IMG/VR virus record: IMGVR_UViG_3300037502_000757
Location: 1-28,634 of that record
Direction: 5' to 3' (one strand)
DNA: 28,634 nt
DNA from: a virus
Lineage: Duplodnaviria > Caudoviricetes
The translations under genes and the position numbers were made by a program. The notes beneath the pieces were generated by a model. That model made no database searches, was not told the origin of the DNA, and saw only the letters and a program-made list of their open reading frames with translations. Positions 1 through 28,634 of this stretch are shown in pieces (within the stretch, counting starts at the first letter, position 1; every line of letters starts with the position of its first letter).

Positions 1-126
1 ATAGTACAGAACTGCCCCATCTGGTTGCCGGGTAAGTGATAGTTCTTTTAAGTTCTTTTTCTTTCTTTCTGCCGAGCAGAATGGACACTTAGCTCTGGCA
101 GTCTGTCCAGAGAATTCCGGAATCAT
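1..126 (-). CDS. 5' part of a phage primase-helicase (Twinkle/T7 gp4-like N-terminal zinc finger), truncated by the window edge
   Basis: My translation from ATG at 126: MIPEFSGQTARAKCPFCSAERKKKNLKELSLTRQPDGAVLYY. The CPxCSxxRKKK...LSL...G.V.Y pattern resembles the Zn-binding domain of Twinkle-like primase-helicases. RBS-like GAGG upstream. Confidence 0.6.
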   Translation of the reverse strand, partial: MIPEFSGQTARAKCPFCSAERKKKNLKELSLTRQPDGAVLYY

Positions 127-151
127 TTACGCCTCTTAGTCCTCTTCAGTC

Positions 152-388
152 TTACTTCATTGAACCGTCTCGGTTTCTTTTAAAGCTGCGGTTCTTAGAC
201 GGTGCTTGTAGTTTTACTCCATCTTTGTTACTTCCTCCTTTTGATAACGCTACAACGTGGGATACATCTTTGCCCTTACGGGCAACACCTTTCTTATCTA
301 ACGCCCGGCGAGCACGCTGCCTCTCCATCCGGTTGTCGTGCTCACCTCGCTCTTGTTGAGTCTTGTACTCTTGTTTGTAATCTCTCAC
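152..388 (-). CDS. Small HNH-type endonuclease-like protein
   Basis: MRDYKQEY...RARR...GKDVSHVVALSKGGSN...NRS matches the common small phage HNH family (GKDVxH..L.KGG.N). Confidence 0.75.
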   Translation of the reverse strand: MRDYKQEYKTQQERGEHDNRMERQRARRALDKKGVARKGKDVSHVVALSKGGSNKDGVKLQAPSKNRSFKRNRDGSMK

Positions 389-509
389 GCTCTATCTCCT
401 CTAACGCTAGTCTTAGATCGACTATCGTTTTAGCAAACTTAGCTTTGATGGGGTACTCCTCCATCAAGCTCAACGCCGCCCGGATCGCGGACTCGGTAGC
501 TTCCAGCAT
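342..509 (-). CDS. Hypothetical protein (55 aa)
   Basis: My translation MLEATESAIRAALSLMEEYPIKAKFAKTIVDLRLALEEIERERLQTRVQDSTRAR. Same strand as its neighbours and overlaps the HNH start. Confidence 0.45.
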   Translation of the reverse strand: MLEATESAIRAALSLMEEYPIKAKFAKTIVDLRLALEEIERERLQTRVQDSTRAR

Positions 510-837
510 CACAACCCTTGGCAGATTCTCTTAACCAAAAACAAATCGGCGGCTCTACCAACACTGCGGGGACTAGCCGCCTACCCTTACAACGTCCCGT
601 AGATACTGTAAACATCCCGTGCTTTTAAAGTGTAATAGAACCTCACCCGTAAAAAAACGGGTAGAACAAGGATGCTCTCGTTTATCTAGGCTGGTTTCAG
701 GTTTCCCTTCCACCCCGAGCAACTGGCCCCGTTCGCTTGCGCTACTGAAGTACCACCCGGTTTGCCACGTTTATCCGATTCGGTCGCATCTACCTCGTCG
801 AGGGCTGGGTTATGGCCCCGGCGGTTGCGACAAGCCA

Positions 838-942
838 ATAAAAAAACCCACTGGGCGACAGGCTTTAGGCTTGGTTTGCCGCATACAAGAGATGCACAAC
901 CATCTTCTTGCAGCTTTGACGAAGCCCGGCCCCCAGTGGGTT
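838..942 (-). ncRNA. C4-like antisense RNA ending in a U-tract
   Basis: Perfect 11-bp closing stem AACCCACUGGG (942-932)/CCCAGUGGGUU (855-845), followed by a U-run. Internal stems GGGCUU/AAGCCU and CAAGA/UCUUG. Single-stranded ACCAAGCC (875-868) is complementary to upstream GGCUUGGU (982-975). Layout resembles phage P1/P7 C4 and P4 CI RNAs. Confidence 0.65.
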
Positions 943-962
943 CGGATTCGCTGTTGTGAGCT

Positions 963-990
963 ACCCATCGGGTTACCAAGCCGATAGGTG
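963..990 (-). promoter_or_regulatory. Leader hairpin carrying the antisense target site (c4 a1b1-like)
   Basis: CCUAUCGG-CUUGGUAAC-CCGAUGGG hairpin just after the predicted TSS. It contains GGCUUGGU, the complement of ACCAAGCC in the downstream RNA. Confidence 0.55.
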
Positions 991-995
991 ATGAG

Positions 996-1024
996 AGTTT
1001 CCTACAACATTTTTAGTCTGTCAA
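996..1024 (-). promoter_or_regulatory. Sigma70-type promoter for the C4-like/replication transcript
   Basis: TTGACA (1024-1019), 17-nt spacer, GAAACT (1001-996). Predicted TSS near 989, at the start of the leader hairpin. Confidence 0.6.
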
Positions 1025-1341
1025 ATCCCCCTGCCAGAAGGCTTACAAGGCCATGTCGTCCGCAGCAGGTTCGTAATCAAGCTATCAGCCGAGAAGTGCC
1101 TGCTGCCGGGGTTTCTTGTCAGGTGACCCTTAACAAGGTCTCTGACCTGCCCTGTAGTGATATTAGCGGGGGGGCAATGAGTTACCCCATCTCCCGTGTC
1201 TGATACACCTACTACATATCCCAAGGCCATTGATCGATCCACGATGTGGTCTGATTCCATTTTGGCAAGAAGGTCATTGCCAGAATAGAACTCAGCCTGA
1301 GCAGTAGAACATACCAACAACAACGCTACAGCTATTCTCAT
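1021..1341 (-). CDS. Rap1a/Tai-family immunity-like secreted protein
   Basis: ATG at 1341 has RBS GGAGAGG. Signal peptide MRIAVALLLVCSTAQA, then F.SGNDLL..., GYVVGVSD, CPP..T.GQ..D.V, and a WPC C-terminus, all typical of Rap1a-family proteins. Confidence 0.75.
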   Translation of the reverse strand: MRIAVALLLVCSTAQAEFYSGNDLLAKMESDHIVDRSMALGYVVGVSDTGDGVTHCPPANITTGQVRDLVKGHLTRNPGSRHFSADSLITNLLRTTWPCKPSGRGI

Positions 1342-1358
1342 TATCCTCTCCAGTCTTC

Positions 1359-1477
1359 CCAACACGGCTGGGGGCTGGCATCCCTACACCGCCGAGACGC
1401 TGAGTCGAACAGCATCCCCACCTGTAGCCCCAGAGCGGCTTGTGCTAGGTTGCACAGCCAACCCCCATGCGTGTTGG
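1359..1477 (-). ncRNA. Structured RNA cassette 1 (119 nt) closed by the conserved stem
   Basis: CCAACACGCAUGGGGGUUGGC...GCCAGCCCCCAGCCGUGUUGG. The interior has three hairpins, one with a UUCGACU T-loop (1409-1403). Confidence 0.7.
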
Positions 1478-1498
1478 CCCCGTCTTTCCGGGGTGTCA
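1478..1498 (-). repeat. 21-nt hairpin repeat UGACACCCCGGAAAGACGGGG, copy A
   Basis: Identical to 1667-1687. CCCCG/CGGGG stem with GAAAGA loop. Confidence 0.85.
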
Positions 1499-1615
1499 GC
1501 GGGGCCAGATGTGTGCAGTCACGGTTCGTTGCACACCCACGGCCTAAAAGCCCTTTTTAAAGGCACTTAGGCTGAACCGCTAAGGTTTCCAGTTATTCCC
1601 CCGCCGGGGAAACTC

Positions 1616-1661
1616 CACGGGACACTTTCGTGTTTCGTCTCATCAAGACTCATCAGCCGTG
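1616..1661 (-). ncRNA. Type I hammerhead ribozyme
   Basis: Minus strand reads CACGG CUGAUGA GUCU-UGAUG-AGAC GAAA CAC-GAAA-GUG UC CCGUG. The CUGAUGA/GAAA/UH core is complete and stems I-III all pair. GUC cleavage triplet, with the cut predicted between 1621 and 1620. Confidence 0.92.
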
Positions 1662-1666
1662 CTAGT

Positions 1667-1687
1667 CCCCGTCTTTCCGGGGTGTCA
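1667..1687 (-). repeat. 21-nt hairpin repeat UGACACCCCGGAAAGACGGGG, copy B
   Basis: Identical to 1478-1498. Lies just 5' of the hammerhead. Confidence 0.85.
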
Positions 1688-1765
1688 TCTCAGGTCTATC
1701 CGCCCGGGGCTGAGTCACCCGTGGTATCGCACCGTAGCCACACGGATCCGGCTTGCTGGTCGTCA

Positions 1766-1914
1766 CCAACACGGCTGGGGACTGAGGCGGGATTCGAACC
1801 CTTACCGGACTCCTCTCGGCTAACCATAGCGCCTGTCCGTTTGCCTTCCGACTTTCAGCGAGCCTCCTGAAGTGCGGCTACACCCCCTCGCCTCTCAATC
1901 CCCATGCGTGTTGG
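1766..1914 (-). ncRNA. Structured RNA cassette 2 (149 nt) with a tRNA-like 3' half
   Basis: CCAACACGCAUGGGGAUUGAG...CUCAGUCCCCAGCCGUGUUGG. A GGG-UUCGAAU-CCC T-arm lies just before the closing stem. Confidence 0.7.
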
Positions 1915-2002
1915 TTGTCGGTGGCGCACTGGGTTCGGGGCTTATCGATTCCCTCCCAGTGCATTGACAATGAATACGGTACTCCGTCCATGCCCTGCCC
2001 CA

Positions 2003-2083
2003 CCAACACGGCTGGGGACTCTACGGACTTGCACCGCCATCCTAATGAGCCGCCCTATGCGGTCAAACCCCCATGCGTGTTGG
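2003..2083 (-). ncRNA. Structured RNA cassette 3 (81 nt)
   Basis: CCAACACGCAUGGGGGUU...AGUCCCCAGCCGUGUUGG. Interior has a CCGC/GCGG hairpin and a CGG-UGCAAGU-CCG T-loop-like hairpin. Confidence 0.7.
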
Positions 2084-2189
2084 TCCTGATCCCGCAGCTT
2101 CAACCAGTCAGGCCTAGTTCTAATAACGCACCAGCGGGTTAGCTTGTTGGTAATAACCGATTCTGACTACTGTCGATACCTCGACTTTC

Positions 2190-2267
2190 CCAACACGGCT
2201 GAGCACTCCTCTCCGGTTCGGATTTGCCGGATGGGCAAGTCAATGCCCGAATGCTCATGCGTCTTGG
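2190..2267 (-). ncRNA. Structured RNA cassette 4 (78 nt)
   Basis: CCAAGACGCAUGAGCAUUC...GAGUGCUCAGCCGUGUUGG, with a compensatory GGGG/CCCC to GAGC/GCUC change. Two internal hairpins, GGGCA/UGCCC and UCCGG/CCGGA. Confidence 0.7.
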
Positions 2268-2349
2268 TGGCCTGTGCGGGACTCGAACCCTCACGCCTAC
2301 CGGCAACAGATTTTAAGTCTGTCGTGTCTACCTATTCCACCAACAGGCC
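2265..2349 (-). tRNA. tRNA-Leu (anticodon UAA)
   Basis: Acceptor stem GGCCUGU/ACAGGCC, discriminator A and encoded CCA. D-arm GUGGAAUAGGUAGACAC, anticodon arm ACAGA-CUUAAAA-UCUGU, long variable arm, T-arm GAGGG-UUCGAGU-CCCGC (one mismatch). Confidence 0.93.
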
Positions 2350-2408
2350 AGATATTAGCATAACGATAGTGCGAACAATAGCTCATTGTATTTTTTAATC
2401 GACTCCTA

Positions 2409-2417
2409 TGTTATGAT
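2409..2417 (+). promoter_or_regulatory. Extended -10 promoter element (TG-T-TATGAT)
   Basis: TGn plus TATGAT (5/6 match to TATAAT) in an AT-rich intergenic stretch. Predicted TSS near 2424. Confidence 0.5.
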
Positions 2418-2422
2418 AGCTT

Positions 2423-2483
2423 TGTGCTTCGTAGCACACTTCCTCCTTCAGTCTTTTGGCCCCCGCGTGGGGCCATTTTTTTT
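2423..2483 (+). ncRNA. Candidate small RNA (~60 nt) with an anti-Shine-Dalgarno segment
   Basis: 5' hairpin UGUGC-UUCGUA-GCACA, unpaired CUUCCUCCUU (2439-2448), then an intrinsic terminator. Confidence 0.5.
2457..2483 (+). terminator. Rho-independent terminator
   Basis: TGGCCCC-CGCGT-GGGGCCA followed by T8. The U-tract exists only on the plus strand. Confidence 0.8.
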
Positions 2484-2490
2484 AAGCTTC

Positions 2491-2871
2491 TTATAGCTCC
2501 ACTTCCTTTAGCCGCCACAGGCCACCTTCTTTATCCCACCCGTGGATAAGGATTCTCCATCCTGACTTCAACATCTCCGGATAAGCCTCTGTCTCCTCTA
2601 TCTTGGTTCTCCTAGAGGATACGTTTGCCCTACTTGTAACCTGTACAGCTACGGTTTCGTTGTTCCCAATACAGAGCAGATCGATACACCCGAACAAGTC
2701 GTGCTTCCTGCGGGTGAAAGCGTTGTAGTGCTCTACAACCGCGACTACATACCCCCTGTCTCTCATCTCTGCCATAGACCTTGGCGTCAGACTTGCAGGC
2801 TTCTTTTTCCGCTTAGGCTTCACTAGCGCTTGCACATCGTCTTCAATAGTGCTATCGTCTGGTTTCGACAT
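2491..2871 (-). CDS. PD-(D/E)XK-fold nuclease (resolvase-like)
   Basis: GY.V..VEH.N.F....DLFG.IDLL...AVQVTS...GW.I.IHGW is a recurrent phage restriction-endonuclease-fold family. Start uncertain (ATG 2871 or GTG 2823). Confidence 0.65.
   Translation of the reverse strand: MSKPDDSTIEDDVQALVKPKRKKKPASLTPRSMAEMRDRGYVVAVVEHYNAFTRRKHDLFGCIDLLCIGNNETVAVQVTSRANVSSRRTKIEETEAYPEMLKSGWRILIHGWDKEGGLWRLKEVEL
2830..2858 (+). promoter_or_regulatory. Sigma70 promoter for the rightward operon
   Basis: TTGCAC (2830-2835), 17-nt spacer, TATCGT (2853-2858) with extended TG at 2850-2851. Ends 23 nt before ATG 2882. Confidence 0.6.
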
Positions 2872-2881
2872 GGAGACCTCG

Positions 2882-3790
2882 ATGAAAGTAACGAATAGTT
2901 ATGGGGTTCCTGAGCCGCTGATGACGCTGGCGTCTCGGGAATACTACTCCAAGGGGAAGAGTGACTACAGTGTGACGGAGCTTCTTTCCCCGCCCCGGGT
3001 GAGACGGTTGAGGGAACAATACAGCGAACACCTTGTCTCGGATGTCACGGACATGATGTGGCAGATGCTTGGTTCTGCCTTGCACGTAGTTATGGAGCGG
3101 GGTGAAACCCCGGGCTGGATCTCAGAAGAGCGGGTCTTTCTAGAGATCGACGGGGTAACGATCTCGGGGCAGATTGATCTTCAACAGGAGACCCCTGACG
3201 GTTTGATCCTGTACGACTACAAGTTCACCTCCGCGTGGGCGGTGATGAACGACAAGATCGAATGGGAGCAACAGTTAAACCTGTACGGCTGGCTCTTGAG
3301 AAAGGTCAAGAACAAGAACATCGCCGGGCTTAGGATCTGCGCTCTTATCCGGGACTGGAGTAAGCACGATACCCGGGAGGGTTATCCACCAAAACAAATA
3401 CACGTTATCGATATCCCGCTCTGGGATTTTGAGACGGCGGATAGGTTCGTAAGAACCCGGCTGGATCAGCACAAGGAGTCTAAGGTCACTACCGACTTAG
3501 GCGGAACCCTGTCTCTCTGTACGCCGGACGAACGATGGCAGTCAGAAACCATGTACGCAGTAAGGAGAGAAGGGAGAAAAACAGCAATCAAAGTCTTAAG
3601 AGATCGTAACGAAGCCAAGCAACTAGCAGAAAAGGAAAAAGGATATGTCGAAGTCAGGAACGGGGAACCCAAGCGGTGTACCGGAAACTACTGTGGAGTC
3701 GCAGAGTTCTGCGACCAATATCGAATGGAACTTGCTGAAGCTGAACGTCAACGAGCACACGGAGAAGAAGCAGAACCTAACGTATCTTAG
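2882..3790 (+). CDS. Cas4-like PD-(D/E)XK exonuclease (recombination nuclease)
   Basis: SVTELL.PPR, G.A.H, SEER, ISGQIDL, DYKFTS, QLN.Y motifs and C-terminal Cys cluster (C...C....C.....C). RBS GGAG at 2872-2875. Confidence 0.8.
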   Translation: MKVTNSYGVPEPLMTLASREYYSKGKSDYSVTELLSPPRVRRLREQYSEHLVSDVTDMMWQMLGSALHVVMERGETPGWISEERVFLEIDGVTISGQIDLQQETPDGLILYDYKFTSAWAVMNDKIEWEQQLNLYGWLLRKVKNKNIAGLRICALIRDWSKHDTREGYPPKQIHVIDIPLWDFETADRFVRTRLDQHKESKVTTDLGGTLSLCTPDERWQSETMYAVRREGRKTAIKVLRDRNEAKQLAEKEKGYVEVRNGEPKRCTGNYCGVAEFCDQYRMELAEAERQRAHGEEAEPNVS

Positions 3791-4364
3791 TTGGGCGTGG
3801 GCATGGCAGGAAGCGTTAAAGGCAGATCCGAAAGCTTCTTTCAAGGTTCACACGTTCTCAACCGTAGAAGACGGTGCAAGTCCTGTCATGAACATCAACG
3901 GGACGGGAATGGTCTGGGTGGATGTAACCCTTAACGGGACTACGAGAACAGGCTTTCTGCCGGTTATGGATCACCGGAATAAACCTATCCCCGAGCCGGA
4001 TGCGTTTCAGGTAAACACCGCTCTTATGCGGTGCATGACCAAGACCCTAGCCTTGTTTGGTTTAGGCCTCTACATCTACGCCGGGGAAGATCTGCCGGAA
4101 AACGATGCAGACGTAAAGCCGTTACCTCCGCCGGGAGTAAAACAGCCAGAACCCAATAAAGAACCCAAGGCAGATCCGAACCTAGAACTCTTTGCAGAGA
4201 AGATGAAAGAGATGGTGACCATCGCTACTACTAAGGATGAACTCCGAGAGTTCTGGAAGGCCAACCTGCCTCAGTTGGACATCCTTAAGACTGAGAACCC
4301 CGACCTGTTCAAGTCAGTTCTAAAAACGTTCAAAGACGCTCAGTCACAAATGGAGCCAGCATGA
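3645..4364 (+). CDS. DUF1071/Sak3-like single-strand annealing protein
   Basis: L.LNVNEH.EKK..LTYLSWAWAW, LPVMDHRNK, NTALMRC..K..ALFGLGLYIYAGEDLP signature. Start uncertain (ATG 3645 or TTG 3732). Confidence 0.85.
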   Translation: MSKSGTGNPSGVPETTVESQSSATNIEWNLLKLNVNEHTEKKQNLTYLSWAWAWQEALKADPKASFKVHTFSTVEDGASPVMNINGTGMVWVDVTLNGTTRTGFLPVMDHRNKPIPEPDAFQVNTALMRCMTKTLALFGLGLYIYAGEDLPENDADVKPLPPPGVKQPEPNKEPKADPNLELFAEKMKEMVTIATTKDELREFWKANLPQLDILKTENPDLFKSVLKTFKDAQSQMEPA

Positions 4365-4504
4365 GATCTTATAAGACTCTATCAATGCCTCTAGACATCA
4401 TTGCTCAGTTGGATGAAGTCAAGCGGGAGCTAGAGAAGAAGTTCGGGGTCAAGTTCTCTTACCCTCAAGTAGTTACCTACCTTGTTAAACACAGGAGCAT
4501 CTAA
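4361..4504 (+). CDS. Small putative DNA-binding protein (47 aa, RHH-like)
   Basis: MRSYKTLSMPLDIIAQLDEVKRELEKKFGVKFSYPQVVTYLVKHRSI. Start and stop overlap both neighbours. Confidence 0.6.
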   Translation: MRSYKTLSMPLDIIAQLDEVKRELEKKFGVKFSYPQVVTYLVKHRSI

Positions 4505-4794
4505 TGTACGAGCAGCGTAAAGACTCTGGCCGGTTGATGGCCTCGCAGACCAAGAAGCACGAGAAGTCCCCCGACTACTGGGGAGAGATCGCTATCGACG
4601 TTAAAGACCTGACGAAGGTCGAACAAGTGAACGGTCTTCTGGTCTTCAAGATCAACGGCTGGAAGCGCAAGACCCAAGCAGGTGCTACGTATTTGAGTCT
4701 AGCCATCGACCGGTACGTCAGTGATCGAGCACCTAAACCCCAAAAACCTGTCGCCAAGAAATCGTTTGACGATCTGGAAGACGACTTCGTATGA
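4504..4794 (+). CDS. Putative phage ssDNA-binding protein (DUF736-like)
   Basis: SG.L...K..EK.PDY.G, GWK.....G..YLSL motifs and acidic tail DDLEDDFV. Lies downstream of the annealing protein. Confidence 0.6.
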   Translation: MYEQRKDSGRLMASQTKKHEKSPDYWGEIAIDVKDLTKVEQVNGLLVFKINGWKRKTQAGATYLSLAIDRYVSDRAPKPQKPVAKKSFDDLEDDFV

Positions 4795-5174
4795 GCCCTC
4801 TTGAGTTTGAAGCCAAGAAGATCGCGCTCAAACAGGATAGCAACGGGTTTGTTTTAACCCTTGCTGTTCATCCCGACGAGGCTCCGGAGGAACTTCTCAG
4901 GGACTTCGTAGGAGCGCGGTACGTAGTGGTGATGGTCAGGATCTTAGACGATGAGACCAAGCTTCTTTATAAGAACCGCGTCAGTCAGGCAGCGGTCTTG
5001 TGTAAGAAGCTGGACTTTCAGATGTGGCTAGACGTGGACTCGGAAGCGAAAGCTGCGGCAGAACTCTGTAAGCGTCTAGAAATTAAATCTCGATCAGAAC
5101 TAAATGGGAACAAAAAAGCGCAAGAGCTGTTTGATCTGATGGTAAAGGAATATAACGATGCCGACTTCTTCTAA
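4791..5174 (+). CDS. Hypothetical phage protein
   Basis: 127-aa ORF with ATGA coupling to the previous gene. Confidence 0.75.
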   Translation: MSPLEFEAKKIALKQDSNGFVLTLAVHPDEAPEELLRDFVGARYVVVMVRILDDETKLLYKNRVSQAAVLCKKLDFQMWLDVDSEAKAAAELCKRLEIKSRSELNGNKKAQELFDLMVKEYNDADFF

Positions 5175-5460
5175 GAAACTGAAACCTTTTATGTCCTACA
5201 TAGAAGAGTCTCAGTACGTAAAGATGAGCAGGCTGTCTAAGAAGACACACATCCCAATGTCTCAACTCATGAGGGAAGCTATCTCAATCAGGATCACAGA
5301 AGGCAATCCCTACACCGCCGGATTCAACAGCGGTTTAGAACATGCCATGAAGATTATTGATAACAACCAAGCTTCGCAAATGAGATTCCCGTCTGGAAAA
5401 TCTTTTGCAGAGTTGATCAACGAGGAAATTGAAAAGGCACGTATGAATGAAACTACTTAA
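5158..5460 (+). CDS. Ribbon-helix-helix DNA-binding protein
   Basis: N-terminal KPFMSYIEESQYVKMSRLSKKTHIPMSQLMREAI fits the RHH pattern. Confidence 0.65.
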   Translation: MPTSSKKLKPFMSYIEESQYVKMSRLSKKTHIPMSQLMREAISIRITEGNPYTAGFNSGLEHAMKIIDNNQASQMRFPSGKSFAELINEEIEKARMNETT

Positions 5461-5737
5461 AGGAAATAGAAACCAATGCGGAGTATGTAAAGAGTACTTT
5501 AATTCTTTAGGAGCTTTCGACAAACACCGGGTGTTTCAAAACCCAAAAGTTAAAGATTGGGCTACAAGACGCTGTATGACATCGGACGAAATGATCAGCA
5601 GCGGAATGTCTCTTAACCAAGCAGGGTTCTGGATAGCAGACAAGATGCCGGAACAGTTTTTAAAAGGATTGAAGGAAAATGAAAGTAACAACAAAGGTGG
5701 TAAGCGTAACGCCAACGATGGCGAAGTCGTGGCTTAG
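5447..5737 (+). CDS. FDXHR-type zinc-binding phage protein
   Basis: CGVCKEYFNSLGAFDKHR...RRC motif. Confidence 0.7.
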   Translation: MKLLKGNRNQCGVCKEYFNSLGAFDKHRVFQNPKVKDWATRRCMTSDEMISSGMSLNQAGFWIADKMPEQFLKGLKENESNNKGGKRNANDGEVVA

Positions 5738-6473
5738 TAAGTACAACAACAGAAACCGTCATGTGCGGGAAGGTGCAGTTAATAACTACGCTAATGACAT
5801 GAAGGAAGGTCGGTGGGAACTCACCCACCAAGGCATTGCGTTTTACGAAGATGGCGTCTTAGCTGATGGGCAGCACCGTCTGTTAGCGGTGATCCGGGCC
5901 AACAGAGACGTTCAGTTCATGGTGACACACGGTCTGCCTAAGAAGTCCGGAGCAGTCTTAGATCAACACTCTAAACGACAGGCTCATGACGCCATCGCCA
6001 TCGGCGGTCTAGCGGAAGGAAGCAACAGGAACATCGTAGCCATTACACGGTTCCTGATGTCAAACATGGGTTCCACTACAAAACCTAGAAGTGTTCATGA
6101 CATTGCGTGGTTCATTAAGAAGTACTACGAAGTCCTGAACAAGGTTGACCGAATGGTCATCTCTAAGAAACGGCAAGTTACACACGCCGGGATCTTATCG
6201 GTGTATGTTTGTGCCCTCTTGGCTGGGGAGCCAGAGGAGAAGATCGCCCGGTTCTCAAGAGTTATGTACACAGGCGAACCGGCAGGCCCGCATGAGAACG
6301 CAGCCATCCGTCTTAGAGAGTACCTCCTGATGACGCCTAACGCATGGGTTGGGTCTATCAGGGTAGAGACATGTAAACGAGCCATGAGGGCTTTGCATGC
6401 TTTTATCAGGGAGCAACCGCTAGGCAGGCTTGCAGCACCTGCTGAGTTCATCTACGCAGTCCCGGAGGAATGA
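5679..6473 (+). CDS. ParB/Srx-superfamily (DGQHR motif) protein
   Basis: TP..A..WL...N.RNR....V..YA.DM..GRW....I.F...G.L.DGQHRL.A motif. Confidence 0.75.
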   Translation: MKVTTKVVSVTPTMAKSWLSKYNNRNRHVREGAVNNYANDMKEGRWELTHQGIAFYEDGVLADGQHRLLAVIRANRDVQFMVTHGLPKKSGAVLDQHSKRQAHDAIAIGGLAEGSNRNIVAITRFLMSNMGSTTKPRSVHDIAWFIKKYYEVLNKVDRMVISKKRQVTHAGILSVYVCALLAGEPEEKIARFSRVMYTGEPAGPHENAAIRLREYLLMTPNAWVGSIRVETCKRAMRALHAFIREQPLGRLAAPAEFIYAVPEE

Positions 6474-6667
6474 TGGATATCACCGTATACAAAAGAGTCA
6501 CAGACGTACAAGCCACATGGAAGTCTTTCGGGTGGTCACCTCCTAGTGAAGACCCTGAGATCAAAGCCAAGTGGCAGTTCTATAGAACTCTAGACACTGG
6601 TGGATCTAATGAGCCAGCACGTTTAGAACCGTCAGAAGAGTATGCATTCCGTATAGATTTTAAGTAA
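6470..6667 (+). CDS. Hypothetical protein
   Basis: Coupled ORF with RBS GGAGG. Contains TDVQATW...GW.PPSE. Confidence 0.65.
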   Translation: MMDITVYKRVTDVQATWKSFGWSPPSEDPEIKAKWQFYRTLDTGGSNEPARLEPSEEYAFRIDFK

Positions 6668-6680
6668 CCAGGAGAAAACG

Positions 6681-6851
6681 ATGATTGATTACAGCGAAGG
6701 TTGTCACGAGTTAAAGACTTTGGTTCATAACCTTTATCAGGCGTGTATCGGTAAGGATTACTTAGCCGCTAAAGAGTTGTGCGATCAGATTGTGGTCACT
6801 GCCCGGCTTACCCGGGCGGTGATTACAGACAAGGAGCATGACAATGTTTGA
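6681..6851 (+). CDS. Hypothetical protein (56 aa)
   Basis: My translation MIDYSEGCHELKTLVHNLYQAC...DNV. RBS AGGAG. Confidence 0.65.
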   Translation: MIDYSEGCHELKTLVHNLYQACIGKDYLAAKELCDQIVVTARLTRAVITDKEHDNV

Positions 6852-7194
6852 CCAGACTAGAGCGTGTCAGTCGCTCCTTGCTTCTGTTGTTGCGCTAGCG
6901 ATTACAGACGCTACAAGTTCCCCTCTCAAGAACGAGAAGATGCCTCTATCTACAGAGGCGTTTACTGCCATGCGGTTTTTGTTCGATGAAACCCAAGCAG
7001 GTTTGGCTGAATACGCTACGTGGTTGGACATCGACCCGGGACACTTTAGGTTGAAGCTGCGAGAGGTCATGGCGGATAACACTCCCCACCATCGTGCCGG
7101 GTTTGATCCCATGAGGCGCAGGAACTTTCGGCAGAACTACGGCCTGTGGTTACGCATGCAGGGTGAAAACCTGACTCTGGAGGAAGAGGAATGA
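6838..7194 (+). CDS. Hypothetical protein
   Basis: 118-aa ORF in the operon, RBS AAGGAG (start 6838 or 6844). Confidence 0.7.
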   Translation: MTMFDQTRACQSLLASVVALAITDATSSPLKNEKMPLSTEAFTAMRFLFDETQAGLAEYATWLDIDPGHFRLKLREVMADNTPHHRAGFDPMRRRNFRQNYGLWLRMQGENLTLEEEE

Positions 7195-7343
7195 AAGACT
7201 ATCAAGACTGGAACGTACAACGAGCGATCTTAATAGAGTACCTACAGGTCATGATCGCCCGGAACGATTGGCATGGCGTGGCAGATGTAGCCATGGATCT
7301 AAGAGAAATGGAAGCAGAACGTAAGAACTATGCTTATAAGTGA
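7191..7343 (+). CDS. Hypothetical protein (50 aa)
   Basis: MKDYQDWNVQRAILIEYLQVMIARNDWHGVADVAMDLREMEAERKNYAYK. ATGA coupling. Confidence 0.65.
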   Translation: MKDYQDWNVQRAILIEYLQVMIARNDWHGVADVAMDLREMEAERKNYAYK

Positions 7344-7593
7344 AATCGTAGACGAACTAGAAGAAGACTTGATGGTGATTGCGATCAACATGAGTCATCA
7401 AGCAGGTTTGTCTGATTGCAAGAAAAGAGTCTTCTTACGTCATGTAAAGAAATACGTGAGAGACCTAAGCATAGCGTTCCCGCAAGAAGAATGTAAATGC
7501 AGGAAATGGATCATCAGAGACAAGTGGCGAGGATCGCCTTACCACTTAAAGCAGATCCAAATCTTACGAAATAACCTAAAGGGTGCAATGTGA
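7330..7593 (+). CDS. Hypothetical protein
   Basis: ORF tiles the operon. Confidence 0.55.
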   Translation: MLISEIVDELEEDLMVIAINMSHQAGLSDCKKRVFLRHVKKYVRDLSIAFPQEECKCRKWIIRDKWRGSPYHLKQIQILRNNLKGAM

Positions 7594-7805
7594 ACAGAGA
7601 TGACATCCTGAACAGGGCTGATAGGCACGGAGCCATGACGGCAGGCTGGATCTTTAGCGCTAATGGGCTAGAGAAGTTATGGAAGGAAGCGTACGAGGCG
7701 GGGAGGAAAGCAGAAAGAAAAGACTGCGCAGACCTAACAGAGCAGATGGGGCTGGACGGTTATGGAACGCTTGCTATAGCAGCGGCGATGAGGAAAAGAA
7801 AATGA
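7590..7805 (+). CDS. Hypothetical protein (AERxxCA accessory family)
   Basis: MNRDDI...AERKDCA...AIAAAMRKR motif, shared with neighbouring genes. Confidence 0.65.
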   Translation: MNRDDILNRADRHGAMTAGWIFSANGLEKLWKEAYEAGRKAERKDCADLTEQMGLDGYGTLAIAAAMRKRK

Positions 7806-8014
7806 ACGAAGAAGATATCATTGAACTAGCAAAAGAGGCTGGTGTGTACACGGAGTGGGAAGACAATGAACAGTGGTTAGTCATGCCAGAAGCATGTTTT
7901 CCTAAGTTCGCAGAACTTATCTCCGAAGCAGTACGAGAAGAGTGTGCGAAGTTCGTTGAGAAAGCAGACTTTACAAGCCCCAACCTGTTGGCTCAGATGA
8001 TTCGGGAGATGTGA
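7802..8014 (+). CDS. Hypothetical protein (FAELI..ECA family)
   Basis: MNEEDIIELAKEAG...FAELI...EECA. Coupled start at 7802. Confidence 0.65.
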   Translation: MNEEDIIELAKEAGVYTEWEDNEQWLVMPEACFPKFAELISEAVREECAKFVEKADFTSPNLLAQMIREM

Positions 8015-8319
8015 TGAACCAATACAGCATCTTGCAAATGGCACGGGAATCTGGACTGTTGCGAGGCGGAGATGGGTGGACAGAGCCGCACCGCTGGGGG
8101 ATTACCGAACTTGAACAATTCGCCAAAGCCATCGAAAACCACCTGCGCTACGACAGCATCCACACCTGCCACGCTGAGTGCCAGCGTCCTGCCTGTGTTG
8201 CGGTGCGTGAGGCAGTTAAGGCAGAGCGTGAGGCGTGTGCGAAGGTGTTTGATGGTGAAGTGTGGAGCTATGACTATCGAGAGATAGCGGCTGCAATCCG
8301 AGCACGAGGTGAGAAATGA
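8014..8319 (+). CDS. Hypothetical protein (AEREACA...AIRARG family)
   Basis: IHTCHAECQRPACV and AEREACA...AAAIRARGEK motifs. Confidence 0.7.
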   Translation: MNQYSILQMARESGLLRGGDGWTEPHRWGITELEQFAKAIENHLRYDSIHTCHAECQRPACVAVREAVKAEREACAKVFDGEVWSYDYREIAAAIRARGEK

Positions 8320-8606
8320 ACACTGGAAACACTCCTTTTGGAAATATTCAGTTTTTAGAAAACAACCACACAGAACTATTCCGCATATCGCGTGACGGTA
8401 TCTGGGCGCATCCAGATGTCCCTGTAGATGAAACCGCGCAGAAGGTTATAGAAGCGCTGGATAGCTACATCAAGGAACTGGTGCAGAAAGCGGTAGAAGC
8501 CGAGCGTGATCGGTGCATCCTGATCCTGGAGCGCCTGCACGAGCGGTCTGGAGGGCAGTACAACTACTACGCATACGCAGCCAACGTGCTGAAGGGGGAG
8601 ATATGA
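8316..8606 (+). CDS. Hypothetical protein
   Basis: Coupled ORF with an AVEAERDRC motif. Confidence 0.65.
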   Translation: MNTGNTPFGNIQFLENNHTELFRISRDGIWAHPDVPVDETAQKVIEALDSYIKELVQKAVEAERDRCILILERLHERSGGQYNYYAYAANVLKGEI

Positions 8607-8692
8607 GATGCGCGGCTCTTGTTGTGATCTTTGTTGTGCCGCTGATTGTCAATTGGTGGGCCGTTATCGAACTTGTGCGAGGTGAGAAATGA
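8603..8692 (+). CDS. Small hydrophobic peptide (29 aa)
   Basis: MRCAALVVIFVVPLIVNWWAVIELVRGEK. ATGA overlaps on both sides. Confidence 0.5.
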   Translation: MRCAALVVIFVVPLIVNWWAVIELVRGEK

Positions 8693-9039
8693 AAAATAAA
8701 GTTACACAGATTCAAGAGAATGCGCGGCTAATTGATGACATTGCAGACTGTTTACTTGAAGACCACATCGAACTGATGCAAGAGAACGCCGCGCTGCGCA
8801 GTCAAATTGTGGAGTTAACAGAGTCATTACGCGAATTTCCGGATTTGATTCGCAACGCATTTGAAGAAGTAACTTATCCCGAACTTCATTTTGCAGAAAC
8901 TTACGGCATACATGGGCTAAAGCGTCGAGATACTGGTGAGTATGTCATTTCTACTCTAGAAGAGCATTGGCAGACTTTTCAAAAAGGTTGGAAAGAAGCT
9001 GTTAAATGCTTACGCCGCCATTGCAAAAGCACGGGGTGA
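8689..9039 (+). CDS. Hypothetical protein
   Basis: 116-aa coupled ORF. Confidence 0.65.
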   Translation: MKNKVTQIQENARLIDDIADCLLEDHIELMQENAALRSQIVELTESLREFPDLIRNAFEEVTYPELHFAETYGIHGLKRRDTGEYVISTLEEHWQTFQKGWKEAVKCLRRHCKSTG

Positions 9040-9042
9040 GAT

Positions 9043-9366
9043 ATGACTGACCAAGAGCTAACAGAACTAGCAGCTAAAGCCGTGGGCATTACAGGCAAAT
9101 GGCACGAAGGCGCTAACGTCTGGTTGACAAACGAACAAACGGCTTGGGATCCGCTTTACACAGACGCTGACGCATTCCGATTAGCGGTGGATTTAAGTCT
9201 GTGGATACAGATCTCTGATCGTTGTGCATGGGCACAGCAGGATGCTGATTCCATTCTGGGTGAAACCGCCGCTTCGTCAATGGTGATGTTCAGAGAAGCA
9301 GATGATCCTTACGCCGCTGTCCGTCGGGCCATCGTTATCGCTGCTGCTGAGGTAGGTAAGAAATGA
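9043..9366 (+). CDS. Hypothetical phage protein
   Basis: MTD.EL.ELAAKA.G...WDPL..D.DAFRLAV.L...AAVRRAIV.AAAE.G, a recurrent phage accessory family. Confidence 0.7.
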   Translation: MTDQELTELAAKAVGITGKWHEGANVWLTNEQTAWDPLYTDADAFRLAVDLSLWIQISDRCAWAQQDADSILGETAASSMVMFREADDPYAAVRRAIVIAAAEVGKK

Positions 9367-9596
9367 ACCGAAATGAACTGCTTGAAGAACTACAAGAACA
9401 AGCCCGATTGGTCGGCATGGGTGCAGAGCGTGAGCTGGCACTGATGGCGAAGGTGCAGCGGCTGGAGCGAGTGAATGCTGAACTGTTGGATGCGCTTGAA
9501 ACAATCGTCGCAACAGAGCGCGAGCGCCACGGGTATCACCCGGCATGGACGGATCAGGCCCGCGCAGCAATCGCAAAAGCACGAGGTGAGAAATGA
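9363..9596 (+). CDS. Hypothetical protein (ELL.AL...ARAAIAKARG family)
   Basis: Coupled ORF with this characteristic tail. Confidence 0.7.
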   Translation: MNRNELLEELQEQARLVGMGAERELALMAKVQRLERVNAELLDALETIVATERERHGYHPAWTDQARAAIAKARGEK

Positions 9597-9757
9597 AAGT
9601 CGGCTATACCGGTTGGTTTGGGTGGCCTGCCATCTACTGCCTCATCAAAGAAATAAAAGGCGATACGTTGGTTGTTGAACTTGAAGATGAGCAGATTGTT
9701 GAGATCAAAGCTATCGAGTTCACGCCGAAATACATGATTCGTACGGAGTTGGAATGA
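9593..9757 (+). CDS. Hypothetical protein (54 aa)
   Basis: My translation MKVGYTGWFGWPAIYC...TELE. ATGA coupling at both ends. Confidence 0.6.
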   Translation: MKVGYTGWFGWPAIYCLIKEIKGDTLVVELEDEQIVEIKAIEFTPKYMIRTELE

Positions 9758-9885
9758 CCGAAGCCTTCTTCATTGGCTGGGCCGTGGGCATCGTGCTTGG
9801 CTATGTGGTCTGGGCACCGGAGACACGGTTCAAGAAGAACTTCGTTGATGGTTTGACGTTGAAGTTTTTGTGGAGGCGGCGATGA
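9754..9885 (+). CDS. Small membrane protein (43 aa)
   Basis: MTEAFFIGWAVGIVLGYVVW... has an N-terminal hydrophobic segment. Coupled. Confidence 0.6.
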   Translation: MTEAFFIGWAVGIVLGYVVWAPETRFKKNFVDGLTLKFLWRRR

Positions 9886-10007
9886 GCCAAGAAAAAGAAT
9901 TGACCCTTTACTTTGACACTTCCCGCAGATCGTCTGTCCTTGGAAGATTGATCAGACTGCTGTTGTTTCCATTCCGTTGGGTGCTGACAGGGAGGGCATG
10001 GTTATGA
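9882..10007 (+). CDS. Hypothetical protein (41 aa)
   Basis: MSQEKELTLYFDTSRRSSVLGRLIRLLLFPFRWVLTGRAWL. Coupled. Confidence 0.55.
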   Translation: MSQEKELTLYFDTSRRSSVLGRLIRLLLFPFRWVLTGRAWL

Positions 10008-10222
10008 ACGACCGAATCTGGGAGCTAGCAGGGAAGGCTCAAGAATATGCCGACGATAACTTTCTAGGTGAGCCAACTTGGTTCGAGGCATACGAGTCGA
10101 AGTTCGCCGAGTTGATTGTCAGGGAATGTGCCGACTTGTTCGCAGTTGAATACGGCAATGCCGGGGTAAGTGGTCACGAAGTTGCTCGTGTCTTGAAAAA
10201 ACATTTTGGAGTTGAGCTATGA
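10004..10222 (+). CDS. Hypothetical protein (KFAELIVREC...KHFGVE family)
   Basis: MNDRIWELA...FAELIVRECA...KKHFGVE motif. Confidence 0.7.
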   Translation: MNDRIWELAGKAQEYADDNFLGEPTWFEAYESKFAELIVRECADLFAVEYGNAGVSGHEVARVLKKHFGVEL

Positions 10223-10458
10223 AATTCCGCAAGAAGCCCGTAATCATCGAGGCCACGCAATGGTTTAAGGATGGGGATCACCAAGCCGTCTCAAGTTTTG
10301 AAACACCAAACGAAGATATGCAGGGTTTTGGTTGGATAAACACATTGGAAGGTGGCCACATCGTCACCCCCGGCGACTGGATCATCACCGGCGTCAAGGG
10401 CGAGCACTACCCCTGCAAGCCTGACATCTTTGAAGCAACATATGAGAGGGTGGAATGA
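10219..10458 (+). CDS. Conserved phage protein (RKKPV.IEA.QW...GDWII.G..GE.YPCKPDIF..TYE family)
   Basis: Full-length match to this widespread motif. Confidence 0.8.
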   Translation: MKFRKKPVIIEATQWFKDGDHQAVSSFETPNEDMQGFGWINTLEGGHIVTPGDWIITGVKGEHYPCKPDIFEATYERVE

Positions 10459-10652
10459 GCCTGATCGAACGACTTCTATGCGCGGTTCTTGGTCACAAGT
10501 ATGTGGTGCATCGAGTGTTTAATCCCGGCGCTCGGCAGGTTGGTTGCACCAGATGCAATCGGCAGTGGGCTATGCATGACGGCACACGGTCGTTTGTTCC
10601 GTGGGATGGTGAGTTTGAATCTATGTATCGACAATTTGGAGAGTGGAAATGA
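10455..10652 (+). CDS. Hypothetical Cys/His protein
   Basis: LLC...GH.Y...C.RC motif. Coupled. Confidence 0.65.
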   Translation: MSLIERLLCAVLGHKYVVHRVFNPGARQVGCTRCNRQWAMHDGTRSFVPWDGEFESMYRQFGEWK

Positions 10653-10864
10653 GTAACGATCCTTGGAAACACCGTAGCGTAGGAATGAAGTGCTCTACTT
10701 GTATGTGGTTTGTAGGCAAACAGCATGAAGGAATGGAAGCGGGCGATGCTTGGAAAATCGGAAGATGTAGACGCCATGCCCCAACTATGGGTGGGTACCC
10801 AGCGGTAAAGCCGGACGATTGGTGCGGCGACCACCGCCTTGATGAAAATAAAACAGGAGCTTGA
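10649..10864 (+). CDS. Small Cys-rich protein
   Basis: C..C.WF...G.CRRHAP...P.V...DWCGDH motif. Confidence 0.7.
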   Translation: MSNDPWKHRSVGMKCSTCMWFVGKQHEGMEAGDAWKIGRCRRHAPTMGGYPAVKPDDWCGDHRLDENKTGA

Positions 10865-10865
10865 A

Positions 10866-11093
10866 ATGAGTGATTTGACCTTTGGTATGAAAGCAGTTGG
10901 CTTGACCTTCAACCCCAGCAACGACCCGACGGTGGATGCAATCAAGCGAAAGTGCGCGGAATTGATCGACGAAATCCACGAGCTTCGTACCAACCAACCC
11001 GACGCTGAGATTGCACGGATGGCGAGCATTGCCATTACCGAGATTCAGACCGGGCAGATGTGGGCAGTAAAAGCTGCTACGTGGCAATACTAA
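10866..11093 (+). CDS. Acb2/Tad1-like helical-hairpin protein (candidate immune-signal sponge)
   Basis: G...VGL.FNPS....VD.IK...A.LID...R.ASIAITEIQT.QMWAVKAAT. RBS AGGAG. The C-terminal helix resembles Acb2/Tad1 sponges. Confidence 0.6.
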   Translation: MSDLTFGMKAVGLTFNPSNDPTVDAIKRKCAELIDEIHELRTNQPDAEIARMASIAITEIQTGQMWAVKAATWQY

Positions 11094-11123
11094 AACAGGA
11101 CGGGGCTTCGGCCCCGGTTAAAT

Positions 11124-11351
11124 ATGAACGCACTAAAACCTGTAGACATCCCAAACCAATACAGAGAGGCCGCACAAGAGGCGTTACAGGAGGTGATGGA
11201 AGAGAACCCAGACACGGTGATTATCTTGTCGTTCTGGAAAGATCGTGGTCAGTTCAAGATCAAGACATCTATGGTGCCTGATCGGTTGATGTTGATCGGT
11301 GCAATAGAGGAAGCCAAGGCGAAGGTCATTTCAGATGGGTACGCATCATGA
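11124..11351 (+). CDS. Hypothetical protein
   Basis: 75-aa ORF coupled to the next gene. Confidence 0.65.
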   Translation: MNALKPVDIPNQYREAAQEALQEVMEENPDTVIILSFWKDRGQFKIKTSMVPDRLMLIGAIEEAKAKVISDGYAS

Positions 11352-12325
11352 GCATCGAGGTCATGCGACAGGCGCTGGAGTATGTGCAAGAGTTCAAGCG
11401 CCGTTGGTGGGCAGTTCCGCCATTCGGCAACAAAGTAAACAAGGCAACGCGAGAAGCCGTATCAGCCGCGCACTCACCGATCTTCCAAATTGAAGACGCT
11501 CTCCGCGCTGCCATCGAGCAGGCTGAGAAGCCGGTGGCTTGGATGTATGACTTTATGTCAGACAGCGAAGTGATCCGAAACTGGATGACTCAAGACTATG
11601 CTGACATCGCACGAGAGAACGGTTTCAACGTGCGACCGCTCTACACCGGACTACGCCAAGAGCAGCCGCTCAAGATCGACCCAGCCGGTTGCCATATCCG
11701 TGTCGGGGAGGTCTCAGAGCCAATCTCTGTTGGCTACGACCAAACCTCGCTCGAACTGTGCAAAGAATGCGGCTGGAGAGCTTTGATCCCCGGTGATGGT
11801 TGCTTGGTCTGTGCGCGGCAGAAGGCGAAGCCGGTATGGATTCCGCGCGTTCACCTAGAGGCCGCACAGCGAGAGCCGTCGATGTGCCGCGTCGAGCCGA
11901 CAAACCGCCTGCCTGATTTCGTGCCGCTCTACACCGCACCGCCGCCGAAGTACCGGCGCGGAACCTATGTCCGGTGCATGGAGAGCGACGAGCTATGCCG
12001 GGTCTATACGACATCTATTGACGGCGGAGCATGGGTTCGGTGGCCTGATGGGTCGATCACCACATACACGGCAGAGCAGATGGGGCAGGCGTTCTCGCTA
12101 GAGCAGGCGGCTCCGGGGAAGCCTGTCGCCTATGTTGACGAGCGTATCCACGGCTGGCCGGACTGTTTTGTCATGGAGCCAGACCCGCCGCATACAGTGC
12201 CGCTCTACACAGAGCCGAGAGAATGGGTTGGGCTGACGGACGAGGAAGTGAACGAGTTTTATTGGATTAGCGCCTCAACTCTTGAGGCTATCGAAGCAAA
12301 ACTAAAGGAGAAGAACCATGGTTGA
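11348..12325 (+). CDS. Mosaic accessory protein with repeated (K/E)PVAW...PLYT segments
   Basis: Three PV..PLYT modules, with a WVGLTDEE...IEAKLKEKN tail. Confidence 0.7.
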   Translation: MSIEVMRQALEYVQEFKRRWWAVPPFGNKVNKATREAVSAAHSPIFQIEDALRAAIEQAEKPVAWMYDFMSDSEVIRNWMTQDYADIARENGFNVRPLYTGLRQEQPLKIDPAGCHIRVGEVSEPISVGYDQTSLELCKECGWRALIPGDGCLVCARQKAKPVWIPRVHLEAAQREPSMCRVEPTNRLPDFVPLYTAPPPKYRRGTYVRCMESDELCRVYTTSIDGGAWVRWPDGSITTYTAEQMGQAFSLEQAAPGKPVAYVDERIHGWPDCFVMEPDPPHTVPLYTEPREWVGLTDEEVNEFYWISASTLEAIEAKLKEKNHG

Positions 12326-12479
12326 GTACAAGACCTACAAGACTGCGCGGTTCCACATTCCCGAAGGCATGTACACGATCGAAGAGGTCGAGGAAATACT
12401 CGCGGCGATGAAGGAGATGAAGCGGCAGCACGACCAGATGCTGAGCAAAGCTATGCAACCCTTGGAGAAGAACACATGA
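12318..12479 (+). CDS. Hypothetical protein (53 aa)
   Basis: MVEYKTYKTARFHIPEGMYTIEEVEE...EKNT. RBS AAGGAG. Confidence 0.6.
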   Translation: MVEYKTYKTARFHIPEGMYTIEEVEEILAAMKEMKRQHDQMLSKAMQPLEKNT

Positions 12480-12706
12480 ACAACAAAAATGTCATTCGCT
12501 TTCCAGCTTCAGAAAACTTTACGCCAGACCTTGCAATTAAACATGTCCTTTCGTTATGTGAAGCGGGGCACGTGGCAGACATTCTGCTGGTTGGGTATGA
12601 CGACGAGAACGACCTGCTTACATTTAGCAGTCATATGACCAGAGCGGAAGCGGTGTTCTTGTTGGAGAAGGCTAAAGATTGGGCAATAAACGGGGGCTTG
12701 GAATGA
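12476..12706 (+). CDS. Hypothetical protein
   Basis: 76-aa coupled ORF. Confidence 0.65.
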   Translation: MNNKNVIRFPASENFTPDLAIKHVLSLCEAGHVADILLVGYDDENDLLTFSSHMTRAEAVFLLEKAKDWAINGGLE

Positions 12707-12783
12707 GCATCGGAACGCCGGGCTGTTTTGCGGAGTTTGCCCGCGCTATTGAAGCAAAACTAAAGGAGAAGAATTATGGATGA
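12703..12783 (+). pseudogene. 26-aa remnant made almost entirely of the shared EAKLKEKN tail
   Basis: MSIGTPGCFAEFARAIEAKLKEKNYG. 23 bp identical to 12293-12315. Confidence 0.45.
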
Positions 12784-13165
12784 TTGCAAAACAATTTTAA
12801 TCGGCGGCAGGGAGATCTGCTTCTATCCGTCTGGTAATGGCGGCTGGGTGTGCGGCATCAGCAACGAAATGATGGACACCCTATGCCGACTGAGCGACTC
12901 GGCTTGGCTGAACTCGATCAAGCAAGAGCCGGTGGCGTGGATGGTCTATGGGCTTGACGGTAAGTCAGTGTGTATTACAGATAACCCGGCAGACTTCGCC
13001 GAGCCACAGCGCGTGTTGCCACTTTACACAGCGCCACGTCACTGGGTGAGTTTGACAGACTGGGATATCCGTCAGATCACCGGGTGGTTTGGCGAGATCA
13101 CAGGATTCACCCGTGAACTGTTCGATCAGATTGATGCAAGGTTAAAGAAAAAGAACCATGGCTAA
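12776..13165 (+). CDS. Mosaic accessory protein (EPVAW...PLYT...WV.LTD...LKKKN)
   Basis: Shares modules with 11348-12325. Confidence 0.7.
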   Translation: MDDCKTILIGGREICFYPSGNGGWVCGISNEMMDTLCRLSDSAWLNSIKQEPVAWMVYGLDGKSVCITDNPADFAEPQRVLPLYTAPRHWVSLTDWDIRQITGWFGEITGFTRELFDQIDARLKKKNHG

Positions 13166-13382
13166 GCCCATGACCCATGCCGAGTGGCAAGTATGGATTG
13201 CGAATGAATGGGGAAAGTCCGTAGAAAAGGCGCGAGCGCAGAAAGAATGGGTCGGGCTGACGGATGAGGAGGCCATGCAAATATGGGATGGAGTCATCAA
13301 GTACGCGCTCGGTGAAGTCCGGGTCAAAGCTTTCGCCCTTGCTATCGAAGCAGCTTTGAAGGAAAAGAACCATGCTGGTTAG
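13158..13382 (+). CDS. Hypothetical protein (WVGLTDEE...LKEKN tail)
   Basis: Shared tail, overlapping neighbours. Confidence 0.65.
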   Translation: MAKPMTHAEWQVWIANEWGKSVEKARAQKEWVGLTDEEAMQIWDGVIKYALGEVRVKAFALAIEAALKEKNHAG

Positions 13383-13587
13383 CAAAGAGTGTTGGGAACG
13401 AGGATGTTCCTGCTATGACGACAGAGTAGATAAAGACCCGGTGGAGGTTGTGAATCTGACAGGACTGACTGACCAGCAGGTGTTTGATCTTGCTGATAAA
13501 CATCTATACGGAGGTAAGAACTACAACATTCTGAGTTTCTATAAGGCGATTGAAGAAAAGCTAAGGAGTAAAAATGAACAAGCATGA
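13372..13587 (+). CDS. Hypothetical protein (GLTD...IEEKLRSKN tail)
   Basis: Shared tail, overlapping neighbours. Confidence 0.65.
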   Translation: MLVSKECWERGCSCYDDRVDKDPVEVVNLTGLTDQQVFDLADKHLYGGKNYNILSFYKAIEEKLRSKNEQA

Positions 13588-13885
13588 AGGACTGGAGATC
13601 GGCCATAAGATGGCTGAGGTAGCAGGTTCTAACGCCGGAGAAGAATGGAAAGAGATAGCATTCAATGCTTTTAAGAACCATGCTAAGACGCATAACGTCT
13701 TTACTACAGAGCAAGTAAGGAAAGCAAACCCTGATCTGCCAGCTCCGCCTGATCCCCGGGCGTGGGGAGCTATTGCCTTACGGGCGAGGAAAGAAAGGTT
13801 GGTAGATGTAGAGTCTTGGGTCCGGGCAGATAGTAGAAAAGTCCACGGAATGGTTGTAACTCTTTGGAGGTCAAATCTAGTATGA
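13574..13885 (+). CDS. Hypothetical phage protein (P.D.RAWG family)
   Basis: FTTEQVR...PPDPRAWGA...H......W.S motif. RBS AAGGAG. Confidence 0.7.
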   Translation: MNKHEGLEIGHKMAEVAGSNAGEEWKEIAFNAFKNHAKTHNVFTTEQVRKANPDLPAPPDPRAWGAIALRARKERLVDVESWVRADSRKVHGMVVTLWRSNLV

Positions 13886-14337
13886 AACCAGTAGTATGGA
13901 TACACAAAGCAAGTGGCCGAATTCGTTTCGATGGGAAAGACCTTCCCGATTCGTGGATTCCACTTTATGCGCAAGAGGATTTAGAACTGGATCCTCTAAA
14001 AGGAAGTGATCAACCTGATCTGCCAGCGAAAACAAGAAAGATTTGGGCTTACATCAAAACACTAAAACAACCTGTATCTACGAATGTGATTGCAAATCAC
14101 TTTGCCATCACCGCCGCAGCAGCAGCTAAACACTTGTCTGCGCTCAAAAGCGCAAACCTGTTACAGAAGAAACGTGTAGGCGCACAAGTAGTCTGGCCGG
14201 TTGTAAGAGTCTCTGAGCCAATCGCACCTAAAAAAGAACCAGTGTTAAAGACAATCCCTTTCAAACCTGAAGTGACTAACTGGCCTACCAGCACCTTCAC
14301 TACAAGTTATCCACATGCGAGAGGATACGATGACTAA
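13882..14337 (+). CDS. Winged-helix-like protein with an N-terminal KPV.W...PLY module
   Basis: KIWAYIK...STNVIANHFAIT..AA.KHLS.L fits an HTH pattern. Confidence 0.55.
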   Translation: MKPVVWIHKASGRIRFDGKDLPDSWIPLYAQEDLELDPLKGSDQPDLPAKTRKIWAYIKTLKQPVSTNVIANHFAITAAAAAKHLSALKSANLLQKKRVGAQVVWPVVRVSEPIAPKKEPVLKTIPFKPEVTNWPTSTFTTSYPHARGYDD

Positions 14338-14623
14338 AACGTTGGGCGATGTTATTAAAGACAGTCTGAGGATAAATGAAATAATGAGCCAAGATCAGAA
14401 AGCAGATGACGCGGTAAACGCGCCTAATCACTACACAGTCGGCGGGATAGAAACGATTGACTACATCCGGGCTAAGCTGACAGCAGATGAACTTCGCGGG
14501 TATTTTCTTGGAAATCTACTGAAATATTTAAGTAGGGCAAAGCACAAAGACGGTTTGCAGGATTATAAAAAGGCTCAGGTGTATCTTAATTGGTTAATTG
14601 AGCTAGAGCAGCGTGAACAATAA
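14330..14623 (+). CDS. DUF3310 (SaV-like / T7 gp1.7-like) protein
   Basis: D.VN.P.HYT.GGIETIDYI...GY..GN.LKY.SR...K.G.QD.KKA..YL..LI signature. Confidence 0.85.
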   Translation: MTKTLGDVIKDSLRINEIMSQDQKADDAVNAPNHYTVGGIETIDYIRAKLTADELRGYFLGNLLKYLSRAKHKDGLQDYKKAQVYLNWLIELEQREQ

Positions 14624-14873
14624 GCTCACCCAGAAGCAACGCGCACACATCCAGCGGGTGAAAGAACTTCCCTGCTCGGTGTGTGACGCGCCACCACCGA
14701 GTGACGCCCACCACATCAAGCAGTCACTACAGTACTGCGTAGTAGCTCTTTGTAAGGACTGCCATCAGAACCCTGTTCTAGGGTTCCACGGGCAGAAAAG
14801 AATGTGGGCGATAAAGAAGATGGAAGAGCTAGACGCTCTCAACGTTACGATTGAGAGGCTATCTGCTTCTTGA
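14613..14873 (+). CDS. Ref-like / HNH-type Zn-finger nuclease
   Basis: H...VK.LPC.VC......DAHHI......ALC..CH......G.HG motif. Confidence 0.7.
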   Translation: MNNKLTQKQRAHIQRVKELPCSVCDAPPPSDAHHIKQSLQYCVVALCKDCHQNPVLGFHGQKRMWAIKKMEELDALNVTIERLSAS

Positions 14874-17800
14874 GCATCTGAATATTCTTGGTGAGTTGTT
14901 GTTCTAACTTACCGATATTCGAAAGAGTATCTCTCTTAGAATCCGCGTCCATATTAGAAATCCGGACAAGGTTCTTCATCTCCCGGTACTCTTTCATCGT
15001 CTTCTCAAGGTCGTTTATATAGTCCTTGACGGCTAGCATCTGTACGTTCTCTTGCATGTACTTGCCGTAGTTCTCAAAGTCCATCGACCGCTGTAAGAAG
15101 TTAGAAGTCCTGACTACCTCGTCTACACTATTCTTAAGATCGTAGTAGGCAGAGATCGCACCTCTAGCTTCCGGGTCTACCATGAACCGCTTTAACACCG
15201 GCATCTGCTCTAAGCGCCTAGAGGCTTTCGGAGCCTCTGAGTTCATGTCAAAGAACGAATCAAACAGGTTGACGGCGTACATCCCCATCGTTCCTGTGTA
15301 GCCCTGAATAAGGTAATCCAGCTTGATCGGGGAGATGTTAAGCGCCTGCCCAATAGCTCCTGCCACCTTAGACGTATTAGGTCCGACTTGGTACTCGGGA
15401 GAGATGTTCTCCATCCCCGGTGAGATAATCGGTCGCTGGGTGAAGAACGAGTAGTTAGTGGTCACTTCCACCGCCGGGAGGAAGGTCTGAGGAATAGGAT
15501 TAAAGGCAAAGGTAGACATGAACTGTCTACTCATCGACTTTAAGAAGTCCTTACCCGTATCAGATCCGAATGAGTACTCTAAGATCCGTTCAGGTATGAC
15601 TTTAAACATCACACCTATTTCAAAAGGGATCGGAATCTTTACCCCTGCCGAGGGGAAGAGCCAATAGTTATCCCGCGTCTCTTGTTCCTGAGCTTTGTAC
15701 TCTTCGTCGTCATGCGTTAATAACCAATACATGGATGAGAGAGCCATTAACATCATGCCTCTCACCCAGAAGGTGTTCATCCGCTTCTTCTCTGCCTCAG
15801 TAGCGTCACCGCTGATAGGCCTCATACCAGACCTATACAGAACATCCAGCCCCTGTATCCGGGCGTTCATAAACGGTACAGCAGCCGTCAGGATCCGGAT
15901 AATAGGTGACCTACCCTTCCGGTTGAAGTTCATGATCTCTAACGCTTGATAGAGAGCTTCTGCTTCGTTCCCGGTCTGTTCTAAGACCTTCTTATAGATC
16001 TCCTGCCTAGTTGCTGAGTCAGAGGCTTCAGATGACTTCTCCAGCGCACCCCAGAGGGTAGTCGCTGGAGAAGTGAGCTTCTCCATCGTCGTTCTAGCCT
16101 TAGCGGCTTTACGGATCTCAGCTTCCAGCTTCCGGGCGCTGGTCTCTACGCCTTGAGAGTAATCATACCCACCGATAACGCCAGCGCTTCTAAGTTCTCT
16201 CATCTCAGGAGACTTGTCAGCGATAGCTTTAGCGTACTGTTTTAACGTAGCTACGATAGGTGTGAACTTAAATCCAGACGCGACATAAGCGGATAACGAA
16301 TCCCGCATCATGTTAGCTAGCTGGAACGCCGGGTCTTTGGTGACGAGGTTTCGTAAGATACGAGCCGGGGCAGACAACAGACCAATAAACGGGATATCAG
16401 GTTGATAGAGAGACTTAAGAGACTCTATAAACATCGGGTCTCTAGCTTGGTAGTAGGTCTCTTTACCGTCCTCTAGAACCCGGTAAACCGTAGGCCCAGA
16501 CTGGGGGCGGTCTAGCTTAACAACCTCCCCGATCCGCATAGCCTGATCTGTAGCTCTACGGGCGGCTACGTTCTTAATCCCTGCCTGGATGGCAGACTGC
16601 GTATTCCTTACGATGGTCTCGAAGAAGTCTGTGACTTCTGACTCACTACCCTTGGCAGCTTTCGGTCCCTGTACGTTAGCGATAGACGTAAAGAGCCGTG
16701 GGCCTTGAATGTCATCCTCTCCTAGGTGCCTATAGAGAGGGAAGTAGTCTCCATGCTTCTTCATCTCCTTAGCACCGGCTTCACTTACCACGCCGGTATC
16801 TCGCATGAAATCTACTAAACCATTGTTATAGGCGATCCACTTCTTCTGGATCTCTACAAACTCAGGAAAGGCTTTCTCGATCTTTTCAGCACGCTTGATG
16901 TCGTCTTGCGTAAAGAGCTTCTCTTCGTACTTCCCTGTCCCGGGATTCAGGATGAACTTAGATGTACGTTTAACGTCTGCCCAGAACTGATACTGACTGT
17001 AAGCGTCAGGCTCGCCGAGTTTAGGTTTAGCGTAGGTAGCCAACTGCTGGAAGATCGGAAGAAGCCCTTCGGCTTTATCCATCACCTTGGTATAGCCTTG
17101 TTCGTAAACCTTAGCGCCGGGAACCTTTTTAGCGGCAGCGTCCGCAGCAGCTTTAGTGTTATGTGTACTAAGCTCTAAGAAGTCTTTCTCTACTACATAC
17201 TTCTTAACGTAGACAGGGATACCACCCTTTCTATCGTTAACACCCATAGCAGAAGCAGCTAGACCGCCACCGAGGTCAGCAAACAGCGCAGCAGATTCAG
17301 CTTTAGCATCTGCCAACTGTTCCTTCCCGCCCATCAGCTTTATCTGTTTAGCGGCTTCTCTATCGAACCTAGCAAGAGCGTCGTACCGGTTTATGAACTC
17401 TTTCCGGAACTTAGAGAACTGCTTGGGGGAGATAGCTTCTAAGGTTTTCTCGATATACCCAGCTTGATAACGCGGGACGATAGTAGCCTTAATGCGATCC
17501 GTTACGTCAGACGATAAGGTCGGGAGAGGGCGGAGGCTGAATCTGATATCACCAGCCTGCTGAGATTTAGAGGCTTCTTCTACAGTTAAACCAGCTTGCT
17601 CTGCCTCTTCCTTGGTTAAAGGACGAGAGCCAAACGTTCCAATGTTATAAATTGATTTAATTTGTTCTGGATAGAACGCGACTACTTCAACAATTGATCC
17701 TTCTGAATTACGTTTAACAATCCCGTCATACCCCTCCTGGCGCAACTTTGCGTTTTCTTTATCATTAATCTGGCCCAAATACGGACGGGTATAGGCGTCT

Positions 17801-20800
17801 GTGATTAAAGGATTTTGAATTGACAAATAAACTGGAACAACTTTTGCGCCTTCATCTTCGGCATATTCCGAAGCCATTTTAGCGTTGGGGGAAAAATAAG
17901 CCCCCGGGCCTAATGACAACCCGCGCCCAACACCTGCCATTGTGTCAAAAGTTACAAAATCGGAAGTTGTTCCGTGATATACAATTAACGGCTTTCCTTT
18001 TTTGTCAATAATTTTGCTTTCACGAAACCACTGTTTAAACTCTTCCGTTTTAGGCGAACGCAGGCTCGCCTTCTCTTCTGCCTTGGTGGGTTTAACCGGC
18101 GGGACAGGAAGCTCTCCCTTCTCAACAGCACCAAACACATCTTCGGCAGTGTCGTAACCGCCTACTTTCATAGCTTGTTTGATAGCTTTAAACAGGTTCT
18201 GCATCCTGTTCAGGATTGCCTTCATCATCCCGGCAGGAGGCGGAGCCTTTGTAAAATCAGCGAAGGCATCAGCAATAGACTCTTCTACGATAGCTTCCAT
18301 ATCACCATCGTAGAGCTGCATATAAGCGTCGTACCGGGTCATCTCTTTCCCGTCTACAACCGCCTTCTGGCCTTTTAGATATCGATCAATCCATTCTTTA
18401 TTTGCCCGGTCGGTCAAGACCTTCCACTGTTGGGGCGTAAAGAACCCTAGCTCTTTCAGAGCATGGATGGCTTCGTGACGTAACGTCCTGACGGGATTGT
18501 CTAGATCAAGAGCAAGCTTAATGAGCTGGCCGGAGTAAGAACCTTCATCGGCCATCCCTTCTTCTAGGTTTACTTTGACATCCTTTAAACCATACTTGGC
18601 GAGGATCTTATTAAGTACACCTTGAAGCTGGTCGATCTTCTCTTGTAGTTCAGGAGCGCGTACCTTCTCTTCTGGCGGTTTGGCTTCTGACGGCTTAGCT
18701 GCTTTAGCTTCTAGCTCTTTGAACTTAGCCTCTGAGACCTGCGGGGCTACTTGAGCGAGGCTTTTCTTAACGGGCTTTTTCTTAACCTCTTTGGCAGGGG
18801 TAAGTTGATCGTAAACCGTCAGAACTTCTAATAACGCTGTGCTGTTCTTAATCCCTAGCAGGTCAGCGATAGTCTGAACAAACTTAGACCATGCGGATTG
18901 TTTCTCGTAAGGGATAGTGTTTAAGAAGAACTGGAAGCTAGGATTGCCTAATCCTTCAGCGATGAATTCTTGAATCCCGGTAACGCCGTAAAACTCAAGA
19001 TCTTTCTCTTCCGCGATCTTCTTAACGTCTTCGAACAACTTTTGTAAACGTTTGACGTGCGGAGCCTGAGCCTTTGTAGGATTGGCTACTGCTTCATATA
19101 CCTGCGCGTGTACAACCTCATGAGCGACAACGCCTTCGTCTTTGGCGAAGTAATTAGTTACCTTGATTTTTTTAGATTTGGGGTCGTAAGACCCCCCGGG
19201 CACGCCAACTGTCAAAATGACAGCAGACGCATTGTTCTTGATAACATCTTCACCTATACGGTCAAATTCAGCATCAACCTTTTGTTTGATTTCTTTTAAT
19301 TGCTGAGCTTCGGTTTGATAAGAGCGTACGTATAAATCTTTTAGATTTAAAGCTAACCATACTGAAATGTCTCGTGGTTCAGTTTCCTGTACCTCTACAA
19401 TCTTATTGTTTACTTCTTTAAAAGTGAAAGGTTTAAACTCGACCCCGTTGTCCAGCGAATCTCGTAAAGCAAGAAGATTTTTGGCGTAATTACTGCGCCA
19501 CTGGTCTAAAAACAAATCTCTACCAAGGTAGCTTTCGCCTGCCTCTGGGTTGATCTCAACAGAAACCCCGGCAGGAACACCTTTTCTGCCTACTTCAGCA
19601 ACGATGGGGTTCTTACTACGAGATAAAGCATTGGTAATGCCGGTGACGTTACCTGCCTTAGCAGAAGCCAATAGCTGAGGGTTGTCCCGGCGAGCCCTTA
19701 AGTTCTCACCACGAACCGCGCCAATCTTCTCTGCAAATTCTTGTTTGGCCTTACGCTCTTCTTGTAAAGCTTTGATCTCCGCCTTGCGCTCTTCCGTTAG
19801 TGGAGCGGGTTTTGTTTTCGTTGTTGATACAAGTTGCTCAGCAGGTTCTGTAACAGGAGCCACTCCACCTCGCTCAGATGGAGCAAGTCCCTCGGCGGGG
19901 GGCTGTTCTCCAGCCCGTCGTCCAGCCACTGCAACGCCTTCTCCACTTGGTTGAGGGTAAGTTCGTTGAGCATAGAATCCACTCCCCGGTCGGCTTTCAA
20001 GGTAACGATCAATACTATCTAATACACCTTCTAACTTGTCATACAAGTCTGGCGTAGCCCTTTTTTGAGCAGCTTCTAGAGTCTTGACAACAAAGTCTGC
20101 CTCGTCTGGATTGTTAAGATCCTTATCCTTAACCTGATCATAGACAGGATCAGTTCTAGGAATCCCCGCCGCCCGTAAATCCGTCGCCCGGAGAGTAAAA
20201 GCTTCCGGCAGGTCAAACCCTCTACTTTTGGCTTCTTCCTGTAACAGGTTATAGAGCGTCCTAGCCTGCTCAACGCTCTGATCTCTTTCAGGACTCTCAG
20301 GATCTTTCTTGGTCTTAGAGATGTACTCTAATAACGACACAAGCTGGTCTTTCGGAGTTTCTTTCGTATTTACAAGGTCAATCAACCCAGTGCCGGTGAG
20401 GTACGTAGGCTTCTCCGGCTCTTCTGCAAAAGGATAAGGTTTATCAGTAGGAGTCTGACGGGCTTCTGCCTCGCTCACGACTCTCTTACGGAGTTCTATA
20501 GCGGCTTCTAACGACGCCTGCTTCTCAGGACTATCCGGCTCTTGTTTGATTCGTTCGGCGTACTGTACGAGCTTCCCATACCCGTTCTCTTCTGCTGCCA
20601 TAGAGGCGAGTTCAGAACTGGATAGAAACGGACTCTTCTCCGGCTGAGCCGTCATCTGTTTGATGTCAAAGTTCAGACGTTGAGCGGTCTGTTCCAATGA
20701 CTCCCCCGGACGTTGGCCGGGAGCTAACGGTTCTTCTACCTGCTTCTGTCTTTCAATATACCTACCAACAGGAGCTAACGTCCCACCCAGTACAGCACCA

Positions 20801-21621
20801 CCGATAAAGCTGTCTAAGTACTCCGCCCGGGCGGAAGGATCAGCTATGTTTAACCCAGCCTGTAGGCGTTCTAAGAACGACTGACCAGACTCTGTAAGAC
20901 CTTCTACGCCTGCGGTCTTGCCGGTAGTGACGGCGTAGTCTTTAATAGTGTTAGTGATACCTTGCTTAGCAAGGTTCTGAGCAGCTTCCTCTGTAATTTC
21001 TTTCCCGACAGAGGTAAAGAGTTGCCTAATAAGAGGTACGGCTCTAAAGGCGATTACGTCTAACGCAGCTTGAGGGACGGCAGCAGCAGCGGCAGCACCA
21101 AAGCTAGCTTCGTCTAGAGATTTGCCTGTCTCTAGCTGTCTAGCTAAGTTTGACCCGGTAAACTGGGCAGCAGATGTAAGGCCAGCCGCTCCCAGACCAG
21201 CAGCGACCGCAGCAGTACCAGTAAGGGGCGCAACAGCGGCAGCACCAGCAGCAGCCAGTGGCGCAGCCATATACGGCAGAGAACCGCCTAAAAGTTCTGT
21301 GAACTTAGTAAACGCCCCGTCAGACCATTTATCGGTAGGAGTGAAGATCCGTCTAGCTTCTGCTTCCCGGGCCTCAAACTTCTTCTGAGCTTCCTCGGGA
21401 GAAAGAATACCAAGCTTCCCTCCTAAGAGGGCAGCTTCACCTAGCAATGATTGCGTAGAGGCTTTAACCGCCGGGAGGAAGCCAGACTCACCTTTCGGCG
21501 CTTCCAGCCCCATTTTTACAACATCGTACCCGCCAGCCTTCAGACGGTTAATGATCTCAGTCTGAGTCGTGCCTTCAGGGACATTGTTTAATACGGTGCC
21601 ATCCGGCAGACGAACATCCAT
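14845..21621 (-). CDS. Large polyvalent virion/ejection protein (two zincin HExxH domains, ART-like domain, C-terminal LPD38-like region)
   Basis: 2258 aa. N-terminal V.LPDG....VP.G motif and Ala/Gly-rich hydrophobic segments; AHEVVHA...EFIAEG; RHEAIHA...EESIADAF; FKQWF..SK..D..GKPL.VYHGT...G.YF...YA...PVYL.I.NP...GYDGI...VAF.P.QIKS; C-terminal PF.NA..QG, IP.PFE.G..FK and SP..LDY...GY.G motifs. Confidence 0.85.
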   Translation of the reverse strand: MDVRLPDGTVLNNVPEGTTQTEIINRLKAGGYDVVKMGLEAPKGESGFLPAVKASTQSLLGEAALLGGKLGILSPEEAQKKFEAREAEARRIFTPTDKWSDGAFTKFTELLGGSLPYMAAPLAAAGAAAVAPLTGTAAVAAGLGAAGLTSAAQFTGSNLARQLETGKSLDEASFGAAAAAAVPQAALDVIAFRAVPLIRQLFTSVGKEITEEAAQNLAKQGITNTIKDYAVTTGKTAGVEGLTESGQSFLERLQAGLNIADPSARAEYLDSFIGGAVLGGTLAPVGRYIERQKQVEEPLAPGQRPGESLEQTAQRLNFDIKQMTAQPEKSPFLSSSELASMAAEENGYGKLVQYAERIKQEPDSPEKQASLEAAIELRKRVVSEAEARQTPTDKPYPFAEEPEKPTYLTGTGLIDLVNTKETPKDQLVSLLEYISKTKKDPESPERDQSVEQARTLYNLLQEEAKSRGFDLPEAFTLRATDLRAAGIPRTDPVYDQVKDKDLNNPDEADFVVKTLEAAQKRATPDLYDKLEGVLDSIDRYLESRPGSGFYAQRTYPQPSGEGVAVAGRRAGEQPPAEGLAPSERGGVAPVTEPAEQLVSTTKTKPAPLTEERKAEIKALQEERKAKQEFAEKIGAVRGENLRARRDNPQLLASAKAGNVTGITNALSRSKNPIVAEVGRKGVPAGVSVEINPEAGESYLGRDLFLDQWRSNYAKNLLALRDSLDNGVEFKPFTFKEVNNKIVEVQETEPRDISVWLALNLKDLYVRSYQTEAQQLKEIKQKVDAEFDRIGEDVIKNNASAVILTVGVPGGSYDPKSKKIKVTNYFAKDEGVVAHEVVHAQVYEAVANPTKAQAPHVKRLQKLFEDVKKIAEEKDLEFYGVTGIQEFIAEGLGNPSFQFFLNTIPYEKQSAWSKFVQTIADLLGIKNSTALLEVLTVYDQLTPAKEVKKKPVKKSLAQVAPQVSEAKFKELEAKAAKPSEAKPPEEKVRAPELQEKIDQLQGVLNKILAKYGLKDVKVNLEEGMADEGSYSGQLIKLALDLDNPVRTLRHEAIHALKELGFFTPQQWKVLTDRANKEWIDRYLKGQKAVVDGKEMTRYDAYMQLYDGDMEAIVEESIADAFADFTKAPPPAGMMKAILNRMQNLFKAIKQAMKVGGYDTAEDVFGAVEKGELPVPPVKPTKAEEKASLRSPKTEEFKQWFRESKIIDKKGKPLIVYHGTTSDFVTFDTMAGVGRGLSLGPGAYFSPNAKMASEYAEDEGAKVVPVYLSIQNPLITDAYTRPYLGQINDKENAKLRQEGYDGIVKRNSEGSIVEVVAFYPEQIKSIYNIGTFGSRPLTKEEAEQAGLTVEEASKSQQAGDIRFSLRPLPTLSSDVTDRIKATIVPRYQAGYIEKTLEAISPKQFSKFRKEFINRYDALARFDREAAKQIKLMGGKEQLADAKAESAALFADLGGGLAASAMGVNDRKGGIPVYVKKYVVEKDFLELSTHNTKAAADAAAKKVPGAKVYEQGYTKVMDKAEGLLPIFQQLATYAKPKLGEPDAYSQYQFWADVKRTSKFILNPGTGKYEEKLFTQDDIKRAEKIEKAFPEFVEIQKKWIAYNNGLVDFMRDTGVVSEAGAKEMKKHGDYFPLYRHLGEDDIQGPRLFTSIANVQGPKAAKGSESEVTDFFETIVRNTQSAIQAGIKNVAARRATDQAMRIGEVVKLDRPQSGPTVYRVLEDGKETYYQARDPMFIESLKSLYQPDIPFIGLLSAPARILRNLVTKDPAFQLANMMRDSLSAYVASGFKFTPIVATLKQYAKAIADKSPEMRELRSAGVIGGYDYSQGVETSARKLEAEIRKAAKARTTMEKLTSPATTLWGALEKSSEASDSATRQEIYKKVLEQTGNEAEALYQALEIMNFNRKGRSPIIRILTAAVPFMNARIQGLDVLYRSGMRPISGDATEAEKKRMNTFWVRGMMLMALSSMYWLLTHDDEEYKAQEQETRDNYWLFPSAGVKIPIPFEIGVMFKVIPERILEYSFGSDTGKDFLKSMSRQFMSTFAFNPIPQTFLPAVEVTTNYSFFTQRPIISPGMENISPEYQVGPNTSKVAGAIGQALNISPIKLDYLIQGYTGTMGMYAVNLFDSFFDMNSEAPKASRRLEQMPVLKRFMVDPEARGAISAYYDLKNSVDEVVRTSNFLQRSMDFENYGKYMQENVQMLAVKDYINDLEKTMKEYREMKNLVRISNMDADSKRDTLSNIGKLEQQLTKNIQMLKKQIASQS
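19797..19973 (-). CDS. Probable overprinted nested gene (58 aa) in an alternative frame of the polyvalent gene
   Basis: MLNELTLNQVEKALQWLDDGLENSPPPRDLLHLSEVEWLLLQNLLSNLYQQRKQNPLH. RBS GGGGAG 8 nt upstream. Lies over a low-complexity linker of the host gene. Confidence 0.55.
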   Translation of the reverse strand: MLNELTLNQVEKALQWLDDGLENSPPPRDLLHLSEVEWLLLQNLLSNLYQQRKQNPLH

Positions 21622-21633
21622 TCGAGAGCCTCA

Positions 21634-23421
21634 TTATTTGGGCAGTTTCGAGAAGTCCACTCCGGGGGCAGAAGGAGCAGCAGCTTGCGGTATCTCAACC
21701 CCAGCATCTTTTGAAAGCTTAGCCAAAATACCTTCAATAGGAGCCAACGTAGACGCCTCAAGCTGTCGAGCACGACGCTGATAGTCTTGAATAGACTTCT
21801 TCTGACTATCGGAAAGGTTCCCGCCAACACCCTGTAGGCGAACCAGTGTAGCGTAATCAGGGAATTCTTTCTCTAACGTAGCAGCAATATTACGCTGCGC
21901 AGCAGCTAAACGCTGGCTGGCTAGTGTAATTTGGTTGCTAAGTTTGATGTTGTTGTCAGCTTCAGCCTTTTGCTTAAGCTCCATAAGCTTGATTTGGAGA
22001 TCCTGTGCGCGGTTAGCAGCAGCAGTAGAAGCTTGTACATCTGTCTGATAGGTTGTACCAGCAAGAGTAGCCTCTGCTTTAGCCTGTTCCATCCGGGCCT
22101 TTTGAGCTTCCTTCCGGAAGCCAGCGGCTTCATCTAGGAACTTCTTCTCCATCTCAAGGTCACCCATCTGCCTAGCTTGTTGGGCTTGCTTGAGCTTTAA
22201 GACGGCTTCTTCACCGGCCAATGTAGCTACACGATCTGCTTCATCCCGGGCTTTCATACCGGCGCTATACGCCATGTACTGATCCCCGCCCGTTCTTAAC
22301 GCCTGACCTAGCCGGATGAAAGAATTGAGCGAATCTTCACTCCGCTGTAGGTCTAACAGGCGCTTACGTTCTGCTTCCGACCGGCCTAAAGCAGCTATAC
22401 CTTCTGCCGCTAAATCCGGCTGACTCCGGCGCATAGCTAACATCCGAGCGTTAATCTCTTCACGCTTCTTAGCTTCTTCTGCTGCTGCTTTGTCTTCTGG
22501 CACGGCATTTAAGATGCCTTGGAGCGTAGGACGCTCGCGTGGAGCAACCGCTGCTATACCGGACGGCGCTGCAACAGGGGCGGGCTCAGGGCGAGCCTGC
22601 GGGCGCGCGGCAGGAGCCTCTTGTTTAGGAGAAGCTTCTGGGGCAGGGCGAGGCTCTGCGCCTGCTTCTGCGCCACGCTGGAATTCTGACTCTAAAACCG
22701 CTGCTAGATCTTGCCTAGGCCCGCGAGCACCTTCTGCATATCTCTCAAACGATCCGGCTTCCCGTAAACGTTGTAAAGCAGACGGGATAGGCCGCTGCTC
22801 TTCTACGATCTGAGCTAACCCTACTGGACGCTCTCTCGGGGTGGGGGCACTACGATATGCCCTGCCTAATGCTGCATCCATCCGTTGACCAGCAGCGTCT
22901 ACAGGCGGCGGACGACGGGGCTCTCTAGGTTCACCCCTTTCAATAACCGGCAGAGGCTCCGGTTCTAAATCCCTAAACATAGAACGACGCCGACGCTCTC
23001 GGGCGTCTTCGTCTTCCATCTCTGCTAGCTCTCGATCAGGAATCGGTTGGAGTCTAACGTCTGAACCTTCTTCCCCAGCGTAGCCGATGATCCCGCCTTC
23101 TCGGAACTGCATATTAGCGGGGAGGCCGCCGATTCCCCGCTGGAGCATCTGAGCAGCCATCTGCGCAACAGCCTGCGGGTCTTGAGCCATCTGCTGTTGC
23201 TGTTGTTGACGCTGAGCCATCATCTGCCCAGCGATCCCGGCTTGTTGCCCGACGGTTTGCATGTCAGGCATGGCTTGCTGCGCAACAGCCTGTTCTACCT
23301 GTTTAGCGACAGTAGGTTGCTGACCTTGCGGCCCGGGGGCGGATGGAGATGCCTGTTGCTGAAGGATCTGCGCAGCCTGCATCAGCGCCTGTAAGCCGCT
23401 GGGGATTTGTGTATTCAGCAT
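21634..23421 (-). CDS. Putative internal virion/DNA ejection protein
   Basis: 595 aa, Gln/Ala-rich and coiled-coil-like, with FREGGIIGYA motif. Lies between ejection-type genes. Confidence 0.6.
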   Translation of the reverse strand: MLNTQIPSGLQALMQAAQILQQQASPSAPGPQGQQPTVAKQVEQAVAQQAMPDMQTVGQQAGIAGQMMAQRQQQQQQMAQDPQAVAQMAAQMLQRGIGGLPANMQFREGGIIGYAGEEGSDVRLQPIPDRELAEMEDEDARERRRRSMFRDLEPEPLPVIERGEPREPRRPPPVDAAGQRMDAALGRAYRSAPTPRERPVGLAQIVEEQRPIPSALQRLREAGSFERYAEGARGPRQDLAAVLESEFQRGAEAGAEPRPAPEASPKQEAPAARPQARPEPAPVAAPSGIAAVAPRERPTLQGILNAVPEDKAAAEEAKKREEINARMLAMRRSQPDLAAEGIAALGRSEAERKRLLDLQRSEDSLNSFIRLGQALRTGGDQYMAYSAGMKARDEADRVATLAGEEAVLKLKQAQQARQMGDLEMEKKFLDEAAGFRKEAQKARMEQAKAEATLAGTTYQTDVQASTAAANRAQDLQIKLMELKQKAEADNNIKLSNQITLASQRLAAAQRNIAATLEKEFPDYATLVRLQGVGGNLSDSQKKSIQDYQRRARQLEASTLAPIEGILAKLSKDAGVEIPQAAAPSAPGVDFSKLPK

Positions 23422-23430
23422 GGCATTAGC

Positions 23431-25314
23431 TCAAGGTTTATTAAAAACGTTTTCTTCCAGCCATTTAGAAAGCTGGCCTACTTGCGAAACAGTCAGACCT
23501 AAATCAGAGATCGTGCTTCTATTAGGAGTAACAGTAGTAGAACCGATTGGAAGACCGGTTAACATACTTTGCTGGAATTTAAGCTGCTCGTACGGGAACT
23601 GACGTTGTTTCTCAAACTCACCCCGTAGCTGTTCAATCCCTTGTTGTTCAATCTGCCGCTGTTGCGCACCTAGCCCGGCTAATGCACCGACATCTTGTAA
23701 CTGTTGTTCCCGGCTCCGGTTGTACTGACCCATCGCCTTATCAAACGCGGTCTCGTACGCCTTACCAGTGGTAAGAGCCTGCTGTTGACCGAGATTCCGA
23801 AGAAGCTCTGATTCCATAATGGCCTGACGGCCACCACCGTAAGCGCCAGCTTTAGACAACCTGCCTGCCGTTTGTAAACGGGAGATCTCCGCCTGACGGC
23901 GCATCTCATCCAGTTGCGGCTTAAGGGCAGTCTCAATAAACGGGTTCATATACTGCTGTGCAGCAGCGGTATCAAACGTTGCTTGAGGATTGATCTGCCC
24001 GGCAGCACCAAACGCTTGCTGTTGGAGAGGTGAAACTCCGGCAGATAACGGGCCTTGGAAGGCTTGATAGCCTGTCCCTGCAAGAGCCTGAGATTTGCCT
24101 AACATATCTCCAACATAGTCTCCCACCCACGGAGCCAAGTTGGTTTCCTGTGTAGCACCTAGTAGCGGGTTAGCACCAGCGATGCTGCTTAAACCTGACG
24201 GGGTAGAGCCTCCAGCTTGGAAAGCTACCGGGCCACCGGAGGCATAACCTGCAATCCCGCCGGGCGTGAACTTATCGGGGTTGATCTTCTTCCCCTGTTT
24301 AGTTGTCCCGGTACGTGCCTTACGGACACGATCCATCATCTTATAAAGCTGGTTAGCACCGGCTTCGGAATTACCATTACCAAGATGGCTTACAACGTCA
24401 GCAGGGATCACAAACTCTCCGTGACTTAACTTAGCCGGTTGTTTACCGTCTATAGATGATGGGATTTTATCTGCCATGCCGTCTGTCGGTCCAGCTAAAT
24501 AGCGGCCTTTTGCAAGATTCATAATGCCACCCTGTGCGGCAGTAATAGGTTGTGCGGCAGGATCAACAGGAGGGGCTATCCCCATCCCCGGCATGAGATA
24601 GATATCCCGTAAGCCAGACATATCCTGCTTTTTGGTTAACGTGTTGTCAGCGAACTTAGTCCCTGTAGCAGCGGCGGGAGCAACAGGGTTGATCCCTTTT
24701 AACCTAGCAGCTTCAGCCTTGGCAGCATCTTGTGCGGCAGTAATACCTGCCGTATCAGTCTTACCGACATACTGAGGATCGGTAAAGAACTTCCCTCCCA
24801 TGACAGCTTTACCAGAGTAAGGTTCATAAGCAGGCATTTCTACCTGCTCTCTTACTGCCGTGAGCTTAGGAATAGAGCCTTTCCACCCGCCGGTTTTAGG
24901 TGTATTCCCGCCGCCTAATGAAAACGCGGTAGCGGCTAAAGCAGCAGCCCCTTTTGGGGAGGTGGCAAAGTTGCCAAGCTTGGTGATTAAGCTGGACCAG
25001 TCAGACGCAGCAGGAGCCTTTCCCGGGGCGGGAGGTGACCAGATTTTTTTACCGTTTAAAAAGTAAGAGCCGTCAGGCGCGACAACAACTTCATTTTTAT
25101 CGTCATCAACATACTTTTGGAATCCGGGCGCTTCTGGGTCAAACGCATACCCCGCTTCTATTCCATAAAGTTTATTGGGATCGCTCGTTTCAAACCCAAT
25201 ATCATCAGGCTCATCTTGCACGTCTCCCGTCGCAAATCCGATGTCATCCGTTTCATCTTCTACGTATTCATAAGACCCAGTACCGTCAGCGTCTACGTAA
25301 TAAACATACGGCAT
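23431..25314 (-). CDS. Putative DNA transfer/ejection protein
   Basis: YLAGPTDGMADKIP...PAKLSHGEFVIPADVV motif, plus YMNPF...GAYGGGRQAIMESE...Q.PYEQL, typical of podovirus pilot/ejection proteins. Confidence 0.7.
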   Translation of the reverse strand: MPYVYYVDADGTGSYEYVEDETDDIGFATGDVQDEPDDIGFETSDPNKLYGIEAGYAFDPEAPGFQKYVDDDKNEVVVAPDGSYFLNGKKIWSPPAPGKAPAASDWSSLITKLGNFATSPKGAAALAATAFSLGGGNTPKTGGWKGSIPKLTAVREQVEMPAYEPYSGKAVMGGKFFTDPQYVGKTDTAGITAAQDAAKAEAARLKGINPVAPAAATGTKFADNTLTKKQDMSGLRDIYLMPGMGIAPPVDPAAQPITAAQGGIMNLAKGRYLAGPTDGMADKIPSSIDGKQPAKLSHGEFVIPADVVSHLGNGNSEAGANQLYKMMDRVRKARTGTTKQGKKINPDKFTPGGIAGYASGGPVAFQAGGSTPSGLSSIAGANPLLGATQETNLAPWVGDYVGDMLGKSQALAGTGYQAFQGPLSAGVSPLQQQAFGAAGQINPQATFDTAAAQQYMNPFIETALKPQLDEMRRQAEISRLQTAGRLSKAGAYGGGRQAIMESELLRNLGQQQALTTGKAYETAFDKAMGQYNRSREQQLQDVGALAGLGAQQRQIEQQGIEQLRGEFEKQRQFPYEQLKFQQSMLTGLPIGSTTVTPNRSTISDLGLTVSQVGQLSKWLEENVFNKP

Positions 25315-25317
25315 GAT

Positions 25318-28300
25318 TTATTCCTTCTGCAACCTATAAAGGGTGGGAGAGAAAGCTTGTGTGATATCAAACTGCTGCTCTTCCGGGATTTGGAAATAAT
25401 ACGGCATTTCGTACGGCTGTAGCGCCCCGGTAATTCCGGGCGCGCCTAGCTGCCCGAACAACTGCATAAGCTGATCCGGGGTCAGGCCGGGAGGAAGCGG
25501 TGTAACGGGCTTCTTAGGCGGGACGGGTTGCTTGGGAGGAGAAATCTTAATCCTCGGCAAGCCAGTTTCTGGGTCAATCTCTTCTTCTGGTTCAAACTCA
25601 TCCGCATCTTCACCCGGGGTGTAGGGCGGAATAAACTCGTCTGCATCTTCGCCCGGCGTATACGGAGGGACAAAATCCCCGGCATCTTCTCCAGGGGTGT
25701 ACGGCGGGATAAATTCTGCTGCGTCCTCCCCCGGAGTGTAGGGAGGAATAAACTCCTCTGCGTCCTCCCCGGGCGTATAAGGCGGCATAACTTCGACAGA
25801 GTCTTCTCCCGGCGTATACGGGGGCAAAAGCTCTTCTGCATCTTCGCCGGGGGTATAAGGAACTTCAGGAGAAACAATAAACTCTTCCGCATCCTCTCCA
25901 GGCGTGTACGGAGGTTGGAACTCAGCCGCATCCTCTCCTGGTGTATATGGCGGCTCAGTAACCTCCACAGGTTCTTCCGCAGGCGGCTCAACAGGAGGCT
26001 CACCTATCTGTTCAAACTCTTCTGCGTCTTCTCCGGGTGTGTATGGAGGCTCTACAACAGGTTCTGTTGGTTCTTCCGGTTCTACAACCGGAGGAGTTAA
26101 GGATGCTAAATAAGCATCTTGATCCCCGTCAAACTCTAAATACGTAGCGTAGTCCGGGAAGCCATTTATCTGAGTAAGTTCGTCGTTCAGAGCATCTTGC
26201 ATTTCTTGCTGCTGTTGTTCCCACAGCCTGCCGCGCTCTTCTAGATCTGCCTCATCCTTTAGATGTTGCTGATACCGTTCAAACGTTCCGTACTCTTCTT
26301 TCGTCTCGGCATCCGGCCAGCCTTCGGCAACAGCTTGGTCGTTCTTAAACGAAGCAAGATCGCCGTTGTACTGTTGCTTGGTGACTAGGTCAGGGAAACC
26401 CTCTTCCCTTGCGATGCTTTCTTCTTCTACCCTAGCTTGTTCCAGTAGGTCAGCTTGGTAGGCGTCATAACTCCCGCCGTACTGCACCTGCGTAAAGTGG
26501 TCAGGGAACCCAGCGGCTATGGCATCCCGCTCTAGCAAATCCTGTTCGTAAGCATTGAGATCCCCGCCGTACTCCATGTACGTTTTATAGTCCGGGAACT
26601 CAGCGCCTTTCGCCATCAGCTCATTCTGAGCATCTAGATAGCGCTCATAGTTTCCTTCAAACTGCTGATAGGTGGCGTAGTTAGGAAAGCCAAATAACTG
26701 AGCACGCTCTTCGTTCGCTACTCGCTCAGCCTCTGCTTGCCTAGCTTCTTCTGCGAGTCTTTCTTGCTCAGCGGTTACTCTAGCTTCTTCCGCTAATCGC
26801 TCTTCCTCTATACGAGCTTCTTCTGCAAGACGTTCAGCTTCTTCCGGGTCGATGACTTCTTCCGGCTCAATTATTTCTTCCGGGATCTCTACCGGACCGG
26901 CCATTTCCGGCGCGATAGTCGGCGGGGTCAGTTCTGTAATAGGAACTTCTACCCCTTCTGAGTCTATTAAAGACGTAATCTCTCCGGTCGGGCCAAAGGT
27001 GATAGACGATCCGTCATCGAACGTTATAGTTTCTCCGCCGGGGAAGGTTATCCCTGTCAGCGGCTCTTGAAAGCGCGGGCCAGATTCGCCAAAAATTAGT
27101 TCCTGGAATAATTTATCTTCTGGCAGGGTCGGCCCTGTTGATAAAGACTCAAAGATGTCATCAAGCTCATCCGGCTCGCTAGGCAAATCAACAGTACCCA
27201 AACCAAGCTGTTGCAATTCATCTGGCAACAAGTCTTCCAACCCAGAAACATCGGATTGCGAAAGTGTTACTTCGGGGAGACTGTCGCTAGCAAGCAGCTG
27301 GTCATCTTCTCTGCCCGATACACCAAATTCATCTGCTAGAACGGGGGTGTCATATATTCCGGCAGGTCGCCTTTGCGGAGGTTGCGGGCCTACTAAACTG
27401 CTAAACCCCTCTGACATTAACGTGCCGCCTATTGCATTGCCAATAGCCGTCGCTGGGTCGGTATTATTTAAGATTGCCTGAGTTGCGCTTTTGACAGAAT
27501 CTGAAACAAGTTTTGACGATAAATCTTTTGGATCTAAACCAAACTCCGTTTTAAGAACATTATTGATTTGCGGCCCAACAACAGCAGAAACGCCCGCCGC
27601 TAATATTTGGTCAAAATCTTTGCCTTGCAAAGCAGCGGTAGCAGCGCCGGAAGACGCATCGGTCACAATCTTCTGAACGAGTTGCTGAGATAAATCCGGT
27701 TTAACTGAAGCGCTAAACGCTTCGTCGCCCCACGCACCGCCGACCACTTGATCCGGGGCAAAAGCCCCTCCTATTTGCTGGCCGATTTGCCCGCCTGCGT
27801 AGCTTGCAGCGGCGCTTAAAACAATCTGCTCCATATCCCCGCCCGTTGCGGCGGTAACCATAGCATTGGCTAATGGAGCGGGCACGCCCACGGCTGTAAG
27901 AGCAATCGTAGCTATAGTAGGCAGCGGATTTTCTGCAATATTTGAAATTGTTGTAGAAACATAGTCCCCAATTTTCCCTACTGTGCTGCCAACAGCAGAG
28001 AGCGCCGAGTCTATAAAACCAAAAAGTCCGCCGCTTTTGCCGCCAGTGTCAACCGGAGGAGGTTTTGGGAAAAGATCGGCCAACCTACTAAAATCTGACG
28101 TTGGGATGCGCAACCCAGCAGGGTCGTTTTCCGCTTTATAATAAGATTGCGTTGCTAACTTATTTAAGTCATCACCGCTTATCCCAATTATTTGAGCGGC
28201 TTCATATGGGGTTAGATAATTGCCCCTGGTTGGGCCTAGCTGTAAAAAGTTTTTTGTATCCGGTTCTGACCGGTATTCAGCAATATCTTCATATGCCCAC

Positions 28301-28368
28301 GCGCCGGGCATATAAACAATCCCTTCACTAGCTAGCTTTTGTTTTATTTCTTGAGCTGATAACGACAT
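25318..28368 (-). CDS. Large acidic repeat-containing protein, probably virion-associated
   Basis: 1016 aa. Ala/Gly-rich N-terminal half, EEAERLAEEAR coiled coil, and two repeat families. RBS AGGAG. Confidence 0.7.
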   Translation of the reverse strand: MSLSAQEIKQKLASEGIVYMPGAWAYEDIAEYRSEPDTKNFLQLGPTRGNYLTPYEAAQIIGISGDDLNKLATQSYYKAENDPAGLRIPTSDFSRLADLFPKPPPVDTGGKSGGLFGFIDSALSAVGSTVGKIGDYVSTTISNIAENPLPTIATIALTAVGVPAPLANAMVTAATGGDMEQIVLSAAASYAGGQIGQQIGGAFAPDQVVGGAWGDEAFSASVKPDLSQQLVQKIVTDASSGAATAALQGKDFDQILAAGVSAVVGPQINNVLKTEFGLDPKDLSSKLVSDSVKSATQAILNNTDPATAIGNAIGGTLMSEGFSSLVGPQPPQRRPAGIYDTPVLADEFGVSGREDDQLLASDSLPEVTLSQSDVSGLEDLLPDELQQLGLGTVDLPSEPDELDDIFESLSTGPTLPEDKLFQELIFGESGPRFQEPLTGITFPGGETITFDDGSSITFGPTGEITSLIDSEGVEVPITELTPPTIAPEMAGPVEIPEEIIEPEEVIDPEEAERLAEEARIEEERLAEEARVTAEQERLAEEARQAEAERVANEERAQLFGFPNYATYQQFEGNYERYLDAQNELMAKGAEFPDYKTYMEYGGDLNAYEQDLLERDAIAAGFPDHFTQVQYGGSYDAYQADLLEQARVEEESIAREEGFPDLVTKQQYNGDLASFKNDQAVAEGWPDAETKEEYGTFERYQQHLKDEADLEERGRLWEQQQQEMQDALNDELTQINGFPDYATYLEFDGDQDAYLASLTPPVVEPEEPTEPVVEPPYTPGEDAEEFEQIGEPPVEPPAEEPVEVTEPPYTPGEDAAEFQPPYTPGEDAEEFIVSPEVPYTPGEDAEELLPPYTPGEDSVEVMPPYTPGEDAEEFIPPYTPGEDAAEFIPPYTPGEDAGDFVPPYTPGEDADEFIPPYTPGEDADEFEPEEEIDPETGLPRIKISPPKQPVPPKKPVTPLPPGLTPDQLMQLFGQLGAPGITGALQPYEMPYYFQIPEEQQFDITQAFSPTLYRLQKE
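25594..26050 (-). repeat. Ten copies of a 13-aa coding repeat, PPYTPGEDAxEF
   Basis: Counted in the translation. Mostly 39-nt period, with diverged third codon positions. Confidence 0.9.
26108..26695 (-). repeat. Six copies of a G(F/W)PDxxT...Y.G....Y coding repeat
   Basis: GFPNYATY, EFPDYKTY, GFPDHFTQ, GFPDLVTK, GWPDAETK, GFPDYATY. Confidence 0.8.
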
Positions 28369-28398
28369 GTTTTCTCCTATTGAATGGTATTACAGTCG

Positions 28399-28623
28399 TT
28401 ATGGCTGTTGTTTAATTTTCAAACCAACAGCTTTTACAGCCTGCCGAAATTCTTTTGTTCTGTCGTCAATCTCGCTCTTGGGGTCAGCGGTTAACATAAC
28501 GAAGCTTATTTGTTTGTCCGGTAAAAACTGATACCAAAATAACGTGTTACCTGCCCGCATAACTCGGTGCGTGTTTTTGTTGATGGTGTCGTGCATTAAA
28601 GCGTATATCTTTTCCCAATCCAC
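28399..28623 (-). CDS. Hypothetical protein
   Basis: 74-aa ORF. The true start may lie beyond the window edge. Confidence 0.6.
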   Translation of the reverse strand: MDWEKIYALMHDTINKNTHRVMRAGNTLFWYQFLPDKQISFVMLTADPKSEIDDRTKEFRQAVKAVGLKIKQQP

Positions 28624-28634
28624 CCCTGCTTCTT

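Follow-up and report, generated by a model that had tools for sequence, protein, structure and literature searches.

Within a 28,634-nucleotide phage contig, referred to below as the window and meaning the whole stretch analysed, we find a minus-strand array in which a repeated stem encloses a succession of small structured RNAs. The pairs that the stem conserves make it likely, as a prediction, to be a processing signal for host RNase III, and we consider it probable that the stem directs the cutting of one minus-strand transcript and that its arms mark where the enclosed cargoes differ, likely by way of recombination. Such a processing signal is known in kind; what is new is the sequence variant, 138 families of cargo and a layout in which two clamps alternate. 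The stem is accordingly better described as a sequence variant of a known RNase III signal than as a novel type of site. In the literature covered, with subscription journals largely outside its scope, we found no description of such arrays and motif strings gave nothing relevant. The available tables of Fremin 2023 (PMC10690425) gave no match and appear to hold no sequences, and single cargoes may be among the candidates in the alignments of that study and of Weinberg 2017 (PMC5737381).

Architecture of the array and distribution of its stem

The window, 28.6 kb of a larger genome, carries genes for an annealing protein of the Sak type, for an exonuclease and for a large polyvalent protein, and the sequencing runs containing it are freshwater and subsurface metagenomes. 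The array sits between a tRNA-Leu(TAA) gene (2265..2349, minus strand; ARAGORN, Rfam 55.1 bits), whose CCA supplies the first three bases of unit 4, and a Rap1a-domain gene directly downstream (1021..1341, minus strand; Pfam PF18602, E 1.5e-17). A possible but weak sigma-70 promoter for the array (2385..2414, minus strand) matches at 9 of 12 positions, in a promoter scan that gave 2 sites against 1.1 expected and was therefore not above chance. Seven short overlapping ORFs in the array region had no Pfam match at E<=0.1, in agreement with the earlier statement that this kilobase holds no credible coding sequence. Other features of the window include a divergent small-RNA candidate (2417-2490, plus strand) that contains CUUCCUCCUU, resembling an anti-Shine-Dalgarno sequence, as well as an intrinsic terminator at 2457-2475, matches Rfam suhB/mmgR weakly (31.4 bits) and is largely kept in three related loci (L138-L140); a second non-coding region that lies downstream of the Rap1a-like gene and contains inverted repeats (about 560-1010, minus strand), kept in L138 and L139 and replaced in L140; and a 2258-aa polyvalent protein with ART-PolyVal and LPD38 domains (14845-21621, minus strand). 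Weak anti-hemB matches were also seen opposite and upstream of the arrays in L144 and L250.

The earlier note had described four units, numbered here 1 to 4 (1359-1477, 1766-1914, 2003-2083 and 2190-2267, all minus strand), and both their coordinates and their lengths are correct. Its account of their architecture also holds, the minus-strand fold of each consisting of a terminal helix, a 2x2 CA/GC loop and an inner helix of 9-11 bp. The UGGGG/CCCCA motif said to occur in each unit is present in units 1-3 only, as unit 4 reads CCAAGACG-CA-UGAGC...GCUCA-GC-CGUGUUGG, with a G.G mismatch and not GGGG/CCCC. The 5' arm has four matches at 0-1 mismatch and the 3' arm four exact matches, all inside 1359-2267; with up to 2 mismatches there are 9 matches per arm where about 2 are expected, a number reached in 0 of 100 shuffles. 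Assignment to the minus strand, likewise claimed before, agrees with the folding energies (lower on that strand in 4/4 units), with the U.G pair and with the strand of the tRNA but is opposed by the z-scores of units 2 and 3, which favour the plus strand. Because the z-scores conflict, our strand call rests on the U.G pair, found in 206 of 253 copies of the stem, and on the 9/9 ARAGORN tRNAs that are co-stranded with their arrays. In the minimum-energy fold of the whole array the unit-3 clamp, the tRNA and stem I of the hammerhead described below do not form.

A search of phage metagenomes for the stem had been proposed in the earlier note and yielded 253 distinct copies. A two-arm pattern identified at least 120 viral loci (about 430 estimated), to which longer spacing adds 80, while a relaxed finder applied to 345 sequences identified 255 distinct units, distributed over 216 loci, and none in 263 kb of shuffled sequence; we discarded two units that had been called in reverse orientation, which gave the copies analysed. 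These counts come from part of one sequence collection only and the copies lie mostly in viral contigs. The inner helix is present in all 200 viral pattern loci listed as against 8 of 17 matches from the genome collection, where the 9 without it are chance matches that served as controls. The 8 true units lie on contigs that are mostly short, in bins whose labels are mixed (three Burkholderiales, Sterolibacterium, Halothiobacillus and three others), and among cultured phages none was found with exactly the window's stem.

The inner helix had been said to covary, and this is borne out at five positions that lie outside the search pattern: they are paired in 144, 145, 141, 140 and 138 of 145 cases, all above the maxima from 1000 column shuffles (133, 127, 130, 133 and 125). 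As column shuffles ignore relatedness, pair types were also counted per cargo family, giving alternative pairs at +5 (A-U in 37 families, G.U in 20) and +6 (C-G in 13). The lower stem, the loop and the two proximal-box pairs are fixed by the search pattern, the distal-box pairs are not. In 44 copies outside the pattern the proximal-box pairs recur in 43 and 42, yet these copies were found by their likeness to the consensus; lower-stem compensation is seen there as CATCACG/CGTGATG and TAATACG/CGTATTA.

A predicted RNase III register and its relatives

We scored the stem against the E. coli RNase III consensus given in PMC4357697 and obtained 0.68 in one of nine registers and 0.16-0.40 in the others. 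The fitting register, CAACACG^CAUG / AGCCG^UGUUG, places the cuts two bases outside the CA/GC loop. Over 253 copies it puts G-C (251) and U-A (252) in the proximal box and U.G (206) and U-A (241) in the distal box, the pairs that PMC1540722 names optimal for RNase III. Between the cuts lie two G-C/C-G pairs, present in 252/253 and 251/253 copies, which is the preference recorded in vivo at cleaved stems in PMC6212723. In size, too, the stem is that of an RNase III substrate, with a lower stem of 7-9 bp, the 2x2 loop and an upper stem of 9 bp, and the recognition half extends from the cut as far as the G-C at +11, a length of 11 positions. The fit has blemishes: box positions 3 and 4 are unpaired (C.C and A.G mismatches in 241/253 and 247/253), position +7 is G-C instead of the consensus C-G in 220/253, and no register brings the lower half into agreement with the consensus (0.33), although A-U pairs do occupy its box-2 and box-4 positions. 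According to PMC1540722 one consensus-fitting half suffices, and with so poor a lower half cleavage might be confined to one strand. We considered cuts at the CA/GC loop itself and rejected them, that register scoring 0.40 and placing inhibitory G-C pairs in the boxes.

A relative of the stem lies upstream of dicF in the E. coli K-12 prophage Qin, where the same register gives 1649182 and 1649251 as first bases after the cuts. RNase III sites mapped in vivo upstream of dicF are listed at 1649182 and 1649251 in the supplement of PMC6212723, so the register coincides with both mapped cuts and a homologous stem is cut in vivo in the same register. The long DicF species is rnc-dependent according to bioRxiv 10.1101/2023.04.14.536235. 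Like the window's units, the Qin relative consists of a long stem enclosing a structured insert, lies in the non-coding leader of a prophage and is followed by further small RNAs; it has the same CG^ and CCG^ at the cuts, and its arms are identical to those of the window at 12/19 and 8/13 bases by hand count. It differs in having one mismatch beside the cut where the window has the C.C/A.G loop, and in being a single stem described as one processing site and not as a swap array or a family. A second mapped Qin RNase III pair (1649454, 1649584; L471:1150-1290) surrounds a module similar by eye to the STnc100-like one of P1 described below. RNase III-type processing, as first suggested from the sequence, thus gains from the consensus fit and the mapped Qin relative, with the cuts moved to two bases outside the CA/GC loop.

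A sister stem occurs in enterobacterial phages, reading ACAACAGG^UAAGAGCAUU...AGUGCUCUUUCC^GUUGU and aligning with the window's 5' arm without gaps. It is found in P1 (right after tRNA-Thr), the lambda late leader, many prophages, Klebsiella and Enterobacter phages and about 400 viral stretches, and fits the E. coli RNase III consensus at 0.85. Daniels et al. reportedly described the lambda late RNase III sites in 1988. The sister stem has a bulged A in its lower stem and U.U or U-A and A-U in place of the 2x2 loop; it encloses variable cargo (47 families in 90 units) that includes the hammerhead module of the window, the only cargo shared with the freshwater stem at BLAST level. It is followed by the same downstream module, B1, in 28/90 units as compared with 23/253 for the freshwater stem. 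The P1 stretch is matched in part by 1402 of 5426 complete E. coli genomes, or about a quarter. In the Pseudomonas phages AH02 and PS-1 (L528:300-400, L529:310-410) a third stem sequence surrounds a variable insert before B1, which suggests host-group versions of one socket. The likeness between the window's stem and the enterobacterial one could partly be convergence on RNase III preference. Beside sister-stem arrays of Klebsiella phages we also noted tmRNA-like pieces with a tag-like short frame (L348:596-758, L349:650-720, L385:1256-1391) and weak Rfam tmRNA matches.

In T7 the stems are closed by short loops and act as mRNA punctuation, whereas stems of the window's type enclose 23-113 nt of folded, exchangeable RNA. 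Signals of the T7 R1.1 type (PMC1540722) share with them the proximal and distal box pairs, an 11-bp recognition helix and an internal loop at the cut.

It is improbable, though the sequence offers some grounds for it, that the stem is bound by RNase III or another protein that binds double-stranded RNA and left uncut or nicked once, acting as a protective or insulating clamp while RNase P, RNase E or a hammerhead releases the RNAs at a second type of clamp. The 2x2 loop lies at proximal-box positions beside the cut and internal loops can limit cleavage to one bond (PMC1540722), but in vivo both strands of the Qin relative are cut, and the G-C between the cuts together with A-U at both box-2 positions matches cleaved sites.

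With RNase III cleavage as the preferred reading, one long minus-strand transcript would span the array and the enzyme would bind the cargo-side helix through its proximal and distal box pairs, cutting on both sides in the register above. The first base after each predicted cut would be 2259 and 2195 in unit 4 (64-nt product), 2075 and 2008 in unit 3 (67 nt), 1906 and 1771 in unit 2 (135 nt) and 1469 and 1364 in unit 1 (105 nt), so that each released cargo of 64-135 nt would carry a closing stem of 11 bp and a 3' overhang of 2 nt. Cleavage would also free the spacer modules, leave the tRNA-Leu with a 5-nt trailer, presumably then trimmed, and give the downstream mRNA a new 5' end.

Cargo RNAs, spacers and a second clamp

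The cargoes fall into about 138 BLAST families, 87 of them singletons, in a clustering that may split distant relatives. All four window cargoes recur elsewhere. The two-hairpin cargo of unit 4 belongs to a family also seen in L045, L077, L078 and L198, and the multi-hairpin cargo of unit 2, which ends in a GGUUCGAAUCC T-loop, has two homologues (L523, L526) with little variation. Unit 1 combines a T-loop hairpin with a loop-to-tail pseudoknot whose covariation is perfect (CCAA/UUGG in 11 and CCUA/UAGG in 4 of 15), 6 of the 25 pairs of this cargo having two-sided changes. The unit-3 cargo carries GGCUCAU and a T-arm as in tRNA-Met(CAT) genes, and its anticodon stem is broken; five of the six other matches to its pattern are ARAGORN tRNA-Met(CAT) genes. 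The broken anticodon stem and the tRNA-Met features together suggest a tRNA-derived mimic. T-loop hairpins occur in 9/138 cargo families against 0.6 expected. Scored by themselves, with pseudoknots excluded, cargo interiors fold modestly better than shuffles (median z -0.56, with 16/138 below -2). In L073:1921-2033 and L176:1317-1428 we observed tRNA-like RNAs whose D-loop region is enlarged by an insertion of 46-48 nt.

In the Rfam comparison that had been proposed as a check, only tRNA was at or above gathering, in the window and in 40 freshwater loci, and no family matched clamp or cargo at that level. Resemblances to Twister-sister and Y RNA (YrlA) had no Rfam match at E<=10, and those to C4 and skipping-rope RNAs had no Rfam support. 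A tRNA gene array is rejected, the window having one tRNA, the unit-3 cargo no anticodon stem and ARAGORN finding none in L515. A CRISPR array is rejected as the arms are paired inverted elements and not direct repeats, and so is a CRISPR-repeat mimic (DR58-like, 1585-1614; 19.9 bits, E 1.2), the segment being part of a covarying pseudoknot. When antisense targets were sought in the phage's own DNA, four of five segments stayed at shuffle level. Within a ribbon-helix-helix gene, 15 nt at 5306-5320 are exactly complementary to the 3' part of the unit-1 cargo (shuffle maximum 13), a match that is probably due to chance, the cargo segment being structural.

The spacers between units are recurring modules too, a point that the earlier note had missed along with the hairpin repeat and the hammerhead described next. 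The spacer at 2084..2189 (minus strand, as are all spacer features here) has no significant fold by itself (z -0.14), and in L149 another cargo precedes its first part. That at 1917..2007 folds with a z of -2.45 and is closed by a second, acceptor-like clamp, GUUGGUG...CACCGAC, which we call B type; it shares bases with the 3' arm of unit 3. The spacer at 1688..1765 follows the unit-3 cargo, not the unit-2 cargo, in L149. A repeat search located a 21-nt hairpin repeat at 1667..1687, 5' of the hammerhead, and at 1478..1498, 5' of unit 1, and its motif is present in about 370 viral stretches.

Between these two copies lies a type I hammerhead ribozyme (1616..1661, minus strand) with the core CUGAUGA/GAAA/UC and predicted self-cleavage between 1621 and 1620. 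The match to Rfam RF00163 spans 1615-1662 and scores 19.9 bits, below the gathering score of 34. The core (CUGANGA, GAAA, NUH) is intact in 18/20 distinct homologues and stems I-III all covary among them. The window copy thus shares the complete core and the stems of RF00163 and differs by heading an uncatalogued pseudoknotted RNA (1499..1620, minus strand), recognised from its homologues and their covarying long-range pairs, 19/40 pairs of the hammerhead module having two-sided changes. This RNA also occurs inside the enterobacterial sister clamp of other phages. By prediction the hammerhead module would self-cleave, and one module of the array would then be released in this way instead of by RNase III.

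A second clamp of 7 bp, GUUGGUG...CACCAAC, follows 156/249 units where 21 are expected, with A as the next base in 124/156. In L077 a stem of this type is the acceptor stem of a real tRNA, and the unit-1 cargo is found in either clamp type, the RNase III-type stem or the B clamp. That so many units are followed by a stem used by real tRNAs speaks for release at B clamps with the repeated stem bound but uncut; against it, the T-loop motif is present in only 14/156 B modules. We continue to prefer cleavage by RNase III at the repeated stem. The B1 module, found at L147:966-1100 and 23 other loci and in P1 (L347:930-1062), has fixed head and tail hairpins around a variable insert and is closed by an acceptor-like stem; the loops of the two hairpins are complementary, a possible kissing loop. 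It is matched in part in 215 cultured phage records and by no Rfam family. STnc100 (RF02076) weakly matches the module after the P1 sister stem (33.9 bits against a gathering score of 47) and matched none of the window or freshwater modules scanned; bioRxiv 10.64898/2026.05.13.724894 relates STnc100 to PasD, which has base-pairing targets.

Exchange of modules and the role of the array

The array is optional in this phage group, close relatives being without it. In L138-L140, which may represent one population, sequence upstream is 88% identical, the tRNA-Leu(TAA) sequence is identical and the tRNA is followed immediately by the Rap1a-like gene. In contigs from other runs the flanks are retained and the cargo changes at the inner edge of the arms: in X7 50 nt are replaced by 110 and in X9 and X11 111 nt are replaced by 49, although many of the swap joints have a short side, several of them with <30 bases, and may derive from other phages. 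In some contigs the segment between the 21-nt repeats is deleted, and in X3 407 nt between two 3' arms are missing, the short side being 29 bases, where the query stretch ended. Contigs of other runs have different cargoes in the unit-2 socket, the unit-3 cargo and two of the window's spacers recur in L149 in changed order, and downstream modules are unrelated in 48/51 multi-member cargo families. A comparison of cargo number and order in relatives, proposed earlier, thus reveals absence, swaps and reordering, and the suggestion that the arms serve as exchange boundaries is supported by the array-free relatives, the cargo swaps and the deletions at arms. Exchange would proceed by recombination through the 15-21-nt arms, for which the Sak-like annealing protein and the exonuclease are candidates.

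These same swaps and deletions at the arms, the empty site and the encoded annealing protein and exonuclease would also suit arms that are cassette boundaries at the level of DNA (integron-, REPIN- or PeSL-like), with pairing that matters in single-stranded DNA and not in RNA. We regard this as very improbable, since the cargoes include a hammerhead, tRNA-like T-loops at well above the expected number and RNA pseudoknots, and the conserved pairs are RNase III determinants. Nor did the scan of 23 window proteins and 33 neighbour clusters reveal an integrase, a transposase or a reverse transcriptase, the 28.6-kb contig being a partial genome; the array cassettes hold no ORFs.

The array had been described as tRNA-headed, a description that does not extend to the family: only 9/81 loci with long flanks have a tRNA, mostly downstream, and the tRNA head is for this reason incidental. 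The commonest array neighbours are terminase subunits on the same strand, upstream or downstream (39/156 and 31/156 loci), and no partner protein recurs among the neighbours scanned. The placement beside terminase genes, the survival of relatives without the array and the many singleton families would fit stems that are ordinary leader punctuation, maturing tRNAs and tuning the downstream mRNA around neutral or selfish cargoes with no effect on the host. We hold this to be unlikely, although not negligibly so: 72/81 loci have no tRNA to mature, and recurring cargoes such as that of unit 1 and the hammerhead module keep complex covarying folds across unrelated contexts.

On our preferred reading, of RNA cargoes released by RNase III, the cargoes would act on the host, which is the weakest step of the mechanism. 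Their role is most likely that of host-directed trans-acting RNAs, with tRNA-like decoys or protein-binding folds as the leading form, if short of an even chance, base-pairing small RNAs as a lesser prospect and mixed or selfish passengers as the rest. More broadly, and as a tentative proposal that we think somewhat doubtful, tailed phages of Proteobacteria may share a host-tuned RNase III socket into which hundreds of unrelated folded RNAs, such as tRNA mimics, pseudoknots and RNAs capped by ribozymes, are recombined, an RNA counterpart of anti-defence islands whose cargoes would be decoys or sponges against immunity.

As a tag the stem delimits about 138 families of small structured RNAs from phages, with ends predicted to the base, and this tag turns the function of phage intergenic RNAs into a testable panel. 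Because P1, lambda and roughly one in four complete E. coli genomes have the sister stem, processing can be tested at once in laboratory strains. If the cargoes counter host defences they would form a class of RNA-only accessory genes; if they do not, the array would still offer a portable cassette for releasing RNAs, as well as new folds.
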